Origin: Escherichia coli
Lineage (GTDB): Bacteria > Pseudomonadota > Gammaproteobacteria > Enterobacterales > Enterobacteriaceae
DNA: 64,000 nucleotides
Assembly (NCBI RefSeq): GCF_003334405.1
Contig: NZ_QOWM01000010.1
Strand: one strand, 5' to 3'
Part shown: in pieces, positions 1 through 64,000 of the stretch
How the letters are laid out: the number at the start of each line of letters is the position of its first letter
How positions within the stretch are numbered: the first letter of the stretch is position 1
Program-made: the position numbers and the translations under genes
The notes under the pieces: model-generated
What the model was told of the DNA's origin: nothing
Seen by the model: only the letters and a program-made list of their open reading frames with translations
Database searches by the model: none

Positions 1-450
1 TGGTGGGATTTTTTTGTTCAGCTTGATGTAGCCTTCGAACTGGCTGATTGCAGTACGCACCAGCACTTCCTGTTCCCGCTCATCAATGGTCGGCGACTCC
101 AGATACTCCGCCTTCGCAGAAAAGTGTTCGCCATTGTCAGAGAGCGCAGAAATACGCGCGCGCTGTAACCCCTCGACCAGCACTTTGACGGTGCCGTCAG
201 GCAGTTTCAGCATCTGCAATATAGAGGCCACGGTCCCGACGGTGAAAAGATCGTTTACACCCGGCTCATCCGTTGAAGCTTCTTTCTGCGCGACCAGCAT
301 AATTTTTTTATCATGGTCCATCGCCGCTTCCAGACAACGGATAGATTTTTCCCGCCCGACAAATAAGGGGATGACCATGTGCGGATAAACCACCACATCG
401 CGCAGCGGCAATACGGGGATTTCAATGCGTTCAGAACGCTCAGGATTCAT
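1..450 (-). CDS. lon: Lon protease, N-terminal 150 codons (gene continues past window start)
   Basis: Reverse complement of 391..450 translates MNPERSERIEIPVLPLRDVV, the Lon N-terminus; frame stays open to position 1. Absent from ORF track because no stop lies in the window. Confidence 0.9.
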   Translation of the reverse strand, partial: MNPERSERIEIPVLPLRDVVVYPHMVIPLFVGREKSIRCLEAAMDHDKKIMLVAQKEASTDEPGVNDLFTVGTVASILQMLKLPDGTVKVLVEGLQRARISALSDNGEHFSAKAEYLESPTIDEREQEVLVRTAISQFEGYIKLNKKIPP

Positions 451-530
451 AGAGCTCTCTCTTAGTTTAATTTCCGCCAGGTAATCAGATGACACGACTG
501 TGCTTCACGCCATCTATTAACATGTACGTC

Positions 531-562
531 AGTATATGGGGATGTTTCCCCCACATTCAACG
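531..562 (-). promoter_or_regulatory. sigma-32 type heat-shock promoter upstream of lon
   Basis: Minus strand reads TTGAAT-13 nt-CCCCATAT (plus 533..560), matching sigma-32 consensus CTTGAAA/CCCCATNT, about 85 nt upstream of the lon ATG. Confidence 0.6.
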
Positions 563-576
563 CCGAGAATAGAGGA

Positions 577-606
577 AAAATTAAAGGGGAGATAAAATCC
601 CCCCTT
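577..606 (-). terminator. intrinsic terminator after clpX
   Basis: GGGGGG-ATTTTATC-TCCCC hairpin on minus strand followed by TTTAATTTTT, just downstream of the clpX stop. Confidence 0.65.
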
Positions 607-637
607 TTTGGTTAACTAATTGTATGGGAATGGTTAA

Positions 638-1912
638 TTATTCACCAGATGCCTGTTGCGCTTCCGGCTTGCCATAAATCAGCAACGGTTTGCTTTGACC
701 ATCAATTACCGACTCGTCGATAACCACTTTTTCGACGTCTTCCATGGACGGCAGATCGTACATGGTATCGAGCAGTGCGGCTTCTACGATGGAACGCAGG
801 CCACGGGCACCGGTTTTACGCGCCATCGCTTTCTTAGCGATAGCATCCAGCGCCTCGTCACGGAATTCCAGATCCACGCCTTCCAGATTAAACAGCGCCT
901 GATACTGCTTGGTCAGGGCGTTTTTCGGCTCTTTGAGGATCTGAATCAGAGCTTCTTCGCTCAGTTCATTCAACGTTGCGACAACCGGCAGACGACCAAT
1001 AAACTCAGGGATAAGACCAAACTTGATCAGATCTTCCGGTTCAACCTGCGCCAGCAGCTCGCCTTCGCTTGCTTTGTCGGACTTCGCTTTTACCGTCGCG
1101 CCAAAACCAATGCCGGAGCCGGTTTCTACACGGTGGGAAATCACTTTATCCAGACCGGCAAACGCACCGCCACAAATAAACAGGATCTTAGAGGTATCAA
1201 CCTGCAAGAATTCCTGCTGCGGATGTTTACGCCCACCTTGCGGTGGAACAGCAGCTACCGTACCTTCGATCAGTTTCAACAGTGCCTGCTGTACGCCTTC
1301 ACCGGAAACGTCTCGGGTAATGGACGGGTTGTCTGACTTACGAGAAATCTTGTCGATTTCATCGATGTAGACAATACCACGCTGTGCTTTCTGGACATCG
1401 TAGTCGCATTTCTGCAACAGCTTCTGAATGATGTTTTCAACGTCTTCACCCACATAACCGGCTTCGGTCAGTGTAGTCGCGTCGGCCATGGTGAACGGAA
1501 CATCCAGCAGGCGCGCCAGCGTTTCAGCCAGCAGCGTTTTACCGGAACCGGTCGGACCGATCAGCAGAATGTTACTTTTGCCCAACTCGACGCCATTGCT
1601 GGTATCGCCGTTGCGCAGACGTTTGTAATGGTTGTATACCGCGACCGCCAGCACTTTTTTCGCCTGTTCCTGGCCGATAACGTAATCGTCCAGGTGGTTG
1701 CGAATTTCATGCGGCGTCGGTAGCGCACTGCGTTCACGATGCGGTGCAACTTCTTTAATCTCTTCGCGAATGATGTCGTTACATAAATCAACACATTCGT
1801 CGCAGATATACACGGATGGACCGGCAATCAGCTTGCGCACTTCATGCTGGCTTTTGCCGCAAAAAGAGCAATACAGCAATTTGCCTGAGCCATCTTTGCG
1901 TTTATCTGTCAT
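638..1912 (-). CDS. clpX: ATP-dependent Clp protease ATP-binding subunit ClpX
   Basis: ORF track 424 aa; N-terminal zinc-binding CSFCGK...CDEC, Walker A GPTGSGKT; sequence recognised as ClpX. Confidence 0.97.
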
Positions 1913-2037
1913 GGGTCAAAACCTCTTCTTTGTTCTTTGTGCCGCACACGACGACGCAAATGCCATTCTCAGGCGCAAGCCGCTTACAGCGTTGTGCCGC
2001 CCTGGATAAGTATAGCGGCACAGTTGCGCCTCTGGCA

Positions 2038-2661
2038 TCAATTACGATGGGTCAGAATCGAATCGACCAGACCGTATTCCACCGCTTCAGGGGCGGAAAG
2101 GAAGCGATCGCGCTCGGTATCACGTTCAATCTGTTCTAATGATTGACCCGTATGAAGCGCCATAAGTTCATTCATGCGCCCTTTAACTTTCAGAATTTCA
2201 CGGGCATGAATTTCGATATCGGTCGCCTGGCCCTGGTAGCCGCCCAACGGTTGGTGAATCATCACGCGCGAATTCGGCAGGCAAAAACGTTTACCTTTTG
2301 CCCCTGCGGTCAGCAAGAAAGCGCCCATCGAGGCCGCCTGGCCCATACAGATGGTGCTGACATCAGGCTTGATAAACTGCATGGTGTCATAGATAGACAT
2401 CCCGGCAGTGATCACCCCGCCTGGGGAGTTAATGTACAGATAGATATCTTTTTCTGGGTTTTCCGCTTCCAGGAACAGCATCTGCGCCACAATCAGGTTA
2501 GCCATGTGGTCTTCAACCTGGCCAGTCAGAAAAATGACGCGTTCCTTAAGTAGACGAGAATAGATATCAAAAGAGCGCTCACCGCGTGAGGTCTGTTCAA
2601 TGACCATCGGCACCAGCGCCATATGGGGTGCAAAGTTATCTCGTTCGCCGCTGTATGACAT
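2038..2661 (-). CDS. clpP: ATP-dependent Clp protease proteolytic subunit ClpP
   Basis: ORF track 207 aa; catalytic serine motif GQAASMGA; recognised as ClpP; sits upstream of clpX as in the clpPX operon. Confidence 0.97.
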
Positions 2662-2840
2662 TTCCGTCTCCTGGATAAAATTGAAAAAACCTGCTGTACC
2701 GATTGTAACCTTATGGACGGATTATCAGCTAGTCCCTGTGTTATGGGTACGGCATCACCATATTTCAAGCATAACAATCTTTTGTTGTTACGCTAACACC
2801 GAAAGAGGCTTTTCGCACGGTTCCATGCAAAATTCATGAC

Positions 2841-2877
2841 AAAAAAAAGCCCACCACCTGGCGGTGACGGGCCTTTG
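2841..2877 (-). terminator. intrinsic terminator after tig
   Basis: GC-rich imperfect hairpin (GCCCGTCACC / GGTGGTGGGC) followed by T8 on the minus strand, 30 nt downstream of the tig stop. Confidence 0.55.
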
Positions 2878-2906
2878 TGCGAATTTAGCGCGTTATGCTG
2901 CGTAAA

Positions 2907-4214
<1,308 letters not shown>

Positions 4215-4462
4215 TCAAAAAATCACAGTGCTCGGTCAACTCTTACCCCGCAAGCACAGGTTGTTGGCTTCGCGGAACCGGGATGTTCTTATAATCAATC
4301 ACATTCCCTGTTACCAGAATCATCCCGAAAGCATTCAAATAGGACGCGGCATTATAGCGGCATCACTTTTATGAGTCGAGAACGGTTATTGCGCGCTGTC
4401 GCGTATTTTTTCACAATTCCCGGGCAATTTTCGTCTGAATGCTGGGCAAAAAGCGCAAAATC

Positions 4463-4496
4463 CAGACAAAACAAAACGGCCCGCAGGCCGTTTTTC
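4463..4496. terminator. hairpin terminator between bolA and tig
   Basis: Palindrome AAAACGGCC-CGCA-GGCCGTTTT (4473..4495) flanked by A-run and T-run, able to terminate on either strand; lies after the bolA stop. Confidence 0.55.
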
Positions 4497-4548
4497 ATAA
4501 AATCTTTAGCAACATACTGGAAAAGCGCCGACAGTTGCAAATGCGTTT

Positions 4549-4866
4549 TTACGCGATGCTTCCTGCTCCACGACAGGGAGGAGAGGCAAAGACGGTGTCC
4601 TGCAACCCTTCCCACTCCTTAATAGTGTAAGTATGCAGAGCCAGCGCATGAACGGTAGTAGAGAGTTCCTCCGCTAAAGTACTGTAAATCATTCGATGAC
4701 GATTCAGAAAACGTTCACCCGTAAAACGATCGCTGACCAGCACAACTTTAAAATGGCTTTCAGAGCCGGCTGGGACATTGTGACGATAGCTTTCATCCAC
4801 TACTTCGAGGAATACGGGTTGGAACGCCGCCCTTAATTTTTCTTCTATCCGCTCACGTATCATCAT
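4549..4866 (-). CDS. bolA: transcriptional regulator BolA (105 aa)
   Basis: ORF track 4549..4899; trimmed to ATG at 4866 so that the product starts [11 protein letters not shown] and is 105 aa, the length I recall for BolA. Confidence 0.9.
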
Positions 4867-5170
4867 GAAATATCTCCTCCGACAACGCTGAGATGTCATC
4901 CATCCCTTTAAATACTAGCCGCTTTTACCGTTTCCATTGCAGCTTAACAACAAATATTTAGGTTTCGTCCTGGTTTTTCCGTCAAGCGTATGAAGTTTAC
5001 TGATTTAAAGATTGAAACACAGGCCTCGCATCAGTGTTTCTTTTACCAGGGGCGATTATTTCGTCAACATGATGAATTTACATGCCTTACCCACTTCCCC
5101 TCGCCGTTGGCAATGTTATGATGGCGGGAATTTTTACCAAACACGCTTAAGAGTCTCTGAGAGCCCGAAC

Positions 5171-5749
5171 ATGTTCAAAAAAATCCTCTTCCCGTTAGTT
5201 GCTCTGTTTATGCTTGCAGGATGCGCAAAACCGCCAACAACTATTGAAGTTTCCCCGACGATTACACTGCCACAGCAGGATCCAAGCCTGATGGGCGTCA
5301 CCGTAAGCATTAATGGTGCCGATCAGCGTACCGATCAGGCGCTGGCAAAAGTCACCCGCGATAATCAAATCGTTACCCTGACCGCCTCCCGCGATCTGCG
5401 TTTCCTGCTGCAAGAAGTGCTGGAAAAACAGATGACCGCGCGTGGTTACATGGTTGGTCCGAATGGCCCGGTTAATCTGCAAATCATCGTTAGCCAACTG
5501 TATGCTGACGTGTCCCAGGGCAACGTGCGCTACAACATCGCGACCAAAGCGGATATCGCCATCATCGCTACCGCGCAGAATGGCAACAAAATGACCAAAA
5601 ACTATCGTGCCAGCTACAACGTTGAAGGTGCGTTCCAGGCCTCCAACAAAAATATCGCCGATGCGGTTAACAGTGTGCTGACCGATACCATCGCTGATAT
5701 GTCTCAGGACACCAGCATCCACGAATTCATCAAGCAGAACGCGCGTTAA
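5171..5749 (+). CDS. yajG: lipoprotein YajG (192 aa)
   Basis: ORF track 5012..5749; trimmed to ATG at 5171 giving MFKKILFPLVALFMLAGC (signal peptide plus lipobox LAGC). Confidence 0.9.
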   Translation: MFKKILFPLVALFMLAGCAKPPTTIEVSPTITLPQQDPSLMGVTVSINGADQRTDQALAKVTRDNQIVTLTASRDLRFLLQEVLEKQMTARGYMVGPNGPVNLQIIVSQLYADVSQGNVRYNIATKADIAIIATAQNGNKMTKNYRASYNVEGAFQASNKNIADAVNSVLTDTIADMSQDTSIHEFIKQNAR

Positions 5750-5792
5750 TTTCTGCCCTCTGGCCCGGTGCAAGCCGGGCCTGTAGACGCCC

Positions 5793-7268
5793 ATGTCCAG
5801 TCAATATTTACGTATTTTTCAACAGCCGCGTTCAGCCATATTGCTGATCCTGGGTTTTGCTTCCGGGCTACCGCTCGCCCTGACATCCGGTACCTTACAG
5901 GCCTGGATGACGGTCGAGAATATTGATCTCAAAACCATTGGTTTCTTCTCTCTGGTAGGCCAGGCTTACGTTTTTAAATTCCTCTGGTCACCGCTGATGG
6001 ACCGCTACACGCCTCCATTTTTTGGGCGGCGACGCGGTTGGCTGCTCGCCACGCAAATCCTGTTATTAGTCGCCATTGCGGCGATGGGTTTTCTCGAACC
6101 AGGCACCCAACTCCGCTGGATGGCGGCGCTGGCGGTGGTGATCGCTTTTTGCTCTGCCTCCCAGGATATTGTCTTCGATGCGTGGAAAACCGATGTGCTC
6201 CCGGCAGAAGAACGTGGTGCGGGCGCGGCAATCAGCGTTCTGGGTTACCGTTTAGGGATGCTGGTTTCCGGCGGCCTAGCCCTGTGGCTGGCAGATAAAT
6301 GGCTGGGCTGGCAGGGCATGTACTGGTTGATGGCGGCGCTGTTGATCCCCTGTATTATCGCGACGTTGCTTGCACCAGAACCGACCGACACCATTCCTGT
6401 GCCAAAAACGCTGGAACAAGCGGTTGTTGCACCTCTGCGAGATTTCTTTGGTCGCAATAATGCCTGGCTTATTTTGCTTCTTATCGTGCTGTATAAGCTG
6501 GGCGACGCATTCGCCATGAGCCTGACAACCACGTTTTTGATTCGCGGCGTCGGGTTTGATGCGGGTGAAGTAGGCGTGGTTAACAAAACGCTTGGCTTAC
6601 TAGCGACCATTGTTGGCGCATTGTACGGTGGGATTTTGATGCAGCGCCTGTCACTGTTCCGGGCACTGCTGATTTTCGGCATTTTACAAGGTGCGTCTAA
6701 CGCCGGTTACTGGCTGCTGTCGATTACTGATAAGCATCTCTACAGCATGGGCGCAGCCGTCTTTTTCGAAAACCTCTGTGGCGGGATGGGCACATCAGCC
6801 TTTGTCGCGCTGTTAATGACGCTATGTAATAAGTCATTTTCCGCTACTCAATTTGCCCTGCTCTCAGCGCTTTCTGCTGTAGGGCGAGTTTATGTCGGCC
6901 CCGTGGCGGGTTGGTTTGTTGAAGCACACGGCTGGTCGACATTCTATCTATTCTCCGTCGCCGCTGCCGTACCAGGGCTTATTTTGCTGCTGGTTTGCCG
7001 CCAGACGCTTGAATATACACGAGTAAATGACAACTTTATCTCCCGTACCGCATATCCGGCAGGTTATGCCTTTGCCATGTGGACACTGGCGGCGGGCGTC
7101 AGCCTGTTGGCCGTGTGGTTACTGCTATTGACGATGGACGCGCTGGATTTGACGCACTTCTCTTTCCTGCCTGCTCTGCTGGAAGTCGGGGTTTTAGTCG
7201 CCCTTTCTGGCGTCGTGCTTGGTGGTTTGCTGGATTATCTGGCGCTACGAAAAACGCATCTGACGTAA
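5793..7268 (+). CDS. ampG: anhydromuropeptide permease AmpG (MFS transporter)
   Basis: ORF track 491 aa, polytopic membrane protein recognised as AmpG; 43 nt downstream of yajG. Confidence 0.95.
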   Translation: MSSQYLRIFQQPRSAILLILGFASGLPLALTSGTLQAWMTVENIDLKTIGFFSLVGQAYVFKFLWSPLMDRYTPPFFGRRRGWLLATQILLLVAIAAMGFLEPGTQLRWMAALAVVIAFCSASQDIVFDAWKTDVLPAEERGAGAAISVLGYRLGMLVSGGLALWLADKWLGWQGMYWLMAALLIPCIIATLLAPEPTDTIPVPKTLEQAVVAPLRDFFGRNNAWLILLLIVLYKLGDAFAMSLTTTFLIRGVGFDAGEVGVVNKTLGLLATIVGALYGGILMQRLSLFRALLIFGILQGASNAGYWLLSITDKHLYSMGAAVFFENLCGGMGTSAFVALLMTLCNKSFSATQFALLSALSAVGRVYVGPVAGWFVEAHGWSTFYLFSVAAAVPGLILLLVCRQTLEYTRVNDNFISRTAYPAGYAFAMWTLAAGVSLLAVWLLLLTMDALDLTHFSFLPALLEVGVLVALSGVVLGGLLDYLALRKTHLT

Positions 7269-7458
7269 TCTGTAAATATTATTTAGCTGTAGTAATCACT
7301 CGCCGTAATTATTACGGCTAAATAAACATCAGTATCGCTTATTAATATTTGTTCTTTTGTGCGGCTTAGCGTTTGGAAATTATTGGCGCCATTTATAAAT
7401 TCTATTTTTCTTACACGATTCAGCTAATGAGTCTTTATTTTCTCATCACCCAGTTGTC

Positions 7459-7479
7459 ACTCTAATGATAATTATTTGT
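7459..7479 (+). promoter_or_regulatory. candidate Fur box in the cyoA upstream region
   Basis: AATGATAATTATT matches the Fur 19-mer core (GATAATGATAATCATTATC) at 11 of 13 positions; inside the 459-bp AT-rich ampG-cyoA spacer. Confidence 0.35.
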
Positions 7480-7724
7480 TAAATAATTGTTTTATTTCAC
7501 ATTGGTTATACCAATTGCCCGCCCAGACTCCTTCAGCACTCCCCTTTTGTTATAACGCCCTTTTGCAACAGCTTCTTAAAATCAACCTGATATGTTTTGC
7601 AACATATGTGACCTGGCAGCCAAATCCAAGTAACAGGAATTTAATCATGTTTACAGTAATGTAACCTTCCCGTAAAATGCCCACACACTTTAAACGCCAC
7701 CAGATCCCGTGGAATTGAGGTCGT

Positions 7725-8675
<951 letters not shown>

Positions 8676-8684
8676 AGGGGTTGA

Positions 8685-11621
<2,937 letters not shown>

Positions 11622-11632
11622 GAGCGGCGGTT

Positions 11633-12523
11633 ATGATGTTTAAGCAATACCTGCAAGTAACGAAACCAGGCATCATCTTTGGCAACCTGATCTCGGTGAT
11701 TGGGGGATTCCTGCTGGCCTCAAAGGGCAGCATTGATTATCCCCTGTTTATCTACACGCTGGTTGGGGTGTCACTGGTTGTGGCGTCGGGTTGTGTGTTT
11801 AACAACTACATCGACAGGGATATCGACAGAAAGATGGAAAGGACGAAGAATCGGGTGCTGGTGAAAGGCCTGATCTCTCCTGCTGTCTCGCTGGTGTACG
11901 CCACGTTGCTGGGTATTGCTGGCTTTATGCTGCTGTGGTTTGGCGCGAATCCGCTGGCCTGCTGGCTGGGGGTGATGGGCTTTGTGGTTTATGTCGGCGT
12001 TTATAGCCTGTACATGAAACGCCACTCTGTCTACGGCACGTTGATTGGTTCGCTCTCCGGCGCTGCGCCGCCGGTGATCGGCTACTGTGCGGTAACCGGT
12101 GAGTTCGATAGCGGCGCAGCGATCCTGCTGGCTATCTTCAGCCTGTGGCAGATGCCTCACTCCTATGCCATCGCCATTTTCCGCTTTAAGGATTACCAGG
12201 CGGCAAACATTCCGGTATTGCCAGTGGTAAAAGGCATTTCGGTGGCGAAGAATCACATCACGCTGTATATCATCGCCTTTGCCGTTGCCACGCTGATGCT
12301 CTCTCTTGGCGGTTACGCTGGGTATAAATATCTGGTGGTCGCCGCGGCGGTTAGCGTCTGGTGGTTAGGTATGGCTCTGCGCGGTTATAAAGTTGCTGAT
12401 GACAGAATCTGGGCGCGCAAGCTGTTCGGCTTCTCTATCATCGCCATCACTGCCCTCTCGGTGATGATGTCCGTTGATTTTATGGTACCGGACTCGCATA
12501 CGCTGCTGGCTGCTGTGTGGTAA
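11633..12523 (+). CDS. cyoE: heme O synthase (protoheme IX farnesyltransferase), 296 aa
   Basis: ORF track 11588..12523 trimmed to ATG at 11633 ([13 protein letters not shown]); UbiA-family prenyltransferase. Confidence 0.93.
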
Positions 12524-12671
12524 CAAAACCTCTCTATTAAAAAGGTGCTACGGCACCTTTTTTCTTAGCATTAGAAACATATCCCTCTCGAAATATTTAC
12601 TAAAAAATCCGCATGTTTACCCCATTCGTTTGCCGCTTTACACTAGTCGCGAATTTAAAACAGAGGTGGTA

Positions 12672-14036
12672 ATGAACGATTATAAAATGACGCCAGGTGA
12701 GAGGCGCGCGACCTGGGGTTTAGGGACCGTATTCTCGTTGCGCATGCTGGGCATGTTTATGGTTCTGCCGGTTCTGACCACGTACGGCATGGCTCTGCAA
12801 GGTGCCAGCGAAGCATTAATCGGTATTGCCATTGGTATTTATGGTCTGACTCAGGCCGTTTTTCAGATTCCGTTTGGCCTGCTTTCCGACCGCATTGGTC
12901 GCAAACCATTAATTGTCGGTGGGCTGGCGGTGTTTGCCGCCGGTAGCGTTATCGCTGCGCTTTCCGACTCCATCTGGGGAATTATTCTGGGCCGGGCGCT
13001 ACAAGGCTCTGGAGCAATTGCCGCCGCCGTTATGGCGCTGCTTTCCGATCTCACGCGCGAACAAAACCGCACCAAAGCGATGGCGTTTATCGGCGTGAGC
13101 TTTGGCATTACCTTTGCCATTGCGATGGTGCTTGGCCCGATCATCACTCACAAACTTGGGCTGCACGCGCTGTTCTGGATGATCGCTATTCTGGCAACGA
13201 CCGGCATTGCGTTGACCATTTGGGTTGTGCCCAACAGTAGCACTCACGTACTTAATCGTGAGTCCGGAATGGTGAAAGGCAGTTTCAGTAAAGTGCTGGC
13301 GGAACCGCGGCTGCTGAAACTCAACTTTGGCATTATGTGTCTGCATATTTTGCTGATGTCGACGTTTGTTGCCCTGCCCGGACAACTGGCTGATGCAGGG
13401 TTCCCGGCGGCTGAACACTGGAAGGTCTATCTGGCGACAATGCTAATCGCCTTTGGCTCGGTCGTGCCTTTCATTATCTACGCTGAAGTTAAGCGCAAAA
13501 TGAAGCAAGTCTTTGTCTTCTGCGTCGGGTTGATCGTGGTTGCGGAAATTGTGTTGTGGAACGCGCAAACGCAGTTCTGGCAACTGGTGGTCGGCGTGCA
13601 GCTTTTCTTTGTGGCGTTTAATTTGATGGAAGCCCTCCTGCCCTCACTTATCAGTAAAGAGTCGCCAGCAGGTTACAAAGGTACGGCGATGGGTGTTTAC
13701 TCCACCAGCCAGTTTCTTGGCGTGGCGATTGGCGGTTCGCTGGGCGGCTGGATTAACGGCATGTTTGACGGTCAGGGGGTATTTCTCGCTGGCGCAATGC
13801 TGGCCGCAGTGTGGCTGACAGTCGCCAGTACCATGAAAGAACCGCCGTATGTCAGCAGTTTGCGCATTGAAATCCCGGCGAACATTGCCGCAAACGAGGC
13901 GTTAAAAGTGCGTTTGCTAGAAACTGAAGGCATCAAAGAAGTGTTGATTGCAGAAGAAGAACATTCAGCTTATGTGAAAATCGACAGCAAAGTGACGAAT
14001 CGCTTTGAGATAGAACAGGCAATTCGTCAGGCATAA
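12672..14036 (+). CDS. yajR: MFS transporter YajR (454 aa)
   Basis: ORF track 12474..14036 trimmed to ATG at 12672 (MNDYKMTPGERRATWG) with GAGGTGG 5 nt upstream. Confidence 0.9.
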   Translation: MNDYKMTPGERRATWGLGTVFSLRMLGMFMVLPVLTTYGMALQGASEALIGIAIGIYGLTQAVFQIPFGLLSDRIGRKPLIVGGLAVFAAGSVIAALSDSIWGIILGRALQGSGAIAAAVMALLSDLTREQNRTKAMAFIGVSFGITFAIAMVLGPIITHKLGLHALFWMIAILATTGIALTIWVVPNSSTHVLNRESGMVKGSFSKVLAEPRLLKLNFGIMCLHILLMSTFVALPGQLADAGFPAAEHWKVYLATMLIAFGSVVPFIIYAEVKRKMKQVFVFCVGLIVVAEIVLWNAQTQFWQLVVGVQLFFVAFNLMEALLPSLISKESPAGYKGTAMGVYSTSQFLGVAIGGSLGGWINGMFDGQGVFLAGAMLAAVWLTVASTMKEPPYVSSLRIEIPANIAANEALKVRLLETEGIKEVLIAEEEHSAYVKIDSKVTNRFEIEQAIRQA

Positions 14037-14044
14037 AAAACGCG

Positions 14045-14140
14045 GCGAATTGCCTGCTGCGCTACGCTTATCAGGCCTACAAAGTTTCTGAATTACAAAC
14101 CTTTGTAGGCCGAATCAGGCGTTCATGCCGCATCTGACAT
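14045..14140. repeat. REP/BIME palindromic units (two inverted REP-like copies)
   Basis: GCCTGCTGCGCTACGCTTATCAGGCCTAC (about 14050..14082) and inverted TTTGTAGGCCGAATCAGGCGTTCATGCCGCATCTGACATG (about 14102..14139), in the convergent yajR/yajQ spacer. Confidence 0.6.
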
Positions 14141-14163
14141 GAACAAAACGCACATAGTCGCGA

Positions 14164-14655
14164 TTAATCGCGGAAGTTTTTGAACTGGAACGGCTGACCG
14201 AGATCGCCACCACGTACCATCGCCATGACAGCCTGCAAATCATCACGAGATTTGCCCGTTACGCGGATTTCATCGCCCTGAATTTGCGCCTGCACTTTCA
14301 GTTTGCTGTCTTTGATCATCTTGACGATTTTCTTCTGGGTCGCGCTCTCAATGCCCTGTTTCAGTTTCGCTTCCACAAACCAGGTTTTACCGCTATGAAC
14401 GATATTCTCCGGTACATCCAGCGAACTGCCTTCAATGCCGCGCTTCAGCAGCTTGGCACGCAGAATATCCAGCAACTGATTGACCTGGAAATCGGACTCG
14501 CTCAACACTTTGATGGTTTTGCTGGCGTCGTTCAGCTCAAATGAGGCTTCAACGTTACGGAAGTCAAAACGGGACTCCACTTCGCGGCTCGCGTTATCGA
14601 CCGCGTTACGTGCTTCCTGAAGATCAACTTCAGAGACAATATCGAAAGATGGCAT
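14164..14655 (-). CDS. yajQ: nucleotide-binding protein YajQ (163 aa)
   Basis: ORF track 14164..14823 trimmed to ATG at 14655 ([17 protein letters not shown]). Confidence 0.9.
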
Positions 14656-14822
14656 CTTTTCCTCTCCCTTCATTTTTGATGCGAAGCATAATACCCGCAA
14701 AGTTAAATAACCGACAGTCCTGCACCAGGACGTATCCCTTAATTGTGCATAGTCGCAACAGCATGCACAATTAAGGGATAGCCTTATTGAACACCCGGAG
14801 TGGTTGCGGGTGAGGAGGAACA

Positions 14823-16287
<1,465 letters not shown>

Positions 16288-16302
16288 TGTCGGATGCGGC
16301 AA

Positions 16303-16328
16303 ACGTCGCATCTGACCAGATGCGACGT
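16303..16328. other. perfect 12-bp inverted repeat (hairpin) between convergent yajL and thiI
   Basis: ACGTCGCATCTG-AC-CAGATGCGACGT; no flanking T-run on either strand, so REP-like stem-loop rather than canonical intrinsic terminator. Confidence 0.4.
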
Positions 16329-16340
16329 AAAAACCACAAA

Positions 16341-17789
16341 TTACGGGCGATATACCTTCACATTGTTAAAGCCCTGCTCGCGCAGATAGAGCGCCTGCAG
16401 ACGGCTCATCACCCCGCGCTCACACCACAGCAGCCAGGTTTTGTTCTGGTCGAGATCGCCAAATTTGGTGCTCAGTTTATAGAACGGCAGAGAAACCACA
16501 TCAATCCCTTCGACTTTCAGTGGCTTATCTTCCTGTTCATCGATAGAACGGATATCGAGGATCACGTCGTTCGGGCCGAAGCCATTGACGGTTTCCACTT
16601 CCACCACTTCCTGCTCGGTCTGCTGGGCGATTTCGCGGATATCAACGTTATTCGCTTCCTCAACCACTTTATCGAGAATGCTGAAGTCGAACTTCTCTTC
16701 TTCCGCTTCAATCTTCGATTTAACTGCTTTCACCGTCGGGCTTTTGGAGATCACACCACAATATTCCGGCATCGTGCGAGCAAAGTCTTCGGTGCCAATC
16801 TGGCGGGCCAGGTTGATGATGTGCTCTTTGTCGTAAGAGATCAGCGGACGCAGGATCAGCGTGTCGGAGACGTTATCAATCAGGCGCAGGTTGGTCAGCG
16901 TCTGGCTGGACACCTGGCCGAGCGCTTCGCCGGTGACCAGCGCCTGTACGCCGTAACGTTCAGCCACTTTAGATGCGGCACGCACCATCATACGTTTGAG
17001 GATAACGCCCATCTGACCGTCGTCGATTTTCTCGAGAATTTCCCCGACGACCGGTTCGAAATTAATAGCGACAAAACGCACGCGGTGGGAGCTGCCAAAG
17101 CGGTTCCACAGATAATGCGCCACCTGACGCACGCCAATTTCATGCGCCGCGCCGCCGAGGTTAAAGAAGCAGTAATGCACGCGGCAGCCGCGACGCATCA
17201 ACATATAACTGGAAACACCGGAGTCGAAACCACCGGAAATGAGCGACAGCACATCTTCCTGGGTGCCGATCGGGAAACCGCCAATACCTTCGTAGCGGCC
17301 TTTAATCAGCAGGAGACGATCGTCTTCCACTTCCAGATGGACAGTCACATCCGGATTGGTCAGCTTCACGCGCGCGGATTCAATATGCTGATTTAAACCG
17401 CCGCCGACGTAACGTTCCACATCAATCGAGCTAAAATCATGTTTGCCACGGCGCTTCACGCGTACGCAGAAGGTTTTGCCTTCCAGCTGATCGCGATACT
17501 GAACCAACGCTTTCTCGAAAATATCGTGCATGTCGGTAAACGGCACGTCTTCGACTTCGAGAATATGGTGGATACCCGGAATACGGGTCAGAGCGTCGCG
17601 AATAGCCAGACGCTGGTTTTCATCTTTTGCGCGAACTTCGATGTTATCCCAGTGGCGGACGACAGCGAGCGTCTCATCATAGTGCTTTAAAACGTTACGA
17701 ATGTTCCCGGTAAGGATTTTTATAAAGCGCAAGCGCACAGATTGGCTTTTGATGGTGATTTCCGGGAACAATTTAATGATAAACTTCAT
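16341..17789 (-). CDS. thiI: tRNA 4-thiouridine synthase ThiI (with C-terminal rhodanese domain)
   Basis: ORF track 482 aa; PP-loop SGGFDS, C-terminal rhodanese-like segment; start codon confirmed at 17787..17789. Confidence 0.96.
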
Positions 17790-17994
17790 GGCGGCAATGG
17801 TTCGTTGGCAAGCCTTAAGCGACTTGTATAGGGAAAAATACAGCAGCCCACACCTGCGGCTGCATCCAGGCGCGGAAGTATACCACTAACATCGCTTTGC
17901 TGTGCACATCACCTTACCATTGCGCGTTATTTGCTATTTGCCCTGAGTCCGTTACCATGACGGGGCGAAAAATATTGAGAGTCAGACATTCATT

Positions 17995-18237
17995 ATGCCG
18001 AAGAAAAATGAGGCGCCCGCCAGCTTTGAAAAGGCGCTGAGCGAGCTGGAACAGATTGTAACCCGTCTGGAAAGTGGCGACCTGCCGCTGGAAGAGGCGC
18101 TGAACGAGTTCGAACGCGGCGTGCAGCTGGCACGTCAGGGGCAGGCCAAATTACAACAAGCCGAACAGCGCGTACAAATTCTGCTGTCTGACAATGAAGA
18201 CGCCTCTCTAACCCCTTTTACACCGGACAATGAGTAA
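17995..18237 (+). CDS. xseB: exodeoxyribonuclease VII small subunit
   Basis: ORF track 80 aa, recognised as XseB. Confidence 0.95.
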
Positions 18238-29837: not shown

Positions 29838-31685
29838 TCAGATTGACAGCTTCTTGACGCGCTTGCCGCCATATAGCAGGTTTACGATGGCACGCGTACC
29901 GACAATCGCGGTAAACATCGACGTCGCCACACCGATACCGGTAGTAATCGCGAACCCTTTAATTGCCCCGGTACCCACTGCGTACAGGATGATGACTTTA
30001 ATCAGCGTGGTGATGTTCGCATCGAAGATAGAACTGAATGCGCCACGATAACCTTCATCAATTGCCTGTTGAACAGTACGTCCGTTGCTCAACTCTTCTT
30101 TAATACGTTCGTTGATCAGTACGTTCGCATCGACCGCCACCGCAAGGGTTAAGACGATACCCGCGATACCTGGCATACTCAGCGTTGCGCCTGGCAACAG
30201 CGACATAATGCCGACGATTAAGATCAAGTTGGCAATCAGAGCACTGGTCGCAATCAGACCAAACTTCTTATAGAAGATGATCATGAACAGAATAGAAACC
30301 AGCAGACCGGCAAGGCAAGCCTCCAGCCCCTGTTCAATGTTCTGCATACCCAGGGTTGGGCCAATGGTACGTTCTTCAACAATCTGAATCGGCGCGATCA
30401 ACGCACCGGCACGCAGCAGCAGTGACAGCTGACGGGCTTCGTTCGGGTTGTTGATGCCGGTGATACGGAAGCTGTTACCCAGACGAGACTGGATGTTGGC
30501 GATGTTAATCACCTCTTCCTGTTTCACCAGAACCGCACGACCATTTGCATCTTTCTTACCGCTGTCTTTGTACTCCACAAACAGGGTTGCCATCGGTTTG
30601 CCGATGTTGTCCTTAGTGAAGTTAGACATGATGTTACCACCAGCGCTATCGAGCGAGATGTTAACCTGCGGTTGGTTGTATTCGTCCTGGCTGGAAGTGG
30701 AGTCGGTGATATGGTCACCGGTCAGAATTACGCGTTTGTACAGCACAACTGGCTGACCTTCGCGGGTCTGTTTCACTTCAGAGTCGCCCGGTACGCGACC
30801 GGATGCCGCAGCGGCCTGGTCAACGTTGGTGTTTACCAGACGGAATTCCAGCGTTGCCGTCGCACCCAGAATCTCTTTCGCACGCGCAGTGTCCTGAATA
30901 CCTGGCAGTTCAACAACGATACGGTCAGCACCCTGACGCTGAACCACCGGCTCCGCCACGCCAAGTTGGTTTACACGGTTACGCAGGATATTAATGTTCT
31001 GCTGCACCGCATATTCACGCGCTTCACTCAGACGAGCATCGCTCATTACCGCACGCAGCTGGTTGCTGCCCTGGCTGCTAATCACCAGGTCCGGATGGCG
31101 CTTGCTCAGATACGCAATGGCTTCATCACGAGCTTTAGCATCGCGGAAAGTGATGCTCAGGCCGTAGTTGTTTTCTTTACGAACAGTGGTATACGGGATG
31201 CCCTTTTCGCGCAGGTCACTGCGTAGGCTATCGATATTTTGTTCCTGGAGTTTGCCAAGCGCGGTGTCCATATCCACTTCCATCAGGAAGTGAACGCCGC
31301 CACGCAGGTCAAGGCCGAGCTTCATCGGCTCAGCGTGAATAGCTGCCAGCCAGCGCGGCGTTGCCGGGGCAAGGTTAAGCGCCACGACGTATTTGTCACC
31401 CATAACGCCCATTAATGCTTCACGAGCGCGCAACTGGGTGTCAGTGGAGTCGAAGCGCGCAAGAATAGCGCCCTCTTCCAGTGCCACAGACTTAGCAGTT
31501 ATTTTTTCTTCTTGTAACGTTTTCTGGACCTGGATCAGCGTTTGCTCACTGGCGGCGACTCCGCGCGCACCAGTGATCTGAACAGCCGGATCCTCACCAA
31601 ACAGGTTGGGAAGCGCATACAGCAGACCGATGACAATCACCACGATCAGCATGACGTACTTCCACAAAGGATAACGGTTTAACAC
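29838..31685 (-). CDS. secD: protein translocase subunit SecD
   Basis: ORF track 615 aa, recognised as SecD; 10 nt upstream of secF. Confidence 0.97.
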
Positions 31686-31712
31686 GGCAATTCCCTTAGG
31701 GAAAAATTTTAA

Positions 31713-32045
31713 TTACAGCGCCTTCATGGTGCCTTTCGGCAGGACGGCAGCTACGAAGTCACGTTTAATAACTACTTCAGTGGTGTCATTCAGCGCGATA
31801 GCAATGTAGCCGTTTTCCGCTACTTTGGTTACGCGACCAACCAGGCCACCGTTCGTCAGAACTTCATCACCTTTGGCAATGGAGTCCATCAGCTTTTTGT
31901 GTTCTTTGGTGCGCTTCTGCTGTGGACGCAGGATCATGAAATAGAAAATCAGACCGAATACCACCAGCATCAAAATCAAAGACATCGGGCTACCTTGCGC
32001 CGGTGCACCCGTTGCCGCTACCGCATCAGAAATAAAAAAGCTCAT
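31713..32045 (-). CDS. yajC: Sec translocon accessory protein YajC (110 aa)
   Basis: ORF track 31713..32075 trimmed to ATG 32045 (MSFFISDAVAATGAPAQGS). Confidence 0.92.
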   Translation of the reverse strand: MSFFISDAVAATGAPAQGSPMSLILMLVVFGLIFYFMILRPQQKRTKEHKKLMDSIAKGDEVLTNGGLVGRVTKVAENGYIAIALNDTTEVVIKRDFVAAVLPKGTMKAL

Positions 32046-32067
32046 TAAATTTCCCTCATTATTAATA

Positions 32068-33210
<1,143 letters not shown>

Positions 33211-33250
33211 TCAGAAAAACAGTCCAACGTTTTAAACCAGCGCCGCGGAA

Positions 33251-34321
33251 TTACTCCCCGACGCGCTCATTAATTGCCTGCGGATTGTACGTGATAAACA
33301 TCGCATCACCGTAACTAAAAAAGCGATATTTCTCTTCTACCGCTGCTTTATAGGCGTTCATGGTGTGTTGATAACCGGCAAAGGCCGAAACCAGCATAAT
33401 CAGCGTCGACTCTGGCAAGTGGAAGTTCGTCACCAGCGCATCGACCACTTTGTACTGGAAGCCCGGATAGATAAAGATTTGGGTATCGTCGAAGAACGGT
33501 TCAATGAGATCGTTTTTCGCTGCCTGAGCCGCGCTTTCCAGCGAACGTACTGAAGTGGTGCCAACCGCAATCACCCGGTTACCGCGCGCTTTCGCCGCCA
33601 GTACCGCGTCTACCACATCCTGCGGTACTTCAGCGTATTCCGAGTGCATGATGTGATCTTCAATGGTGTCGACGCGCACCGGCTGGAAGGTGCCCGCACC
33701 AACGTGCAACGTCACAAACGCCATCTCCACGCCTTTGGCGCGCAATTTTTCCAGCAAAGGCTCGTCAAAATGCAGACCTGCGGTCGGGGCTGCAACCGCG
33801 CCCGGTTTTTCGCTATAAACGGTTTGATAAAGTTCGCGGTCAGCGTCTTCGTCCGGACGGTCGATATACGGCGGCAGCGGCATATGGCCGATGCTGTTGA
33901 GAATATCCAGCACCGAGCGTTCATCATTAAATTCGACTTCAAACAGTGCGCCGTGGCGCGCGGTCATTGTTGCGTTAATACTTTCGTCATCGCCCAGCAG
34001 CAGTTCTGCGCCAGGTTTTGGCGCTTTCGAGGCGCGAATATGCGCAAGAATGCGTTTGTCGTCGAGCATCCGTTCAACCAGCACTTCAATCTTGCCGCCG
34101 CTGGCTTTACGCCCAAACAGGCGCGCCGGGATCACGCGGGTATTATTAAAAACCAGAAGATCGCCGGGGTTGAGCTTATCAAGTAAATCGGTGAAAGTAC
34201 CGTGCGTCAGCGCGCCCGTCGGCCCGTCCAGCGACAGTAAACGACAGCTACTGCGTTCAGGCATGGGATAGTGGGCAATCAGGGATTCGGGCAATTCAAA
34301 GGAGAAATCGGTAACGCGCAT
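33251..34321 (-). CDS. queA: S-adenosylmethionine:tRNA ribosyltransferase-isomerase
   Basis: ORF track 356 aa, recognised as QueA. Confidence 0.97.
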
Positions 34322-34413
34322 GACACTGACTCAGACTAAAATAAGAGGCGGGTAGTCTAGTGCCGGGGCGCTCTCCCTGCAACCTTTACCCCCTTTTGGA
34401 TAGAATATAATCG

Positions 34414-34995
34414 ATGAATTTTTTAGCTCACCTGCATTTAGCCCATCTCGCGGAAAGCTCGCTTTCCGGCAATTTACTGGCTGATTTCGTACGCGGAAAT
34501 CCTGAAGAAAGTTTTCCGCCCGACGTCGTGGCTGGCATTCATATGCATCGACGTATCGACGTATTGACTGACAATCTGCCGGAAGTCCGCGAAGCACGGG
34601 AGTGGTTTCGTAGTGAAACGCGCCGCGTTGCGCCTATTACGCTGGATGTCATGTGGGATCACTTTCTTTCCCGCCACTGGTCGCAGCTGTCGCCGGACTT
34701 TCCGCTACAGGAATTTGTCTGTTATGCCCGCGAGCAAGTGATGACGATTTTGCCGGACTCACCGCCACGTTTTATCAATCTGAACAATTACTTGTGGTCA
34801 GAGCAGTGGCTGGTGCGCTATCGCGATATGGATTTCATCCAGAACGTGTTAAACGGCATGGCAAGCCGCCGCCCACGTCTGGATGCCCTGCGTGACTCCT
34901 GGTACGATTTAGACGCTCATTATGACGCCCTCGAAACCCGCTTCTGGCAGTTTTATCCGCGGATGATGGCGCAGGCGTCACGCAAGGCGTTATAA
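34414..34995 (+). CDS. acpH: acyl carrier protein phosphodiesterase
   Basis: ORF track 193 aa ([16 protein letters not shown]), recognised as AcpH/YajB. Confidence 0.93.
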
Positions 34996-34999
34996 AACG

Positions 35000-36814
35000 T
35001 TAGTTCATCCATACCGTAGCCGAAATGGCAGGCAAAGCCAGAATCCCGTCAGTCAGTTGCCCATGCCCTTCTTTGCATTGCCATTGCACGGCATTGAGAA
35101 ACGGTGACGCGGGAAGCACCACTTCACAGGCCTCGCCACGGTTGATTGCCACCAGTACACGTTGCTGATTCAGCACGCGGACAAATACCACCACGTTATC
35201 TTCCGCATACAGCACCTGACAGCCGCCATGACGTAGCGCCTGACTTTTCTTACGCAGCGCAATCATTCGCTGGTACAGCGCGAATAACGCCGTATCCTGC
35301 TTTTCCACCTGCCAGGGGAACGGTTTACGGCAAAACGGATCGTTTTTGCCATCCAGTCCTACTTCATCACCGTAATAAATGCACGGTACACCAGGCCAGG
35401 TGAACAGCCAGACCACCGCCAGCGGCAGGCGCGCAATATCCCGACCGAGCAGCGTTTTAAATCGCGCAGTATCGTGGCTGTCGAGCTGATTAAACATACG
35501 TAATTGTTGTTGATGAGAAAGCCCTGCGCGGTAATTATCCATCCAGGCCATACAGGTTTGGGCATCAATTTGCTGCGGATCGTAAGAGATATCGGTATTG
35601 GCAAGAAATCCCCACAACGGGAATGTGAAGCCACGATAGTTCATGGCGGCATCTTCCACATCGGCCTGTAACCATTGCCGTGCATCGCCAAAATGTTCGC
35701 CGACAATATACGCTTCCGGCTGGGTTTCTTTCGCCGCTTCGGTGATCCCGGCAACGTGCTGCATATTATTGCGCGCCCCACCCGCCTCCCCCAGCATATG
35801 CACCACATCCAGCCGCCAGCCGTCCATATTCCACGGCGCTTTCAGCCAGTGGCGGACAATACTGTCTTCCCCGCGATAAATTTCATTCACCAGACTTTCC
35901 GACTGATAATCCAGCTTCGGCAAGCTGGCATAGCCAAGCCAGTCGAGCGCCGTGCCATCATCACTAAACGAGTACCAGTCGCGCCAGGGCGATTCGGGGT
36001 TGTGACAAGCACCACCCGTGCCACGATTATGCCTGTCAAACCAGGCATGGGAATCGCCACTGTGGTTAAACACGCCGTCCAGCACCAGCCGCATTCCCAG
36101 CTGCTGCGTATTGTGTCGCAAACGCAGCAACGCCCCATCACCGCCAAACTGCGGATCGACATGGCGATAATCCTCGGTATCGTATTTATGTACGCTGGGA
36201 GCTTTAAACACCGGATTGAGATACAGCGCTGTCACGCCAAGCTTTTTCAGATACGGCAGTTTTTCGCTTATCCCGTCCAGATCGCCGCCATAGAACGTTG
36301 ATCCGCCCGCCTGCGCCGTGACCGGTTCATCCCAGTCACGCAAGATGATCTCTTGTCCGGCTGCATGATGGTAATAGACATGATCCTGTTCAGCTTCACG
36401 AGGAAGACTACGCGCAAAACGATCAGGGAAGATCTGATAAAAAATCTGATCCGCAGCCCATTGTGGGCCGATATCCGGTACATCGACGGCAAACTGCTCC
36501 AGTCGTGCCGGCGGCATTCGGCTGAAGCCCTGCGGTGTAAACCAACGCTGGCGATCGTGCCACAGCAGTTTGAAACTGTAACGCCGCCGGGGTTGTCCGC
36601 TGGAGAGATCAATCGCCGCACGCCATGCGGTGACGCCAGGCTGCGGCTGACTGCGCTGCTTATGCATCGGTACTGACATTTCTTCGTTATCGTGTTCTGT
36701 ACGCAGCATAATGCGCTGCGGTGGGTCTTCGCCCGTCAGCCACAGTGTAATGAGCAGTTGATCTTTGCTTTGTTTAACAAATGGGGGCACCGGCAGGTGC
36801 CATGCATTTAACAT
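35000..36814 (-). CDS. malZ: maltodextrin glucosidase (604 aa)
   Basis: ORF track 35000..36817 begins MMLNAW; second ATG (36814) gives the 604-aa product I recall, first ATG is equally possible. GH13 alpha-amylase family. Confidence 0.93.
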
Positions 36815-36972
36815 CATAATTCCCCTGTGATGAAAATCTGATCACCTTGCCATAGCCTAATGCAGGATCACTCATCATCTGAAGGATATTTGGGGGAGGA
36901 GGACGGGGGCGGATAACTTTCGGAATAGCCGGATCAGGATTTCCTCCTGAACCGGCTTACAGAACGCAAGGA

Positions 36973-38346
36973 TTACTGGTTTTCAGCCAGCTGACGATCG
37001 TGGCGGCGTTTAAACATCCAGCCAATCAACAGCACAACAATCCACGCGAAACCGACATACAGCGAGATACGCGTATCCGGGTGATAACCAATCAACCCGA
37101 TAATAAAGAGCAGGAAAATCAGCCCGCCGATGGTCGTTGCTACCCCACCCGGCACTTTAAATTTCAGCGCCTTAACTTCTTCTGGCGGCAAACGGCGACG
37201 GAAGGCAATTTGCGACAGCAGGATCATAATCCACACCCACACCGTGGCGAAGGTTGCCAGCGAAGCGATCACCAGGAAGACGTTTTCCGGCATGATGTAG
37301 TTCAGATACACCGCAAACAGCAGCGCGGTAGTCATCACCAGCACCGTAACCCACGGAATACCGCGACGCGACGTTTTGCTGAAAATTTTCGGCGCGCTGC
37401 CCTGCTCTGCCATACCGTGGAGCATACGGCCTACGCCAAATACATCACTGTTAATTGCCGACAGCGAAGCAGTCAGCACAACAAAGTTAAGAATGCTGGC
37501 GGCAAAGGTAATGCCCATATGCTGGAACGTCAGCACGAACGGGCTACCGGCAGTGCCAACCTGATTCCACGGGTAGATAGACATAATGACGAACAGCGTA
37601 CCGACGTAGAACACCAGAATACGCATCGGCACGGAGTTAATCGCACGCGGTATCGATTTCTCAGGATCTTTCGCTTCACCGGCGGTAATCCCGATAATTT
37701 CGATCCCACCGTAAGCAAACATCACCATTTGCAACGACATTACCATGCCAAGCCAGCCGTTACTGAAGAAGCCGCCGTTGCTCCACAGGTTATGAATACC
37801 GGTCGGTTGCCCGCCGTTGCCAATCCCCCAGATGATGATGCCGAAACCGGCGACAATCATGATGATGATGGTGGCGACTTTAAAGAACGAGAACCAGAAT
37901 TCCAGCTCACCGAATACCTTCACGCTCATCAGGTTTACGGCGCAAATGATCAGCACCACGCTCAGTACCCAAATCCAGTGCGGCACCGTCGGGAACCAGA
38001 CACCCATATAGATACCAAAAGCGGTCACATCGGCGATGGCGACAATAAGGATTTCAAAGCAGTAGGTCCAGCCGGTAATGTAACCTGCCAGCGGGCCGAG
38101 GTTTTCCTGCGCATAACGCGAGAAAGAGCTGGCGGCCGGGTTATGTACCGACATTTCCCCCAGCGCACGCATAATGATATACGCCGCGATACCACCGATA
38201 ATATAGGCCAACAACACGCTCGGACCGGCCATTTTGATGGCGTCTGCCGAACCGTAAAACAGCCCGGTGCCAATTGCTGAACCCAGTGCCATAAAGCGTA
38301 TGTGGCGGGTACTTAGCCCACGCTTTAGCTTGTTCTTACTTTCCAT
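36973..38346 (-). CDS. proY: proline-specific permease ProY (457 aa)
   Basis: ORF track 36973..38349 begins MMESKN; start placed at the second ATG ([22 protein letters not shown]). APC-family amino acid permease. Confidence 0.93.
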
Positions 38347-38367
38347 CAATTCCTAACCCATCAACAC

Positions 38368-38402
38368 AATAAAAAACCACGGGGCATCGCAGCCCCGTGG
38401 TT
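38368..38402 (-). terminator. intrinsic terminator after brnQ
   Basis: CCACGGGGC-loop-GCCCCGTGG hairpin followed by T7 on the minus strand, immediately upstream of the proY start. Confidence 0.65.
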
Positions 38403-38421
38403 AAAACAAATGTTCAGTGAT

Positions 38422-39741
38422 TTAGTGAGCGCTGGAGGTCACCTGACGACCTGCCGCGCGATCCCAGATAATGGCCAGAACCACCATCACCACTGTTGGC
38501 ATTAACCACGCCAGACCTTGTTCGGCCAGCGGTAAACGCTGCGCCCAGGACGGTAAGATATCGCTGAATGCAGATGCTTTGATCCCGTCGAGAATACCAA
38601 AAAGCAGGCTGATAAACATCGGCGGAGCAATCACGCGGGACGAATTATGCCACCATGAGCGTGTAAAACTTAATACAACCAGTGCGATACACGGCGGATA
38701 AATAGCGGTCAGCACCGGTACGGAGATCTGGATCAGCTGGCTTAAGCCGAGGTTAGAAACCACCATCGAGAAGCCGCCGAGGATAAACACCAGCGTACGA
38801 TAAGAGAGCGGTACGTACTGGGCAAAGAATTCTGCACAAGCACAGGTCAGGCCAACTGCCGTTACCAGGCAGGCGATGAAGATTAACGCCGCCAGCAGGA
38901 AGCTACCGCCGCCGCCAAAGGTGTGCTGAACGTAAGCATGCAGAATAGCAGCGCCGTTTGCAGACTGATCGACCAGCGACGCGCTGTCTGACCCCAGACG
39001 GAACAGCGCCAGGTACAGCAGAGTCAGACCAACACCCGCCATCAGGCCAGCCCAGACGGTATAACGGGTCAGCAGACGCGCTTCGGTAACGCCACGAGAA
39101 CGCGCCGCGTTAACAATAACGATACCAAACACCATTGCGCCCAGCGTATCCATGGTCAGATAGCCGTTAACGAAGCCGTTAGAAAACGCAGCGTTTTGAT
39201 AAGCCTCAGTCGCCGTGCTGATAGAACCCGCCGGCCAGACAATAGCGGCAACAGACAGGATGACCAGCGCGATAATTTTCAGCGGCGCAAGGAAGTTGCC
39301 CACGGTATCCAGCAGCTTGCCCGGATAGAGCGAAACCAGAATAACGATAGCGAAATAGACCAGGCTGTAGATAAACAGCGGCAGCGCGGAATCACCCGTC
39401 AGCGGCGCAATCCCCACTTCAAAGGAAACGGTAGCTGTACGCGGCGTAGCGAAAAGCGGCCCCACCGCCAGGTAACAAACCGTTGCCAGCAGTACGCCAG
39501 CGACTTTACCGATTGGCGTGCTGAGGCTGTCAACACCGCCGCCAACTTTTGCCAGCGCCACTACCGTTAATACCGGCAGGCCAACGGCAGTAATGAGGAA
39601 GCCGAATGCCGCAGTCCAGACGTGTTCGCCTGCCTGTAAGCCGACCATTGGAGGGAAAATAATGTTACCTGCGCCGACGAACAACGCAAATGTCATAAAG
39701 CCCAGAGCGATGATATCGCGCGATCTTAATTGATGGGTCAT
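38422..39741 (-). CDS. brnQ: branched-chain amino acid transporter BrnQ
   Basis: ORF track 439 aa, recognised as BrnQ (LIVCS family). Confidence 0.96.
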
Positions 39742-40083
39742 AAATCATACTGCCTGTGGATGTGGTGTTGTAACGTTAAATTTTTGTGCCAATCCCTGGG
39801 GATGATACAGCGGTATATTTAAACAATTTTAGCGGGAAATACTCCCAACCAGGCGCGGCGAAGAATAGTTTTTCGATTTACCGCGTTAATGCAGTCAGTA
39901 TGACAGCACCTGAAGCGCAATTTAAACGCTTATAACGTTTTAAAGCAAGGAGGGATCTAAAAACCAGAGGTATATAGCGATAAGAAATCACCAACCAGTA
40001 TAAAACACTATTTCCGTGAAAAAGACATGGCTAATCATGCGAACAAAAAATCACCAACCGTTGTAAAATCTAACGCCCGTATT

Positions 40084-40117
40084 TTGACTGCAAAGAAAAT
40101 AAGCCAGCATCGACTGG
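40084..40117 (-). terminator. intrinsic terminator after phoR
   Basis: AAGCCAG-CATCGA-CTGGCTT hairpin followed by ATTTTCTTTGC on the minus strand. Confidence 0.55.
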
Positions 40118-40147
40118 CTTATGGCAATAAAAGATGACAAAGGCGGA

Positions 40148-41443
40148 TTAATCGCTGTTTTTGGCAATTAAACGTTCCGGGATAACAAAACTGAAACGTG
40201 TTCCTTTTCCTACTGTACTCTCAATATTCAGGCGACTTTCGTGATGATTCACAGCATGTTTCACGATCGCTAACCCTAATCCGCTACCGCCGGTTTGCCG
40301 GGAACGCGCTTTATCAACGCGATAAAAACGCTCGGTCAGGCGCGGAATATGCTCCGGTGCAATGCCCGGTCCGTTATCTTCAACGCTAAATTCGGCACCG
40401 TGCGGCACTCGCTGCCAGCGTACGGTGATATGCGTGCCTTCCGGCGTATGATTCACGGCGTTATAGACCAGGTTCGAAATCGCACTGCGTAGCTGATCTT
40501 CGTTGCCAGACACCTTGAGGCCGTTATCTATCTCAAAGGTAAATGTCTGTTTTTTCTGACTCAGAGTCTGAGCCTCGCGCTCAACAACGCGCAGCATCAT
40601 CGGCACATCAACCTTTTCATTGAGCAAATGCGTCGGTGCGGCTTCTATTTTCGACAGCGTCAGCAATTGCTTCACCAGTCCTTCCATCCGCTGGGTCTGC
40701 TCGCGCATGGTGTGCAACGCTTTTTCGCGTACCGCGCCTTCCAGCGGCTGCTCATTCATCATCTCCAGGTAACCCTGTAACACGGTCAATGGCGTACGTA
40801 ACTCATGGCTCACGTTGGCAAAAAAGTTACGCCGCGCCCCTTCCAGTTGATGCATTTGCGTGACATCACGCGCCACCATCAGCAACTGTTTGTGGGTATA
40901 AGGCATGACGCGAATTTCCAGATGCCGCCCGGTGTTGAGCACCAGATTGAGCGGGCGAGAAAAATCACGCGTTTTCAGATATTGCGTAAACTCCGGGTAA
41001 CGCAGTAGGTTAAGGATGTTCTGCCCGTTATCTTCCGGCCAGCGCAAACCAAGAATTTGTTGCGCCAGACCGTTACACCAGAAAATACCGCCCTCTTCCG
41101 TGGTCAGCACCACCGCGTCGGGCAGCGACTCCGCGCCGCTACGAAAGCGTTTAATCAGATTGCCCAGTTCACGGCGGCGTTTTTTATTTCGCAGCTGCAT
41201 CTGGTGTAAGCCGTATAGTAGCGGTTCCCAGCTACCACGCCCCGGTGGCGGGGTCATACTGCGATCCACCCACAGCCACCATGAAAGGCGCAATAAATTC
41301 CAGAAATGCCAGATAAGCAGTCCTGTTACCGATGCCAGCAAAAACCAGGGCAGGTAACCAAAAAATGCACCCAGGATGAAAGCCGGGAGGCAGCAAAGTA
41401 GCAGCTCCAGCACCAGCCTTTTCCACGACAGCCGTTCCAGCAC
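40148..41443 (-). CDS. phoR: phosphate regulon sensor histidine kinase PhoR
   Basis: ORF track 431 aa; H-box [12 protein letters not shown], HATPase C-terminus. Confidence 0.97.
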
Positions 41444-41500
41444 GTAAGATACTCCAGTTAAGAAATCATAAGCCCTGCTCTGCGTCCGATGAGCAAGGCG

Positions 41501-42190
41501 TTAAAAGCGGGTTGAAAAACGATATCCTGTACCGCGCACGGTCTGCACCATGCGGTCATGCCCGCCGGGCTCCAGTGCTTTACGCAGGCGACGAATGTGG
41601 ACATCGACCGTGCGGTCTTCCACATACACGTTAGTTCCCCAGACGTGGTTTAACAGCTGCTCGCGGCTGTACACGCGCTCAGGATGCGTCATAAAAAAGT
41701 GCAGCAGTTTAAATTCTGTCGGCCCCATCTCCAGCGGCTCTTCGCCCGCCATCACTCGGTGAGATGTCGGGTCGAGACTTAATCCCTGCATCTCAATCAC
41801 CTCTTCCACCGCCATTGGCGAAATACGGCGCATTACCGCTTTGATTCGCGCCACCAGCTCCTTCGGCGAAAACGGCTTGGTGATATAGTCATCCGCGCCG
41901 GTTTCAAGGCCGCGCACGCGATCTTCTTCTTCCCCTCTGGCGGTCAACATCACCACTGGAATATCCCGGGTCATCGACTCGCGCTTGAGGTGTTTGATGA
42001 ACTGGATACCGGAGCCGCCAGGTAACATCCAGTCAAGGAGAATTAAATCCGGCCAGGGTTCATTCAGTTGATTCACAGCACTGTCATAATCTTCCGCTTC
42101 GACCGGCTGAAAGCCATTTTGTTCGAGCACGAAGCAGACCATTTCGCGAATTGGAGCTTCATCTTCTACGACCAGAATACGTCTCGCCAT
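41501..42190 (-). CDS. phoB: phosphate regulon response regulator PhoB
   Basis: ORF track 229 aa ([17 protein letters not shown]), OmpR-family winged helix. Confidence 0.97.
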
Positions 42191-42244
42191 GATTTGCCCT
42201 GTTGTAATAAATAGGTTGCGATCATTAATGCGACGTCATTATGC

Positions 42245-42272
42245 GTCAGATTTATGACAGATTTATGAAAAG
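42245..42272 (-). promoter_or_regulatory. Pho box (PhoB binding site) of the phoB promoter
   Basis: Minus strand reads TTTTCATAAATCTGTCATAAATCTGA, two CTGTCAT-type repeats 11 bp apart, about 55 nt upstream of the phoB ATG. Confidence 0.7.
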
Positions 42273-42379
42273 CTCGTCGCACATATCTTCAGGTTATTGA
42301 TTTCCGTGGCGCAGAAAAAAGCAAATGGCACATCTGTTTGGGTATAATCGCGCCCATGCTTTTTCGCCAGGGAACCGTT

Positions 42380-43582
42380 ATGCGCATCCTTCACACCTCA
42401 GACTGGCATCTCGGCCAGAACTTCTACAGTAAAAGCCGCGAAGCTGAACATCAGGCTTTTCTTGACTGGCTGCTGGAGACAGCACAAACCCATCAGGTGG
42501 ATGCGATTATTGTTGCCGGTGATGTTTTCGATACCGGCTCGCCGCCCAGTTACGCCCGCACGTTATACAACCGTTTTGTTGTCAATTTACAGCAAACTGG
42601 CTGTCATCTGGTGGTACTGGCAGGAAACCATGACTCGGTCGCCACGCTGAATGAATCGCGCGATATCATGGCGTTCCTCAATACTACCGTGGTCGCCAGC
42701 GCCGGACATGCGCCGCAAATCTTGCCTCGTCGCGACGGGACGCCAGGCGCAGTGCTGTGCCCCATTCCGTTTTTACGTCCGCGTGACATTATTACCAGCC
42801 AGGCGGGGCTTAACGGTATTGAAAAACAGCAGCATTTACTGGCAGCGATTACCGATTATTACCAACAACACTATGCCGATGCCTGCAAACTGCGCGGCGA
42901 TCAGCCTCTGCCCATCATCGCCACGGGACATTTAACGACCGTGGGGGCCAGTAAAAGTGACGCCGTGCGTGACATTTATATTGGCACGCTGGACGCGTTT
43001 CCGGCACAAAACTTTCCACCAGCCGACTACATCGCGCTCGGGCATATTCACCGCGCACAGATTATTGGCGGCATGGAACATGTTCGCTATTGCGGCTCCC
43101 CCATTCCACTGAGTTTTGATGAATGCGGTAAGAGTAAATATGTCCATCTGGTGACATTTTCAAACGGCAAATTAGAGAGCGTGGAAAACCTGAACGTACC
43201 GGTAACGCAACCCATGGCAGTGCTGAAAGGCGATCTGGCGTCGATTACCGCACAGCTGGAACAGTGGCGCGATGTATCGCAGGAGCCACCTGTCTGGCTG
43301 GATATCGAAATCACTACTGATGAGTATCTGCATGATATTCAGCGCAAAATCCAGGCATTAACCGAATCATTGCCTGTCGAAGTATTGCTGGTACGTCGGA
43401 GTCGTGAACAGCGCGAGCGTGTGTTAGCCAGCCAACAGCGTGAAACCCTCAGCGAACTCAGCGTCGAAGAGGTGTTCAATCGCCGTCTGGCACTGGAAGA
43501 ACTGGATGAATCGCAGCAGCAACGTCTGCAGCATCTTTTCACCACGACGTTGCATACCCTCGCCGGAGAACACGAAGCATGA
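42380..43582 (+). CDS. sbcD: exonuclease SbcD (Mre11-family nuclease, 400 aa)
   Basis: ORF track 42338..43582 trimmed to ATG 42380 ([15 protein letters not shown]); phosphoesterase motifs DWHLG, GDVFD, GNHD. Confidence 0.93.
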
Positions 43583-46500
43583 AAATTCTCAGCCTGCGCC
43601 TGAAAAACCTGAACTCATTAAAAGGCGAATGGAAGATTGATTTCACCCGCGAGCCGTTCGCCAGCAACGGGCTGTTTGCTATTACCGGCCCAACAGGTGC
43701 GGGGAAAACCACCCTGCTGGACGCCATTTGTCTGGCGCTGTATCACGAAACTCCGCGTCTCTCTAACGTTTCACAATCGCAAAATGATCTCATGACCCGC
43801 GATACCGCCGAATGTCTGGCGGAGGTGGAGTTTGAAGTGAAAGGTGAAGCGTACCGTGCATTCTGGAGCCAGAATCGGGCGCGTAACCAACCCGACGGTA
43901 ATTTGCAGGTGCCACGCGTAGAGCTGGCGCGCTGCGCCGACGGCAAAATTCTCGCCGACAAAGTGAAAGATAAGCTGGAACTGACAGCGACGTTAACCGG
44001 GCTGGATTACGGGCGCTTCACCCGTTCGATGCTGCTTTCGCAGGGGCAATTTGCTGCCTTCCTGAATGCCAAACCCAAAGAACGCGCGGAATTGCTCGAG
44101 GAGTTAACCGGCACTGAAATCTACGGGCAAATCTCGGCGATGGTTTTTGAGCAGCACAAATCGGCCCGCACAGAGCTGGAGAAGCTGCAAGCGCAGGCCA
44201 GCGGCGTCACGTTGCTCACGCCGGAACAAGTGCAATCGCTGACAGCGAGTTTGCAGGTACTTACTGACGAAGAAAAACAGTTAATTACCGCGCAGCAGCA
44301 AGAACAACAATCGCTAAACTGGTTAACGCGTCAGGACGAATTGCAGCAAGAAGCCAGCCGCCGTCAGCAGGCCTTGCAACAGGCGTTAGCCGAAGAAGAA
44401 AAAGCGCAACCTCAACTGGCGGCGCTTAGTCTGGCACAACCGGCACGAAATCTTCGTCCACACTGGGAACGCATCGCAGAACACAGCGCGGCGCTGGCGC
44501 ATATTCGCCAGCAGATTGAAGAAGTAAATACTCGCTTACAGAGCACAATGGCGCTTCGCGCGAGCATTCGCCACCACGCGGCGAAGCAGTCAGCAGAATT
44601 ACAGCAGCAGCAACAAAGCCTGAATACCTGGTTACAGGAACACGACCGCTTCCGTCAGTGGAACAACGAACCGGCGGGTTGGCGTGCGCAGTTCTCCCAA
44701 CAAACCAGCGATCGCGAGCATCTGCGGCAATGGCAGCAACAGTTAACCCATGCTGAGCAAAAACTTAATGCGCTTGCGGCGATCACGTTGACGTTAACCG
44801 CCGATGAAGTTGCTACCGCCCTGGCGCAACATGCTGAGCAACGCCCACTGCGTCAGCACCTGGTCGCGCTGCATGGACAGATTGTTCCCCAACAAAAACG
44901 TCTGGCGCAGTTACAGGTCGCTATCCAGAATGTCACGCAAGAACAGACGCAACGTAACGCCGCACTTAACGAAATGCGCCAGCGTTATAAAGAAAAGACG
45001 CAGCAACTTGCCGATGTGAAAACCATTTGCGAGCAGGAAGCGCGCATCAAAACGCTGGAAGCTCAACGTGCACAGTTACAGGCGGGTCAGCCTTGCCCAC
45101 TTTGTGGTTCCACCAGCCACCCGGCGGTCGAGGCGTATCAGGCGCTGGAGCCTGGCGTTAATCAGTCTCGATTACTGGCGCTGGAAAACGAAGTTAAAAA
45201 GCTCGGTGAAGAAGGTGCGACGCTACGTGGGCAACTGGACGCCATAACAAAGCAGCTTCAGCGTGATGAAAACGAAGCGCAAAGCCTCCGACAAGATGAG
45301 CAAGCACTTACTCAACAATGGCAAGCCGTCACGGCCAGCCTCAATATCACCTTGCAGCCACTGGACGATATTCAACCGTGGCTGGATGCACAAGATGAGC
45401 ACGAACGCCAGCTGCGGTTACTCAGCCAACGGCATGAATTACAAGGGCAGATTGCCGCGCATAATCAGCAAATTATCCAGTATCAACAGCAAATTGAACA
45501 ACGCCAGCAACTACTTTTAACGACATTGACGGGTTATGCACTGACATTGCCACAGGAAGATGAAGAAGAGAGCTGGTTGGCGACACGTCAGCAAGAAGCG
45601 CAGAGCTGGCAGCAACGCCAGAACGAATTAACCGCGCTGCAAAACCGTATTCAGCAGCTGACGCCGATTCTGGAAACGTTGCCGCAAAGTGATGAACTCC
45701 CGCACTGCGAAGAAACTGTGGTATTGGAAAACTGGCGGCAGGTACATGAACAATGTCTCGCATTACACAGCCAGCAGCAGACGTTACAGCAACAGGATGT
45801 TCTGGCGGCGCAAAGTCTGCAAAAAGCCCAGGCGCAGTTTGACACCGCGCTACAGGCCAGCGTCTTTGACGATCAGCAGGCGTTCCTTGCGGCGCTAATG
45901 GATGAACAAACACTAACGCAGCTGGAACAGCTCAAGCAGAATCTGGAAAACCAGCGCCGTCAGGCGCAAACTCTGGTCACTCAGACAGCAGAAACGCTGG
46001 CACAGCATCAACAACACCGACCTGACGACGGGTTGGCTCTCACTGTGACGGTGGAGCAGATTCAGCAAGAGTTAGCGCAAACTCACCAAAAGTTGCGTGA
46101 AAACACCACGAGTCAAGGCGAGATTCGCCAGCAGCTGAAGCAGGATGCAGATAACCGTCAGCAACAACAAACCTTAATGCAGCAAATTGCTCAAATGACG
46201 CAGCAGGTTGAGGACTGGGGATATCTGAATTCGCTAATAGGTTCCAAAGAGGGCGATAAATTCCGCAAGTTTGCCCAGGGGCTGACGCTGGATAATTTAG
46301 TCCATCTCGCTAATCAGCAACTTACCCGGCTGCACGGGCGCTATCTGTTACAGCGCAAAGCCAGCGAGGCGCTGGAAGTCGAGGTTGTTGATACCTGGCA
46401 GGCAGATGCGGTACGCGATACCCGTACCCTTTCCGGCGGCGAAAGTTTCCTCGTTAGTCTGGCGCTGGCGCTGGCGCTTTCGGATCTGGTCAGCCATAAA

Positions 46501-46725
46501 ACACGTATTGACTCGCTGTTCCTTGATGAAGGTTTTGGCACGCTGGATAGCGAAACGCTGGATACCGCCCTTGATGCGCTGGATGCCCTGAACGCCAGTG
46601 GCAAAACCATCGGTGTGATTAGCCACGTAGAAGCGATGAAAGAGCGTATTCCGGTGCAGATCAAAGTGAAAAAGATCAACGGCCTGGGCTACAGCAAACT
46701 GGAAAGTACGTTTGCAGTGAAATAA
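43579..46725 (+). CDS. sbcC: exonuclease SbcC (Rad50/SMC-like ATPase)
   Basis: ORF track 1048 aa; Walker [10 protein letters not shown], long Q-rich coiled coil, central zinc hook CPLCGS, C-terminal signature/Walker B (LSGGESF ... [11 protein letters not shown]); ATG overlaps the sbcD stop by 4 nt. Confidence 0.97.
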
Positions 46726-46850
46726 CTATTCAGCAGGATAATGAATACAGAGGGGCGAATTATCTCTTGGCCTTGCTGGTCGTTATCCTGCAAGCTATCA
46801 CTTTATTGGCTACGGTGATTGGTAGCCGTTCTGGTGGTTGTGATGGTGGT

Positions 46851-48035
46851 ATGAAAAAAGTCATTTTATCTTTGGCTCTGGGCACGTTTGGTTTGGGGAT
46901 GGCCGAATTTGGCATTATGGGCGTGCTCACGGAGCTGGCGCATAACGTAGGAATTTCGATTCCTGCCGCCGGGCATATGATCTCGTATTATGCACTGGGG
47001 GTGGTGGTCGGTGCGCCAATCATCGCACTCTTTTCCAGCCGCTACTCACTCAAACATATCTTGTTGTTTCTGGTGGCGTTGTGCGTCATTGGCAACGCCA
47101 TGTTCACGCTCTCTTCGTCTTACCTGATGCTCGCCATTGGTCGGCTGGTATCCGGCTTTCCGCATGGCGCATTTTTTGGCGTCGGAGCGATCGTGTTATC
47201 AAAAATTATCAAACCCGGAAAAGTCACCGCCGCCGTGGCGGGGATGGTTTCCGGGATGACAGTCGCCAATTTGCTGGGCATTCCGCTGGGAACGTATTTA
47301 AGTCAGGAATTTAGCTGGCGTTACACCTTTTTATTGATCGCTGTTTTTAATATTGCGGTGATGGCATCGGTCTATTTTTGGGTGCCAGATATTCGCGACG
47401 AGGCGAAAGGAAATCTGCGCGAACAATTTCACTTTTTGCGCAGCCCGGCCCCGTGGTTAATTTTCGCCGCCACGATGTTTGGCAACGCAGGTGTGTTTGC
47501 CTGGTTCAGCTACGTAAAGCCATACATGATGTTTATTTCCGGTTTTTCGGAAACGGCGATGACCTTTATTATGATGTTAGTTGGGCTAGGGATGGTGCTG
47601 GGAAATATGCTAAGTGGCAGGATTTCAGGACGTTATTCACCACTGCGCATTGCAGCAGTGACTGACTTTATAATTGTACTGGCACTGCTGATGCTCTTTT
47701 TCTGCGGCGGCATGAAAACAACGTCGCTTATTTTTGCTTTTATTTGTTGCGCGGGATTATTTGCCCTTTCAGCACCGCTACAAATATTGTTACTACAAAA
47801 CGCCAAAGGCGGAGAGTTATTAGGTGCCGCAGGTGGGCAAATAGCGTTTAACCTCGGTAGCGCCGTCGGCGCATATTGCGGAGGTATGATGCTGACGCTG
47901 GGACTGGCATATAATTACGTGGCGCTGCCTGCCGCCCTGCTTTCGTTTGCTGCGATGTCGTCGTTGCTGCTGTATGGTCGCTATAAGCGCCAGCAAGCGG
48001 CGGATACTCCGGTGCTGGCGAAACCACTGGGGTAG
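46851..48035 (+). CDS. araJ: MFS transporter AraJ (394 aa)
   Basis: ORF track 46767..48035 trimmed to ATG 46851 (MKKVILSLALGTFGLGMAEFG). Confidence 0.9.
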   Translation: MKKVILSLALGTFGLGMAEFGIMGVLTELAHNVGISIPAAGHMISYYALGVVVGAPIIALFSSRYSLKHILLFLVALCVIGNAMFTLSSSYLMLAIGRLVSGFPHGAFFGVGAIVLSKIIKPGKVTAAVAGMVSGMTVANLLGIPLGTYLSQEFSWRYTFLLIAVFNIAVMASVYFWVPDIRDEAKGNLREQFHFLRSPAPWLIFAATMFGNAGVFAWFSYVKPYMMFISGFSETAMTFIMMLVGLGMVLGNMLSGRISGRYSPLRIAAVTDFIIVLALLMLFFCGGMKTTSLIFAFICCAGLFALSAPLQILLLQNAKGGELLGAAGGQIAFNLGSAVGAYCGGMMLTLGLAYNYVALPAALLSFAAMSSLLLYGRYKRQQAADTPVLAKPLG

Positions 48036-48051
48036 GTTATAGTCTCGGTGC

Positions 48052-48256
48052 TCATTACTTATTGCCGGATGCGGCGTGAACGCCTTATCCGCCCTACGCG
48101 GTTCTGGCACATTTTGCAGGCCTGATAAGACGCGGCAAGCGTCGCATCAGGCATCGGAGCACTTATTGCCGGATGCGGCGTGAACGCCTTATCCGGCCTA
48201 CGGTTCTGGCACCTTTTGTAGGCCTGATAAGACGCGGCAAGCGTCGCATCAGGCAT
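48052..48256. repeat. BIME cluster: two tandem ~100-bp units, each with a convergent pair of REP palindromes
   Basis: Unit A 48052..48153 and unit B 48160..48256 are near-identical (TTATTGCCGGATGCGGCGTGAACGCCTTATCCGGCCTACG ... GTAGGCCTGATAAGACGCGGCAAGCGTCGCATCAGGCAT). Confidence 0.8.
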
Positions 48257-48279
48257 GATGCGCCAATTGCCTACGTTTT

Positions 48280-49188
48280 TTACTCTTGTGGCCATAACCA
48301 CGCAGCGCCGCGTACGCCGCTGGAATCACCGTGCTTCGCCTTACGCACCGGCGTTTCACATTCGCCGCCGAAGACAAATTGTTTAATCAACTGCCCAACC
48401 GTTTGATATAAACGGTCTACATTGCTCATCCCGCCCCCCAGGACAATCACATCCGGATCGAGAATATTCACGACATGTGCCAGCGATTTTGCCAGCCGCA
48501 GCTCGTAGCGACGCAATGCCAGTTCCGCTACCGGATCGCTTTCTTCAACCAGGCGGATAATTTCACTGCCTTTCAGCGCATGTCCGCTCAAACGACGATA
48601 ATCCATCGCGAATCCCGTGCCCGAAATAAAGGTTTCAATACAACCTTGTTTACCGCAATAACAAGGGACTTCCTCGCGATAACGCAGTTCGTCTTCGTCC
48701 ATCCACGGTAGCGGATTGTGTCCCCACTCACCTGCCGTGCCATTGCCGCCGATATGCGCCCGCCCATTGAATGCCACGCCCGCGCCGCATCCCGTGCCGA
48801 TAATCACGGCAAATACCGTCTGCGCTCCCGCTGCCGCGCCATCTACTGCTTCTGAAACCGCCAGACAGTTAGCGTCATTTGCCAGCCGCACTTCCCGCTG
48901 CAACCTCGCGCTTAAGTCTTTATCGAATGGCTGACCGTTGAGCCAGGTTGAATTGGCATTCTTCACCACACCGGTGTAAGGCGAAATTGAGCCAGGAATG
49001 CCCATACCTACCGTTCCGCGCTGCCCCGTCGCCTGCTCCGCCATATCAACCAACGTGGCGATCGTTTCAATAGTCTGCCGGTAATCATCACGCGGCGTGG
49101 GCAGACGATGGCGGTACAACTGCTCCCCTGCATCGCCCAGTGCAATCACTTCAGTTTTGGTGCCGCCTAAATCGATACCTATACGCAC
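48280..49188 (-). CDS. mak: fructokinase/mannokinase Mak (ROK family, 302 aa, GTG start)
   Basis: ORF track 48280..49326; start placed at GTG 49186..49188 giving (M)[13 protein letters not shown], preceded by SD AAGGAGAG. Confidence 0.88.
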
Positions 49189-49312
49189 GGTACTCTCCTT
49201 ATTTTTTTCAATATTAATAGCGTAGAGACGGACAACCGGATTGGCAATGCAAGGCCGCCGACAATTCGTTATCATGCCCGCTAAATTTAACGACAAGGCC
49301 GTGGAAATTATC

Positions 49313-50224
49313 ATGCTGTGGTTCAAAAATTTAATGGTTTACCGTCTTAGCCGCGAGATTTCGCTGCGTGCAGAAGAGATGGAAAAACAGCTAGCCTCGA
49401 TGGCATTTACCCCATGCGGCAGCCAGGACATGGCGAAGATGGGCTGGGTTCCTCCGATGGGATCGCACAGCGATGCGTTAACGCACGTTGCCAATGGTCA
49501 AATTGTTATCTGCGCGCGCAAAGAAGAAAAAATCCTCCCGTCTCCGGTGATTAAACAGGCGCTGGAAGCGAAAATCGCCAAACTGGAAGCGGAACAGGCG
49601 CGTAAGCTGAAGAAAACCGAAAAAGATTCGCTGAAAGACGAAGTGCTGCACTCTCTGCTGCCGCGTGCTTTCAGCCGTTTTAGCCAGACAATGATGTGGA
49701 TCGACACGGTTAACGGTTTGATTATGGTGGACTGCGCCAGTGCCAAAAAAGCGGAAGATACGCTGGCATTACTGCGTAAAAGCCTGGGGTCGTTACCGGT
49801 TGTACCATTGAGCATGGAAAACCCGATTGAACTGACGCTGACCGAATGGGTTCGCTCCGGTAGTGCGGCACAGGGCTTCCAGCTGCTTGATGAAGCCGAG
49901 CTGAAATCGTTGCTGGAAGATGGCGGCGTGATCCGCGCGAAGAAACAAGATCTGACCAGCGAAGAGATCACCAATCACATTGAAGCCGGAAAAGTGGTGA
50001 CTAAACTGGCGCTCGACTGGCAGCAGCGCATTCAGTTTGTGATGTGCGACGATGGTTCGCTCAAGCGTCTGAAGTTCTGCGACGAGCTGCGCGATCAAAA
50101 CGAAGATATCGACCGTGAAGATTTCGCCCAGCGTTTTGATGCCGATTTCATCCTGATGACTGGTGAACTGGCAGCGTTAATTCAAAACCTGATTGAAGGA
50201 TTAGGTGGCGAAGCACAACGTTAA
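49313..50224 (+). CDS. rdgC: recombination-associated protein RdgC (303 aa)
   Basis: ORF track 49241..50224 trimmed to ATG 49313 ([15 protein letters not shown]). Confidence 0.92.
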
Positions 50225-50242
50225 TTGCTGATTTTCCTTTAA

Positions 50243-50275
50243 TGCCGGATGCGACGCCTGCCGCGTCTTATCCGG
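50243..50275. repeat. REP palindrome after rdgC
   Basis: GCCGGATGCGACGCCTGCCGCGTCTTATCCGGC. Confidence 0.6.
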
Positions 50276-50381
50276 CGTACGAAGCCACACCAGGCATATA
50301 ATTATTCGCTACGGCGAGCAATAATTTTTAGCGCAGCAATATTATGCGTTTTACGCTGTAACTTGCTCCATGGACGTTGTG

Positions 50382-50732
50382 TCATTGTTTTTCCTCAAGC
50401 CGGTGACGCGCTTCACTGCGAATTTTCCGCGTTGCCCCGGTTTTCACTAAATCACGTAACAGCGAAAGATCGGGTTGTTCGACAAATAAGAGTAATGATG
50501 GATCCTCTTTTAACCACGCCGTTTTCACATCGGCAGCCAGCTGTGGATTATTAATAGCCAGCGACCGATCCTGAGGCTCAGTCAATGTCGTTAACAACAA
50601 CGCCGGGGTATGTGCGTTGCGCAATGCCGTTTGGCGTAAATGATCATTGCGACTTTGCAGCAATGCACGCCACCATTCATCATCTGATTTATCTTTTATC
50701 GTAGCCAGTTCCGCAACAATATCTGGAGATCT
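50382..50732 (-). pseudogene. ykiA-like ORF remnant lacking a canonical start codon
   Basis: 117-codon open frame (stop to stop); the only start-like codon is TTG at 50661..50663 (track 93 aa), with no ATG or GTG; no recognisable domain; AT-rich flank 50664..50870. Probably the K-12 locus I recall as ykiA, uncertain. Confidence 0.4.
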
Positions 50733-50870
50733 TCACTGATATTTATATCAACCTTGATAAATTATGAATATATCGGAAATTGAAAAAATCGCAGCAAAGG
50801 AAATATTATTATGGGCTAAAGAAAGGATATTTCAGAAAAATGCCCTCCCGTTCAAGGGGAAGGCGAGGAA

Positions 50871-51155
50871 TTACAGATAGCGGCACAGATAAGAGGTGGG
50901 TTCGGCAACTTGCAGATGAAACTCACGGTGACCGGGAACATTAAACACCGAACCGGCTTCATACACCTGCCAGTCGGTCGCGTCAGGCAGTAACACATTC
51001 AGCGCGCCACTGATTACCGTCATCTCTTCCGGCTCAGCGGTGCTGAAGGTGTATTCGCCTTCAACCATAACACCCACGCTGGCGCGACCAGTGCTGCTGC
51101 TGGAAAAGCCGATTGATTTCACTTTGCCGGAAAAGTACTCATTACTTTGAAGCAT
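50871..51155 (-). CDS. ppnP: pyrimidine/purine nucleoside phosphorylase PpnP (YaiE)
   Basis: ORF track 94 aa ([17 protein letters not shown]), cupin-like. Confidence 0.93.
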
Positions 51156-51226
51156 AAACTGGCCCTGTTTGGTAGTTGAACATCTACTTCACTATAGGGG
51201 CCAGAGGCGCTGGCTGTCACGCAAAA

Positions 51227-51904
51227 TTACACCAGTAATTCCGCAGCCAGCCGTGCAATCAATACGTTAGACAGCAAGACAGGAACATCGAGCTGTTTTT
51301 GCAGTAAATCGCGATGACGTTGGTGAAATCCTAAACAATCCAGCATGATGACATCAGCCCCTTTTGCCAGTAATTCTTTCCCGGCATCAATGATTTTTTG
51401 TTCTGAATCATGAATGGGGTTACCCAATGAAAATACCGGCGATTTCTGCAAAATTTGCCATTTTTGCGCCTGAACGGGCAGCATCTCCTCAACCGGAACG
51501 ATAACCCCCACCTGATGATCTTCAACAATAGAGGAAACCAGTGGAGGCAATATTCGCGACGGCTCAAGAAAGATCGTATTACGCGCAGTCATACTACTAA
51601 TGTTTGCTGTACTCATTAATAAAATGACGTCATAACCCTGATTATCGAGCACTTCAACCACACCTTGCAGGTCACGCTCCACTTTGCGACGCGAAACATG
51701 GGCCAGCTGGTTGTCATTTAATAATGTGAGAATGGTGTCTTCGCCTGCTTCTGGCGCGTACTCCGCCATCACTTCTTCACGACTTAACTTCCCCAGCAGG
51801 CTATGATGGGAAATATTATCTTCGTCAATGTATTCCGTCAGGAGCGGCAAAACTTCCTGCATAGGTACAATGCCGATGGTCAGGATCGCCAACGACGCAC
51901 TCAT
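51227..51904 (-). CDS. aroM: protein AroM
   Basis: ORF track 225 aa, recognised as AroM; downstream of yaiA-aroL on the same strand. Confidence 0.93.
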
Positions 51905-52161
51905 TGTTCATCCACCTTACTTTTCTTTCGTCGTTAATTACCGGGCAAGTGTGAAGCACCACTGCTGACACTTACTTGTGCTACAAATGACAAAAAGCGT
52001 AGCAGCAGACGTGCACGGCATAATGTAAAGATTCCAAATGATTCCAGTAATGGATTGTTATTGTTTAATATTCTAATTATTAGAAAAACATGAATTATGA
52101 AAAATGTGACGCAGATCCCTTGTAGTGGCACTCAGAATCCCTTCCGAGCAGTCTGATGCGG

Positions 52162-52362
<201 letters not shown>

Positions 52363-52402
52363 TTATTTCACGGGATGAACGTTAAGTATAGGCGCTCGAA
52401 AA

Positions 52403-52927
52403 TCAACAATTGATCGTCTGTGCCAGGGCGCTGCGAATTTCAGAAATCACCTGGCTGGGTTCGTTTGTTGCGTCGATGATAATATGCGCAACTTCGCGAT
52501 ATAGCGCATCGCGTTCTTCCAGCACTTCCTGAACTTCTTCGCTCAGCGGTTTTCCCGTTAAGGTTGGCCGTAAATCTTCTTCCGGTGCAGCTTGCAGTCG
52601 GTTAACCAGGACTGATACTGGCGCACACAAATAAACCACGATCCCGTTATTTTGCATGAAGTGACGATTAAATTCCGTCAGAATAATGCCGCCGCCTGTA
52701 GCGATAACGGTGGATGGCGCAGTTACCGCTTCCAGCGCCGCCGTTTCTCTGGCGCGAAATCCCGCCCACTCTTCCCTTTCGACGATCTCCGCGACCGTCA
52801 TATTGAGCTGTGATTGCAACCACTGATCGGTATCGACAAACCGACGGTTAAGCGAATCGGCAAGGGCCATTCCGACCGTTGTTTTACCACAGCCCCGAGG
52901 CCCGATCAGAAAAAGAGGTTGTGTCAT
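52403..52927 (-). CDS. aroL: shikimate kinase II
   Basis: ORF track 174 aa; Walker [10 protein letters not shown]. Confidence 0.96.
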
Positions 52928-52995
52928 CGTGGGTTTTCCCCAATAGGTCGCAATGCGGCGAAAGCCGGTGTCATGAGAATAGCGATCATACCATC

Positions 52996-53108
52996 AAACT
53001 AGTACAATTTCGATTGTAAAGAAAAAATTCCACTTAAAGTGAAAATCTCAATACACCCCTTACTATACCAATAAATATTCAAGAATGAAGTGTAAATAAT
53101 AAATTACA
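52996..53108 (-). promoter_or_regulatory. aroL control region: TyrR-box-like palindromes and a TrpR-like ACTAGT core
   Basis: TGTAAATAATAAATTACA (53091..53108, TGTAAA-N6-TTTACA-like), weaker TGGAATTTTTTCTTTACA on the minus strand (53015..53033), and AACTAGTACA at 52997..53006. Confidence 0.5.
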
Positions 53109-53109
53109 T

Positions 53110-53568
53110 TTAGCCACGACTACGTTGCACTTCCAGCCACCACTTCTCCAGCTCCGCGGCAAAGGCCTGGCGGTCACGTTGTGAAAGGCTATCTGGTCCG
53201 CCGGTCTGGATCCCACTGGCACGTAAGGTATCCATAAAATCGCGCATCGTCAGGCGCTCACGAATGGTCGCTGGCGTGTAACGTTCGCCGCGCGGATTAA
53301 GCGCCGCAGCGCCTTTCTCGATGGCTTCAGCAGCCAAAGGTATATCTGCGGTGATCACCAAATCGCCCGCTTCACACTGCCGGACAATTTCGTTATCGGC
53401 AACGTCGAAACCTGCCGCGACGCGCAGCGTACGAATAAATCGCGATGGCGGCACGCGTAAACTCTGGTTTGCTACCAGTACCAGCGGCATCTGCATACGT
53501 TCCGCCGCGCGATACAAAATCTCTTTAATTACATTGGGACACGCGTCGGCATCCACCCAAATTGTCAT
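53110..53568 (-). CDS. yaiI: UPF0178 protein YaiI (152 aa)
   Basis: ORF track 53110..53688 trimmed to ATG 53568 ([16 protein letters not shown]). Confidence 0.88.
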
Positions 53569-53687
53569 AAAGTCATCCTTTGTTGGGTAATCCTCTATTG
53601 TGTCGCGCTTTTGCCTTCCGGCATAGTTCTGTTTATGCTTCTGCCAGCGATTATCAAAACAATGAATTTCACGGCAGGAGTGAGGCA

Positions 53688-54497
53688 ATGGAAAAGAAAA
53701 TCGGTTTTATTGGCTGCGGCAATATGGGAAAAGCCATTCTCGGCGGTCTGATTGCCAGCGGTCAGGTGCTTCCAGGGCAAATCTGGGTATACACCCCCTC
53801 CCCGGATAAAGTCGCCGCCCTGCATGACCAGTTCGGCATCAACGCCGCAGAATCGGCGCAAGAAGTGGCGCAAATCGCCGACATCATTTTTGCTGCCGTT
53901 AAACCTGGCATCATGATTAAAGTGCTTAGCGAAATCACCTCCAGCCTGAATAAAGACTCTCTGGTCGTTTCTATTGCTGCAGGTGTCACGCTCGACCAGC
54001 TTGCCCGCGCGCTGGGCCATGACCGGAAAATTATCCGCGCCATGCCGAACACTCCCGCACTGGTTAATGCCGGGATGACCTCCGTAACGCCAAACGCGCT
54101 GGTAACCCCAGAAGATACCGCTGATGTGCTGAATATTTTCCGCTGCTTTGGCGAAGCGGAAGTAATTGCTGAGCCGATGATCCACCCGGTGGTCGGTGTG
54201 AGCGGTTCTTCGCCAGCCTACGTATTTATGTTTATCGAAGCGATGGCCGACGCCGCCGTGCTGGGCGGGATGCCACGCGCCCAGGCGTATAAATTTGCCG
54301 CTCAGGCGGTAATGGGTTCCGCAAAAATGGTGCTGGAAACGGGAGAACATCCGGGGGCACTGAAAGATATGGTCTGCTCACCGGGAGGCACCACCATTGA
54401 AGCGGTACGCGTACTGGAAGAGAAAGGCTTCCGTGCTGCAGTGATCGAAGCGATGACGAAGTGTATGGAAAAATCAGAAAAACTCAGCAAATCCTGA
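53688..54497 (+). CDS. proC: pyrroline-5-carboxylate reductase (269 aa)
   Basis: ORF track 53580..54497 trimmed to ATG 53688 ([17 protein letters not shown], Rossmann motif). Confidence 0.93.
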
Positions 54498-54513
54498 TGA
54501 CTTTCGCCGGACG

Positions 54514-55629
54514 TCAGGCCGCCACTTCGGTGCGGTTACGTCCGGCTTTCTTTGCTTTGTAAAGCGCCAAATCTGCCGATTTCAACCACTCACGATAGTG
54601 ACTCATTTGTGGGTTCAGCGGCGCAACCCCCACACTAATCCGTAAAGTTACCTGTGGCGTATTCGGCAAACGTAATGTATTTAGCCCTTCATGCACCCGT
54701 AACATGGCGGTAATGGCGCTCTCAGCTGGCGTACCGGACATGATTACTGCAAACTCATCGCCGCCAAACCGACCAATCACATCGCTACCGCGCAGGGTAA
54801 TTTGTAACTGTCGGGTAAGCGCCACAATCGCTTCATCGCCCACATCATGGCCCCAGGTATCGTTGATGCTCTTGAAATGGTCGATATCGATAATCAGTAA
54901 CGTTGCATCGCGATTATGCCGCCGACAGTTATCAAATTCATTGCGTAACATAGTTTCCCAATGACGTCGGTTATACACACCCGTCATGCCGTCGCGGGTA
55001 CTCATGACCTGCAACCTGCGTTTATGTTCCGCCAGTTTGGTTGCCGTCTGGTAGCTGACCCAGCCAAACAGCAGAGGATAAATGACAATAATGGGAAGGG
55101 AGAGCCACCATTCCAGCGGCGCACTATTGAACGACACGGTAATGCCCGTCAGCTCGAGGGTGACAAGGCAGGAAACCACCATCAACACCAGACCCGCGAC
55201 AAACAGACGGGGGCCGCCTGCCCCCATCAAATTCAGACACATAATCATCAACATCGCGGTGGAAGGCAGCACGTTTACGCCCATTACGCCTACCCACATT
55301 CCCGCTAATACTGCATCGGTTTTTAAGTTGTAAATTTCCCGGCTAAGCGGATCGACGGCCCTGCTCGCTATCTGCCAGGCTAAATGCGGCCAGACGAACG
55401 CCCAGCCGACCAACACCAGCCACCACCAGCCCGGCGGCGGGTGTGAAACCAGCGTTGAAGCAATCGGTAAGAACATGCCAGCCAGGCCAACCGCACGGGG
55501 TAGTCTGACGCGACGGGCGAAGCGCAGCCCGGACCGCTGATGTTCGTTTTGAGGAGTTAAAGGAGGTTCCTCCCCGTGCGCCGCCGCTTTTTTGAAAAAG
55601 TTTTCATCATTCATTATTTTTGGGAACAT
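54514..55629 (-). CDS. dgcC: diguanylate cyclase DgcC (AdrA/YaiC)
   Basis: ORF track 371 aa; N-terminal membrane domain plus GGDEF domain with RFGGDEFAV motif. Confidence 0.94.
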   Translation of the reverse strand: MFPKIMNDENFFKKAAAHGEEPPLTPQNEHQRSGLRFARRVRLPRAVGLAGMFLPIASTLVSHPPPGWWWLVLVGWAFVWPHLAWQIASRAVDPLSREIYNLKTDAVLAGMWVGVMGVNVLPSTAMLMIMCLNLMGAGGPRLFVAGLVLMVVSCLVTLELTGITVSFNSAPLEWWLSLPIIVIYPLLFGWVSYQTATKLAEHKRRLQVMSTRDGMTGVYNRRHWETMLRNEFDNCRRHNRDATLLIIDIDHFKSINDTWGHDVGDEAIVALTRQLQITLRGSDVIGRFGGDEFAVIMSGTPAESAITAMLRVHEGLNTLRLPNTPQVTLRISVGVAPLNPQMSHYREWLKSADLALYKAKKAGRNRTEVAA

Positions 55630-55730
55630 TCAGAAACAATTTTCCCAAATTATAGAGACGGAGCTAAAGGCAGAAGTATGATATTTCGGGTGAGCCATTT
55701 TCGTAGCTCGCCCGTTAGCACTATCAGGTA

Positions 55731-56051
55731 TCAGGCGGCTTTCTTGAGGCAGGCACTCATAAACTTATTACGATCATCACCTTTCAGAGATTGTTGTGTT
55801 GCTTGATTATTGCATTCGCGCATCTTTTGCTGCTGTGGCGTCAAACTTTTTTCGCCAGGCGCAGACTTGCTGTTCTTCAGGCAATCACTCATGTAGGTCT
55901 TACGAGCATCCCCTTTCAACGCCTGCGCCGTCGCCTGCTGATTACAGGAGGTCATACGCTGTTGTTGTGGGGTTAAAGTTCTCTCGGCAGCGCCGACGGT
56001 GGTTAAAAAAACCAGACCGAAAAGCAAGGTAACCAGTAATGTTATTTTCAT
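55731..56051 (-). CDS. psiF: phosphate starvation-inducible protein PsiF (106 aa)
   Basis: ORF track 55731..56069 trimmed to ATG 56051 (MKITLLVTLLFGLVFL); repeated LTPQQQ...C motif. Confidence 0.88.
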   Translation of the reverse strand: MKITLLVTLLFGLVFLTTVGAAERTLTPQQQRMTSCNQQATAQALKGDARKTYMSDCLKNSKSAPGEKSLTPQQQKMRECNNQATQQSLKGDDRNKFMSACLKKAA

Positions 56052-56120
56052 AGCACCATCCCTCTTCATGTTTTAACCATGAGCGTATGCGCCCGTGATC
56101 TGCCATTAAGTCTGGTTGCT

Positions 56121-56163
56121 AACAGCAAAAAAACCACCCGGCAGCGAAAATTCACTGCCGGGC
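56121..56163 (-). terminator. hairpin terminator between phoA and psiF
   Basis: CCCGGCAG-CGAAAATTCA-CTGCCGGG followed by T-run on the minus strand; probably partial, since psiF is reported co-transcribed with phoA. Confidence 0.55.
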
Positions 56164-56169
56164 GCGGTT

Positions 56170-57585
56170 TTATTTCAGCCCCAGAGCGGCTTTCATGGTG
56201 TAGAAGAGATCGGTCTGGTCGGTCAGTCCAACAACATTGGCGGCATGCGGGCCATACGCCGCAATACGCAACTGACTGCCGGTATGTTCTTGTGAATCCT
56301 CTTCGGAGTTCCCGTAACTCATCACCATCACTGCGCCATCTTTGGTATTTAGCGCCTGGGTGAGGCCCGGAGCTTTGGTATCCGGCGCAACAATCTGGCT
56401 GGCGTGGGCGTGATCAGCGGTGACTATGACCAGCGTGTTACCCTCCTTTTTAGCGAATTCCAGCGCCCGTTGTACGGCTTCATCGAGATCGACCGTCTCG
56501 CCAATTTGCCCACAAGGATTCGCAGCATGATCCTGTTTATCGATTGACGCACCTTCAACTTGCAGGAAAAAGCCTTTCTCATTTTTACTCAACAATTCAA
56601 TGGCTTTGTCGGTCATCTGCGCCAGGGTTGGTACACTGTCATTACGTTGCGGATTTGGCGTACAGGTGACTGCGGGCTTATCGATATTGCCATGGTACGT
56701 TGCTTTCGGTCCTAGCCAGCGCACTGGCATATTGCCGTCAGCAAACAGGCCAAGCAGGGGTTTTTGCTGATTCGCTTCCGTCACCGAATTCAGTGAGGCA
56801 GCATCGCTCACCAACTGATAACCACGCGCCTGTGCCTGTTCACGCAGCGTTTTTCCCTGCCATTCACCAGCGGTTGCCGTTTCAGCAAAGGTTTTTGCGC
56901 CGCCGCCAAGCGTAACGTCGGCACGAGCGTTAAGCAGCTGTTCGGTAATCGATCCTTTTCCGCCTTTTTCCAGAGCGTTACCCGGACATTTTTCACTGGT
57001 CGCGCTCGGACCGTAGCATTTGCGCGAGGTCACATGTGCCACCAGCGCAGCGGGCGTGGCATCCTGCAACTCTGCGGTAGAAACGTTACCGGTCGCCAGA
57101 CCTGCGGCTTTTGCCATTTCCAGAATCGTTGGGTGATCTTTTTCGTGAATATCGACGCCCAGCGCGCCGTTATAGGTTTTGACACCGGTTGACCAGGCGG
57201 TTGCTGATGCAGCCGAGTCGGTGACGTAGTCCGGTTTGCCGGTTTTTTTATTCAGCGCATAGTGAGTGTATTGCCCGGTAAGCGGTAAGGCATCTATACC
57301 TTTAAAAAAGCCGCCCGCACCTTCGGCATAATTACGTGCGGCAGTAATTTCCGAGTCCCCCATCCCATCGCCAATCAGCAAAATAATATTTTTTGCAGGT
57401 TTATCGCTAAGAGAATCACGCAGAGCGGCAGTCTGATCACCCGTTAAACGGCGAGCACCGCCGGGTGCAGTAATATCGCCCTGAGCAGCCCGGTTTTCCA
57501 GAACAGGCATTTCTGGTGTCCGGGCTTTTGTCACAGGGGTAAACAGTAACGGTAAGAGTGCCAGTGCAATAGTGCTTTGTTTCAC
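56170..57585 (-). CDS. phoA: alkaline phosphatase (471 aa, GTG start)
   Basis: ORF track 56170..57654; known GTG start at 57583..57585 gives (M)[34 protein letters not shown]; active-site DSAAS motif. Confidence 0.95.
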
Positions 57586-57647
57586 TTTATTTTCTCCATG
57601 TACAAATACATTAAAAAATAAAAACAAAGCGACTATAAGTCTCGGCC

Positions 57648-57665
57648 GTGACAACTTTATGACAG
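57648..57665 (-). promoter_or_regulatory. Pho box of the phoA promoter
   Basis: Minus strand CTGTCATAAAGTTGTCAC about 60 nt upstream of the phoA start, with a TATAGT -10-like element downstream. Confidence 0.7.
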
Positions 57666-57685
57666 CTGTTGAAAAGATTAACTTT

Positions 57686-57946
57686 TTACTGACGAGGATG
57701 CTTCAATAACTTCTTTACGTAATCGCGCAGCAGCTCCGTATCGTCGTCAGGAATGCTGGCATCGGGCTTTACCTCGTACAGCGCCCCCTCTACCTGATCA
57801 ATCAACCGCTGTTGGTCATTTTGCGCCATATTGCGAAGCATTGCAGTGACGATAATCTCCAAAGCTTCTACCTGCGCACACAGTTCTTTCGACTCTTCTT
57901 CTTTTTGGGCAAGCTTAAATAACAACTCAGCAATGAGATTTTTCAT
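57686..57946 (-). CDS. iraP: anti-adapter protein IraP (RpoS stabiliser)
   Basis: ORF track 86 aa ([22 protein letters not shown]), coiled-coil. Confidence 0.92.
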
Positions 57947-58408
57947 GTCTGTATTTCCTTATCCAAAGTATGGAGAAGTTAACATTATGTTTCACAACTT
58001 CATAGTGTCTGGAAGTATTATTTTTATGACAAAGGAAATACTTTGCGCAAATATTTTTTGTTTGATTACCAGCGAAACGTTTCTCTTATTTAAATAATTA
58101 CCCACACAAAATATAGGCTTTTAATTATCAACCTTTATTATAAATAAAAGTTATGAAATATATTCTCTTCGTTAACTTATAATTAAGAGAAAAAAACTCA
58201 CCGCATGGCCATTTAAGCCAGGAATAAATTAGCTTCCCGTTCATCATTTTTGTGATCTTGCGCACATCTTTGAGATAACGCACTTTCTTCACCAGTACGT
58301 TGCACGCTTTGTCAGCAGAAGATTGCAACAATCTTTCAGAAGGCCGCGAATCCCCCGTTTTGTCGTGGTAATGTATGCACTTTGTGTTAGACGGGATAGG
58401 TTTTTAAG

Positions 58409-59503
58409 ATGGAAAAACTGCGGGTAGGAATCGTTTTTGGTGGTAAATCAGCGGAACATGAAGTGTCTCTGCAATCGGCAAAAAACATTGTCGATGCCAT
58501 TGATAAAAGTCGCTTCGACGTTGTGCTGCTGGGCATTGATAAACAAGGGCAATGGCACGTCAGCGATGCCAGCAATTATCTGCTAAATGCAGACGATCCT
58601 GCCCATATTGCGTTGCGCCCTTCGGCGACCAGCCTTGCGCAGGTGCCAGGTAAACATGAGCATCAGCTTATCGACGCGCAAAACGGTCAGCCGTTGCCGA
58701 CGGTGGATGTCATTTTCCCGATTGTCCACGGTACGCTGGGCGAAGATGGTTCCTTGCAGGGAATGCTGCGGGTCGCCAATTTACCGTTTGTAGGTTCTGA
58801 TGTTCTGGCTTCAGCAGCCTGTATGGACAAAGATGTCACCAAACGTCTGCTACGCGATGCCGGGCTGAACATTGCGCCATTTATTACCCTGACGCGCGCC
58901 AATCGTCACAACATTAGTTTTGCCGAAGTGGAGTCTAAACTGGGGTTACCACTGTTTGTAAAACCGGCTAATCAGGGCTCTTCTGTTGGTGTCAGCAAAG
59001 TAACCAGTGAAGAACAGTACGCAATTGCCGTCGATCTGGCGTTCGAGTTCGATCATAAAGTGATCGTTGAGCAAGGGATCAAAGGTCGTGAGATCGAATG
59101 CGCAGTTCTGGGCAACGACAATCCGCAAGCCAGCACCTGTGGAGAGATCGTACTCACCAGCGATTTCTATGCCTACGACACCAAGTACATTGACGAAGAT
59201 GGCGCGAAAGTGGTAGTTCCGGCAGCCATTGCGCCAGAAATCAACGATAAGATCCGGGCGATTGCCGTTCAGGCTTATCAAACGTTGGGATGCGCAGGCA
59301 TGGCGCGTGTAGACGTGTTTTTAACCCCAGAGAACGAAGTGGTGATCAACGAGATCAACACCCTGCCTGGCTTCACTAATATCAGTATGTATCCGAAGCT
59401 GTGGCAAGCCAGCGGTCTGGGTTACACCGATCTGATCACACGTTTGATTGAACTGGCGCTGGAGCGTCACGCTGCGGATAACGCATTGAAAACCACAATG
59501 TAA
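58409..59503 (+). CDS. ddlA: D-alanine--D-alanine ligase A
   Basis: ORF track 364 aa, ATP-grasp fold, recognised as DdlA. Confidence 0.96.
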
Positions 59504-59511
59504 TATTTTAA

Positions 59512-59540
59512 CGCCCGATAATATTCTTATTGGGCGTTTT
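59512..59540 (+). terminator. intrinsic terminator after ddlA
   Basis: CGCCCGATAA-loop-TTATTGGGCG (one mismatch) followed by TTTT; overlaps the 3' end of convergent yaiZ. Confidence 0.45.
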
Positions 59541-59739
59541 CAGTTTCTTCATCGCGACGACGAATAATCAACCCCGCCAGCCAGAAACTAATCACCCACG
59601 TCACCAGACCGACGGCATAGGTCTGCCAACCTTTTGCTTCAAATCCCAGTAACCCCACCACGCCATTAAGAATGAATATAAGGCCAATGGCGAACGCATA
59701 GTAGTGCCAGTCACGGCGGGTTTTTACAGGCAGATTCAT
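59527..59739 (-). CDS. yaiZ: small membrane protein YaiZ (70 aa)
   Basis: ORF track 59527..59871 trimmed to ATG 59739 (MNLPVKTRRDWHYYAFAIGL), two predicted TM helices. Confidence 0.8.
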   Translation of the reverse strand: MNLPVKTRRDWHYYAFAIGLIFILNGVVGLLGFEAKGWQTYAVGLVTWVISFWLAGLIIRRRDEETENAQ

Positions 59740-59998
59740 GGCAGCTCCGTTAACGAAAAACAACATCCTTGCATATTCTGCAACAACCGTCTGTGGTGTA
59801 GACAACATTTTCGTAATTGTTAATAAATTTAACTTAAGGTTGCCATTTTGTGACTCACAACGAAGATTCACGCTTCGGGAATATTCCCAACATCAATTTA
59901 CCATGATTCTGATATTGACAATCTAAATGACCTGTCAGACTTGCCATAAGCCGCTGGTATCACACCAGAAGAGAAGCAGATGACTTCCGGAGGTTTTT

Positions 59999-60307
59999 AT
60001 GGCTGATTTCACCCTGTCAAAATCGCTGTTTAGCGGAAAATATCGCAATGCCTCTTCAACGCCTGGCAACATTGCCTATGCGTTGTTTGTGCTGTTTTGC
60101 TTTTGGGCTGGGGCGCAATTGCTGAACCTGTTAGTGCATGCGCCCGGCGTCTATGAGCGTTTAATGCAGGTCCAGGAAACAGGTCGCCCACGGGTGGAAA
60201 TTGGTTTAGGTGTCGGCACCATTTTCGGGCTGATCCCGTTTTTAGTAGGCTGCCTCATTTTTGCAGTGGTGGCGCTATGGCTGCACTGGCGACATCGCCG
60301 CCAGTAA
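59999..60307 (+). CDS. yaiY: inner membrane protein YaiY (102 aa)
   Basis: ORF track 102 aa ([17 protein letters not shown]), hydrophobic. Confidence 0.88.
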
Positions 60308-60365
60308 GTTTTACATTGTCAGATGCGGCCTGAAACGCCTTATCTGGCCTGACATTCCTGTTTGA

Positions 60366-61460
60366 TCACTGTTTCATACAACGCGCCCGCCGTTCGTCTA
60401 CGCGCTTCGCAAACCAGGCCGTAGTCAGGTTGCGGGTGATTTTCGGGCTTTCCAGTTGAATGCCAGGCAACATTTCGCGGGGGAGTGATTTACCCGTTTT
60501 CGTTTCGGCAAGTTGATAAACTTTCTTGTACAGCGCCGTCTCCTCAAAAGAGAAGCTGTCACCTTTCTCTAACTGACGGCGAATTTCGCTGTCGCTCATC
60601 CCCAGTTTTGCAGCCAGTTTGCGCGTTGCCAGTTCGGTTTTCCCGGGTTCTTTACTGTCGTAACGAATTAAATCACCGTCCAGTGCCAGCTTCACGCCGC
60701 TGGCCTTACTGACCGCGTTCTGAAACGCGGCATTACGGCTGGCGTACCAGCCAGCGTTAAAATCAGCAAAACGGTATATCGGTGCGCTATAACTGGCGGG
60801 ATAATTCAGTAAATGGTAAGTACCAAACCACAACCCGCCGCGGCGACTGAAGACTTCCTGACGGACTGTACCGTCCATTTTCCACGGGTACCCTTTGGTA
60901 TGCTGTTCGGCAAAAGCAATGCTGACCTGCATCGGCCCACCGGTGCGCACCGGATTGAGCGAACCAAACAGCGTCTGCCCCATTGGCACCATGTTGATCA
61001 GATCGTCAAAAATCGCGCTCAATTGCTTTTCTGTACGCACCGAATCTAACCGTTCGCTATAACTTTTGCCGTTTGGCGATTTGATTTTTAGCGCGGTATG
61101 AACCAGAAAAGCAGGAATGTGCATCCGTTCAGCACGACGGTCAATCTCTTGCCAGGCGATCTTGCTTAAGCCCGGAACGGCCGGATCTGCCTGATAATTT
61201 GACTCCTGCTGCGCCACCGCCAGCACCGAGCAGACGTTTTCCAGCGTCGGTGCCAGCCCCTGACTTTCAAAGGTGGTGGCGAGATCTTTCGCCCAGGCAT
61301 CGCGGTCTTTCACGCTCGCAGGCATCTTCTGCCGCACGACGCTCGCTACATCTATCGCTTTTTCGCCCTTTTTCAACGGTTGCGGAGCCTGACTACTACA
61401 CCCCGCTAAAACCAGAACCGCCAACAATGACAGCGAAGATAGAGGATTGACGCGCGACAT
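60366..61460 (-). CDS. yaiW: lipoprotein YaiW
   Basis: ORF track 364 aa; signal peptide with lipobox LAGC; 12 nt downstream of sbmA. Confidence 0.92.
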   Translation of the reverse strand: MSRVNPLSSLSLLAVLVLAGCSSQAPQPLKKGEKAIDVASVVRQKMPASVKDRDAWAKDLATTFESQGLAPTLENVCSVLAVAQQESNYQADPAVPGLSKIAWQEIDRRAERMHIPAFLVHTALKIKSPNGKSYSERLDSVRTEKQLSAIFDDLINMVPMGQTLFGSLNPVRTGGPMQVSIAFAEQHTKGYPWKMDGTVRQEVFSRRGGLWFGTYHLLNYPASYSAPIYRFADFNAGWYASRNAAFQNAVSKASGVKLALDGDLIRYDSKEPGKTELATRKLAAKLGMSDSEIRRQLEKGDSFSFEETALYKKVYQLAETKTGKSLPREMLPGIQLESPKITRNLTTAWFAKRVDERRARCMKQ

Positions 61461-61472
61461 TACTTCTCCTTT

Positions 61473-62693
61473 TTAGCTCAAGGTATGGGTTACTTCCTGA
61501 ATTTTGTCACCATCCAGCTCATGTTCAAAGCTGCGCAGACGTTTGTAGATAGACATCAACTCAACCAGTGTGGTCCATGAGTTAATCAGGTACTGGAAAG
61601 CACCGCGAACCTGACCAAAAACGTTGGTAATCTGCGTCATCAGGCCGAGCGTAATCGTACCGGCAACAATTGACGGAAACAGCAAGAACAAACCGAAAAC
61701 GTTATCGACCTGCAAATAGAGAATGCGGGCGATGTTGAAATACATATAGTGAAAATAGAGGCGGAAATAGTTTTTCCGTACGGCGCTAAACAGCTCGCGT
61801 ACCGTAGGCGGCGTCGCGCGCGTGGCATCGTCTTCACCATAAACCAGCTCTTTACGGTAGGCAGCCTCTACACGCTGGTTTTTAAACTCCAGCCCCGGCA
61901 GTTTGATCCCTACCACTGCCAGCAATCCGGTCCCCATCAGCGACCAGACGATTGCGGCAATCACCAGACCATACGGAATGTGCCCGATAATCGGCAGCTC
62001 CGGCACATGCGCGGAGAGCGTTACCAGCACCGGCAGGAAGGCGATCAACGTCATGATGGCGTTGATAAAACTGACGCCCATATTCTCCAGCGTTGAAGCA
62101 AAACGCATGGTGTCTTCCTGCACACGCTGTGCGGCCCCTTCGATATGACGCAGTTGTTGCCAGTTCGCCATGTAATATTCGTTCATCGCTGTACGCCAGC
62201 GGAACACGTAGTGACTGACAAAGAAGTTGTTCAGCACACTGATCACCACAGCGATCAGCGCAATCCCCAGAAAGACGCCCACTTCGCGGTAAAATTGTTC
62301 GATGGTGACTTTATGCGGCGAACTTAGCGCGGTTTGAATCAGATCATAGAACGGCGCATACCAGGCGTTGACGGCGACCCCGACTTCCACCAAAAACCAG
62401 GTGACGAAGATGATCAGTGCAGTACCGAGTATTGACCAGTATTGCCAACGATGCGGGCTGTAGATAAACCAGAACAATGCAAAAAGTCCTACGCAAACAA
62501 TGTAGTAAGCGTAAAAAATCAGGAAATCCAACGACCAGAAACGCGCGGCGCTAATCGGGATCTGCCCGGAAGCGCCGGTGATACGCGCCACCCAGTCACC
62601 CCCACCGGCTTGCCAGAAGATAACGGCAATCAATGCCCAAACGAAGGCCGAGAGAAAAAACGTTCCCGGCTTTGGGAAAAAAGACTTAAACAT
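61473..62693 (-). CDS. sbmA: peptide antibiotic transporter SbmA (406 aa)
   Basis: ORF track 61473..62699 begins MHMFKSFF; start placed at the second ATG to give [17 protein letters not shown]. Confidence 0.93.
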
Positions 62694-63044
62694 ATGCACT
62701 CCTGCTAACTTCTTATCGTTTTAACAACTGCTGTGTATTAACCGCATGACCGCTACAAAGCGTCAGCCAAATGAAACCGCCCATTGTGACCCATAGCAAG
62801 GCGCTTAGTTCGCCAGCCTGACCATAAGAATTGTTTCGACGGATTTCACAAACCAAAGATTGTTTACATAAGCGGATTAACACGCGCAGGATCACAAATG
62901 CAGGCATTGGTGAGCAGGAAAAAGATCGTGTTTACGCGCCGTTACGTTTTTAACACTATTATTGCACTAATTCGCCCTTTGCAATCTATCAATGAGTAGT
63001 ATAAATACGCTCAGTTACCTTCATTCAATCTATGGACACCACCG

Positions 63045-64000
63045 TTGAAACGTAGTCTGCTTTTTTCTGCCGTGCTGTGTGCGGCGTCATTGACCTCCGT
63101 CCATGCGGCGCAGCCGATCACTGAACCGGAGTTTGCCTCTGATATTGTCGATCGTTATGCCGATCATATTTTTTACGGCAGCGGTGCCACGGGGATGGCT
63201 CTGGTTGTTATCGACGGTAACCAGCGCGTCTTTCGCAGTTATGGCGAAACGCGACCTGGTAATAACGTTCGCCCGCAGCTGGATTCGGTCGTGCGTATTG
63301 CTTCCCTCACCAAGCTAATGACCAGTGAGATGCTGGTGAAATTGCTCGACCAGGGGACCGTGAAGTTAAACGATCCGCTAAGTAAATATGCTCCGCCAGG
63401 CGCACGCGTGCCAACCTACAATGGGACGCCCATTACGCTGGTCAATCTGGCAACCCATACCAGCGCCCTGCCCCGTGAACAGCCCGGTGGCGCGGCACAT
63501 CGTCCGGTGTTTGTCTGGCCAACGCGCGAGCAACGCTGGAAATACCTTTCTACGGCGAAGCTGAAAGCCGCGCCAGGCAGTCAGGCGGCGTACTCTAACC
63601 TTGCGTTCGACCTGCTGGCAGATGCACTGGCGAATGCGTCCGGCAAGCCTTATACCCAGTTGTTTGAAGAGCAGATTACCCGTCCATTGGGGATGAAAGA
63701 CACCACCTACACCCCCTCACCGGATCAGTGCCGCCGTTTAATGGTTGCTGAGCGCGGTGCCAGTCCGTGCAATAACACGCTGGCGGCAATTGGCAGCGGC
63801 GGCGTCTATTCCACGCCTGGCGATATGATGCGCTGGATGCAGCAGTATTTGTCATCTGATTTTTATCAGCGCAGTAACCAGGCAGATCGCATGCAGACGT
63901 TGATTTATCAGCGCGCGCAGTTTACGAAAGTGATTGGCATGGATGTCCCCGGCAAAGCGGATGCGCTTGGTTTAGGTTGGGTATATATGGCCCCGAAAGA
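63045..64000 (+). CDS. ampH: penicillin-binding protein AmpH (beta-lactamase-like), 5' part; probable TTG start
   Basis: Hand translation from 63045 gives (L/M)KRSLLFSAVLCAASLTSVHAAQPITEPEF... with SxxK motif SLTK; frame open to window end, so absent from ORF track; first codon is TTG with no in-frame ATG before the upstream stop. Confidence 0.85.
   Translation, partial: MKRSLLFSAVLCAASLTSVHAAQPITEPEFASDIVDRYADHIFYGSGATGMALVVIDGNQRVFRSYGETRPGNNVRPQLDSVVRIASLTKLMTSEMLVKLLDQGTVKLNDPLSKYAPPGARVPTYNGTPITLVNLATHTSALPREQPGGAAHRPVFVWPTREQRWKYLSTAKLKAAPGSQAAYSNLAFDLLADALANASGKPYTQLFEEQITRPLGMKDTTYTPSPDQCRRLMVAERGASPCNNTLAAIGSGGVYSTPGDMMRWMQQYLSSDFYQRSNQADRMQTLIYQRAQFTKVIGMDVPGKADALGLGWVYMAPK

Follow-up and report, generated by a model that had tools for sequence, protein, structure and literature searches.

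The locus and its hairpin

In the 64,000-nt stretch of Escherichia coli DNA analyzed here (the window), yajL, which encodes a protein/nucleic acid deglycase (15691-16287, + strand; the start is annotated 6 nt later in MG1655), and thiI, which encodes the tRNA 4-thiouridine synthase (16341-17789, - strand), are convergent genes separated by a spacer of 53 nt (16288-16340) that reads tgtcggatgcggcaaACGTCGCATCTGacCAGATGCGACGTaaaaaccacaaa and is bounded by the yajL stop codon TAG at 16285-16287 (+) and by the end of the thiI open reading frame at 16341-16343 (-). The upstream gene panE (14823-15734) extends 38 nt past the annotated start of yajL (15697-15734; MG1655 443604-443641), which fits co-transcription of panE and yajL. 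K-12 MG1655 has the same spacer, letter for letter, and positions are converted as window = 459338 - MG1655, which places the palindrome described below at MG1655 443010-443035.

A repeat search found two arms of 12 nt each at 16303-16314 (ACGTCGCATCTG) and 16317-16328 (CAGATGCGACGT), 100% complementary and 2 nt apart, confirming the perfect 12-bp palindrome that an earlier note on this DNA had reported in the convergent spacer within 16297-16330. Nowhere else does the window contain a perfect hairpin whose arms reach 12 bp or more with a loop of 10 nt or less; in 100 dinucleotide-preserving shuffles of the window, such hairpins numbered 0.04 on average and never more than 1. A loop of 2 nt cannot form for steric reasons, so that the palindrome in RNA amounts to an 11-bp stem closed by a 4-nt loop (-17.4 kcal/mol); the folding z-scores range from -3.5 to -5.4, and 0 of 200 shuffles fold equally well. 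On the thiI side, 12 nt separate the stop codon from the hairpin foot; on the yajL side, the distance from the stop codon is 15 nt to the palindrome and 1 nt to an alternative stem described in the next section.

The hairpin has one of the two hallmarks of an intrinsic terminator, a GC-rich stem-loop (11-bp stem, 75% GC, and -17.4 kcal/mol in a published table), but not the other, a U-rich tract of 7-8 nt directly after the stem. The stem is followed by TTTGCC on the thiI-sense strand and by AAAAACC on the yajL-sense strand (the post-stem sequences taken for the U-tract test were UUUGCCGC and AAAAACCA, respectively), and a consensus terminator scan of 15600-17000 found no stem-plus-T-run site on either strand. 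The absence of a U-tract stated in the earlier note holds for both strands, and an intrinsic terminator was rejected for this reason. The element shares with canonical bidirectional intrinsic terminators its position in the spacer and its perfect-palindrome form but differs from them in lacking the U-tract on both strands. An Rfam scan of the same interval, with E values up to 10, gave three chance matches only, all outside the spacer.

The palindrome is part of a degenerate REP

The palindrome is not new: it is part of REP39, which is already cataloged in EcoCyc and is a degenerate copy of a common repeat. The EcoCyc coordinates of REP39, as given in a published table, overlap the mapped hairpin region by 20 nt, and the REP-like unit at 16284-16316 (+) is probably what EcoCyc calls REP39. 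This degenerate Z1-like unit is in the GTAG-first orientation, with GTAG, one T, and an imperfect palindrome. On the + strand the order is GTAG (16284-16287, one base from the stem foot and overlapping the yajL stop TAG), T, GTCGGAT, and then GCGGCAAACGTCGCATCTGAC, which is identical at 18 of 21 positions to the Z1 unit GCGGCAAGCGTCGCATCAGGC in an alignment to recognizable REPs of the window (48061-48256, 28265-28301, 50241-50281, 60316-60351, 14104-14140, and 22182-22220); 13 consecutive bases (CAAACGTCGCATC) are common to the element and REP15.

The unit resembles the Y, Z1, and Z2 REPs of E. coli in being an extragenic imperfect palindrome in the 3' untranslated region, here between convergent stop codons, in having a length within the usual 30-40 nt (about 33 nt counting the GTAG tail), in carrying GTAG by the stem foot, and in its Z1-like core. 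It differs from them in several respects. The 5' arm lacks about 5 nt of its Z1 counterpart (AAGAC), so that the two-base stem bubble is lost and both arms are of the GATGCG type, and a third, inverted arm makes the perfect palindrome. The exact sequence is single-copy per genome. Similarity to the REP consensus does not extend over the full length: with an nhmmer profile built from 12 seeds, in which recognizable REPs score 23-42 bits, the locus gave half-length matches only, at 16299-16317 (+; 11.3 bits, E 0.041), 16331-16316 (-; 8.5 bits, E 0.3), and 16307-16288 (-; 7.0 bits, E 0.9), that is 7-11 bits against at least 23, and an earlier 8-seed profile gave E values of 0.4-0.8 only. The characterization as REP-like in the earlier note was right, since the palindrome overlaps a curated REP and is a Z1-like remnant with a GTAG tail and an extra inverted arm.

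Read at the level of sequence, the element is three copies of one REP arm motif, ACG(T/C)CGCATC(T/C)G(A/G)C, of which the outer left and middle copies form the REP-like stem and the middle and right copies the perfect palindrome. The REP-like stem pairs a 5' arm at 16289-16298 (GTCGGATGCG) with a 3' arm at 16307-16316 (CGCATCTGAC), 10 nt each, 90% complementary with one G.T mismatch, and 8 nt apart. Because 16307-16316 overlaps the left palindrome arm, which thus doubles as the 3' arm of the REP-like unit, the REP stem and the palindrome hairpin are mutually exclusive; the right palindrome arm is the additional, inverted copy of the arm motif. On yajL RNA the REP stem grows to 12 bp with two G.U pairs and a loop of AAAC. 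The palindrome hairpin is identical when read from either strand, whereas the G.U-containing REP stem folds well only on yajL RNA. A BIME was considered and rejected: the second unit is not a full REP but an arm of 12-16 nt, and it adjoins the first directly, without a linker.

The RefSeq record of MG1655 carries no REP feature anywhere, even at an obvious four-REP BIME, and its silence at yajL-thiI is therefore uninformative. A literature search for thiI, yajL, and REP jointly returned nothing relevant, a search on the name REP39 returned staphylococcal plasmid replicon types only, and the text of the RepRanger supplements contains neither the yajL and thiI genes nor the palindrome sequence.

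Conservation in Escherichia and replacement in other genera

Of 5,426 complete E. coli genomes, 5,425 match the 331 bases around the site, with identities of 90-100% and always between yajL and thiI. A 30-nt query centered on the palindrome likewise found one locus each in 5,425 of the 5,426 genomes, 3,212 of them perfect over the aligned 28-30 nt and 2,213 with one mismatch. Seven E. coli strains chosen to span the identity range all agree in the inner 24 nt of the palindrome but differ at six other spacer positions and at the outermost pair; CFT073 has a 13-bp palindrome, and strain H2 has a perfect REP stem. A close Escherichia relative (L009:3950-4011, recorded as E. coli strain SCPM-O-B-8794) has a spacer of 62 nt with ACGTCGCATC-GTGCCG-GATGCGACGT, a 10-bp palindrome with a 6-nt loop and the canonical REP head GCCGGATGCGACG. 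In this relative yajL appears to stop 9 nt further out, at a TGA, and the TAG that in K-12 shares bases with the GTAG of the REP is replaced.

Outside Escherichia, the sequence is not conserved, yet a strong stem-loop is present in the spacer of every relative examined. The automatic best-hairpin classification of these spacers often merged adjacent elements and was used for stem-loop presence only; the element types were assigned by reading the sequences. Salmonella enterica subsp. arizonae and Citrobacter carry inverted REP pairs between thiI and yajL; Enterobacter, Cedecea, and Buttiauxella carry other repeated palindromes; and Klebsiella, Kosakonia, Leclercia, Pectobacterium, Dickeya, Lonsdalea, and Franconibacter carry bidirectional terminators of the A-tract/stem/T-tract form in the orthologous spacer. 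We conclude that this position needs a hairpin and that unrelated hairpins (REP remnants, BIMEs, and classical terminators) replace one another over evolution, so that the yajL-thiI spacer illustrates how one intergenic position can be refilled while the need for a hairpin persists.

Two other features of these loci were observed. In two Enterobacter sp. loci (L068:3947-4214 and L075:3947-4210), the thiI-yajL spacer has grown to about 260 nt through four to five tandem units of about 50 nt, each holding the palindrome CCCTCTCCCT-GAAG-GGAGAGGG. In L010, L015, L018, L020-L022, L024, L025, and L058, mostly Citrobacter, yajL lies about 1.2 kb past the thiI end instead of 50-100 nt, which suggests that something was inserted between the two genes. 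In 16 other loci, yajL was not found within 2.5 kb of thiI.

Published transcript ends at the hairpin

The hairpin is already known as a curated REP and also as a published transcript-end site in the best-studied bacterium. A 2026 preprint intersected the EcoCyc REP coordinates with 306 U-less bidirectional terminators between convergent genes, defined by earlier full-length RNA sequencing. In its SEnd-seq-derived table, row 31 gives an overlap region of the thiI and panE-yajL transcripts of 36 nt at MG1655 443004-443039 (window 16299-16334), with the sequence GGUUUUUACGUCGCAUCUGGUCAGAUGCGACGUUUGC, a stem of 11 and a loop of 4 at -17.4 kcal/mol, 0 A in the 5' flank and 2 U in the 3' flank, the class gene_convergent_transcription, log and stationary phase, the genes yajL:panE:thiI, and REP39 as convergent with an overlap of 20 nt. 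According to this table, the thiI RNA ends near 16299 and the yajL RNA near 16334, respectively 4 and 6 nt past the stem, so that the 3' ends of both convergent transcripts flank one stem-loop; these mapped ends come from one data set, through the derived table. The curated list of dominant 3' ends from Term-seq (Adams et al. 2021) has no entry at MG1655 442980-443059. The earlier note had made its reading depend on 3' ends at the hairpin and on conservation of the palindrome, and the outcome favors it, because ends map there and the palindrome is conserved across E. coli. Its wording that the palindrome acts "rather than" as a terminator went too far, given that the hairpin is among the 306 listed U-less bidirectional terminators.

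Rho-dependent termination and the preferred mechanism

In an independent bicyclomycin experiment, peaks of Rho termination regions lie beyond the hairpin on both strands (Adams et al. 2021, supplementary file 2). For thiI-sense read-through, the peak is at 16110 on the - strand (MG1655 443228 +), antisense to yajL, with a score of 3.64 and p 1.2e-6; the reads upstream/downstream are 78/23 in untreated cells and 96/103 with bicyclomycin. For yajL-sense read-through, it is at 16621 on the + strand (MG1655 442717 -), antisense to thiI, with a score of 4.94 and p 6.4e-8 and with reads of 78/15 untreated and 99/94 with bicyclomycin. Measured from the mapped RNA ends, the Rho regions lie downstream by roughly 70-190 nt for thiI-sense and 290 nt for yajL-sense transcription. 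The downstream/upstream ratio of about 1 when Rho is inhibited suggests that few polymerases stop at the hairpin by itself. Over the first 100 nt downstream, the two transcribed strands have C/G ratios of 1.7 and 2.0, compared with 1.06 for the window. As the Rho regions are antisense to yajL and thiI, transcription of each convergent gene enters the other gene before Rho stops it.

Stem-loops that lack a U-tract, including REPs, have been described as processed ends, with Rho acting downstream and exonucleases then shortening the RNA as far as the stem-loop (Peters et al. 2012; Dar and Sorek 2018). The yajL-thiI hairpin is like these protective stem-loops in having no U-tract, 3' ends just after the stem, C exceeding G downstream, and Rho-sensitive read-through; it differs in that a single hairpin would serve two convergent transcripts. 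Read-through followed by Rho termination and trimming back to a protective hairpin is the mechanism that we prefer for both transcripts, at a probability of roughly 0.55. REP39 would then be a decayed derivative of a REP, fixed at this locus within the 3' region that the thiI and panE-yajL transcripts share, and the transcript of either strand would fold the same Watson-Crick hairpin (11 bp, 4-nt loop), fixing the stable 3' end of both mRNAs. From the lack of a U-tract, we infer that most RNA polymerases would read through the hairpin; Rho would release them within a few hundred nt, while they transcribe the opposite gene in antisense and the RNA is not translated. The RNA would then be trimmed by 3'-to-5' exonucleases up to the hairpin, which would shield the coding part. 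The suggestion of an RNA stabilizer made in the earlier note is thus plausible and is the one preferred here, on the basis of RNA 3' ends about 4-7 nt outside the stem together with Rho regions further downstream.

Several points weigh against Rho termination with trimming. The Rho data are low read counts (15-103) in 800-nt windows, and bicyclomycin leads to pervasive antisense transcription, which could inflate the downstream counts. In the genome-wide data reported for terminal REPs, these elements were not associated with longer mRNA half-lives. In addition, the authors of the class to which the site is assigned call such bidirectional terminators Rho-independent and invoke collisions between RNA polymerases.

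Possible alternative roles of the hairpin

Polymerase collision is the main rival to Rho termination with trimming and, in our judgment, a possible but less favored explanation. By analogy with the class, the hairpin would pause the polymerases transcribing thiI and panE-yajL at defined positions, head-on collision would block read-through, and trailing polymerases would dislodge the collided complexes, with neither a U-tract nor Rho being needed. The locus is similar to the overlapping bidirectional terminators (Ju, Li and Liu 2019; Wang et al. 2022 preprint) in having a stem-loop without A- or U-tracts and a 36-nt overlap in two growth phases, and row 31 of the derived table, where the overlap is centered on the stem-loop, carries the label gene_convergent_transcription. 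Single-molecule work has also shown that collisions are not positioned without a nascent stem-loop, and both RNAs fold the same hairpin from the perfect Watson-Crick palindrome, as the model requires. However, whereas the class is described as Rho-independent, yajL-thiI has bicyclomycin-defined Rho regions just downstream on both strands, with a downstream/upstream ratio of about 1 under Rho inhibition, and both genes are modestly expressed (read counts below 100 in the bicyclomycin data set), a situation of low polymerase traffic in which the collision model predicts low efficiency. Two public data sets, the SEnd-seq class and the bicyclomycin experiment, diverge at this locus, and its modest value is as a test case of whether U-less hairpins between convergent genes are collision-driven terminators or exonuclease barriers behind Rho termination.

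An effect on translation, which could add to either 3'-end mechanism, seems unlikely. By analogy with other REPs, terminating ribosomes would stall at the hairpin, leading to mRNA cleavage and less ThiI and/or YajL. REPs closer than 16 nt to a stop codon have been reported to reduce translation, and the hairpin lies within this distance of both stop codons (12 nt for thiI; 15 or 1 nt for yajL, depending on the stem); genome-wide, however, REP-bearing convergent pairs have higher, not lower, RNA levels.

It is more doubtful still that the three REP half-arms make the two mRNAs fold differently, thiI RNA as the palindrome only and yajL RNA as either the palindrome or the 12-bp REP stem, which could separately tune 3'-end protection or translation termination. 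The symmetry of the palindrome could then stem from template-switch correction of a REP remnant, an idea drawn from the 10-bp, 6-nt-loop version with the canonical GCCGGATGCGACG head in the close Escherichia relative.

A role at the DNA level, as a site bound or cleaved by TnpAREP (RAYT), gyrase, or another protein, or as a cruciform, is very improbable. TnpAREP acts on REPs, IHF and gyrase bind to BIMEs, and GTAG stands 1 nt from the stem foot here. TnpAREP, however, needs a mismatch in the stem, a perfected palindrome having abolished binding and cleavage, and the canonical two-base bubble is missing at this locus; the element, with no second full REP and no linker, is not a BIME; its sequence occurs once per genome; and there is no promoter context between the convergent stop codons. 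A transcription-factor operator was rejected for this last reason, and the protein-binding palindrome offered in the earlier note as an alternative finds no support. A chance palindrome without function is hardly credible: in its favor are the shortness of the element and the ability of template-switch repair to perfect a palindrome in the absence of selection, but shuffled windows average just 0.04 such hairpins, 5,425 of 5,426 genomes retain the core even though the flanks vary, and RNA ends map to the hairpin.

Other palindromes and REPs in the window

The mak-araJ spacer holds a four-unit BIME at 48061-48256, in the order Y, inverted Z1, Y, and inverted Z1, with profile scores of 36-42 bits. 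Single REP units lie at 14104-14140, 22182-22220 (REP38 in the published table), 28265-28301, 50241-50281 (REP34 in the same table), and 60316-60351, and those at 14104 and 60316 have the variant head GTCAGATGCGGC, as does the yajL-thiI element. Three shorter perfect palindromes were also observed. The first, at 12539-12562, is a 10-bp palindrome (AAAAAGGTGC-TACG-GCACCTTTTT) with an A-tract and a T-tract, just past an open reading frame that ends at 12523, and has the form of a classical bidirectional intrinsic terminator. The second, at 28210-28236, is an 11-bp palindrome (AAATGCCGGGA-TTTAT-TCCCGGCATTT) that lies 30 nt from the REP at 28265 and corresponds to row 29 of the bidirectional-terminator table (MG1655 431093-431125; yajD:tsx:secD:secF). 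The third, at 38375-38402, is also of 11 bp (AACCACGGGGC-ATCGCA-GCCCCGTGGTT), is followed by TTTTTT on the - strand, and resembles an ordinary intrinsic terminator of the - strand gene at 38422-39741.

Follow-up and report, generated by a model that had tools for sequence, protein, structure and literature searches.

The 12-nt sequence AAATCACCAACC occurs twice as an exact direct repeat on the plus strand upstream of brnQ, at positions 39985-39996 and 40048-40059 of the window (the whole 64-kb stretch of E. coli DNA that was analyzed), with a start-to-start spacing of 63 bp. The two copies are probably a lineage-specific microhomology with no dedicated factor, set in every other spacer within a phased array of sites of the Lrp type. 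The repeat is young, variable and limited to E. coli, and most likely not the target of a regulator. Its sole demonstrated consequence is mutational, as the substrate for a 63-bp deletion found in E. coli A39. As a short, recent and polymorphic microhomology of the kind found in any 64-kb stretch, it does not warrant annotation as an operator. As a modest result, the analysis yields a view of the brnQ-proY control region at the level of single sites, with a sigma-70 promoter, a 170-nt leader, a candidate Lrp array and spacers of fixed length. Studies of Lrp control over branched-chain amino-acid uptake can draw from it specific bases to mutate.

Position of the repeat relative to the brnQ promoter

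On its minus strand the window holds phoB-phoR-brnQ-proY of E. coli (Table 1). An initial annotation had placed the repeat between the phoR terminator and the brnQ start; its coordinates, sequence, flanking tails (AGTATAAAAC and GTTGTAAAATC) and 63-bp spacing all match the DNA. The gene assignments are correct as well, and both genes lie on the minus strand, so read along the genes the 12-mer is GGTTGGTGATTT. The phoR-brnQ intergenic region is 406 nt long.

Table 1. Features of the phoR-brnQ-proY region. S(n) denotes a Lrp-consensus-like 15-mer; mean scores (out of 15) are over 43 species.
Feature	Sequence	Window position	Strand	Remarks
proY		36973-38349	minus	
brnQ		38422-39741	minus	
Lrp-consensus-like 15-mer +74		39830-39844	minus	mean 10.5; 31 bp from +43
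Lrp-consensus-like 15-mer +43		39861-39875	minus	mean 11.0
brnQ core promoter		39911-39948	minus	-35 TTGCTT 39943-39948; -10 TAAATT 39919-39924; start A 39911
S(-61)	CGCTATATACCTCTG	39965-39979	minus	mean 12.0, z = 3.8; highest cross-species score of the region
Promoter-proximal 12-mer	GGTTGGTGATTT	39985-39996	minus	-85 to -74; inside the 16-nt spacer S(-92)/S(-61)
S(-92)	TAGTGTTTTATACTG	39996-40010	minus	Lrp-consensus-like palindrome; 13/15 in E. coli; mean 11.3
S(-124)	TCGCATGATTAGCCA	40028-40042	minus	mean 10.5, z = 2.8; 32 bp from S(-92); inside TTTTTTGTTCGCATGATTAGCCATG
Promoter-distal 12-mer	GGTTGGTGATTT	40048-40059	minus	-148 to -137; inside the 18-nt spacer S(-157)/S(-124)
S(-157)	CGTTAGATTTTACAA	40061-40075	minus	weaker; 11/15 in E. 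coli; mean 9.3; includes the distal TAAAA tail
Lrp-consensus score at -218				mean 10.25
Open reading frame	MANHANKKSPTVV...	40027-40137	plus	36 codons; antisense through the phoR terminator; contains the distal copy
phoR intrinsic terminator hairpin		40099-40122	minus	terminator scan and inverted repeat; upstream boundary of the brnQ regulatory region
phoR		40148-41443	minus	

A single brnQ transcription start, supported by 54 reads and giving a 5'UTR of 170 nt, was reported by Kim et al. (2012) (PMC3415461, supplementary file 2) at NC_000913.2 position 418645. Their upstream sequence ends with TTGCTTTAAAACGTTATAAGCGTTTAAATTGCGCTTCA, which places the start A at window position 39911 on the minus strand. 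In the same work the K. pneumoniae brnQ orthologue starts no more than 1 nt from this position and has a 179-nt UTR (Kim et al., 2012; PMC3415461). The promoter is of the sigma-70 type, TTGCTT-N18-TAAATT followed by a GC-rich discriminator. For comparison between species, 80 Enterobacteriaceae brnQ loci were fetched and 43 representative upstream regions were aligned; the alignment has no gaps between about -165 and about +100, and its top-residue frequency averages 0.76. The core promoter is near-invariant in the 43 species (conservation 0.92) and lies within the best-conserved block of the region. Since transcription starts at 39911, the 12-mers are found upstream of the core promoter and outside the mapped transcript. 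They are clear of both promoter hexamers, and the proposal that they represent duplicated -35/-10 elements was abandoned. TATATA at 39970-39975, at first considered as a -10 element, forms the core of S(-61); the idea was dropped when the start had been mapped. A promoter scan of both strands gave no hits and also missed the real TTGCTT-N18-TAAATT, and is hence uninformative. A literature search found no specific account of a characterized E. coli brnQ promoter or leader. A GATC (Dam) site at 39954-39957 on the minus strand (-46 to -43) is invariant; it falls within the block TCTGGTTTTnnGATCCC, with S(-61) on one side and the -35 hexamer on the other.

How unusual the repeat appears depends on the length of DNA considered. 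An exact 12-mer repeat turned up in 1.6-4% of Markov simulations of the 406-nt intergenic region. When one half of the upstream region was aligned locally with the other, the score was 28, compared with 15.4 +/- 2.4 for dinucleotide shuffles (P ~0.0015). In a repeat search the similarity extended over 24 nt with 83% identity (39982-40005 and 40045-40068). Over the whole window, four exact 12-mers recur within 100 nt, and 30-41% of simulated 64-kb sequences contain at least one such repeat. The other three are GCATGGACATGA, CATGCTGAGCAA and ACAAGATGAGCA, with first copies at 8587-8598, 44749-44760 and 45291-45302 and partner copies 54, 81 and 99 nt downstream, respectively. The brnQ-upstream repeat is thus real, locally somewhat unlikely, and unremarkable given a search over 64 kb. 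The local improbability (P ~0.0015 to 0.04) counts against a reading as chance microhomology. Together with the exact match and its 24-nt extension, it speaks for true paired recognition sites, six turns apart on one helical face, for an E. coli-specific regulator or for Lrp. In the case of Lrp, the 12-mers could for example be auxiliary contacts by which the register of a wrapped Lrp octamer is fixed. We consider such paired sites unlikely on the evidence given below.

A candidate array of Lrp-type sites

The Lrp consensus yAGhAwATTwTdCTr (wording as in PMC5554404) is degenerate. Every aligned 15-mer in the 43 species was scored against it, and the background score was 6.5 +/- 1.45. S(-61) scored at least 11/15 in 84% of the 43 species and is represented by 28 distinct sequences. 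S(-92), with 33 distinct sequences, scored at least 11/15 in register in 79% of the species, compared with 25% for the background. Despite this variety both sites keep the YRG...CYR arms and an AT-rich centre. Matches of at least S(-92) quality number 13 in the whole window on both strands, and about 0.04 would be expected per 200 bp. S(-157) reached 11/15 or more in 38% of the species, and in E. coli itself S(-61) and S(-124) score only 10-11/15.

The upstream sites are spaced 31, 32 and 33 bp apart and the two downstream sites 31 bp apart. Three adjacent spacings of 30-33 bp among the top six positions have a probability of about 0.001 if positions are random. The spacers between the upstream sites are 18, 17 and 16 nt long in 43/43 species, with 37, 36 and 42 distinct spacer sequences, respectively. 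The array would illustrate selection that keeps the length of a spacer and not its sequence. Lrp-family proteins have been described to bind clusters of imperfect sites at two- or three-turn spacing (PMC2995911); both 15-bp consensus sites and spacing of this kind are found upstream of brnQ.

Binding of Lrp to the phoR-brnQ spacer has already been published at low resolution. Shimada et al. (2015) (PMC5320599, Table S1) place a Lrp gSELEX peak at 418,534, within the phoR>brnQ spacer, and assign brnQ-proY to it as the target; the fragments in that work were 200-300 bp long and the 60-mer probes were placed every 105 bp. The peak corresponds to window position ~40022, or about -111, with a resolution of about +/-50-150 bp, and the centre of the array at about -109 coincides with it. 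Miyakoshi et al. (2015) (PMC4474525), citing Cho et al., name brnQ-proY among Lrp-affected genes. In the Lrp ChIP literature searched, brnQ is not mentioned. Neither individual Lrp sites at brnQ nor a precedent for the site-level phased architecture was found in the literature searched. The 15-mers were assigned from a consensus that is degenerate and an in-vitro peak of low resolution, and are probable candidate Lrp sites.

Phased arrays of degenerate Lrp sites are known from ilvIH, pap, gltBDF, dadAX and lrp. The brnQ array resembles them in its imperfect 15-bp yAGhAwATTwTdCTr palindromes upstream of a sigma-70 promoter, in the approximately three-turn (31-33 bp) spacing, in the in-vitro binding of Lrp, here seen at low resolution, and in its target, which is a branched-chain amino-acid transporter operon. 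It differs from them in the low scores of E. coli S(-61) and S(-124) (only 10-11/15) and in the unusual invariance of the S(-124) block. This 25-nt block, TTTTTTGTTCGCATGATTAGCCATG (40026-40050, minus strand, -139 to -115), is near-invariant in the 43 Enterobacteriaceae, a conservation well beyond the needs of a degenerate Lrp site. It may be bound by a second factor or serve as a nucleation site.

In the proposed mechanism, the Lrp dimers of an octamer or hexadecamer would bind the 15-mers cooperatively, all on one side of the helix, and so modulate brnQ-proY transcription. The sequence of the spacers would be free apart from its length, and the identity of the two 12-mers would be a recent coincidence in length-constrained, sequence-free spacers, with no role of its own. 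The 12-mers fall in the first and third spacers of the periodic structure, and the 63-bp distance between them is therefore two periods. S(-92) directly adjoins the proximal 12-mer, contains its TAAAA tail and shares base 39996 with it. The extended similarity of the flanks (TTTTAYA) is due in part to the adjoining halves of Lrp-like sites. The roughly six-turn spacing pointed out in the initial annotation is accounted for as two periods of the 31-33 bp array, and not as the distance between recognition sites formed by the 12-mers.

The same arrangement can be cited for paired recognition sites: 63 bp is two array periods, the gSELEX peak at ~40022 lies midway between the copies, and, suggestively, each copy sits at the same place within a super-period of two units. 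Against this, the resolution of gSELEX is too coarse to single out the 12-mers, and the 12-mers themselves score only 9-10/15 against the Lrp consensus. Scans with the CRP, NtrC, IHF and PhoB consensus strings gave no match over the 12-mers or around them. W3110, the strain used for gSELEX, presumably has the 11/12 allele of the K-12 strains MG1655 and BW25113. The suggestion that the repeat marks paired sites for a regulator, with Lrp among the candidates, thus agrees with the region, which is bound by Lrp in vitro, and does not agree with the 12-mers, which lie in spacers of almost free sequence. Like PhoB boxes, OmpR sites and iterons, the 12-mers are direct repeats upstream of a promoter, and they lie beside phoBR. 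However, the repeats of PhoB and OmpR sites are 7-11 bp apart within a site, and iterons are tandem at about 22 bp, with conservation across species, whereas the brnQ repeat has a spacing of 63 bp and is unconserved. Unlike PhoB boxes, it has no match to the Pho box consensus.

Conservation of the repeat between and within species

The proximal 12-mer has the lowest conservation of the intergenic region in the 43 species (0.52, compared with the mean of 0.76). The distal 12-mer is partly kept as TG.T..TTT running into a conserved T-run, and it reaches 0.76 only because its T-rich end merges with the near-invariant block TTTTTTGTTCGCATGATTAGCCATG. When the aligned 12-mers were compared with each other in each of the 43 Enterobacteriaceae, the identity was 12/12 only in E. 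coli proper, 8-10/12 in E. albertii and three other Escherichia lineages, and 1-9/12 in the 38 other species. The initial annotation had named lack of conservation outside E. coli as grounds for giving up paired regulator sites, and among the 43 Enterobacteriaceae the pair is indeed absent outside E. coli proper. This restriction, and the location of the proximal copy in a conservation minimum, argue against recognition sites. Binding sites can turn over fast, and non-conservation is therefore no strict bar to an E. coli-specific function. Apart from E. coli, only two Kluyvera species (L021 and L026) gave a significant result in the local-alignment test; they carry a direct similarity, ACGTCTGATTATTTTTT / ACGTCTGCCTATTTTTT, in about the same two spacers (P <=0.007). 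That a comparable within-genome similarity occurs in Kluyvera can be counted in favor of paired sites; its sequence is unlike that of E. coli and its register is shifted by 4 nt.

The outgroup sequences suggest that the distal spacer was ancestrally GTCTG.TG.TTT and that the alternate spacers of the Escherichia ancestor were already alike at ~10/12 (TGGTGATTT plus G). One or two more substitutions in the distal spacer then appear to have completed the 12-mer identity in most E. coli. We also considered whether the repeat goes back to an old tandem duplication in which a ~63-bp promoter-upstream module of two Lrp-site units was copied and has since diverged. The periodicity of the region (31-33 bp units) and the extent of the similarity, which spans 24 nt into the flanking site halves, fit such an origin. 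However, the best local alignment gave no alignable similarity between the 63-bp units beyond these 24 nt, and both units are individually orthologous in 43/43 species. The similarity also peaks in E. coli, the youngest lineage, and is lower in the outgroups, which is the opposite of decay. An old duplication is highly improbable and was rejected.

The brnQ upstream region was found in 5424 of 5426 complete E. coli genomes. The proximal 40-mer is identical in 4978/5425 genomes. At the distal copy, 3825/5425 genomes have the 40-mer of the window, 917 have a 40060 G>A allele that lengthens the exact repeat to 13 nt, 344 have the K-12 allele and about 339 have other alleles; about 30% of E. coli genomes thus differ near the distal 12-mer. 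In K-12 (MG1655 and BW25113) a C>T change at 40058 reduces the repeat to 11/12 with an exact run of 10 nt. Further alleles are 40057 A>G in the distal copy and, in one sampled strain, 39995 C>A in the proximal copy. The presence of both copies in most E. coli and the 13-nt allele are what paired recognition sites would have in their favor here. On the other side, polymorphisms are more frequent in the 12-mers than in the Lrp-like 15-mers: in a sample of 12 strains spread over the identity range, 3/24 repeat positions vary (39995, 40057 and 40058), compared with 0/60 in the four upstream Lrp-like sites. The numbers are small, and the direction is clear: the repeat positions are more variable than the Lrp-like sites. 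With at least four alleles in the distal copy region and an 11/12 repeat in K-12, the 12-mers show no sign of within-species purifying selection.

E. coli A39 (NZ_CP028737.1), a natural isolate that came from an Australian rodent, lacks exactly the 63 bp that correspond to window positions 39997-40059. It has lost one repeat and the intervening 51 bp, and a single GGTTGGTGATTT remains. This gap is the signature of a deletion between direct repeats, and the microhomology has acted as a deletion substrate. With S(-92) and S(-124) gone, S(-157) comes to lie 33 bp from S(-61), still in phase. In the classic lacI deletions, the endpoints are short direct repeats and the deletion is RecA-independent, by slipped mispairing. 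The brnQ repeat is alike in having exact 12-bp direct repeats 63 bp apart of which one copy is kept in A39. It is unlike them in that only one deletion between the 12-mers was found among 5425 genomes; no switching of the phase-variation kind is implied. It is very unlikely that the identical spacers are functional in E. coli, either through contacts with a lineage-specific factor or with a Lrp oligomer, or as an in-phase deletion module that tunes brnQ-proY. If there were such a module, the Lrp array could shrink by exactly two units without loss of register, as in A39. In another strain, E. coli GDSC2BY4G (NZ_CP136025.1), an IS1A element is inserted near window position ~40097, between the phoR terminator and the upstream array.

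The plus strand and the brnQ leader

The repeat could in principle belong to a feature of the plus strand, either a 36-aa open reading frame or an antisense or divergent transcript. The reading frame (Table 1) is ATG-initiated, has 36 codons and starts in the conserved block. In other genera, however, stop codons follow after 8-17 codons or the ATG is lost (Kluyvera, Klebsiella), and the conserved start MANHANKK reflects conservation at the DNA level. Only one copy of the repeat lies inside the frame, the scan found no promoter-like site for it, and there is no Rfam match. A plus-strand origin of the repeat is hardly credible, and a conserved small protein at 40027-40137 was rejected on the broken reading frame in other genera. 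An Rfam scan of 39400-40400 at a permissive threshold returned only a meaningless tmRNA fragment (8.4 bits) and no known RNA.

The 170-nt brnQ leader (39742-39911, minus strand) has strong sequence conservation. RNAalifold found no conserved structure in this 5'UTR (-0.55 kcal/mol). The CA-rich stretch CAACACCACATCCACAGGCAGTA (39748-39770, minus strand), just 5' of the brnQ ATG, is invariant in all species. A GcvB R1 seed target at brnQ has been verified in Salmonella and is listed as conserved in E. coli (PMC9299463), and the CA-rich stretch fits this reported target. Also in the leader, TGGCAC-N5-TTTAA (39775-39791, minus strand) is similar to a sigma-54 -24 element and lacks the -12 GC; its TGGCAC is Escherichia-specific. 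A gSELEX peak for RpoN plus NtrC at 418,832 (PMC8743547) lies about 65 bp from this motif.

Follow-up and report, generated by a model that had tools for sequence, protein, structure and literature searches.

The promoters of the Pho regulon follow a common plan. At pstS, the strongest of them, as at phoB and phoA, an architecture of 11-bp repeats goes together with PhoB-dependent recruitment of RNA polymerase; pstS has two full Pho boxes, phoA has one, and phoB has one plus weak auxiliary sites. Structural work on PhoB-DNA and PhoB-sigma4 has established that PhoB contacts region 4 of sigma-70. For phoB, coupled positive and negative autoregulation has been described (Gao & Stock 2018), and mutation of both half-sites of the repression site relieved repression in reporter assays (PMC6194859). 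PhoB ChIP-seq in K-12 yielded 65 bound regions, and in the same study deletion of phoB lowered phoA RNA from 310,112 to 1,548, a 200-fold loss (PMC10294691); phoA-psiF and phoBR are listed among the positively regulated operons.

How does the locus analysed here compare? The window, a stretch of 64,000 nucleotides from E. coli, is the reverse complement of approximately 395.3-459.3 kb of K-12 MG1655, at 99.96% identity. BLAST aligns window positions 31332-64000 with NC_000913.3 395332-428000 in reverse orientation (99.966% identity, 11 substitutions) and positions 1-31331 with 428001-459337, also in reverse orientation (99.94% identity, 13 substitutions and one 6-bp gap), so that the strain differs from MG1655 by 24 substitutions and one 6-bp indel over 64 kb. 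For window positions of at least 28140, the K-12 coordinate equals 459332 minus the window coordinate. Of 5426 complete E. coli genomes, 5425 match a 1.6-kb piece around the phoB box, and phoR, phoB and sbcD are annotated beneath it. The genes that matter for the argument are the following.

40148-41443, minus strand: phoR, from the annotation, 431 aa
41501-42190, minus strand: phoB, from the annotation, 229 aa
40148-42190, minus strand: phoBR operon, from the annotation
42380 (start), plus strand: sbcD
55731-56051, minus strand: psiF, from the annotation
56170-57585, minus strand: phoA, from the annotation, GTG start
55731-57585, minus strand: phoA-psiF operon, from the annotation, co-regulated as one operon in published RNA-seq
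57686-57946, minus strand: iraP

The proteins PhoB, PhoR, PhoA, PsiF, SbcD and IraP are all identical to those of K-12, which bears out the gene identities (phoB and phoA-psiF) given in an earlier note made from the letters of this DNA. Regulator and sensor kinase of the Pho regulon are both present and intact, with no internal stops in PhoB or PhoR; phoB itself differs from the MG1655 gene by a single synonymous base change at 42035.

The 6-bp indel is an in-frame deletion relative to K-12 in tsx (start 27325, plus strand), at approximately 28139-28145. Two residues, Gly-Asn, are thereby lost from the repeat NFGNGNFN, close to the C-terminal end of this receptor for phage T6 and colicin K. 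Slippage in a GGCAAC tandem repeat appears to be the origin, and the junction sequence is shared by only 28 of 5426 complete E. coli genomes. In the araJ-mak intergenic region (48057-48256), the alignment against K-12 revealed two repeat copies of roughly 98 bp each that match one another at 95% in inverted orientation, and within them Rfam places a match to naRNA4, a nucleoid-associated ncRNA and REP-type element (79.8 bits, 48119-48198, minus strand). The sRNA sraA lies between clpX and lon at 522-617 on the plus strand (Rfam match, 106.7 bits).

The earlier note had pointed to two Pho-regulon promoters within 16 kb, each with a directly readable Pho box, and both strings are indeed there. 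The 26-mer TTTTCATAAATCTGTCATAAATCTGA upstream of phoB occurs exactly once in the window, on the minus strand at 42246-42271, and the 18-mer CTGTCATAAAGTTGTCAC upstream of phoA exactly once, on the minus strand at 57648-57665; the boxes are 15.4 kb apart. The interval 42245-42272 assigned to the former is TTTTCATAAATCTGTCATAAATCTGA padded by one base on each side, and both strings are written in gene sense, the plus strand carrying their reverse complements. At up to two mismatches, no further copy of either string was found in the window or in 100 shuffles of it. As a description of the phoB box, the 26-mer holds for its canonical 18 bp; the remaining 8 bases belong to other elements, namely a weak third half-site and an antisense auto-repression site. 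The phoB promoter reads as follows.

42249-42270, minus strand: activation Pho box of phoB, made up of two 11-bp half-sites in tandem, standing where a -35 element would be
42238-42248, minus strand: weak third half-site TGACGCATAAT, in phase with the strong repeats, includes the -10 hexamer CATAAT
42234-42254, plus strand (antisense to phoB): low-affinity PhoB auto-repression site, overlaps the -10

Scored with a half-site matrix, the two strong repeats TTTCATAAATC (42270-42260) and TGTCATAAATC (42259-42249) reach 10.3 and 13.1 bits, and 10 bp separate the 18-bp box from the -10 hexamer at 42243-42238. Published PhoB ChIP-seq places a peak here at 417093 (score 11), on K-12 sequence identical to the window (PMC10294691). 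On the opposite strand, the auto-repression half-sites CGTCATTATGC and CGTCAGATTTA, which overlap by 1 bp, score 7.0 and 4.1 bits. Their core, CGTCA-TTATG-CGTCA at 42234-42248 on the plus strand, contains conserved CGTCA tracts at 42234-42238 and 42244-42248, and the EMSA probe phoB-rp (AATGCGA CGTCA TTATG CGTCA GATTTAT), for which a KD of 4.9 uM was reported (PMC6194859), is identical to window positions 42227-42255 on the plus strand. In its letters, the promoter has what the coupled positive and negative autoregulation of Gao & Stock 2018 requires.

Is this arrangement also retained beyond the window? Of 5426 E. coli genomes, 5413 carry without change a 44-mer that spans the phoB box and its -10. 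For comparison across species we anchored the search on degenerate coding sequence for the PhoB N-terminus, so that the box itself was not required; this gave 120 loci from one-genome-per-species contigs (nearly all Enterobacterales, with a few Vibrionaceae), 111 of them usable. Taking from each of these the top sense-strand match in the 200 bp ahead of phoB, we find 15.6 bits or more in 109 of the 111 (median 20.6); these boxes, in approximately 20 sequence variants that keep the motif, lie mostly 66-87 bp before the ATG. Aligned with the window, 98 distinct upstream sequences have almost no identity to it upstream of 42272, 80-100% identity over 42271-42233, and lower identity again until the ribosome-binding site. 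Given this footprint, the conserved block comprises the box, the third repeat, the -10 and the repression site, and so fits what would be expected of a composite operator.

The 26-mer could also be taken as a whole, as one extended activation box of three equivalent repeats rather than an activator site of 18/22 bp abutting a repression site. Such an arrangement has some appeal, as TGACGCATAAT stands in phase with the two strong repeats and is equally conserved (columns 42238-42248 are 90-100% conserved in the 98 distinct upstream sequences), and as FIMO gave Gao & Stock an additional half-site adjoining the phoB box (PMC6194859). The scores speak against equivalence, however: the third repeat reaches 0.5 bits on the half-site matrix, far from the values of its two neighbors, and it includes the -10 hexamer, which is sufficient alone to account for its conservation. 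The opposite strand offers two better half-sites, and it is their mutation that relieved repression (PMC6194859). We consider three equivalent repeats unlikely, and retain the reading of a two-repeat activator box next to a repression site.

The phoA promoter is simpler.

57643-57665, minus strand: phoA Pho box, half-sites TGTCATAAAGT and TGTCACGGCCG, with the 18-mer CTGTCATAAAGTTGTCAC at 57665-57648
57632-57637, minus strand: phoA -10 hexamer TATAGT, read from the sequence, 10 bp downstream of the 18-bp box

On the half-site matrix TGTCATAAAGT scores 10.8 bits and TGTCACGGCCG 4.3 bits. Extra half-sites flanking this box in 11-bp phase were sought and rejected (scores of -3 to -12 bits), and TTTTCAACAG, which by eye may be read as an upstream half-site, is likewise unsupported by the half-site scores. 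ChIP-seq places a PhoB peak at 401676 (score 20) with the site TGTCATAAAGTTGTCACG (PMC10294691). Both phoB and phoA thus carry two tandem 11-bp repeats with a TGTCA-type core and an A/T-rich tract, and at both the box stands on the gene strand, in place of a -35 element and approximately 10 bp before the -10. A consensus sigma-70 scan around each box found no -35/-10 pair and no -35 consensus at either promoter, as is expected of activator-dependent promoters with a box at -35, and we do not count this against either of them.

Conservation in orthologous promoters holds for the phoB box; that of the phoA box was examined within E. coli, and broad conservation of the PhoB site at phoA has been reported (PMC10294691). 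For a 44-mer of the phoA promoter, 4640 E. coli genomes match exactly and 599 differ at a single base, and a 91-mer shows a one-base difference in 846, so that roughly 600-850 of 5426 genomes differ by one base across the promoter. The two variant genomes that we inspected carry C for T at 57654, the first base of repeat 2 (TTGTCAC to CTGTCAC), a natural polymorphism at a low-information position of the Pho box in which C is nearer to the textbook consensus. In Origami2-DE3, only the upstream 38 of the 91 bases of the query match, and the match stops within the promoter; Origami strains carry an engineered phoA deletion, which would fit.

The earlier note had proposed a scan with the PhoB matrix, both to set the two boxes against background and to look for further sites, for example near psiF or brnQ. 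Table 1 of Fitzgerald et al. 2023 (PMC10294691) lists motif instances at ChIP-seq sites, and 56 of these went into an 18-position matrix; the three instances inside the window were excluded, and the source organism of the remainder is also E. coli. Both strands were scanned (approximately 128,000 positions) with 200 dinucleotide-preserving shuffles as background, and p-values from the exact score distribution were converted to matches expected per window. The highest-scoring matches are these.

42253-42270, minus strand: phoB box, rank 1, 21.36 bits, 5e-4 expected per window
57647-57664, minus strand: phoA box, rank 2, 19.92 bits, 4e-3 expected per window
42071-42088, plus strand: site inside phoB, rank 3, 16.21 bits, 0.2 expected per window
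27188-27205, minus strand: site upstream of tsx, rank 4, 14.17 bits, about 1 or more expected per window

The phoB and phoA boxes exceed every one of the 200 shuffles, whose maxima average 14.8 bits with a highest value of 19.43 bits. Matches of 10-14 bits are approximately 2-3 times commoner in the window than in whole-window shuffles, an excess that probably reflects AT-rich intergenic DNA; for this reason only the top three matches carry meaning. These three coincide exactly with the only ChIP-seq peaks that fall in the K-12 range of the window, 401676 (phoA), 417093 (sbcD/phoB) and 417245 (within phoB) (PMC10294691). The scan for further sites thus did recover a third real one, inside phoB and already published.

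Might the lower-ranking matches include functional Pho boxes that place psiF, brnQ or tsx under PhoB control of their own? Candidates of the appropriate kind exist: 56035-56052 (plus strand) over the psiF start at 12.8 bits, 39774-39791 (minus strand) upstream of brnQ at 11.3 bits, and the 14.2-bit match upstream of tsx, in the tsx-yajI intergenic region. Yet matches of these scores are expected by chance 2.4, 5.8 and 1.0 times per window, respectively, those at psiF and tsx lie on the strand opposite to the gene, and the 65 ChIP-seq regions include none of the three (PMC10294691). Additional boxes of this sort are very improbable, and the suggestion of one near psiF or brnQ finds no credible candidate. 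A further PhoB-like match over the tsx start (27324-27341, minus strand, 12.6 bits) is at chance level, with no ChIP-seq peak reported.

Could the two promoter strings themselves be fortuitous, AT-rich and without a regulatory role? This is barely conceivable: weak PhoB-like matches are indeed common, with 25 of at least 10 bits in the window and up to 26 in the shuffles, but the scores of 21.4 and 19.9 bits lie outside that population, both boxes immediately precede known Pho genes, on the correct strand and with the correct -10 spacing, conservation of the phoB box extends across Enterobacterales, and published ChIP-seq and RNA-seq back both sites (PMC10294691).

We therefore read the two boxes as the native PhoB-dependent sigma-70 promoters of phoBR and phoA-psiF, to which, together with the model that follows, we assign a probability of roughly 97%. 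The anatomy, matrix scores and conservation behind this model were computed here, and binding, activation and auto-repression come from published work on identical K-12 sequence. Upon phosphate limitation PhoR would phosphorylate PhoB, and PhoB~P would occupy the Pho box as a head-to-tail dimer, on its two direct repeats of 11 bp. With the box at the -35 position, 10 bp upstream of a usable -10, bound PhoB is predicted to recruit RNA polymerase by way of region 4 of sigma-70. At phoB, occupancy of the box would result in positive autoregulation of phoBR, until, at high levels of PhoB~P, the protein would also fill the low-affinity site that overlaps the -10 on the other strand and so cap phoB expression. 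The model also includes the third PhoB-bound site, inside phoB and approximately 180 bp downstream.

Are intragenic transcription factor sites inert noise or not? This is a live question, and the third site, if selected, would be a candidate exception in the regulator's own gene. It is ATTCACAGCACTGTCATA, at 42071-42088 on the plus strand, antisense to phoB codons 35-40 (YDSAVN), and is the motif called at ChIP-seq peak 417245 (score 5) (PMC10294691). Fitzgerald et al. 2023 count it among 36 intragenic PhoB ChIP-seq sites, a class that they called 'transcriptionally inert', and left codon constraint as a possible cause of its conservation in about half of the species examined (PMC10294691). 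An antisense promoter here, directed toward sbcD, can be discarded: the hexamer at canonical spacing is TTCGAC (42098-42103), which is not a -10, and deletion of phoB leaves the level of sbcD RNA as it was (274 vs 271; PMC10294691).

Do codons alone explain the motif? The E. coli YDSAVN codons are the second best of 768 synonymous encodings for the PhoB matrix (top 0.15% with codon-usage weights), and of 44 orthologs with YDSAVN 82% reach 12 bits or more, where codon usage would predict 4.9%. For a scan of synonymous divergence the species were kept constant, which gives equal phylogenetic depth for each window of six codons: 42 Enterobacteriaceae that share these six residues, from at least a dozen genera and with 89-97% identity in PhoB. 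The median observed/expected divergence of such windows in phoB is 0.78. The lowest values, 0.22-0.33, are found at the 5' end (codons 2-9), and the only other trough is a separate one of 0.32-0.48 at codons 32-37, with 0.8-0.9 on either side. The site window ranks 11th of 190 by divergence, or 13th of 190 in a second run (5th of 179 internal windows), a ranking drawn from species that share ancestry and are not independent, on six third positions, and for an a-priori window that is approximately one of 30 independent ones. All windows of lower divergence lie at the 5' end or overlap the site.

The third bases show where this constraint falls. When the 75 codon positions with two-fold degeneracy are ranked by conservation, codon 36 (GAC, 98%) comes first and codon 35 (TAT, 95%) third. 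Across the 42 species:

Codon 35: third base T in 40 of 42; motif position 16, high information
Codon 36: third base C in 41 of 42; motif position 13, high information
Codon 37: third base T in 22, C in 20; motif position 10, low information
Codon 38: third base all four; motif position 7, low information
Codon 39: third base G in 32 of 42; motif position 4, high information
Codon 40: third base C in 29, T in 13; motif position 1, low information

Third bases are thus near-fixed at informative motif positions and free at low-information ones, a pattern in synonymous sites which suggests that the DNA, and not the protein, is under selection. Serratia and Yersinia, where N40T produces CGTCAC, retain the site, and Photorhabdus, Rahnella and Providencia have lost the motif (scores below 0). 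RNAalifold on the 42 orthologs, a weak test, found no conserved mRNA structure over codons 33-40, the site being mostly unpaired. Selection for PhoB binding, rather than genomic noise, would make the site a third operator of phoB autoregulation; this we hold to be possible, on balance doubtful. A selected site may act as a roadblock, or as a partner of the promoter box in cooperative binding or looping.

Everything concerning the two promoters is already known. They are intact textbook phosphate-starvation promoters, add no new biology, and confirm that the window is the E. coli phoA-phoB region with intact Pho circuitry. The earlier note had recorded them in just this sense, as known biology that confirms the annotation frame and shows the regulatory DNA to be intact, an assessment with which identity to K-12 at both promoters agrees. 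The synonymous conservation that tracks the PhoB motif at the intragenic site is the sole mildly new result.

Set beside the known systems, the window has the K-12 form throughout. The whole published phoB promoter fragment, from GCCACGGAAATC to ACAGGGC (Makino 1986; Gao & Stock 2018, PMC6194859), is identical, such that Pho box, -10 and antisense repression site are common to both and the promoters do not differ; the phoA promoter, with Pho box CTGTCATAAAGTTGTCAC and -10 TATAGT, is likewise the K-12 allele. The pstS site TGTCATAAAACTGTCATA stands near the consensus of the PhoB matrix. Like the other intragenic sites of Fitzgerald et al. 2023, ATTCACAGCACTGTCATA is without a -10 at promoter spacing; unlike most of them, it is conserved in about half of the species.

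Follow-up and report, generated by a model that had tools for sequence, protein, structure and literature searches.

A two-unit BIME-2 array of strain-variable copy number between the convergent genes araJ and mak of Escherichia coli

What kind of repeat occupies the spacer between the 3' ends of araJ and mak in Escherichia coli, how did its copies come to lie side by side, and is it likely to matter to the two genes that are transcribed toward it? Repeats of the REP/BIME family have been described since the 1980s and 1990s. We addressed these questions in a window of 64,000 nucleotides (the whole stretch of DNA that was analysed, contig NZ_QOWM01000010.1 of assembly GCF_003334405.1), which corresponds by coordinate mapping to approximately 395-459 kb of MG1655. 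The two flanking genes are the following.

46851 to 48035, plus strand: araJ coding sequence (MFS transporter); stop codon TAG at 48033-48035, with the open reading frame ending at 48035; equivalent to MG1655 b0396, 411297-412481.
48280 to 49188, minus strand: mak coding sequence (fructokinase/manno(fructo)kinase); stop codon TAA at 48282-48280; equivalent to MG1655 b0394, 410144-411052.

The spacer that separates the 3' ends of these convergent genes (48036-48279, 244 nt) is base-for-base identical to MG1655 411053-411296. The whole array lies between the araJ and mak stop codons and is thus extragenic. In the 3.5 kb around the array only two positions depart from MG1655, neither of them in the spacer: an A for G at 47903, within araJ, and a T for C at 49215, just upstream of mak. 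The window therefore derives from a very close relative of K-12 and not from MG1655 itself. By megablast, the region was found at araJ/mak in all 5,426 complete E. coli genomes, and a 901-nt query containing the array had a median of 33 matching sites in each E. coli genome, as dispersed copies. Open reading frames crossing the spacer (e.g., 48059-48301 on the minus strand and 48076-48183 on the plus strand) were judged to be by-products of the repeats. No repeat_region feature is listed for the spacer in the MG1655 RefSeq annotation that was used, and a full-text literature search on araJ, REP and mak returned irrelevant papers only. In the supplement of a 2026 preprint (bioRxiv 10.64898/2026.03.23.713779), araJ/mak occurs only in an unrelated differential-expression row.

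The repeat itself was recovered in several ways. Tandem Repeats Finder returned a single array at 48057-48256 with a period of 102, 1.9 copies, 94% matches, 2% indels and a score of 363, and a repeat search gave two in-register segments, 96% and 98% identical, with spacings of 102 and 104 nt. The repeat unit is thus 102-104 nt long and is present in 1.9 head-to-tail copies. In a global alignment, the unit cores 48057-48154 and 48161-48256 were identical in 93 of 98 columns (94.9%), with differences consisting of three substitutions and one 2-nt indel. A first-pass annotation of this DNA had proposed that near-identical BIME units of about 100 bp lie in tandem in the araJ-mak spacer. This proposal is borne out, and the identity of the units stands well above a threshold of 80%. 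The interval of 48052-48256 that had been given for the array begins about 5 nt too far to the left and is otherwise right.

Each unit consists of a Y REP, a linker of 16-18 nt and an inverted Z2 REP, so that the two REPs face each other. Across the spacer, the parts run as follows.

48036 to 48063, no strand: left flank, 28 nt from the araJ stop to the first REP, ending in ACTTATT, 7 nt that are repeated in the inter-unit junction.
48064 to 48097, minus strand in the 5'-GTAG sense (GTAGGGCGGATAAGGCGTTCACGCCGCATCCGGC): Y REP of unit 1, one mismatch to the Y consensus.
48098 to 48115, no strand: short (S-type) linker of unit 1, 18 nt, GCGGTTCTGGCACATTTT; too short for an IHF site and containing none.
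48116 to 48152, listed as plus strand: Z2 REP of unit 1, one mismatch to the Z2 consensus; GCAG replaces the conserved GTAG.
48153 to 48167, no strand: inter-unit junction, 15 nt, ATCGGAGCACTTATT; a compact version of the 44-nt junction of 19% of genomes.
48168 to 48201, listed as minus strand: Y REP of unit 2, no mismatches to the consensus.
48202 to 48217, no strand: short linker of unit 2, 16 nt, GGTTCTGGCACCTTTT.
48218 to 48254, listed as plus strand: Z2 REP of unit 2, no mismatches to the consensus, GTAG present.
48255 to 48279, no strand: right flank, 25 nt, up to the mak stop; contains TGATGCGCCAATTGCC.

All four palindromes fit the REP consensus with 0-1 mismatch, against an expectation of 0.00 from 100 shuffles of the window, confirming the inverted REP pair that had been annotated in each unit. 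The Y-type REPs (48064-48097 and 48168-48201) read in consensus form on the plus strand as GCCGGATGCGGCGTGAACGCCTTATCCGGCCTAC, and the Z2-type REPs (48116-48152 and 48218-48254) on the minus strand as GCCTGATGCGACGCTTGCCGCGTCTTATCAGGCCTAC. GTAG is present in three of the four, the exception being the Z2 REP of unit 1 with its GCAG. A stem bubble (an internal mismatch) was seen in the fold of every REP, and the outer stems of the REP doublet, which is about 90 nt long, are complementary to each other over 17 nt at 88%. The Y REP of unit 1 carries one stem-foot substitution, GGCC to GGGC, that weakens its hairpin. The two degrading changes in unit 1, GCAG and the weaker Y stem, are consistent with weak or no selection on that copy.

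This anatomy bears on the family to which the array belongs. BIME-1 elements combine a Z1 with a Y REP across a long conserved L linker, often with an IHF site, and occur singly; BIME-2 elements combine Z2 with Y across a short S linker and occur as tandem copies, the number of which varies among strains at a given locus (PMC3333891). The array is a BIME-2 and has every sequence feature of that family. Its linkers are 18 and 16 nt long, versus 35 nt (28301-28335) in a BIME-1-like element of the same window. Allowing 0, 1 or 2 mismatches, we found no IHF core WATCAANNNNTTR in the spacer, where about two matches would be expected by chance (244 nt, both strands). Five exact matches to this core exist in the window and none in the spacer, the nearest (48396-48408) lying inside mak. 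Because the array is Y plus Z2 with short linkers and has no such core at up to two mismatches, the attribution of IHF binding to it in the first-pass annotation is not sustained and belongs to BIME-1.

Two other inverted REP pairs in the window were read alongside. The BIME-1-like element (28267-28364) consists of a Y REP at 28267-28300, the 35-nt linker and a Z1 REP at 28336-28364. Its linker holds a one-mismatch IHF core, ATTCAATATATTG, at 28313-28325, which makes it an in-window contrast to the araJ-mak array. The pair at 14052-14138 joins a Z1-like REP (14052-14080) to a degenerate Y-like REP (14105-14138) across a linker of 24 nt, and has no IHF core closer than two mismatches.

Next, we consider copy number across the species. 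Aligned spacers fall into at least three forms: the K-12 form of 244 nt, one-unit forms of 138-142 nt, and a two-unit form of 268 nt with a junction 29 nt longer. In spread samples, the 901-nt query spans 799, 901 or 925 nt. Unit-specific k-mers were used for counting, and a 119-nt junction-spanning query was dropped for this purpose because it joined repeated pieces and other BIME-2 loci competed for it. A 60-mer specific for the unit-2 linker, marking the K-12 two-unit form, was present at 99% identity or more in 1,327 of 5,426 genomes (24.5%; median of one per genome), and a unit-1-specific 62-mer, at 95% identity or more, in 3,877 of 5,426. The 44-nt long junction is locus-specific and was found as a single copy in 1,038 of 5,426 genomes (19.1%), including Nissle 1917. 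The remaining genomes, about 56% of the 5,426, appear to have one unit; in line with this share, 22 of 39 chromosomes in a systematic 40-row sample gave one-unit spans. No three-unit allele occurred in about 100 sampled rows, giving a range of 1-2 units, and no E. coli genome among those sampled lacked the element at this locus. The aligned alleles keep their REP hairpins near consensus while the linkers vary. Strain-variable copy number, as had been predicted for this spacer, is therefore confirmed by one-unit alleles and two kinds of two-unit alleles among the 5,426 genomes, and by an IS1397 insertion in one strain.

Two genomes show other changes around the locus. In the one-unit strain GPEC673, the annotation gives mak as a pseudogene interrupted by an internal stop (675-1195 of the extracted locus). 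In LR-29-1 (NZ_AP027515.1), an IS1A lies inside the 901-nt region and araJ is annotated twice, which suggests that the IS1A interrupts araJ and not the BIME.

The allele with the long junction is informative about how the array grew. In a pairwise local alignment, its two units agree in no more than 106 of 127 columns (83%), and Tandem Repeats Finder reported no array in this allele because the units are so far diverged and differ by indels. The similarity between its units extends leftward beyond the REP into unique DNA and takes in the final 11 nt of araJ (CACTGGGGTAG against CACCGGGG--G). This flank similarity scores 16, compared with 6.4 +/- 1.3 for shuffles, none of 5000 scoring as high. 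The long-junction sequence was found nowhere else in any of the 5,426 genomes. Since the long junction copies the unique araJ 3' flank and has no other location, the alignments identify the second unit as a local tandem duplicate of about 127 nt, with the araJ 3' end carried along and no insertion from elsewhere. The K-12 junction and the long junction have CATCGGAGCAC in common and are separated by one 29-nt gap. From this alignment we infer that the K-12 form derives by deletion, its units having later been homogenised (95% versus 83% identical). In one-unit alleles, such as that of EC2001, all unit-1-specific bases adjoin the right flank. Such alleles would be producible by unequal exchange within the 38-nt identical Z2 copies, although the change may instead have run in the reverse direction. 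Copy number probably changes by unequal recombination or slippage between these 38-nt identical Z2 copies or, alternatively, by cleavage and strand transfer by the REP-associated transposase TnpAREP (RAYT).

To place the arrival of the element, outgroups were scanned with a Mak protein query, one genome per species, and the loci were then read directly. A REP regular expression was too strict for outgroups, giving zero even in the E. coli one-unit allele. In Citrobacter, mak and araJ are convergent, with only about 4-15 nt between the stop codons and without a REP. At the same site, a single short hairpin is present in Salmonella enterica subspecies arizonae and diarizonae. E. albertii (NBRC 107761) and Escherichia sp. 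ESNIH1 have a single REP after mak and are without araJ in the roughly 2 kb read downstream of mak. Given these outgroups, in which Citrobacter is without a REP and the others have a single REP or hairpin, the BIME-2 at araJ-mak was acquired within the Escherichia coli lineage. Past the single REP in E. albertii and ESNIH1 (downstream of 2906), the sequence looks like the end of another gene, which we take to be possibly sbcC.

Mobile elements meet the array at one further point. In strain Z1002 (NZ_CP021202.1), IS1397 of the IS3 family sits in the central loop of a Z2 REP, between GACGCGTCA and GCAAGCGTC; it occupies 3437-4402 of the extracted locus, and its transposase is annotated as partial. 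According to the work cited as reference 10 of PMC3333891, IS1397 inserts specifically into BIME palindromic units. Y/Z2 BIMEs are substrates of TnpAREP in vitro, and TnpAREP binding needs GTAG (PMC3333891). Three of the four REPs here have the sequence features that this transposase requires (GTAG and a stem mismatch), and the motifs GGCC/TAC and TGCC/TGAT are present as putative CT cleavage sites, which a substrate should have in the inverted partner or the linker. The annotation of the array as a substrate of REP-associated transposases accordingly holds at the level of its class.

The folding of the array as RNA was also calculated. The Y REP of unit 1 gave RNA hairpins of -14.7 and -16.5 kcal/mol, depending on the strand, compared with about -21 kcal/mol for the other three REPs (-21.8 kcal/mol for each of the Z2 hairpins of units 1 and 2). 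Folding of the whole spacer gave z = -5.65 on the plus and z = -5.37 on the minus strand, and none of 200 shuffles was as good. The REP clusters start 25-28 nt past the stop codons, beyond the limit of 15 nt that is quoted for REP effects on translation.

A consensus scan of 47800-48500 called no intrinsic (Rho-independent) terminator on either strand. The only candidate, not called by the scan, is the hairpin that 48236-48271 could form, which is separated by 4 nt from a T6 run. In it, TGATGCGCCAATTGCC of the right flank can pair with the 3' half of the second Z2 (an inverted repeat with 81% complementarity; fold of -21.0 kcal/mol), and is followed by TACG and then by the T6 run, which overlaps the mak stop codon. 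On this pairing, the right flank could be what is left of a third palindromic unit, or else it could offer araJ an alternative fold that acts as a weak, terminator-like structure. The segment 48255-48285 is almost invariant among five aligned alleles.

A search with Rfam models added one feature to the spacer.

48119 to 48198, minus strand (the sense of mak mRNA): match to naRNA4 (RF02564), 79.8 bits versus a gathering score of 59.5.

The match is made up of the junction together with the unit-2 Y REP on one side and the unit-1 Z2 REP on the other. One-unit and long-junction alleles score at most 42.7 bits, below threshold; the match exists only in the compact allele because two units abut there with a short junction. 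By this score, only the compact K-12 form (24.5% of genomes) would make a complete naRNA4-type Y-linker-Z2 module in the mak 3' UTR. The match shows that the module shares its anatomy with the six Y-l-Z2 repeats of REP325 (PMC4550694), and does not speak for a role in the nucleoid. Apart from naRNA4, sraA (RF02029), at 522-617 on the plus strand (106.7 bits), is the one Rfam family at gathering score in the window.

Taken as a whole, we consider it probable that this is a two-copy BIME-2 array, a local duplicate and polymorphic, with a local role for its hairpins in the 3' UTRs of araJ and mak. By analogy with studied REPs, the most likely role of the array is to provide each of the convergent mRNAs with a hairpin cluster in its 3' UTR. 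Both genes would be transcribed into the array, so that two to four stable hairpins, each of about -21 kcal/mol, would stand at the end of either mRNA: Y-Z2-Y-Z2 in the case of araJ, and their complements in the case of mak. Such hairpins would most likely block 3'-to-5' exonucleases locally, and act as partial, probably Rho-assisted, bidirectional transcription stops. The parallels come from a preprint (bioRxiv 10.64898/2026.03.23.713779). In it, REP325 stabilises mRNA and is a partial terminator that depends on Rho, some 60% of the REPs of E. coli are located between convergent genes, convergent pairs with a REP are more highly expressed than pairs without, and 78 REPs coincide with mapped bidirectional terminators. 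Against a 3'-UTR role, the same preprint reports no general gain in mRNA half-life from a terminal REP. Also against it, no intrinsic terminator was detected here, the hairpins lie 25-28 nt past the stops, and unit 1 carries its two degrading substitutions.

Other readings of the locus place its function, if any, in the DNA. That the array is an IHF-binding BIME (RIB/RIP element) is improbable in the extreme: IHF binding is known for some BIMEs (PMC3333891), with nothing specific to this locus, and the array has Y plus Z2 rather than Y plus Z1, no long L motif, and not even the one-mismatch core found at 28267-28364. Recruitment of DNA gyrase, by which a BIME-2 array would absorb positive supercoils between converging transcription units, had been annotated as well. 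It agrees with the position of the array between convergent genes and with the class, as gyrase cleavage is over-represented in BIME-2, mainly in Y REPs, yet in a subset of elements only (Sutormin et al., PMC6379681). The array was assigned to the row 410303-410493 (190 bp) of Table DS3 in that study, to be compared with 48064-48254 (191 nt inclusive). The neighbouring row, 408277-408313, served as a second anchor, lying exactly 1,990 nt away, like a solitary REP at 50244-50280. This solitary REP (GCCGGATGCGACGCCTGCCGCGTCTTATCCGGCGTAC, a Y/Z2 hybrid) starts 20 nt past the rdgC stop at 50224. The table label 'BIMEs2' was rejected as a test of family, the list also including single REPs and the BIME-1-like element of this window (28267-28364), there 97 nt long (430193-430290; PMC6379681). 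In the row of the array, Topo-seq records one site with ciprofloxacin and none with rifampicin plus ciprofloxacin, microcin B17 or oxolinic acid (PMC6379681). As 0.19 sites per 190 bp are expected by chance (4,635 ciprofloxacin sites in 4.52 Mb; probability of at least one about 0.18), a single ciprofloxacin site is unremarkable. By contrast, strong arrays in the same table have 35 sites (tldD-yhdP), 11 (eco-mqo) and 6 (sucB-sucC) (PMC6379681). The gyrase claim thus stands for BIME-2 as a class and was overstated for this locus; the array appears to be at most a weak gyrase site, and we regard gyrase recruitment as its function as unlikely.

Two further readings concern the array as an RNA and as a repeat in its own right. 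It is conceivable, by analogy with REP325, that processing of the mak 3' UTR releases the Y-junction-Z2 module as an naRNA4-like RNA which, together with HU, bridges cruciform-forming REP DNA and condenses the chromosome. The naRNA4 match in the mak sense and the original model from REP325 (PMC4550694) speak for it. However, the Rfam model effectively fits any Y-linker-Z2 BIME-2 module, so that a match to it marks shared anatomy and not function. Moreover, deletion or over-expression of REP325 leaves nucleoid volume unchanged, and neither a stable HU-DNA-naRNA4 ternary complex nor REP-REP Hi-C contacts were observed in a preprint (bioRxiv 10.64898/2026.03.23.713779) whose authors include the senior author of the original naRNA4 study (PMC4550694). 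We therefore hold this reading to be very unlikely. More serious is the alternative that the array is a selfish or neutral REPIN-type hitch-hiker, amplified by RAYT or by slippage, with no local role and a drifting copy number. It is a serious alternative given the decay of unit 1, in which GTAG and some of the Y stem are gone, and given that the majority of strains, apparently about 56% of E. coli genomes, have one unit. The absence of the element from Citrobacter, the mere 83% identity of the units in the long-junction allele and the missing general effect of terminal REPs on half-life (bioRxiv 10.64898/2026.03.23.713779) point the same way. On the other side stand its presence in every sampled E. 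coli genome, REP hairpins that stay near consensus while linkers vary, and the higher expression of REP-bearing convergent pairs genome-wide (bioRxiv 10.64898/2026.03.23.713779). We judge strict neutrality to be possible, though doubtful. It is also compatible with a mild local effect and is not strictly exclusive of the 3'-UTR hairpin role that we favour.

If the hairpins act at the 3' ends of araJ and mak mRNAs, the three alleles (one unit; two units with the 44-nt junction; two units with the 15-nt junction) might amount to a natural series by which 3'-end formation or stability of these mRNAs is tuned between E. coli lineages, a speculation to which we give little credence. The locus could in any case serve as a natural one-unit versus two-unit test case for the model of REPs as local 3'-UTR regulators.

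The array is already known, being an ordinary BIME-2 that appears in published genome-wide tables for K-12 (PMC6379681), and its significance beyond housekeeping is little. The earlier interpretation was mostly right, correct in kind (a tandem BIME of variable number, of the class of RAYT substrates) and wrong on IHF. What the present analysis adds is the following: 1) the IHF attribution is corrected, the array being BIME-2 and not BIME-1; 2) copy-number polymorphism at one locus is quantified over 5,426 genomes; and 3) it is shown that a BIME array can grow by ordinary local duplication that drags along unique flank, and not by transposase-mediated insertion.

Comparison with known systems places the array as follows. 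With BIME-1 (RIB/RIP) elements it shares the inverted pairing of two REPs, one of them a Y REP; the Z1 REP, the long L linker with an IHF site and the single copy, which are BIME-1 features, are all absent here. The doublet of inverted REPs is likewise shared with the REPIN-RAYT system, in which such doublets are mobilised by the RAYT, a domesticated IS200-like Y1 transposase (TnpAREP/yafM in K-12). In contrast to that system, the second copy here has unique flank including the araJ end and looks like a local duplication rather than a transposase-mediated insertion. The RAYT gene is outside this window; the K-12 tnpAREP gene (yafM) presumably lies outside the range of about 395-459 kb of MG1655. 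Closer in anatomy is the REP325/naRNA4 array between yjdM and yjdN (RF02564; PMC4550694), which has the same Y-linker-Z2 module, the present array matching its Rfam model above the gathering score, and is the best-studied case of a 3'-UTR terminator and stabiliser role. REP325 differs in having six repeats inside an operon between tandem genes and a different linker, whereas the present array has two units between convergent genes. From the BIME-2 family in the Gilson/Bachellier classification (summarised in Ton-Hoang et al. 2012, PMC3333891) there is no essential difference. The array is small, with two units compared with about six in others, and its unit 1 departs by GCAG for GTAG and by a weakened Y stem. 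It shares with that family the inverted alternation of Y and Z2, the short linker, the tandem copies, the extragenic site between gene 3' ends and the strain-variable number.

Follow-up and report, generated by a model that had tools for sequence, protein, structure and literature searches.

The window (the whole stretch of DNA analysed here, 64,000 nt of Escherichia coli contig NZ_QOWM01000010.1) carries, between rdgC and ppnP (which ends at position 50871), a frame on the minus strand that is open from a TGA at 50733..50735 to a TGA at 50382..50384. The original prediction had described it as a frame of 117 codons; its coordinates hold, and the count comprises 116 sense codons (50385..50732) plus the terminal stop. 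It had also been described as devoid of ATG and GTG, with a TTG at 50663 as its only start-like codon, which is correct only in part. The span 50385..50732 has no in-frame ATG, and the TTG (50661..50663) is the first ATG, GTG or TTG past the upstream TGA, lying 24 codons inside the frame and opening a 93-aa ORF, but the frame also contains GTG twice (50526..50528 and 50445..50447) and another four TTG codons (first bases at 50622, 50598, 50595 and 50583). These do not alter the conclusion on the frame. A GGTGG sits 6 nt 5′ of the TTG at 50663, and an ATT codon at 50718..50720 is found 9 nt 3′ of an old weak Shine-Dalgarno sequence.

The region upstream of the TTG (50664..50870) is indeed AT-rich compared to the neighbouring genes, as had been noted earlier, with a GC content of 0.367 against 0.515 for rdgC and 0.523 for ppnP (whole window: 0.516); for 50724..50841 the value is as low as 0.271. 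The segment 50730..50841 (minus strand; GC ~27%) is collinear with, and 96% identical to, the sequence directly 5′ of the ATG of an intact gene found at the same site in other strains (locus L002, from position 5307 onwards; see below), and the in-frame TGA at 50733..50735 falls in what was the 5′ UTR of that gene. A promoter scan revealed a sigma-70-like site on the minus strand, with a −35 element CTGAAA at 50835..50830 and a −10 element CATAAT at 50813..50808. Adjacent to this segment, at 50842..50864 (minus strand), is a putative intrinsic terminator of ppnP, a hairpin with an 8-pair stem (6 GC pairs) followed by a T run (ATTTTTCTGA). By alignment, the AT-rich part of 50664..50870 is what the window has kept of the lost gene's 5′ UTR and promoter, together with the ppnP terminator. 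A transcription start has been mapped at this locus by 5′-RACE, and a lacZ fusion of the intergenic region was activated by BglJ-RcsB (PMC3950696).

Downstream, and also on the minus strand, lies the gene for a small protein of 27 aa (50302..50385; MTQRPWSKLQRKTHNIAALKIIARRSE), recognized as an ORF, labelled "protein YkiD" at 50302..50385 (−) in the RefSeq annotation of a 100% identical genome, and published: the same 27-aa YkiD is among the SPA-tag-detected small proteins of strain MG1655, located between ykiA and rdgC at 408947-409030 (PMC6001520). Because the YkiD of the window is identical to this entry beside ykiA, the frame in the window is ykiA (b0392). The ykiD ATG overlaps the ykiA stop codon (ATGA), and its Shine-Dalgarno sequence (GAGGA, 6 nt 5′ of the ATG) is located within the 3′ end of ykiA. 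Between rdgC and ykiD is a REP-type palindromic element (50230..50277, no strand assigned), an inverted copy of which is found close to mak in L002; it does not belong to the pseudogene, and the ykiA-ykiD unit ends there. With Rfam naRNA4 the element scores 27.8 bits, below the gathering score of 59.5. A permissive Rfam scan of 49800..51400 returned nothing beyond this sub-threshold REP/naRNA4 match outside the remnant, which rules out a structured RNA gene at the locus as far as covered by that scan.

The start-less frame is thus an already known and ordinary gene remnant, the annotated E. coli K-12 pseudogene ykiA. Its annotated extent is 50382..50723 (minus strand), which, according to RefSeq, Pfam and homology, comprises the terminal 113 codons and the stop codon of a gene for a 759-aa protein. 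On a 100% identical genome, RefSeq labels 50382..50723 (−) as a DUF2773 domain-containing protein, incomplete and "missing N-terminus", and PGAP calls a pseudogene for ykiA in all genomes inspected. Many E. coli genomes match the 671 bases around the frame at 100% identity, and 5,425 of the 5,426 complete genomes contain this sequence. In its location, flanked by ppnP and rdgC, in the orientation of ppnP and directly upstream of ykiD, the frame agrees with ykiA, which occupies 342 nt in MG1655 (NC_000913.3, 408609..408950) on the same strand as in the window; MG1655 coordinates were obtained as 459332 minus the window coordinate, a relation derived from the published ykiD coordinates (PMC6001520). 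In an earlier study, ykiA is listed as coding for 113 aa, with no function known (Table 1 of PMC3950696), whereas current RefSeq has it as a pseudogene.

The translation of the frame matches the whole length of the Pfam model DUF2773 (PF10971; model positions 1-81 of 81, residues 36-116, 155 bits, E = 4.9e-46) and has no match in NCBIfam. A search for a full-length homologue, suggested along with the original prediction, was successful: an E. coli protein of 759 aa is 93% identical to the translation over its residues 647-759 (E = 4e-70). The 81 positions of DUF2773 correspond to the last 81 residues, so that the model was apparently built on the truncated form from K-12. The true DUF2773 family would be a protein of ~760 aa with a signal peptide, a beta-helix and an alpha-solenoid, and with at least 169 detectable relatives.

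The intact version of the locus is found in O157:H7-type strains (e.g., FORC_044, locus L002), which carry two genes with a 4-nt overlap between ppnP and rdgC. The first gene (2,280 nt) codes for the 759-aa DUF2773 protein (WP_120795310.1), the second (450 nt) for a 149-aa protein of the SF0329 family. The 759-aa protein begins with MNRINILVICMVLFFMTGNACA/TEW, which we take to be a Sec-type signal sequence on the basis of general signal-peptide features. An AlphaFold2 model (alignment from the HMMER relatives; pLDDT 91.2, pTM 0.79) shows a signal helix (residues 2-17), a beta-helix (68-176) and an alpha-solenoid (~240-759). The protein is accordingly modelled as an exported protein with a Sec-type signal peptide, a beta-helix and a long LRV/HEAT-like alpha-solenoid. 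The best Foldseek matches of the model in the PDB are the PP2A A subunit, importins and designed armadillo proteins, with TM values of 0.12-0.30, and nothing about function can be inferred from such low-TM, generic HEAT/ARM solenoid matches.

A word-indexed search with the 759-aa protein found close relatives in Escherichia only, plus one protein with 49% identity, while an exhaustive HMMER search detected 169 relatives, of which ~40 are full length at 20-35% sequence identity. NCBIfam has no match for the 759-aa protein, and a PDB sequence search with both intact proteins gave nothing significant. PADLOC returned no family for either intact protein at E up to 0.1, which rules out a known anti-phage defence system. 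In Escherichia sp. E4930, the ppnP-rdgC site likewise encodes a full-length orthologue, with 73% identity (dS ~1.3); dN/dS between the two is 0.12 for the whole gene and 0.24 over the last 113 codons, and the intact gene is, by this comparison, under purifying selection. A Superficieibacter-like contig carries an orthologue at a different locus (sprT-galP). An SF0329 neighbour is absent beside both the E4930 and the Superficieibacter-like orthologue, and also beside two distant relatives, which rules out that DUF2773 and SF0329 form an obligate two-gene system.

With a GC content of 0.424 and a GC3 of 0.407, the intact gene differs from its neighbours (GC 0.51-0.56, GC3 ~0.57), and its close relatives have a narrow and patchy distribution, being restricted to Escherichia and the single Superficieibacter-like contig with its different locus. 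On these grounds, horizontal acquisition of the intact gene, as proposed in the original prediction, is plausible. The copy of strain E4930 at the same ppnP-rdgC site, with dS ~1.3, implies that any acquisition would predate the diversification of E. coli, so that the proposal can apply to an ancient event only.

The sequences of the window and of L002 were compared base by base at two deletion junctions. Junction B is at the 5′ end of the ykiA remnant. The equivalent of L002 3368-5306, which includes the ATG of the intact gene (L002 5303-5305), is missing from the window, apart from 18 nt (50712..50729, minus strand; CGCAACAATATCTGGAGA on the plus strand) that exactly match L002 4220-4237. 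This is a segment from the middle of the intact gene, codons ~357-361 (SPDIV; SPDIVA being residues 357-362). One end of this segment runs into the C-terminal part at an imperfect 12-bp repeat, CGCAA[A/C]AATATC, the copies of which are 864 bp (288 codons) apart in the intact allele; its other end is joined to position −2 relative to the deleted ATG, directly at the 5′ UTR. In the net result, 5 nt stand in place of 1,939 bp of L002, and the K-12 allele is devoid of codons 1-646, and with them of the ATG, the signal peptide and the beta-helix domain. Junction B is common to all nine sampled truncated alleles and is also found in L054 and L004, and all decayed forms inspected have, by alignment, this one junction in common. 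It may have originated from two deletions (864 bp and 1,070 bp) rather than from one complex event, probably by slippage or illegitimate recombination at short direct repeats. No intermediate allele was seen in which the in-frame loss of 864 bp between the CGCAA[A/C]AATATC repeats is the sole deletion.

Junction A is within ykiD, at a 10-bp direct repeat (50354..50363, minus strand; CGCTGTAACT, the minus strand of which codes for KLQR/QLRR). The repeat reads CGC[T/C]GTAACT, and the flanks of the deletion align to L002 2626-2635 and 2998-3007. The SF0329 gene has lost 372 bp (124 codons) here with the frame preserved, and YkiD joins residues 1-11 of a 151-aa SF0329 protein to its final 16 residues. 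By this alignment, ykiD is evidently the in-frame deletion remnant of a 151-aa SF0329-family gene. The K-12 C-terminus (KIIARRSE) is identical to that of the SF0329 proteins from Shigella flexneri and from Escherichia sp. MOD1-EC7003, whereas in the O157 allele a 1-nt insertion alters the C-terminus (149 aa vs. 151 aa for the unframeshifted protein). In L054, an intact 151-aa SF0329 gene adjoins the same ykiA remnant.

The intact SF0329 protein is assigned to its family with 93.7 bits (cut-off 60) and matches Pfam PF25753 and NCBIfam NF049912; for the 27 aa of YkiD there is no HMM match in NCBIfam. The family is widespread and unusually conserved (533 matches, ~60% identity across Bacteroidota, Firmicutes and Proteobacteria). 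Five SF0329 neighbourhoods were inspected, one of them on two contigs (L016/L017). On the latter, small co-directional gene arrays are found beside a tyrosine recombinase, together with Imm10. In L085, the cluster contains a SUKH-3 protein (weak match) and a protein of >2,000 aa. WGR+DUF4240, presumably immunity-associated, is among the neighbours in L015. The neighbourhoods in L086 and in E. coli are uninformative. Known immunity families thus occur in two of the five neighbourhoods, and a toxin partner was identified in none of them. These gene neighbourhoods suggest that SF0329 may be an orphan immunity-type protein. The AlphaFold2 model of SF0329 has a pLDDT of 79, and Foldseek found no match for it in the PDB at E ≤ 0.001.

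The various allele states were counted in 5,426 complete E. coli genomes. The truncated type is found in 4,544 and the full-length type in 444 of these; the truncated type that keeps a full-length SF0329 gene accounts for ~57 (by subtraction, 501 minus 444), and ~400 have the SF0329 gene only (estimated from evenly spaced rows). Expressed as shares, ~83% of the genomes carry the double-deletion allele and 8% the intact one, the rest being further-decayed forms. The ykiA remnant has been cleanly deleted in ~7% of the genomes, and in a few an IS1 replaces the whole unit, which is a fourth allele state. In the two examples of the SF0329-only allele (L004 and L006), the remnant is gone and the junction-B sequence CAGTTCCGCAAAAAATACCTGGAGATCTTCA is directly beside the SF0329 ATG, which indicates that this allele derives from a truncated one; the SF0329 gene is frameshifted in both.

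The order of the two deletions follows from Escherichia sp. MOD1-EC7003, in which junction B occurs beside a complete SF0329 gene (151 aa): the long gene was truncated before the deletion within SF0329 took place. When a 17-mer spanning junction B was searched against 100,044 GTDB species representatives, 65 matches were obtained, the only one in Escherichia being MOD1-EC7003; the other 64 are taken as chance matches, with ~35 expected for a 17-mer in 298 Gb. The locus is therefore an ordered decay series, which leads from the intact allele to a truncated one with intact SF0329, then to either ykiA′-ykiD or SF0329-only, and to IS1.

Constraint was analysed for nine truncated alleles with 93%-100% identity, with dN/dS computed by NG86. 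The ykiA remnant has a nucleotide diversity of 0.045, a dN/dS of 0.55, a ratio of nonsynonymous to synonymous changes of 27:17, and a pN/pS of 0.47. The corresponding values are 0.013, 0.02, 3:31 and 0.03 for rdgC; 0.0125, 0.05, 2:7 and 0.08 for ppnP; 0.027, 0.08, 9:34 and 0.08 for aroM; and 0.058, 0.31, 4:3 (plus one stop) and 0.35 for ykiD. For the part of mak that was covered, diversity is 0.015 and dN/dS is 0.06. Diversity of the remnant is thus 3.5 times that of the flanking genes, and its dN of 0.044 (vs. 0.001-0.003 in the neighbours) corresponds to amino acid change that is 17-30 times faster. The dN/dS of the remnant is also above that of the intact orthologues, both for the whole gene (0.12) and for the same 113 codons (0.24). 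The frame is open in eight of the nine alleles; in L011, a 1-nt insertion near the 5′ end destroys it. Three of the nine have a one-codon deletion. In five, the upstream TGA is changed to CGA, which extends the frame by 5 codons without a start being gained. The pN/pS of 0.47 is nominally below a neutral expectation of equal rates (binomial P = 0.013), in a calculation that ignores transition bias, inherited polymorphism and recombination with intact alleles. From these comparisons, constraint on the remnant appears to be strongly relaxed, if not demonstrably zero, and weak residual constraint may persist, given that nine alleles are a small sample.

We thus consider it very probable that ykiA is a non-functional 3′ remnant of the gene for a 759-residue exported protein, produced by repeat-associated deletions. 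In an ancestor of most E. coli strains, deletions at short direct repeats would have removed codons 1-646 including the ATG, leaving 18 nt of mid-gene sequence at the junction and fusing the last 113 codons to the gene's own promoter and 5′ UTR. Later, in the K-12 lineage, the 372-bp in-frame deletion between 10-bp repeats would have shrunk the SF0329 gene to the 27-codon ykiD. The promoter activated by BglJ-RcsB would still transcribe the ykiA-ykiD unit, in which the ykiA frame, having no efficient start, is presumably not productively translated; low-level translation from the TTG at 50663 or the ATT at 50718..50720 may occur. As ykiD retains its original Shine-Dalgarno sequence and ATG, with the ATGA overlap, it is translated although ykiA is dead. 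While homology, junctions, order of events, allele frequencies and relaxed constraint were observed directly, activity of the promoter is taken from PMC3950696 and synthesis of YkiD from PMC6001520. The original prediction of a decayed gene rather than a functional CDS is thereby borne out: RefSeq has a pseudogene where O157-type strains have an intact gene of 2,280 nt, the first 646 codons are lost, diversity is increased 3.5-fold, dN/dS is 0.55 compared to 0.02-0.08, one of nine alleles is frameshifted, and ~7% of the genomes have deleted the remnant.

Three other readings of the frame were weighed. That it is a chance ORF in an intergenic spacer, without coding ancestry, would fit its lack of an ATG and its position between two convergent or tandem genes, which is the sole point in favour; the match to the C-terminus of an intact 759-aa protein from the same locus (E = 4e-70), together with the whole-model match to DUF2773 (E = 4.9e-46), refutes this reading, which can be dismissed. 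It is very improbable that the remnant is a functional CDS which, expressed from the BglJ-RcsB promoter and starting at the TTG at 50663 or the ATT at 50720, codes for ~93-111 aa comprising the last LRV-type helical repeats. Such a product corresponds to helices that are well folded in the model of the intact protein (pLDDT 87-96 in 10-residue blocks from residue 641 to the C-terminus), the promoter is active (PMC3950696), and SD-like sequences are close to both codons. However, the TTG is an ancestral Leu codon that is also present in the intact gene, and the frame does not open with a canonical start codon (no ATG, the first TTG being 24 codons in). The ancestral protein is exported, and the fragment would end up in the wrong compartment because the signal peptide has been lost. 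While eight of nine alleles keep the frame open, three of them with an in-frame 3-nt deletion rather than a frameshift, and pN/pS is 0.47 with a naive P of 0.013, the ninth is frameshifted near the 5′ end, amino acid change is 17-30 times that of the neighbours, and purifying selection comparable to that on the neighbours or the intact orthologue was not found among the nine alleles. Clean deletion in ~7% of the genomes, IS1 in place of the remnant in others, and the PGAP pseudogene call in every genome inspected also argue against a functional CDS.

Persistence due to a non-coding role, either as a long 5′ leader for ykiD or as AT-rich DNA bound by BglJ-RcsB or H-NS, is hardly probable. Translation of ykiD implies transcription through the remnant from the mapped promoter, and both the ATGA overlap and the ykiD Shine-Dalgarno sequence are inside the 3′ end of ykiA, but ykiD itself evolves fast (4 nonsynonymous changes and one early stop among the nine alleles) and is missing from alleles that have a complete SF0329 gene or have lost the locus. 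The diversity of the remnant is the second-highest of the local segments, after ykiD, and Rfam has no match in the region other than the sub-threshold REP element outside the remnant. A promoter region with 27% GC would be in line with other BglJ-RcsB targets, which are H-NS-repressed; the H-NS repression reported in PMC3950696 concerns targets other than ykiA. Decay of the 759-aa protein gene to a non-functional remnant is thus the preferred explanation.

A separate matter is whether YkiD, or the ykiA-ykiD transcript, has gained a function of its own, as a dated micro-protein born from gene decay. We regard this as a distant prospect. YkiD fuses the first 11 and the last 16 residues encoded by an immunity-like SF0329 gene and is, in this reading, kept expressed from the orphaned, BglJ-RcsB-regulated promoter of the dead ykiA, with intermediate alleles still segregating in E. 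coli. As it stands, a catalogued new small protein appears to be a deletion remnant that is translated via a surviving ribosome-binding site, which calls for caution with small-protein catalogues. The ykiA locus itself is of little discovery value, being an annotated pseudogene that behaves as one, and the process is ordinary gene decay, which the promoter and the downstream ribosome-binding site have survived. The segregating decay series might be used to study the erosion of dead genes and the persistence of promoters.

Compared with K-12 MG1655, the ykiA of the window is the same object, with the same position, strand and 342-nt length, and there is no difference. With the 759-aa protein of O157:H7-type strains it shares the locus, the last 113 residues (93% identity) and the promoter region (96% DNA sequence identity), but the window is devoid of residues 1-646, except for five mid-gene codons at the junction; the start codon, signal peptide, beta-helix and most of the alpha-solenoid have consequently been lost. 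The intact protein resembles LRV (PF01816/PF25591) and HEAT/ARM proteins in being modelled as a helical-repeat solenoid, and some of its distant relatives match such models (LRV_2 in 6 and LRV in 4 of 41 family members, HEAT_2 in some relatives). It is unlike them in that the E. coli sequence itself is below significance with LRV or HEAT models (HEAT E = 8.5) and has low TM values to solved structures; the libraries searched hold no named counterpart that combines a signal peptide, an N-terminal beta-helix and a solenoid. YkiD is without the central 124 residues of the SF0329 family, which include almost all of its invariant positions, and is a remnant rather than a member of that family. [quoted passage not shown] Another K-12 locus activated by BglJ-RcsB, molR, is also disrupted and thus provides, like ykiA, an example of a regulated promoter that outlives its disrupted gene (PMC3950696).

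The Pfam DUF2773 match lies at window positions 50385..50627, within the pseudogene ykiA, and at the equivalent positions 3029..3271 of L002, the O157:H7-type locus which carries the intact gene. The Pfam family (81 positions) spans exactly the C-terminal 81 residues of the 759-aa protein encoded there, and all of these residues fall inside the K-12 ykiA fragment. The DUF2773 "domain" seems to be an artefact that arose because the family was seeded on the truncated ykiA pseudogene. The actual DUF2773 family is a protein of ~760 aa which consists of a signal peptide, a beta-helix, and an alpha-solenoid; 169 relatives of the 759-aa protein were detectable using HMMER. A full-length homologue (49% identical) is encoded on the Superficieibacter-like contig L013 (8001..10241), where sprT and a galP-like MFS gene flank it. 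This contig encodes a MetK identical to the Superficieibacter electus protein. The chromosomal site of the homologue differs from that in Escherichia, which is consistent with an independent insertion.

The published small protein YkiD (ykiD, window 50302..50385, minus strand) consists of residues 1-11 of the 151-aa SF0329-family protein joined to its last 16 residues. It was created when 372 bp of the SF0329-family gene were deleted in frame between 10-bp repeats. ykiD is not an independent gene but a remnant of that gene. Among nine YkiD alleles, four amino-acid changes and an early stop are found. The SF0329 gene downstream of ykiA is likewise decaying in several lineages, as its alleles show. 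The O157-type allele differs from those of K-12, Shigella, and Escherichia sp. MOD1-EC7003 by a 1-nt insertion at the 3' end of the gene (about position 2596 of L002), due to which its C-terminus reads NYCPP in place of the family consensus KIIARRSE. In the SF0329-only alleles (L004 and L006), which have lost the ykiA remnant, the gene is frameshifted close to its 5' end.

A REP-type palindromic element (window 50230..50277) is located between rdgC and ykiD, with a second, inverted copy near mak. It matches Rfam naRNA4 (CssrE) with a sub-threshold 27.8 bits (gathering score 59.5). On the plus strand, a 38-aa ORF with an ATG start (window 50764..50880) is antisense to the ykiA promoter region and extends into the 3' end of ppnP. 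This ORF and a sigma-70-like site on the same strand (TTGAAA-18-TATTAT, 10/12; window 50780..50809) probably reflect chance in AT-rich DNA.

Among the neighbouring genes, aroM (window 51227..51904) has a pi of 0.027 in the nine sampled genomes, about twice that of rdgC, ppnP, and mak (0.013), and a dS of 0.10 compared to about 0.06; despite this raised diversity its dN/dS is low (0.08). In E. coli O121 GTVSS-020 (L003, 1..459), the fructokinase gene mak carries an internal stop and is listed as a pseudogene in the annotation.

The SF0329 family maintains ~60% sequence identity across phyla. At the loci L016 (1726..12483), L017 (635..8756), L085 (1..12331), and L015 (3238..6471), its genes are housed in arrays of small co-directional genes which adjoin a tyrosine recombinase. 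Among their neighbours are genes for Imm10, Macro (weak hit), SUKH-3 (weak hit), and WGR+DUF4240 proteins. These neighbourhoods resemble recombinase-associated orphan-immunity gene islands.

Follow-up and report, generated by a model that had tools for sequence, protein, structure and literature searches.

We found that the 182-bp spacer between yaiI and aroL in this Escherichia coli sequence is very probably the known TyrR/TrpR promoter-operator region of the aroL-yaiA-aroM transcription unit. What was observed directly are the motifs, how rare they are, how their spacing is conserved and where they lie with respect to published transcription starts, in a stretch of 64 kb that was analysed as a whole (the window) and in the corresponding loci of other genomes. 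The region from 52300 to 53750 matches E. coli K-12 MG1655 at 100% identity, in reverse orientation, and each of the 5,426 complete E. coli genomes contains this MG1655-like stretch. A window position p converts to position 459,332 - p of NC_000913.3, and the length of the spacer follows from the end of yaiI at 406,222 and the start of aroL at 406,405 in that genome. Gene identities, orientation and placement of aroL, yaiI and proC had been given correctly in a preliminary description of this DNA, as judged from the list of open reading frames, the MG1655 match and the RefSeq annotation: proC is encoded divergently on the plus strand, and yaiA and aroM follow downstream of aroL.

TyrR boxes in the yaiI-aroL spacer

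Candidate TyrR boxes were scored against TGTAAA-N6-TTTACA, an 18-bp dyad with 12 arm positions; a box with at least 10 of 12 arm matches and the invariant G-N14-C is regarded as strong (PMC4374768). The genes and binding motifs of the region are the following, with the number of matches to the respective consensus.

53112..53110, minus strand: stop codon TAA of yaiI (open reading frame list, sequence and RefSeq annotation for the identical region in MG1655)
53108..53091, minus strand: distal TyrR box TGTAATTTATTATTTACA, 11/12, G-N14-C kept; NC_000913.3 406,224-406,241
53055..53038, minus strand: candidate weak TyrR box TGTATTGAGATTTTCACT, 8/12, G-N14-C kept; NC_000913.3 406,277-406,294
53032..53015, minus strand: proximal TyrR box TGGAATTTTTTCTTTACA, 10/12, G-N14-C kept; NC_000913.3 406,300-406,317
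53005..52988, minus strand: TrpR-like operator GTACTAGTTTGATGGTAT, 13/18 against the TrpR consensus; NC_000913.3 406,327-406,344
52403..52927, minus strand: coding sequence of aroL (shikimate kinase II), the regulated gene, with its ATG at 52927 (open reading frame list and RefSeq annotation of MG1655)

The TyrR-box palindromes that had been noticed upstream of aroL are thus present on direct reading, with 11/12 and 10/12 matches. On the plus strand, the distal box reads TGTAAATAATAAATTACA (53091..53108) and the proximal box TGTAAAGAAAAAATTCCA (53015..53032), the latter being TGGAAT-N6-TTTACA on the aroL strand. The G at position 2 and the C at position 17 are kept in both boxes and also in the 8/12 candidate, the centre of which is 23 bp from the proximal box. 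Distal and proximal box are 76 bp apart, which corresponds to about seven helical turns. The TGGAAT-N6-TTTACA box had been called the weaker one, which is true relative to the 11/12 box; by the published threshold it nevertheless counts as strong, because 10/12 matches with G-N14-C reach it. Both boxes show the published properties of strong boxes, and they are located in the promoter region of aroL, a TyrR-repressed gene. We take the distal 11/12 box to be 'box 3' of Lawley & Pittard and the proximal 10/12 box to be their 'box 1', while the 8/12 candidate is, we presume, possibly 'box 2', an assignment that is tentative because the candidate is poorly conserved.

The distal box is the sole match with at most one mismatch to the TyrR consensus in the 64 kb, where 0.12 such matches are expected, and 11 of 100 shuffles of the 64-kb window contained at least one. 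Matches with at most two mismatches number four in the window against 2.4 expected, so that the 10/12 box on its own is unremarkable. Further 10/12 matches are TGCAAATGCGTTTTTACG and AGTAAATACTCGCTTACA on the plus strand (4536..4553 and 44523..44540), a number that fits chance; by coordinate arithmetic we take the first to coincide with the end of bolA and the second to be internal to sbcC. Since the spacer is AT-rich (35% G+C), dinucleotide-preserving shuffles of its 182 bp (n = 20,000) served as the local control. A box with at most one mismatch arose in 0.15% of these 20,000 shuffles, and such a box accompanied by another one, not overlapping it and with two mismatches or fewer, arose in none of them (0/20,000). 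For the combination of boxes in the spacer, chance is not the explanation.

The distal box had further been described as abutting the 3' end of yaiI, so that termination of yaiI and regulation of aroL would share sequence. The first statement is correct and the second is not borne out, because one base (53109) separates the stop codon from the box; the palindrome begins 2 nt after the stop, and the two have no base in common in the window. This closeness would suit an AT-rich palindrome that acts as a terminator or 3'-end element of yaiI, instead of or besides being an aroL operator, and so would E. coli EC2341 (NZ_CP072976.1), whose yaiI frame ends inside the palindrome. In that strain the stop TAA is CAA (equivalent of 53104..53112) and the annotated yaiI is therefore two codons longer, ending at a TAA within the left arm of the distal box, so that coding sequence and operator overlap there. 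We consider a terminator function very improbable, however: the interval 52700..53400 holds no terminator-like site, the palindrome has neither a G+C-rich stem nor a T run, and RNA of 53135..53070 folds no better than its shuffles (-8.3 kcal/mol, z = -0.27). The palindrome at the distal box does not form a stable RNA hairpin. In addition, the distance from the yaiI stop to the box differs among species, while the spacing from box to box is kept. The 125-nt leader of aroL likewise folds no better than shuffles (z = -0.76), and no Rfam family was matched in the yaiI-aroL region. Elsewhere in the window, Rfam matches were obtained for the sRNA sraA (522..617, plus strand, 106.7 bits, full model length) and for naRNA4, nucleoid-associated noncoding RNA 4 (48119..48198, minus strand, 79.8 bits).

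The TrpR-like site and conservation of the spacer

A TrpR-like element with an ACTAGT core, which the preliminary description had placed next to the TyrR boxes, is present as seen and reads TGTACTAGTT on the aroL strand (53006..52997) and AACTAGTACA on the plus strand (52997..53006). Its extent had to be revised, as the site runs to 52988, 8 nt past the start it had been given. The whole 18-mer lies 27 bp downstream of the proximal TyrR box and is the best match in the window (13/18) to the TrpR consensus used for the scan, GTACTAGTTAACTAGTAC; a match as good occurs in 0.6% of the spacer shuffles. The published operator consensus is GTACTAGTTAACTAGT (PMC2811016), and compared with GTACTAGTTAACTAGT(AC) the two halves are unequal, with 9/9 matches on the left and 4/9 on the right, where ATGG stands in place of the expected CTAG. 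The good half, GTACTAGT (53005..52998, minus strand), is not significant by itself, because 0.48 copies are expected per window and one is found. CTAG is about 18-fold under-represented in the window, with 14 copies against 249 expected from base composition, and ACTAGT occurs in it at 12642 and 52998 only.

Conservation was assessed in relatives obtained by a contig scan with an over-general P-loop pattern, which yielded four usable enterobacterial aroL loci among the matches listed (mostly Actinobacteria): Escherichia albertii, Citrobacter werkmanii, Citrobacter sp. FP75 and Superficieibacter electus. These four are fairly close relatives. In all four relatives yaiI lies directly upstream of aroL, and their AroL proteins are 59-94% identical to that of E. 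coli. A box at the distal position near the yaiI stop was found in all five species with 10/12-11/12 matches, and a box at the proximal position, 74-76 bp away from it, with 9/12-11/12; every one of these orthologous boxes keeps G-N14-C. A block GTACTAGTTTGATrrTAT follows 27-28 bp beyond the proximal box in the five species. Invariant alignment columns are distributed as follows, first among all five species and then among the four species of Escherichia and Citrobacter.

TrpR-like block: 15/18; 16/18
Proximal box: 10/18; 13/18
Distal box: 8/18 (Superficieibacter misaligned by 2 nt); 16/18
-10 TATGAT: 4/6; 6/6
-10 TATAGT: 0/6; 6/6
8/12 candidate: 2/18; 5/18
Whole spacer: 27%; 54%

The TrpR-like block is the best-conserved part of the spacer among the five species. 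In E. albertii, at the equivalent of 52998, the GTACTAGT half-site reads GTACTAGC, with the final T replaced by C and the CTAG core kept.

These data also bear on the view that the motifs are nothing but chance matches in an AT-rich intergenic spacer. Such a view can point to 10/12 matches that occur at the chance rate (4 against 2.4) and to the 0.48 copies of GTACTAGT expected per window, but it does not account for a pair of boxes that is absent from all 20,000 spacer shuffles, for an 11/12 box that is unique in 64 kb, or for motifs and spacing that are kept across genera while the flanking spacer diverges. Together with the documented regulation of aroL by TyrR, conservation effectively refutes this view, to which we attach a next to negligible probability.

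Among E. coli genomes, the spacer shows 97-100% identity, and five divergent strains have essentially unchanged box arms and an essentially unchanged stretch from the proximal box to the ATG. E. coli 18AR0366 (NZ_CM132283.1) carries an IS1A in the spacer at the equivalent of 53057..53065, with a 9-bp target duplication, TAGTAAGGG. The distal TyrR box and the -35 lie on one side of the element, and aroL with its TrpR site and proximal box on the other. With IS1A between the boxes, any TyrR loop should therefore be abolished in this strain.

Transcription starts and promoters

We take the classical aroL start to be situated about 125 nt upstream of the ATG, where it would equal the distal site listed below, and we assume an offset of 776 bp between versions 2 and 3 of the MG1655 coordinates. 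This offset agrees with the ptsG entry in PMC3798280 Table 1. The same table gives two aroL starts that were mapped by primer extension, at 405,579 and 405,504 of MG1655 version 2, and the RNA for the proximal one, window position 52977, came from anaerobic cultures (PMC3798280). The starts and their promoters are located as follows.

53089..53062, minus strand: inferred distal sigma-70 promoter, -35 TTCATT (53089..53084), 16-nt spacer, -10 TATAGT (53067..53062); placed from the start at 53052
53052, minus strand: distal aroL start, version 2 405,504, version 3 406,280; 125-nt leader; the PMC3798280 primer maps to 52982
53013..52985, minus strand: proximal sigma-70 promoter, -35 TCGAAA (53013..53008), 17-nt spacer, TG before the -10 TATGAT (52990..52985)
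52977, minus strand: proximal aroL start, version 2 405,579, version 3 406,355; 50-nt leader; the PMC3798280 primer maps to 52912

The proximal promoter, TCGAAA-17-TATGAT, is the single promoter-like match of a consensus scan in 52700..53400 and agrees with the start at 52977, and the distal -35 TTCATT was too weak to be reported by that scan of the same interval. The -35 and -10 hexamers upstream of the distal and the proximal mapped start are thus 16 and 17 nt apart, within the 16-18 nt of a sigma-70 promoter. Of 16 predicted RNA-polymerase sites in the study that mapped the starts, seven are unannotated in RegulonDB, and these sites are unnamed (PMC3798280). Relative to the distal (53052) and the proximal start (52977), respectively, the motifs occupy the following positions.

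11/12 box: -56..-39; -131..-114
8/12 candidate: -3..+15; -78..-61
10/12 box: +21..+38; -55..-38
TrpR-like 18-mer: +48..+65; -28..-11

The 11/12 box thus lies directly upstream of the weak distal -35, and the TrpR-like 18-mer covers the spacer of the proximal promoter and part of its -10, so that it overlaps the core promoter of the proximal start (-28..-11) and not that of the distal one (+48..+65). The operators had been described as upstream of aroL; seen from the distal start, however, the transcribed leader contains both the 10/12 box and the TrpR site, so that these two are not upstream of that promoter. The distal box is centred at -47.5 as counted from 53052, and the proximal box at -46.5 as counted from 52977.

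These positions allow a more specific proposal, which we put forward tentatively, as a possibility more apt to fail than to hold: aroL might be built from a pair of promoter-operator modules, with a TyrR box centred about 47 bp ahead of the start in either module, in which TrpR directly occludes the proximal promoter only and in which TrpR control would become visible only when the proximal promoter contributes, for example anaerobically. If true, an action of TrpR on the proximal promoter alone would reconcile conflicting reports on TrpR control of aroL. A tandem duplication as the source of two box-plus-promoter modules was considered and rejected, with 12/48 positions identical outside the boxes, no better than in shuffles. 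An IHF site has reportedly been proposed for the aroL region; the IHF core WATCAANNNNTTR was not found in the yaiI-aroL spacer with at most one mismatch.

The overlap of the TrpR-like block with a promoter raises the question of what its conservation reflects. The block GTACTAGTTTGATGGTATGAT could be kept mainly as the core of the proximal promoter, comprising its spacer and an extended -10 (TGnTATGAT), with weak binding of TrpR and little physiological consequence. In line with this, the poor TrpR half, TTGATGGTAT, is conserved as well as the good half, the block overlaps the -10 of a promoter that was both found by the scan and provided with a primer-extension start, and in a 2025 preprint neither aroL transcripts nor a P_aroL reporter responded to trpR. 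However, GTACTAG falls into the -35/-10 spacer, where no set sequence is needed, and yet it is invariant in the five species, the sole exception in this part being the last base of GTACTAGT, where E. albertii has C instead of T. CTAG is moreover a strongly avoided sequence (14 against 249 expected), and reviews and databases give aroL as a TrpR target. We judge conservation mainly as a promoter core to be rather unlikely; it is in any case compatible with a TyrR/TrpR promoter-operator region, our main explanation, and not exclusive of it. The substitution of GTACTAGT by GTAGTAGT, with TGGTATGAT unchanged, is the one that would separate operator from promoter function.

Repression of aroL by TyrR and TrpR

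That the operator question at aroL has already been studied is evident from two titles, Lawley & Pittard 1994 (J Bacteriol 176:6921) and Heatwole & Somerville 1992 (J Bacteriol 174:331); these two and DeFeyter et al. 1986 are the primary footprint and mutagenesis papers on aroL. The first reportedly describes three TyrR boxes at aroL, protected by TyrR against DNase I, with a TrpR site adjoining box 1. In these two studies, boxes 1 and 3 are reported to be essential and box 2 dispensable, phased DNase hypersensitivity reportedly suggested a loop, and TrpR is said to protect a site beside box 1, with an effect that needs TyrR. This classical layout matches the layout found here.

More recent literature documents that TyrR as well as TrpR represses aroL in E. 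coli, and confines TyrR control of aroL/aroLM to the Enterobacteriales and TrpR control to few close relatives (PMC5343134; PMC3473263). Repression of aroLM is ascribed to TyrR hexamers that block RNA polymerase (PMC10170061), and aroL is up 4.7-fold in a tyrR mutant of Y. pestis (PMC4325908). A 2025 preprint reports that aroL is derepressed upon CRISPRi knock-down of tyrR, and found no effect of trpR on aroL, neither in transcript counts nor with a P_aroL reporter. The dual TyrR/TrpR repression that the preliminary description had assumed for aroL is accordingly supported, by the documented targets (PMC5343134, PMC3473263), the box criteria and conservation, with the caveat of the missing trpR effect in the preprint.

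For protein binding, looping and the interplay of TyrR and TrpR at aroL, we draw on this literature or infer from the arrangement of sites. The two good TyrR boxes bracket the distal promoter with its start at 53052. Tyrosine and ATP convert TyrR into a hexamer, and this hexamer could bridge both boxes, possibly together with the poor box between them, so that the promoter would be looped out or occluded and aroL repressed. Tryptophan-bound TrpR may bind its one-sided site weakly and add a small repression that would depend on TyrR, either by stabilising the TyrR complex or by directly blocking the proximal promoter.

The closest known system is the aroL-yaiA-aroM promoter-operator of E. coli K-12 itself, the same locus with a sequence 100% identical in MG1655; a pair of good boxes, a poor one and a TrpR site beside the proximal box agree with the layout reportedly mapped there. 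At aroF-tyrA and tyrP, strong and weak TGTAAA-N6-TTTACA boxes likewise occur near or over the promoter, and tyrosine-induced TyrR hexamers occupy several of them and exclude RNA polymerase. In contrast to these, the good boxes of aroL are not side by side but bracket the promoter at a distance of 76 bp, an arrangement that implies looping of the DNA instead of simple cooperativity between adjacent sites. The other E. coli promoter under TyrR and TrpR, that of mtr, resembles aroL in having boxes and a TrpR operator in one control region. The roles differ, however: TyrR activates mtr and TrpR is its dominant repressor, whereas aroL is repressed predominantly by TyrR, with a minor or undetectable contribution of TrpR. 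With the operators of trpEDCBA, aroH and trpR, the aroL site shares the GTACTAGT half-site and the CTAG core. Those operators overlap -35 and -10, which at aroL is true for the proximal promoter, and they are near-symmetric (consensus GTACTAGTTAACTAGT), unlike the aroL site with its one good half (9/9 and 4/9).

The feature described here is the already known control of aroL by TyrR and TrpR, and its confirmation adds no new biology; the sole addition to the known layout is that the proximal start reported in 2013 (PMC3798280) puts the TrpR site over a promoter core. It does show that operators can be recognised from the letters alone. When strains are engineered for aromatic amino acids, the control region of aroL is a standard one to deregulate, and aroL serves as a textbook example of how two amino-acid repressors converge on one gene of the shikimate pathway. 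TrpR may act on the leader of the distal transcript or on the separately mapped proximal promoter, and which of the two it is could explain why its effects on aroL are detected in some studies and missing in others.

Follow-up and report, generated by a model that had tools for sequence, protein, structure and literature searches.

Background

The closest described counterparts of the three genes considered here are those of E. coli K-12. In that strain phoA (b0383) encodes a 471-aa protein from a GTG at NC_000913:401747, secF (b0409, UniProt P0AG93) a 323-aa protein from a GTG at 429505, and mak, also called yajF (b0394), a 302-aa protein from a GTG at 410144. Counted from the GTG, the mature PhoA chains in the PDB begin at residue 22 or 23, in keeping with a signal peptide of 21 residues, and chains of the 471-aa precursor have also been deposited (5jtl/6psi). 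Searching the literature for papers that state the phoA GTG start explicitly yielded only unrelated uses of the letters GTG.

We examined a 64,000-nt stretch of an E. coli chromosome, referred to below as the window, that carries lon, clpX, clpP ... secD, secF ... mak ... phoA ... ampH and is collinear with K-12 MG1655 in reverse orientation. A sequence-only reading of this stretch had proposed that phoA, secF and mak each initiate at a GTG preceded by a plausible Shine-Dalgarno (SD) sequence, and that all three open reading frames extend further, to upstream ATGs. After coordinate mapping the phoA GTG is the same codon as in K-12; the segment from -30 to +150 is identical to the oligonucleotide used for K-12 in INRI-seq, the SD, the Pho box and the implied 21-residue signal peptide are common to both, and nothing relevant differs. 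The SecF protein is identical to that of K-12, with the same secD-secF junction, including the SD that overlaps the secD stop, and no difference was found. For mak, the start codon, the SD and the protein length are the same. The GTG starts of phoA, secF and mak are already known, and they match the current K-12 and RefSeq annotation.

Start codons in the window

Coding sequence starts were taken from the RefSeq/PGAP annotation of E. coli NZ_AP022105.1, which is 99.97% identical to the window. The RefSeq starts of phoA, secF and mak are exactly the three GTGs that the sequence-only reading had named; it had left the strand unstated, and all three lie on the minus strand, where each appears as CAC on the plus strand (Table 1). 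Its count of three genes with GTG initiation was too low. Seven are annotated, and nusB, ribD, secD and phoR had been missed.

Among the 62 complete annotated coding sequences of the window, 54 start with ATG, seven with GTG (nusB, ribD, secF, secD, phoR, mak and phoA) and one with TTG. GTG starts reportedly make up about 14% of the genome-wide total in E. coli in the counts of Blattner et al. 1997, a proportion at which 8.7 would be expected here (P(X>=7) = 0.78). An in-frame alternative start lies upstream of 24 of the 62 genes, and at 11 of them there is an upstream ATG. Both the frequency of GTG starts and the occurrence of upstream alternative starts in the window are ordinary and unremarkable.

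Three other features of the annotation were recorded (Table 1). A 67-aa hypothetical protein between iraP and ddlA is called by PGAP only, from a TTG; no SD is evident in the sequence ahead of it (TTCTGAAAGA) and the K-12 gene tables consulted have no gene between b0381 and b0382. This gene call is doubtful. Between rdgC and ppnP, adjoining ykiD, RefSeq annotates a DUF2773 pseudogene whose N-terminus is missing. In tsx, which encodes a nucleoside channel, 6 bp that are present in NZ_AP022105.1 (CGGCAA) are missing near the 3' end; the deletion removes two codons in frame, and coordinate arithmetic gives the same difference relative to K-12 MG1655. Tsx is also the receptor for phage T6 and colicin K.

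Table 1. Positions in the window of the start codons and neighbouring features. SD, Shine-Dalgarno sequence; dG, duplex energy with the 3' end of 16S rRNA (kcal/mol). K-12 positions, INRI-seq peak ranges and Ribo-RET values are from PMC9825163.
Feature	Position	Strand	Remarks
phoA CDS	56170..57585	-	471-aa alkaline phosphatase precursor
phoA GTG start codon	57585..57583	-	CAC on + strand; RefSeq start; K-12 401747; INRI-seq 271-464; Ribo-RET 8.3
phoA SD GGAG	57594..57597	-	8 nt before GTG; within conserved ACATGGAGAAAATAAA; dG -6.4 at GTG; alternative starts -3.0, +0.3
phoA promoter	57632..57665	-	Pho box CTGTCATAAAGTTGTCAC 57665..57648; -10 TATAGT 57637..57632
phoA TTG(-14)	57627..57625	-	in frame
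phoA TTG(-23)	57654..57652	-	in frame; start of longest ORF
ORF overlapping phoA start	57599..57582	-	ATG GAG AAA ATA AAG TGA (MEKIK*); out of frame; its ATG is 57599..57597
secF CDS	28856..29827	-	323 aa; identical to PDB 5mg3_F (323 aa)
secF GTG start codon	29827..29825	-	CAC on + strand; RefSeq start; K-12 429505; INRI-seq 24-62; Ribo-RET 19.9
secF SD GAGGAG	29839..29834	-	6 nt before GTG; dG -8.7 at GTG; overlaps secD stop TGA 29840..29838
secF ATG(-15 codons), rejected	29872..29870	-	in frame; start of longest ORF; secD codons TAT-GGC in other frame; dG +0.5
secF Met20 ATG	29770..29768	-	internal; dG -0.4
secF -7 GTG	29832..29834	-	out of frame
mak CDS	48280..49188	-	302-aa ROK-family fructo(manno)kinase
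mak GTG start codon	49188..49186	-	CAC on + strand; RefSeq start; K-12 410144; INRI-seq 37-73; Ribo-RET 14.4
mak SD AAGGAG	49195..49200	-	6 nt before GTG; dG -9.8 at GTG; alternative starts -3.3 to +0.4
mak in-frame starts, longest ORF, rejected	49273..49326	-	ATG -29 (49275), TTG -36 (49296), ATG -42 (49314), TTG -46 (49326)
nusB GTG start	24199..24201	-	annotation only
ribD GTG start	25881..25883	-	annotation and N-terminal peptide MQDEYYMAR
secD GTG start	31683..31685	-	annotation; INRI-seq and Ribo-RET peak; K-12 427647; INRI-seq 14-20; Ribo-RET 121
SecD Met12	31650..31652	-	start in gene calls of the Logan assemblies
phoR GTG start	41441..41443	-	annotation and INRI-seq peak at K-12 417889
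67-aa hypothetical	58128..58331	-	PGAP only; TTG start
DUF2773 pseudogene	50382..50723	-	RefSeq; N-terminus missing
tsx	27325..28203	+	6-bp deletion at 28140

Strength of the Shine-Dalgarno sequences

We are nearly certain that phoA, secF and mak, all of them ordinary genes, use canonical, SD-led initiation at GTG, and that the frames upstream of them are untranslated and open by chance. The competing view is that the starts of the longest open reading frames are real, at the TTG at 57654 for phoA (494 aa), at the ATG at 29872 for secF (338 aa) and at the TTG at 49326 or one of the ATGs at 49314 and 49275 for mak (at most 348 aa), the GTGs then being internal valine codons. In its favour, the upstream frames of all three genes are free of stops in the window. 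We nonetheless give this view next to no credence, on the evidence presented here and in the following sections.

None of the longest-ORF starts has an SD. The energy of the duplex formed with the 3' end of 16S rRNA has a median of -6.2 kcal/mol at the annotated starts of the window and of -2.7 for random 20-mers drawn from it. At all three GTGs the SD is plausible, as the sequence-only reading had judged, and it is much stronger than at any alternative start, where the energies run from +0.5 to -3.3 with the internal Met20 of secF included.

The phoA start

The statement that the frames extend to upstream ATGs holds for secF, at -15 codons, and for mak, at -29 and -42, and fails for phoA, where the only in-frame start codons upstream are TTGs at -14 and -23. 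The longest phoA frame reaches 23 codons beyond the GTG, to the more distant of the two. There is an ATG at 57599, inside the interval that the sequence-only reading had marked, and as a start for phoA it was ruled out: it lies 14 nt upstream of the GTG and is out of frame.

The phoA Pho box matches the published consensus (PMC4447250); TTG(-23) lies inside this box, upstream of the -10 element, and TTG(-14) falls at approximately the transcription start, the position of which was estimated from the -10. From the anatomy of the promoter, both TTGs would be absent from the mRNA. A simple sigma-70 scan found no promoter at phoA, as is expected because the promoter is PhoB-dependent and has no -35.

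Orthologues of phoA were drawn from the genome scan used for mak (see below): 27 of its 80 loci match PhoA, and the 25 that do so over more than 400 residues were tabulated. The position aligned with the GTG is a start codon in 22 of these 25 loci (19 GTG, 2 TTG and 1 ATG). The remaining three align only from residue 28-29 onwards and have a GTG one codon away. A stop codon immediately precedes the start in three of the 25. The segment ACATGGAGAAAATAAA ahead of the start is almost invariant across the tabulated orthologues. In another E. coli strain there is a stop within 17 codons upstream of phoA and codon -14 encodes Cys, indicating that even members of the same species can lack both TTGs.

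The out-of-frame ATG at 57599 opens a frame of five codons whose stop overlaps the phoA GTG (GTGA). This bears on a further reading, in which the GTGs are the main starts and a functional minor second initiation occurs alongside them, either at this short ORF or at a GTG 7 nt upstream of secF; we regard that reading as very unlikely. The ATG of the short ORF is kept in most orthologues, yet it overlaps the SD of phoA, lacks an SD of its own and is replaced by ACG in three orthologues.

The secF start

The in-frame ATG upstream of secF lies within secD, where its letters belong to the codons for Tyr and Gly. The DNA was compared across eight genera (Salmonella, Rahnella, Dickeya, Yersinia, Serratia, Shimwellia, Pluralibacter and an Enterobacteriaceae isolate). 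All eight use GTG as the start, and the heptamer TGAGGAG, in which the secD stop lies within the secF SD, is invariant in nine sequences. ATG(-15) is gone in six of the eight genera through a change of TAT to TAC, which is synonymous in secD (Tyr).

The changes in the 15 codons upstream of the GTG tell the same story. Read in the secF frame they comprise 5 synonymous and 39 nonsynonymous changes, as would a non-coding extension; read in the secD frame, the same region has 23 synonymous and 11 nonsynonymous changes. For secF codons 2-19 the counts are 16 and 8. Together with the loss of ATG(-15), this pattern argues against the upstream ATG and also against an internal start of secF at Met20.

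The internal start, which would yield a 304-aa form of SecF, is suggested by a few database entries: several in nr and JGI are 304 aa long and start at Met20, with MRWDYWAF. We hold this start to be extremely improbable in spite of these entries. No SD lies ahead of Met20, and residues 1-19 are almost invariant in Enterobacterales, with codon changes that are mostly synonymous. SecF orthologues in that order are almost all 322-323 aa long and share the N-terminus MAQ(E/D)Y(T/S)(V/I)EQLN(H/Y)GRKV(Y/W)DFMRWD.

Direct evidence for the GTG comes from TRAINSPOTTER N-terminomics, in which a SecF N-terminal peptide covering residues 1-14 was observed and mapped to NC_000913:429505-429507, where the database start is GTG and where Ribo-RET, INRI and REPARATION give support (PMC13245402 Table S1). 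The peptide contradicts Met20 as the main start. It starts with Met at the GTG and so contradicts the longest-ORF start as well, since an internal GTG would give Val.

The mak start

For mak, a single scan of species-representative genomes yielded 80 Enterobacterales loci with 76-97% protein identity. The codon aligned with the GTG is a start codon in every one of the 80 species (73 GTG, 4 ATG and 3 TTG). An in-frame stop occurs no more than 10 codons upstream in 41 species, in 13 of them at -2. Any upstream in-frame ATG is found in only 25 of the 80 and none in the other 55, and a purine-rich core of the GAGG/AGGAG type lies 5-8 nt upstream of the start in nearly all. As at phoA and secF, most orthologues either lack the longest-ORF starts or have stops that separate them from the gene.

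The ATG at -42 overlaps the start of rdgC on the opposite strand. Mak aligns with solved ROK kinase structures from residue 2, implying that the fold begins at the extreme N-terminus. A simple sigma-70 scan found no promoter on the mak strand.

A single-nucleotide difference was noted 27 nt ahead of the mak GTG, at window position 49215, where the window has A (ATTAATATTG) and the MG1655-based INRI-seq oligonucleotide has G (ATTGATATTG). It falls in the mak-rdgC intergenic/promoter region and leaves the mak start codon and SD unaffected. The difference indicates that the window strain is not MG1655, from which it departs both here and in the 6-bp deletion in tsx.

Published initiation data

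In INRI-seq, phoA, mak, secF and secD each have a peak at the annotated start in five of five replicates (PMC9825163 Table S2). The corresponding in vivo Ribo-RET values are those of Meydan et al. 2019, as given in the INRI-seq tables (PMC9825163). To the right of window position 28140, subtracting the window position from 459332 gives the K-12 coordinate, and by this rule the K-12 peaks of phoA, mak and secF map exactly onto the three GTGs of the window. The initiation footprints are on the GTGs, with the restriction that the INRI-seq templates include no more than 30 nt ahead of the annotated start and are therefore blind to the upstream ATGs of secF (-45 nt) and mak (-87 nt).

The same data bear on a minor second initiation. 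Table S3 of putative new sites lists the secF -7 GTG, with a peak of 53.9 in four replicates and a Ribo-RET value of 14.6 (PMC9825163). This codon would open a frame of nine codons. It sits within the SD, at a distance of 7 nt from the true start, where footprints cannot be assigned unambiguously, and Yersinia has lost it, with GTA in its place. The entry probably reflects ambiguity in assigning the footprint of the main start. Table S3 lists nothing for mak or phoA, although the INRI-seq template of phoA included the ATG at 57599 (PMC9825163). That either of these tiny overlapping frames, the one opened by the secF -7 GTG or the MEKIK frame at phoA, is truly used by ribosomes and modulates how the main gene is translated has, in our estimation, only a very small chance of being correct.

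Among the genes that the sequence-only reading had passed over, the GTG start of secD is supported by INRI-seq and Ribo-RET peaks, and some automatic callers still err there: the gene calls of the Logan assemblies give a SecD of 604 aa from Met12, and NCBI one of 615 aa from the GTG. For phoR there is an INRI-seq peak and no Ribo-RET peak. The N-terminomics data include ribD with a GTG start, and contain no rows for mak, phoA, secD, phoR or nusB (PMC13245402 Table S1). The tryptic N-terminal peptide of Mak would be just MR. Pre-PhoA likewise yields no N-terminal peptide, since its signal peptide is cleaved off and phosphate-rich medium keeps the gene repressed.

Conclusions

RefSeq annotation, SD strength, conservation among orthologues, INRI-seq and Ribo-RET peaks and, for SecF, a peptide all place the starts of phoA, secF and mak at GTG. 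The mechanism is in all likelihood the conventional one. The 30S subunit pairs with GGAG, GAGGAG or AAGGAG 6-8 nt upstream of the GTG, and the initiator fMet-tRNA decodes the GTG as fMet. As to the upstream extensions, the ATG ahead of secF is a by-product of the secD Tyr-Gly codons (TAT GGC) in a different reading frame, the mak extension crosses the divergent mak-rdgC intergenic region, and the phoA extension crosses promoter DNA, with TTGs in the Pho box and near the probable transcription start. The overlap of the secF SD with the secD stop, with a gap of 10 nt, is typical of translational coupling and suggests that secD and secF may be coupled within the yajC-secD-secF operon.

In the window, a rule that takes the longest open reading frame overshoots the start of PhoA by 23 codons, that of SecF by 15 and that of Mak by as many as 46. 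The sequence-only reading had considered its observation relevant to automatic annotation. That relevance is a matter of annotation hygiene only, as PGAP is already correct for all three genes, and the finding brings no new biology.

Follow-up and report, generated by a model that had tools for sequence, protein, structure and literature searches.

We propose that the divergent spacer between iraP and ddlA in Escherichia coli is regulatory DNA that does not code for protein, and that the 67-codon open reading frame (ORF) running across it is, with high probability, an accident of sequence. Since a conserved island within the spacer is homologous to the promoter of an MFS gene that other genera carry at this locus, the spacer appears to be a deletion scar from which coding sequences were lost and in which a CRP promoter was kept.

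The spacer lies in a 64-kb window, by which we mean the whole stretch of DNA that was analysed, and the coordinates of its features are given in Table 1. The initial annotation described an AT-rich divergent spacer of 462 bp at 57947..58408 that is unusually long, and this description is correct, as the GC content is 0.342 vs. 0.516 for the window and the spacer exceeds all of the gaps left by a crude gene call that mis-assigned iraP (largest gap 459 bp, largest divergent gap 447 bp, median 64.5 bp). It is 100% identical to nucleotides 400924..401385 of E. coli K-12 MG1655 (NC_000913.3) in reverse orientation (window position = 459332 - K-12 coordinate), and hence the K-12 equivalent of the ORF is 401001..401204(+). 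The spacer is found in 5423 of the 5426 complete E. coli genomes with 90-100% identity, while its AT-rich core is only weakly conserved among Escherichia and is hit by an IS1 insertion in some strains. The Rfam covariance models gave no structured-RNA match to positions 57000-59500 on either strand (E up to 1), and a scan for consensus promoters and terminators was uninformative, with three promoter-like sites vs. 2.5 expected. One hexamer from that scan, CATAAT at 57984-57989, was rejected because it is incompatible with both of the mapped iraP transcription start sites (TSSs).

Table 1. Features of the iraP-ddlA spacer and its neighbours, in window coordinates
Feature	Position	Strand	Remarks
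phoA	56170..57654	-	
iraP	57686..57946	-	
iraP-ddlA divergent spacer	57947..58408		462 bp, 34% GC
iraP 5' leader	57947..57968	-	Shine-Dalgarno-like AAGGAAA; invariant in Escherichia
Proximal iraP promoter	57969..57984	-	TSS 57969; 23 nt before ATG
Candidate proximal iraP extended -10, TGtTAACTT	57976-57984	-	predicted hexamer
Distal iraP promoter	58013..58026	-	TSS 58013; 67 nt before ATG
Candidate distal iraP -10, TAAAAA(T)	58021-58026	-	predicted hexamer; AT-rich discriminator after it
AT-rich core	58040..58200		22-32% GC; 22% at ~58050-58199
RbsR-type (LacI-family) operator-like palindrome	58069..58088		TAAGAGAAACGTTTCGCTGG in the iraP direction
67-codon TTG ORF	58128..58331	-	very probably a chance ORF
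Conserved island: CRP site and 32 nt	58219..58266	-	putative relic promoter, toward iraP
-10-like hexamer of the relic promoter, TAATTT	58226..58231	-	predicted; TAAAAT in other genera
CRP site, TGTGATCTTGCGCACA	58251..58266		9/10 half-site positions vs. TGTGA-N6-TCACA
Candidate extended -10 of the ddlA promoter, TGgTAATGT	58366..58374	+	predicted from sequence
ddlA TSS	58381	+	SMRT-Cappable-seq (PMC6131387 supplement); 28-nt leader
ddlA	58409..59503	+	

The 67-codon ORF and its annotation

The ORF at 58128..58331 on the minus strand has 67 codons and a product rich in Lys, Tyr and Phe (20 of the 67 residues), as had been stated initially, and the suggestion that it is a chance product of AT-rich sequence is upheld by its length, its substitution pattern and its broken frames in relatives. 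Among 5000 dinucleotide-preserving shuffles of the spacer, 13.4% contain an ORF of 67 codons or more, and 213 six-frame ORFs of at least 67 aa are present across the window. The sequence upstream of its TTG start (CTGAAAGA) has no Shine-Dalgarno element, and Pfam and NCBIfam searches with the 67-aa product gave no family match. A search of 5.8 billion proteins recovered homologs in 56 clusters, 55 of which are named E. coli, Shigella or Escherichia sp., the lone exception being an ENA entry with 36% query coverage. In many RefSeq genomes of E. coli, PGAP calls the ORF as the hypothetical protein WP_001300163.1, but no gene is annotated at this position in the curated MG1655 record and the call is therefore a product of the pipeline rather than evidence for a gene. 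WP_001300163.1 resembles the typical spurious 'hypothetical protein' of PGAP in every respect, as it is a short intergenic ORF that is annotated by the pipeline, absent from curated K-12, without a family, with homologs bound to the species and without expression evidence, and nothing sets it apart from such calls. We conclude that the 67-codon frame is no gene and that its annotation in RefSeq is spurious.

The initial annotation also pointed to the conservation of the frame and to ribosome initiation as informative, and both speak against translation. A scan for IraP relatives in a single genome of each species gave 80 loci, among which the frame fails in all six of the other Escherichia lineages. 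Four of these have premature stops, which fall after 18 codons in E. albertii and Escherichia sp. E1V33, after 24 codons in a locus titled E. coli E69 and after 44 codons in a locus titled E. coli SCPM-O-B-8794, while MOD1-EC7003 is frameshifted by a 1-nt deletion in a T-run and the ORF of E. whittamii is shorter with a diverged C-terminus. Frameshifted alleles also occur inside E. coli/Shigella (P0048, with 30 member sequences, P0054 and P0032), and in strain Ec-U7 an IS1A element in the AT-rich core cuts the ORF short. The minimum numbers of substitutions at codon positions 1, 2 and 3 in seven Escherichia sequences are 40, 44 and 36, and thus show no periodicity, vs. 27, 8 and 196 for ddlA and 9, 9 and 41 for iraP in the same seven genomes. 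The ORF region has accumulated 0.59-0.60 changes per site, which is close to the third-position rate of ddlA.

As for initiation, the Ribo-RET peaks tabulated by Stringer et al. (2021), which represent growing cells in one growth condition, include the start of iraP (4.29 RPM) and nothing on that strand between yaiZ and iraP; none of the possible N-termini of the ORF (MLQSSADK, MMNGKLIY and MNGKLIY) has a peak. The Cappable-seq map (M9-glucose, growing cells) contains only three same-strand TSSs from 398889 to iraP, at 400543, 400561 and 400587 of U00096.2 (window 58013, 57995 and 57969), and hence none upstream of the TTG. Two shorter frames were considered and rejected. The one that begins at the internal ATG ATG (MMNGKLIYS...) has few changes, most of them non-synonymous, and no initiation peak; in both E. 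albertii and the locus titled E. coli E69 it runs for only 9-11 codons, and its nucleotides are conserved intergenic promoter DNA in other genera. The other, a 37-aa GTG ORF at 57992..58105(-), has lost its frame in other Escherichia.

Promoters and regulatory sites in the spacer

That the spacer is promoter and regulatory DNA for iraP and ddlA, as was initially thought most likely, is supported by the mapped TSSs of both genes and by a CRP site with a measured affinity. SMRT-Cappable-seq gives a b0381 transcript at 399790-400951 on the reverse strand of NC_000913.3 (PMC6131387), and thus a single ddlA start at 400951, which is window position 58381 and lies 7 nt from the end of the candidate extended -10 element TGgTAATGT. 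The surrounding ddlA promoter block (rc columns 1-82) is conserved across genera from Escherichia to Kosakonia and has only 10 changes in 63 nt among Escherichia. There are two strong starts for iraP. The distal one is found at 400543 of U00096.2 by Cappable-seq (score 298) and at 401318 by SMRT-Cappable-seq (PMC6131387), and the proximal one at 400587 (score 168) and 401362, respectively, by the same two methods (PMC6131387). At the distal promoter CATAAAAATA does not vary among Escherichia, and columns 421-462, which cover the proximal promoter, have 1 change in 42 nt.

Both of these starts (58013 and 57969) also give rise to iraP-phoA transcripts. The iraP promoters are reportedly activated by ppGpp/DksA, a finding that is attributed to Bougdour and Gottesman in 2007 and to Girard et al. 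in 2018 and is summarized in PMC10948607. Both iraP TSSs are preceded by an A/T-rich -10 element and discriminator, which fits promoters of this type; we infer the exact hexamers and the match of 58013 and 57969 to the published, named iraP promoters. In addition, an in-silico study with FITBAR places a strong predicted site at 58093-58115, inside the AT-rich core, and the transcription factor is probably NagC, as the neighboring top entries in the table are promoters of the NagC regulon.

The CRP site lies within codons 22-27 of the 67-codon ORF. It appears in Table 1 of a 2026 Footprint-seq preprint as 'ttTGTGAtcttgcGCACAtct', centered at 401077, with a Kd of 1.2 nM in vitro and an assignment to ddlA / iraP, and the preprint labels it novel, meaning that no site had been described within 500 bp. 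Across seven Escherichia lineages its half-sites are invariant and its N6 spacer is variable. Its center is at about -122 from the ddlA TSS and about -246 from the mapped iraP promoters. A promoter directed from the CRP site toward ddlA was considered and rejected, as there is no suitably spaced -10-like element in that direction and few regions of the spacer vary as much as the ddlA side.

The other candidate regulatory site is the RbsR-type palindrome. In the iraP direction TAAGAGAAACGTTTCGCTGG matches the rbsD operator TCAGCGAAACGTTTCGCTGA, as read from MG1655, at 17 of 20 positions, with one half-site perfect, and in the form of an 18-mer with two mismatches it is the sole such operator match in the window vs. 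0.06 expected. In 60 of 80 loci, which include Escherichia, Salmonella, Citrobacter, Enterobacter and Kosakonia as well as Klebsiella oxytoca, the 16-bp core AGARAAACGTTTCGCT keeps an identical spacing to the iraP ATG, while the surrounding bases are unconstrained, and among Escherichia only 3 of the 20 operator positions vary vs. 34 of 60 flanking positions (p = 0.0016). Like the rbsD operator, the candidate site is a 16-bp pseudo-palindrome centered on CG in the style of the LacI family. Unlike that operator, which overlaps the promoter or leader, it is located about 65 nt upstream of a TSS (its center is 65.5 nt from the distal iraP start), which is a position typical of activators and makes simple repression unlikely. 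Binding by RbsR at 58069-58088 is suggested by this resemblance, and the paralogous PurR or Cra might bind there instead. The published summary of a genomic SELEX analysis gives five RbsR sites only. In Salmonella, deletion of rbsR, like deletion of iraP, lowers RpoS protein with rpoS transcription unchanged, by a mechanism that was left open (PLoS Genetics 2024), and a direct link between RbsR and iraP would fit this effect.

The initial annotation did not deal with the make-up of these regulatory elements or with the probable origin of the spacer as a deletion scar that retains an orphaned CRP-dependent promoter.

Probable origin of the spacer and its putative relic CRP promoter

The distance between ddlA and iraP is 450-464 bp in Escherichia vs. 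1.6-2.4 kb in most other Enterobacteriaceae. The extra DNA contains an mdtG-like MFS gene (403 aa), usually preceded by an extensin-like gene (227 aa), and both are oriented in the direction of iraP, as in Salmonella and Yokenella. The extensin-like and MFS ORFs are present in about 60 loci and neither is found in any Escherichia; with the MdtG model NF007372, for which the cut-off is 571, the MFS protein reaches 543 bits. In cross-genus blastn comparisons the spacer aligns only at its first 82 nt, on the ddlA side, and at its last 140-210 nt, on the iraP side. As a deletion scar, the spacer would consist of four pieces, namely, the block with the ddlA promoter, a class-II-type CRP promoter that the lost MFS gene left orphaned, AT-rich filler that evolves rapidly, and ancestral sequence upstream of iraP. 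The last of these carries two promoters with AT-rich discriminators and a putative RbsR-type operator, which lies about 65 nt upstream of the distal one.

The piece that has outlasted its gene is seen as an island of conservation made up of the CRP site and the next 32 nt, in which 9 of 48 sites vary among Escherichia, compared with 61 of 96 sites in the immediate flanks (Fisher p = 4e-7). The conservation ends abruptly at rc column 190, where the predicted transcript would begin, and the ddlA side of the CRP site has 0.81 changes per nt. Within E. coli itself the contrast is weak, as the island is identical to that of K-12 in 79% of the genomes vs. 67% for the left flank. The 23-mer TCACAAAAATGATGAACGGGAAG can be placed with at most five mismatches in 48 of 81 loci, each time on the strand of iraP, compared with a total of 0-1 hits for 20 shuffled patterns. 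The upstream regions of the MFS genes contain a perfect (10/10) CRP site in about 34 loci from most genera, followed by AAATATGATGA(AC/CT)GGGAAGATAAAAT, and TGTGCGCAAGATCACAAAAATGATGAACGGGAAGCTAATTTAT of E. coli is the homolog of this module. Where the MFS gene has been kept, the CRP site is about 95-140 nt upstream of it.

In class II CRP promoters, such as galP1, CRP is centered near -41.5 and takes the place of the -35 element. The E. coli island is like these promoters in having a near-consensus CRP site and a -10-like hexamer without a -35 element, and the class II-like geometry predicted for it recurs in the MFS promoters of other genera in the alignment. It differs from them in that its original gene is gone, no start has been observed, the -10 element is degenerate and the spacing, 27.5 nt from the CRP center to the start of TAATTT, is about 2 nt shorter than in the textbook case. 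The hexamer is aligned to GATAAAAT of Salmonella, Citrobacter and Enterobacter; TAATTT is weaker than TAAAAT and is replaced by GAATTT in two Escherichia lineages. A start is predicted at about 58217-58219, which would place CRP at -39.5 to -41.5 depending on the length of the discriminator. There is no TSS at this position in the Cappable-seq map from M9-glucose, where glucose represses CRP activity, and none in the SMRT-Cappable-seq maps from M9 and rich medium, a method that captures only transcripts longer than 1 kb. From the pattern of conservation we infer that the relic CRP promoter remains under purifying selection in Escherichia. Most likely it fires toward iraP when cAMP is high and so adds a carbon-starvation input, and this is the least certain step of the argument. 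Two further candidates near the predicted start were rejected: a 73-nt hairpin downstream of it (z = -2.65, equaled by 4 of 200 shuffles), the stem of which is lost in other Escherichia, and a sigma-54 promoter at TGGC...GC (58205-58220), where the elements are not spaced correctly and conservation is lacking.

The most serious alternative, which we regard as unlikely but by no means negligible, is that the CRP site is outside any working promoter and either acts on ddlA or iraP from a distance, in an architectural, bending or cooperative role, or is a high-affinity relic with no function. The lack of a TSS at the predicted position in the available maps and the weakening of the -10 element relative to other genera are in its favor, as is the finding that the 19 nt separating the -10 element from the CRP site (ATGATGAACGGGAAG) are as conserved as the CRP site itself, both in Escherichia and in the other genera, which suggests that a second protein binds between the two. 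However, such a role does not explain why the island stops exactly where a class II transcript is expected to start, why it is asymmetric toward iraP when the ddlA side is highly variable (0.81 changes per nt), or why in the other genera the module stands as far upstream of the MFS gene as a promoter would, and in a relic with no function the difference between 9 of 48 variable sites and 61 of 96 in the flanks would not persist.

The relic promoter also bears on the two explanations that would give the ORF itself a coding history. A real, young small protein specific to E. coli/Shigella and expressed in unsampled conditions would account for a frame that is intact and annotated by PGAP in most of the E. 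coli genomes sampled, at 97-100% identity, and for the good conservation of its first 37 residues among E. coli alleles. However, the CRP site and the relic promoter underlie codons 22-38, and hence account for the conservation at the N-terminus, whereas codon periodicity is lacking, the frame is broken in six other Escherichia lineages, and within the species there are frameshift alleles with dozens of sequences (P0048, 30 members) and an IS1 insertion. Its TTG start is without a Shine-Dalgarno element, an initiation peak or an upstream TSS on the same strand, the only plausible promoter in the region (predicted TSS ~58218) would start inside the ORF, downstream of the TTG and of both internal ATGs, and the length of the ORF is reached by chance (P = 0.13), so that a young protein is extremely improbable. 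Only marginally better is the case for a decayed remnant of the lost extensin-like or MFS coding sequence, which we consider very improbable. It would agree with the location of the ORF in the lineage-specific middle of the spacer, where other genera carry both genes, but tblastn searches with the 227-aa and 403-aa Salmonella proteins against the Escherichia spacers (word size 2, E up to 10) returned only noise, the best E value being 0.75 in alignments of at most 33 residues with frames and strands mixed, no significant similarity at the profile level linked the translated spacer to either protein family, and the portion of the ORF with homologs elsewhere corresponds to intergenic promoter DNA rather than coding sequence.

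Possible implications for the control of iraP

Regulatory spacers with a chance ORF are a kind of feature that is already known, to which the relic promoter and the conserved operator add in a small way that can be tested. For annotation, the lesson is that WP_001300163.1 should not be counted as a gene in E. coli genomes. The relic CRP promoter, if it is selected as the conservation suggests, clearly illustrates how a promoter can outlive its own gene.

The two sites might act together. The MFS gene would have been deleted in an ancestor of Escherichia and its CRP promoter kept as a third, cAMP-responsive promoter of iraP, while the RbsR-type operator, which is present in most Enterobacteriaceae, would make iraP a direct target of RbsR independently of the CRP promoter. 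That both hold, with a co-opted CRP promoter reading into iraP and direct RbsR control of iraP jointly linking cAMP and ribose to RpoS stabilization, is a tentative reading of the sequence to which we give a rather low probability. If true, this wiring by CRP and RbsR would also explain why RpoS drops in the Salmonella rbsR deletion strain with no change in rpoS transcription. With CRP and an RbsR-type regulator as candidate inputs to iraP, the carbon status of the cell would be tied to the proteolysis of RpoS.

Gene content and insertions between ddlA and iraP

In most Enterobacteriaceae an mdtG-like MFS gene lies between ddlA and iraP, usually with a gene for an extensin-like protein of 227 aa 5' of it, as seen in Salmonella arizonae and at about 60 further loci. 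Both genes are absent from Escherichia and from three Citrobacter genomes, C. amalonaticus S646 is without the MFS gene only, and the extensin-like gene alone is missing from about 12 loci. The lineages without the MFS gene still keep the CRP promoter module, in Escherichia the proposed relic promoter of that gene. In E. coli Ec-U7 the spacer carries an IS1A insertion, and the ORF's hypothetical protein has many "partial" copies, from draft E. coli and Shigella assemblies, that stop at contig breaks; together these suggest that this site in the AT-rich core is a recurrent target of IS insertion.

Features of the ddlA-iraP spacer and of the corresponding loci
Feature	Coordinates	Remarks
Palindrome resembling an RbsR operator, 16 bp, AGARAAACGTTTCGCT	window 58069-58088	sequence likeness and conservation
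Predicted binding site, candidate NagC	window 58093-58115	AT-rich core; FITBAR 2010, in silico
Imperfect inverted repeat, UUCUCUU...AAGAGAA	window 58154-58200	- strand RNA; 3' of predicted relic TSS
IS1A insertion	L084 1789-2486	E. coli Ec-U7; ~window 58167, AT-rich core
Extensin-like and mdtG-like MFS genes	L014 641-1324 and 1493-2704	Salmonella arizonae

Elements of the AT-rich core and an odd allele

The FITBAR-predicted site is poorly conserved among other Escherichia; its factor is probably NagC, given the neighbouring entries in the FITBAR table. The inverted repeat has a folding z of -2.65 as - strand RNA, and its stem is not kept in other Escherichia.

One database "allele" of the ORF (P0016) has SVSYTHLRAHETVLQ... 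as its C-terminal end, which we take to be a translated Tn5/Nextera mosaic-end adaptor; if so, contamination has entered the database as protein sequence.

Regulation of iraP and phoA

The RbsR-operator-like palindrome is kept 5' of iraP in 60 of the 80 Enterobacteriaceae loci compared (L003-L082), at about -137 to -113 relative to the iraP ATG. RpoS protein falls in Salmonella delta-rbsR mutants, a drop that is unexplained (PMC10965054) and that could be linked to this palindrome. Both iraP TSSs give iraP-phoA co-transcripts (window 56170-57946), flagged as a novel operon by SMRT-Cappable-seq (PMC6131387), and hence part of phoA transcription may start within the iraP-ddlA spacer.

Follow-up and report, generated by a model that had tools for sequence, protein, structure and literature searches.

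The end of the window (the 64,000-nucleotide stretch of Escherichia coli DNA analysed here) carries two divergent neighbours, sbmA and ampH, that have a 351-nt intergenic region in common. The annotated sbmA gene occupies 61473..62693 on the minus strand. The ampH coding sequence lies on the plus strand, as do all other features described below, and occupies 63045..64000 before continuing beyond the end of the window; the full RefSeq/PGAP CDS is 1158 nt long and encodes 385 residues annotated as NCBIfam NF007943. Direct reading of the sequence shows that a TTG codon at 63045-63047 (+) opens the AmpH frame. The codons that follow, AAA CGT AGT CTG CTT TTT TCT GCC GTG CTG TGT GCG GCG TCA, translate as KRSLLFSAVLCAAS. 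The initial annotation had assigned the start to this TTG, and the RefSeq CDS begins on exactly the same base (window position 63045 is position 1846 of the locus in the RefSeq comparison). PGAP places the same start in a K-12 derivative and in a divergent-end strain (97.5% identity), and over 1.3 kb the window DNA matches many RefSeq chromosomes at 100% identity.

The closest in-frame stop on the 5' side of the ampH TTG is the TAG at 62997-62999. The gap between stop and start consists of 15 codons (TAT AAA TAC GCT CAG TTA CCT TCA TTC AAT CTA TGG ACA CCA CCG), and none of them is ATG, GTG, TTG or one of the near-cognates CTG, ATT, ATC and ATA. An upstream in-frame start in E. coli is therefore impossible, and the earlier statement that no in-frame ATG or GTG separates the upstream stop from the signal peptide holds across the whole gap. 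An open reading frame at 62898-62999 that shares the ampH frame is not conserved; among the loci, the in-frame stretch before the start varies in length from 4 to 97 codons. The ATG at 63032-63034 is offset from the TTG by 13 nt and is therefore out of frame. It encodes MDTTVET and terminates at its eighth codon, the TAG at 63053-63055, just as first described. The rarity attributed to TTG starts is also evident within the window, where the 63 annotated CDSs begin with ATG (54), GTG (7) or TTG (2), and across E. coli as a whole UUG opens about 3% of the genes (Hecht et al., bioRxiv 10.1101/063800).

AmpH scores 700.6 bits against the NCBIfam NF007943 equivalog, which has a cut-off of 266. Residues 1-378 align with positions 1-380 of the 380-position profile, and residue 1 falls on profile position 1. 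The SxxK active-site motif is S87-L-T-K90, with S87 and K90 invariant across 17 orthologues, and PF00144 is recorded for all hits. Score, full-length alignment and the SxxK motif identify AmpH as a class C PBP, a DD-peptidase with a beta-lactamase fold. The K-12 gene (b0376; 385-aa AmpH, NF007943) is the same gene with the same start and shows no difference at the start codon. A Sec signal peptide, MKRSLLFSAVLCAASLTSVHA, is predicted from direct reading of the sequence at 63045..63107 with cleavage before AQP, and the positively charged K2-R3 n-region is near-invariant among orthologues. N-terminal proteomics, which had been proposed as a check on the start, is poorly suited to AmpH because the signal peptide is removed from the mature protein; ampH is absent from the TRAINSPOTTER N-terminomics supplements.

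Conservation of the start codon within E. coli was measured by megablast with queries of 55 nt whose midpoint was the first base of the start, so that each 28-mer seed spanned that base. Among 5,426 complete E. coli genomes, the T-version query matched 5,420. The A-, G- and C-version queries, which represent ATG, GTG and CTG starts, had 0 matches among the same 5,426 genomes, and the sequence difference creating an in-frame ATG that the initial annotation had allowed for is found in none of them. Conservation between species was examined by one search of species-representative genomes from which the best 80 of 272 relatives were taken (83-99% protein identity). About 25 genera were covered, including Escherichia, Salmonella, Citrobacter, Kluyvera, Pseudocitrobacter, Klebsiella, Raoultella, Enterobacter, Lelliottia, Leclercia, Silvania, Kosakonia, Trabulsiella, Atlantibacter, Franconibacter, Phytobacter and Pluralibacter. 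A TTG occupies the homologous position in all 80 Enterobacteriaceae loci from these best 80 of 272 relatives; the suggested comparison of start codon identity across ampH orthologues thus returned a single codon.

The invariance of the start was compared with the variability of ampH at degenerate sites. The 53 gap-free sequences offer 118 fourfold-degenerate sites, of which just 2 are invariant; the median major-allele frequency at these sites is 0.55, and a start base free of constraint would therefore almost certainly have varied. Of the two- and three-fold codons, 75 specify an invariant amino acid, and in this set the third base is invariant only in codon 1 (TTG) and codon 2 (AAA). The third base of codon 3 (CGT) is T in 53 of the 53 gap-free sequences, so that codons 2 and 3 (AAA CGT, 63048..63053) are both fixed at their synonymous positions. 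A change of T to A or T to G at the first base of the start would still give fMet. UUG starts change to AUG or GUG more often than the neutral expectation genome-wide (Belinky et al. 2017, PMC5622118), which makes an invariant ampH UUG a sign of constraint. The saturation of synonymous sites, the fMet-neutral changes available at the start and the general tendency of UUG to switch together indicate that TTG-AAA-CGT is under purifying selection at the nucleotide level, and the alignment indicates the same for the upstream GGA.

Two blocks in the initiation region are invariant in 81 of 81 aligned sequences, GGA at 63034-36 and TTGAAAC at 63045-51. The GGA resembles a weak Shine-Dalgarno element and precedes the TTG by 8 nt; the spacer between the two is 8 nt long in 61 sequences, 9 nt long in 19 and 7 nt long in one. 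The duplex between GGA and the anti-Shine-Dalgarno sequence is worth only -3.0 kcal/mol. The leader thus has a ribosome-binding signal at a suitable distance, with weak pairing. The CG at positions -2 and -1 (63043..63044) is near-invariant in the alignment (at least 90%), and the -1 to -3 region is more conserved in UUG-start genes of gamma-proteobacteria (Belinky et al., PMC5622118). The AT directly before GGA is near-invariant as well. The distance from ATGGA to TTG is 12-14 nt across species, whereas the distance from GGA to a promoter-like block further upstream is variable. This combination of a near-fixed and a variable distance argues that ATGGA is part of the translation signal and not of the promoter. 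A Shine-Dalgarno model confined to GGA leaves the conservation of the preceding A and T unexplained.

Ribosome initiation profiling had been proposed as a check on the start, and data of this kind are published. In INRI-seq, a synthetic E. coli transcriptome is translated in vitro and retapamulin halts the ribosomes at start codons (Hör et al. 2022, PMC9825163); the constructs contain 30 nt of native leader per gene (PMC9825163). Signals of 41.9, 43.6, 29.7, 44.4 and 43.5 CPM were recorded at the annotated ampH start, which was scored as identified in 5/5 replicates (PMC9825163). Table S3 of the same study, which lists non-annotated initiation sites detected in vitro, has no ampH entry, and its entries for other genes, for example cyoD, nhaR and yaeF, include out-of-frame sites at -13 and -14 (PMC9825163). 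The in-vivo Ribo-RET value given for ampH is 0, in contrast to the positive in-vitro INRI-seq result. No mutational test of the ampH start codon was found in the literature.

The initial annotation took the TTG start to imply low translation efficiency. This is plausible, and one part of the evidence agrees with it: reporters that start with UUG reach 10-100% of the output obtained with AUG (Hecht et al., bioRxiv 10.1101/063800), and the GGA pairs weakly. The measured output fits less well. The ratio of in-vitro peak to transcript abundance is about 40/181 for ampH, about 75/346 for sbmA and about 23/330 for iprA. The ampH ratio is thus similar to that of sbmA and higher than that of iprA, and gives no obvious sign of a weak initiation region. 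By ribosome profiling, as cited in PMC4916385, about 400-700 AmpH molecules are synthesised per generation.

The annotation, the NCBIfam alignment from residue 1 and the invariance across genomes all support initiation of ampH at the TTG. It is concluded with high confidence that ampH is translated from the UUG at 63045-47 into a 385-aa pre-protein beginning MKRSLLF and that the initiation block is under purifying selection across Enterobacteriaceae. The assignment of TTG as the ampH start was already known and is correct but ordinary. The standard annotation is confirmed, the rare start codon is real, fixed and selected, and little else is changed. In the proposed mechanism, 30S subunits would bind a short, unstructured, pyrimidine/A-rich ampH leader, use the weak GGA and start at the UUG, which is followed by a favourable A-rich second codon, AAA. 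The product of this start would be the Sec-exported AmpH pre-protein. The sub-optimal UUG and the weak Shine-Dalgarno element may be kept to set a modest, capped level of AmpH and would then be no neutral leftover. Under this capped-dose proposal, which concerns a DD-endopeptidase/carboxypeptidase made at a few hundred copies per generation, regulation of ampH would act through transcription, which reportedly responds to CpxR. The gene is a clean case of a sub-optimal start frozen over a bacterial family and could serve as a testbed for the idea that weak starts cap the dosage of potentially harmful cell-wall hydrolases.

Conserved elements that resemble a promoter lie upstream of the leader. 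A -10-like element, GTATAAATA, is suggested at 62998..63007 by near-invariant alignment columns, and a putative -35-like element, TTGCAA, at 62979..62984 contains a TTGCA block (62979-83) at a fixed distance from the -10-like block. From the position of this block, the transcript would start near 63012-63015, with a predicted leader of about 30-33 nt. A strict sigma-70 consensus scan of the ampH upstream region called no promoter, and the two elements were recognised by conservation only. Nine Citrobacter loci have an insertion of 11-14 nt that separates ATGGA from the -10-like block, and the -10-like block is wholly missing from six loci of other species. The mRNA of ampH is reported to increase under Cpx-inducing conditions. 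The gene is reported to respond to CpxR, and a CpxR box lies between sbmA and ampH (PMC9600279); the same intergenic region contains a FlhDC ChIP peak with an undetectable effect on expression (PMC4183435).

The leader is also a reported target of MazF. The ampH mRNA is listed in the MazF regulon as cleaved at an ACA 9 nt upstream of the start, which corresponds to the ACA at 63036..63038 (Sauert et al. 2016, PMC5001579, Table 1), an entry based on read coverage after mazF overexpression (PMC5001579). In the alignment, this ACA is conserved only in Escherichia, Citrobacter, Salmonella and Trabulsiella. The ACA is missing from most genera in which ATGGA and TTG are retained, and MazF cleavage is therefore rejected as the reason for the conservation of these two elements. 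The specialised-ribosome model that invokes MazF is itself disputed.

The alternative that survives best concerns the out-of-frame ATG at 63032. The codon at this position is ATG in 77 of the 81 sequences, GTG in 2, TTG in 1 and ACG in 1. In the window it opens a seven-codon frame with its TAG (63032..63055) that overlaps both the GGA and the TTG. The frame ends in a TGA that overlaps the start (TTGA, +1) in 19 species and in a TAG 8 nt downstream of the start (+8) in 48, and is therefore short in 67 of 81 sequences. It runs for 30 or more codons in 13 species, and in one locus the ATG lies 12 nt upstream of the TTG and in frame with it. The four replacements of the ATG occurred on separate terminal branches, and all of them fall within the 13 long-frame species and none in the short-frame class. 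The long-frame class accounts for 19.6% of the length of a neighbour-joining (NJ) tree, which gives a naive P of 0.0015 for an association that rests on four events and on a quick tree built from the ungapped core of the alignment.

These observations would be expected if the conserved AUG were used and a uORF of 5-7 codons modulated ampH, either by reinitiation or as a decoy overlapping the Shine-Dalgarno element, in addition to the UUG start. The encoded peptide is unconserved (MDTTVET, MDAFR and others) and the frame differs between species, as anticipated if only the act of translation matters, and a used AUG would account for the A and T before GGA that pairing with the ribosome does not explain. 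There is a likeness to coupled uORFs of the AUGA/UGAUG type, in that UGA overlaps UUG in the 19 species and the stop lies 8 nt downstream in the 48. The ampH upstream AUG differs from these systems in having no initiation detected in vitro, no Shine-Dalgarno element of its own, and neither a conserved frame nor a conserved peptide. Initiation at the ATG at 63032 was not detected in vitro by INRI-seq, although that survey lists upstream out-of-frame sites for other genes; no Shine-Dalgarno-like motif lies upstream of the AUG; and 9 of the 13 long-frame species keep the ATG. A modulating uORF of this kind is judged unlikely. A little less probable again is the fuller proposal, in which the upstream AUG would be a functional start and its uORF, conserved by position and not by peptide, would terminate at the UUG or shortly beyond it and would determine or gate the production of AmpH, as a decoy or via a termination-reinitiation junction built on a UUG. 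If it were true, it would explain why the AUG and the weak UUG are both frozen across Enterobacteriaceae, and why the AUG decayed only where the upstream frame had lost its nearby stop. The frozen upstream ATG is a cheap and testable lead toward a small upstream ORF.

A second alternative explains the same co-conservation by RNA structure. A small hairpin between AUGG and YCGU, with a pair between the upstream A and the first U of UUG, would link the conservation of AUGGA, CG and U and could tune how accessible the start is. Pairing at the four core positions is possible in 96-99% of the rows, compared with 20-60% in slid controls, three one-sided changes preserve pairing (A-U to G-U twice and U-G to C-G once), and minimum-free-energy folds often pair the GGA and UUG regions. 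There are, however, no two-sided compensatory changes, and shuffles were uninformative. The stability of the hairpin is marginal, with free energies of -1.8 kcal/mol for the E. coli sequence and +1.1 kcal/mol for the Enterobacter type, and replacement of UUG by AUG barely alters the fold (-4.0 to -3.6). Folding of the leader is no more favourable than that of shuffled sequence (z = 0.11 for the 5' region), and an Rfam search of the ampH 5' UTR returned no hit at an E of 10 or better except one chance snoRNA match. The marginal hairpin, the z-score and the lack of two-sided covariation give no support to a stable leader structure, and the hairpin is considered very unlikely to explain the conserved block. 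The 5' UTR shows none of the features expected of a structured RNA regulator such as a thermosensor or riboswitch-like element. A CGTT-GA-AACG palindrome around the start can form no sensible hairpin, and its variants are uncompensated.

Translation from a downstream codon would make the TTG at 63045 a mere convention. In-frame candidates on its 3' side are the GTG at codon 10 (63072), the TTG at codon 16 (63090) and the CTG at codon 5, and the missing in-vivo Ribo-RET peak at the annotated start could be read in their favour. Codon 10 is variable, however, encoding Ala (GCG) in most species and A, L, M, T or V overall. Initiation at these codons would cost a periplasmic enzyme its charged K-R n-region or the greater part of its signal peptide. 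The INRI-seq peak lies on the annotated start with no alternative ampH site in the table, and invariance of TTG-AAA-CGT at synonymous sites is expected of an initiation site. A start further downstream, which the initial annotation had kept in view, is rejected as extremely improbable. The idea that the TTG arose from an ancestral ATG or GTG by mutation in this strain, or reflects an error of sequencing, is refuted by the T-only megablast result and by the TTG found throughout the species alignment.

Initiation at the conserved UUG places ampH beside other bacterial genes that use this codon. One of them is cyaA. The TTG start of cdsA has been studied experimentally (PMC11448367), and ampH has in common with such genes a sub-optimal canonical codon, the initiator tRNA and fMet. 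What is added for ampH is the depth of conservation, with the same codon in 80 species (the best 80 of 272 relatives) and in 5,420 genomes of E. coli. A second comparison is with regulatory non-AUG starts discriminated by IF3, namely the AUU codons of infC and pcnB and the GTC of Streptomyces sigR (PMC5472188). The ampH start resembles these in being a conserved non-AUG codon retained by selection and not by drift. The infC, pcnB and sigR starts are non-canonical and have a demonstrated IF3-dependent loop, whereas the ampH UUG is canonical and no such loop is known for it. The present analysis adds to what was known of ampH the depth of TTG conservation, the refutation of the artefact and of the downstream start, a pointer to the in-vitro data and the frozen neighbouring ATG.

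The conserved TTG also bears on the annotation of AmpH in other genera. Several genera have an in-frame ATG 9 or 12 nt upstream of the TTG, which makes the start used in those species less certain; the ATG 9 nt upstream occurs in Kluyvera, Pseudocitrobacter, Klebsiella, Leclercia and others. Because of this codon, gene callers other than PGAP give AmpH a length of 386 to 430 aa compared with 385 aa. The alignment indicates that the conserved TTG identifies which AmpH start is homologous among the genera where gene callers disagree on the N-terminus.

The strain represented by the window is not K-12. It differs from the K-12-derived record by a few SNPs elsewhere and by one copy of a 6-bp repeat in tsx. 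This 6-bp indel causes the window and K-12-derived coordinates to disagree over the first 28 kb.

The ATGGA motif at positions 63032-63036 includes the out-of-frame ATG located 13 nt 5′ of the ampH TTG start codon (63045-63047) and the weak Shine-Dalgarno-like GGA. It is kept in the window and at the homologous position in the 80 species-representative Enterobacteriaceae ampH loci (L003-L082), and its retention across these 81 sequences is independent of frame. The spacing between ATGGA and the TTG is held to 12-14 nt throughout the set. The ATG is substituted by GTG (twice), TTG, and ACG, and these substitutions are confined to lineages in which the frame opened by the ATG has no nearby stop. 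The ACA at 63036-63038, 9 nt 5′ of the ampH start, has been reported as a MazF cleavage site (PMC5001579), and an ampH mRNA cut at this position would lack both the GGA and the upstream ATG.

Many genera have an in-frame ATG located 3-4 codons 5′ of the conserved ampH TTG. This ATG is approximately 9 nt from the TTG in loci L020-L024, L027, L028, L031, L034, L036-L038, L050, L055, L060, L061, L068, L074, L078, L080, and L082, and 12 nt from it in L033. The in-frame ATG accounts for the differing AmpH lengths listed for the same loci in public protein sets, which are 385 aa (PGAP) and also 386, 388, 389, 404, and 430 aa. In the JGI AmpH entries, residue 1 is written literally as L.

A 33-codon ATG open reading frame at 62898-62999 (+) lies in the ampH frame, is separated from ampH by a single TAG, and overlaps the promoter-like elements. 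The ORF is not conserved across species, and the in-frame upstream length ranges from 4 to 97 codons. The intergenic region between the divergent sbmA and ampH genes (62694-63044) reportedly contains a CpxR box, with CpxR-dependent transcription of both genes (PMC9600279). An FlhDC ChIP-seq peak has also been reported in this region, with no detectable regulation (PMC4183435). The ampH start codon itself is at the center of a nearly invariant 4+4 palindrome, CGTT-GA-AACG (63043-63052). The palindrome is too short for a hairpin, and its variants lack compensation.

The only other annotated TTG-start CDS in the window is at 58128-58331 (-) between iraP and ddlA and encodes a 67-aa hypothetical protein (WP_001300163.1). 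Two Rfam matches score above the gathering threshold. The sRNA sraA lies between lon and clpX at 522-617 (+; 106.7 bits), and the REP-derived RNA naRNA4 lies between araJ and mak at 48119-48198 (-; 79.8 bits).

The Tsx channel doubles as a phage and colicin receptor, and tsx (27325-28203, +) has one copy of GGCAAC at ~28134-28145 compared to two in a K-12-derived RefSeq record. The difference is an in-frame 6-bp tandem encoding Gly-Asn in the channel. Eleven SNPs relative to the same record cluster within ~480 bp of ampG (~5923-6403), whereas the remainder of the 64 kb has few differing sites. The ampG cluster could be a small recombination patch.
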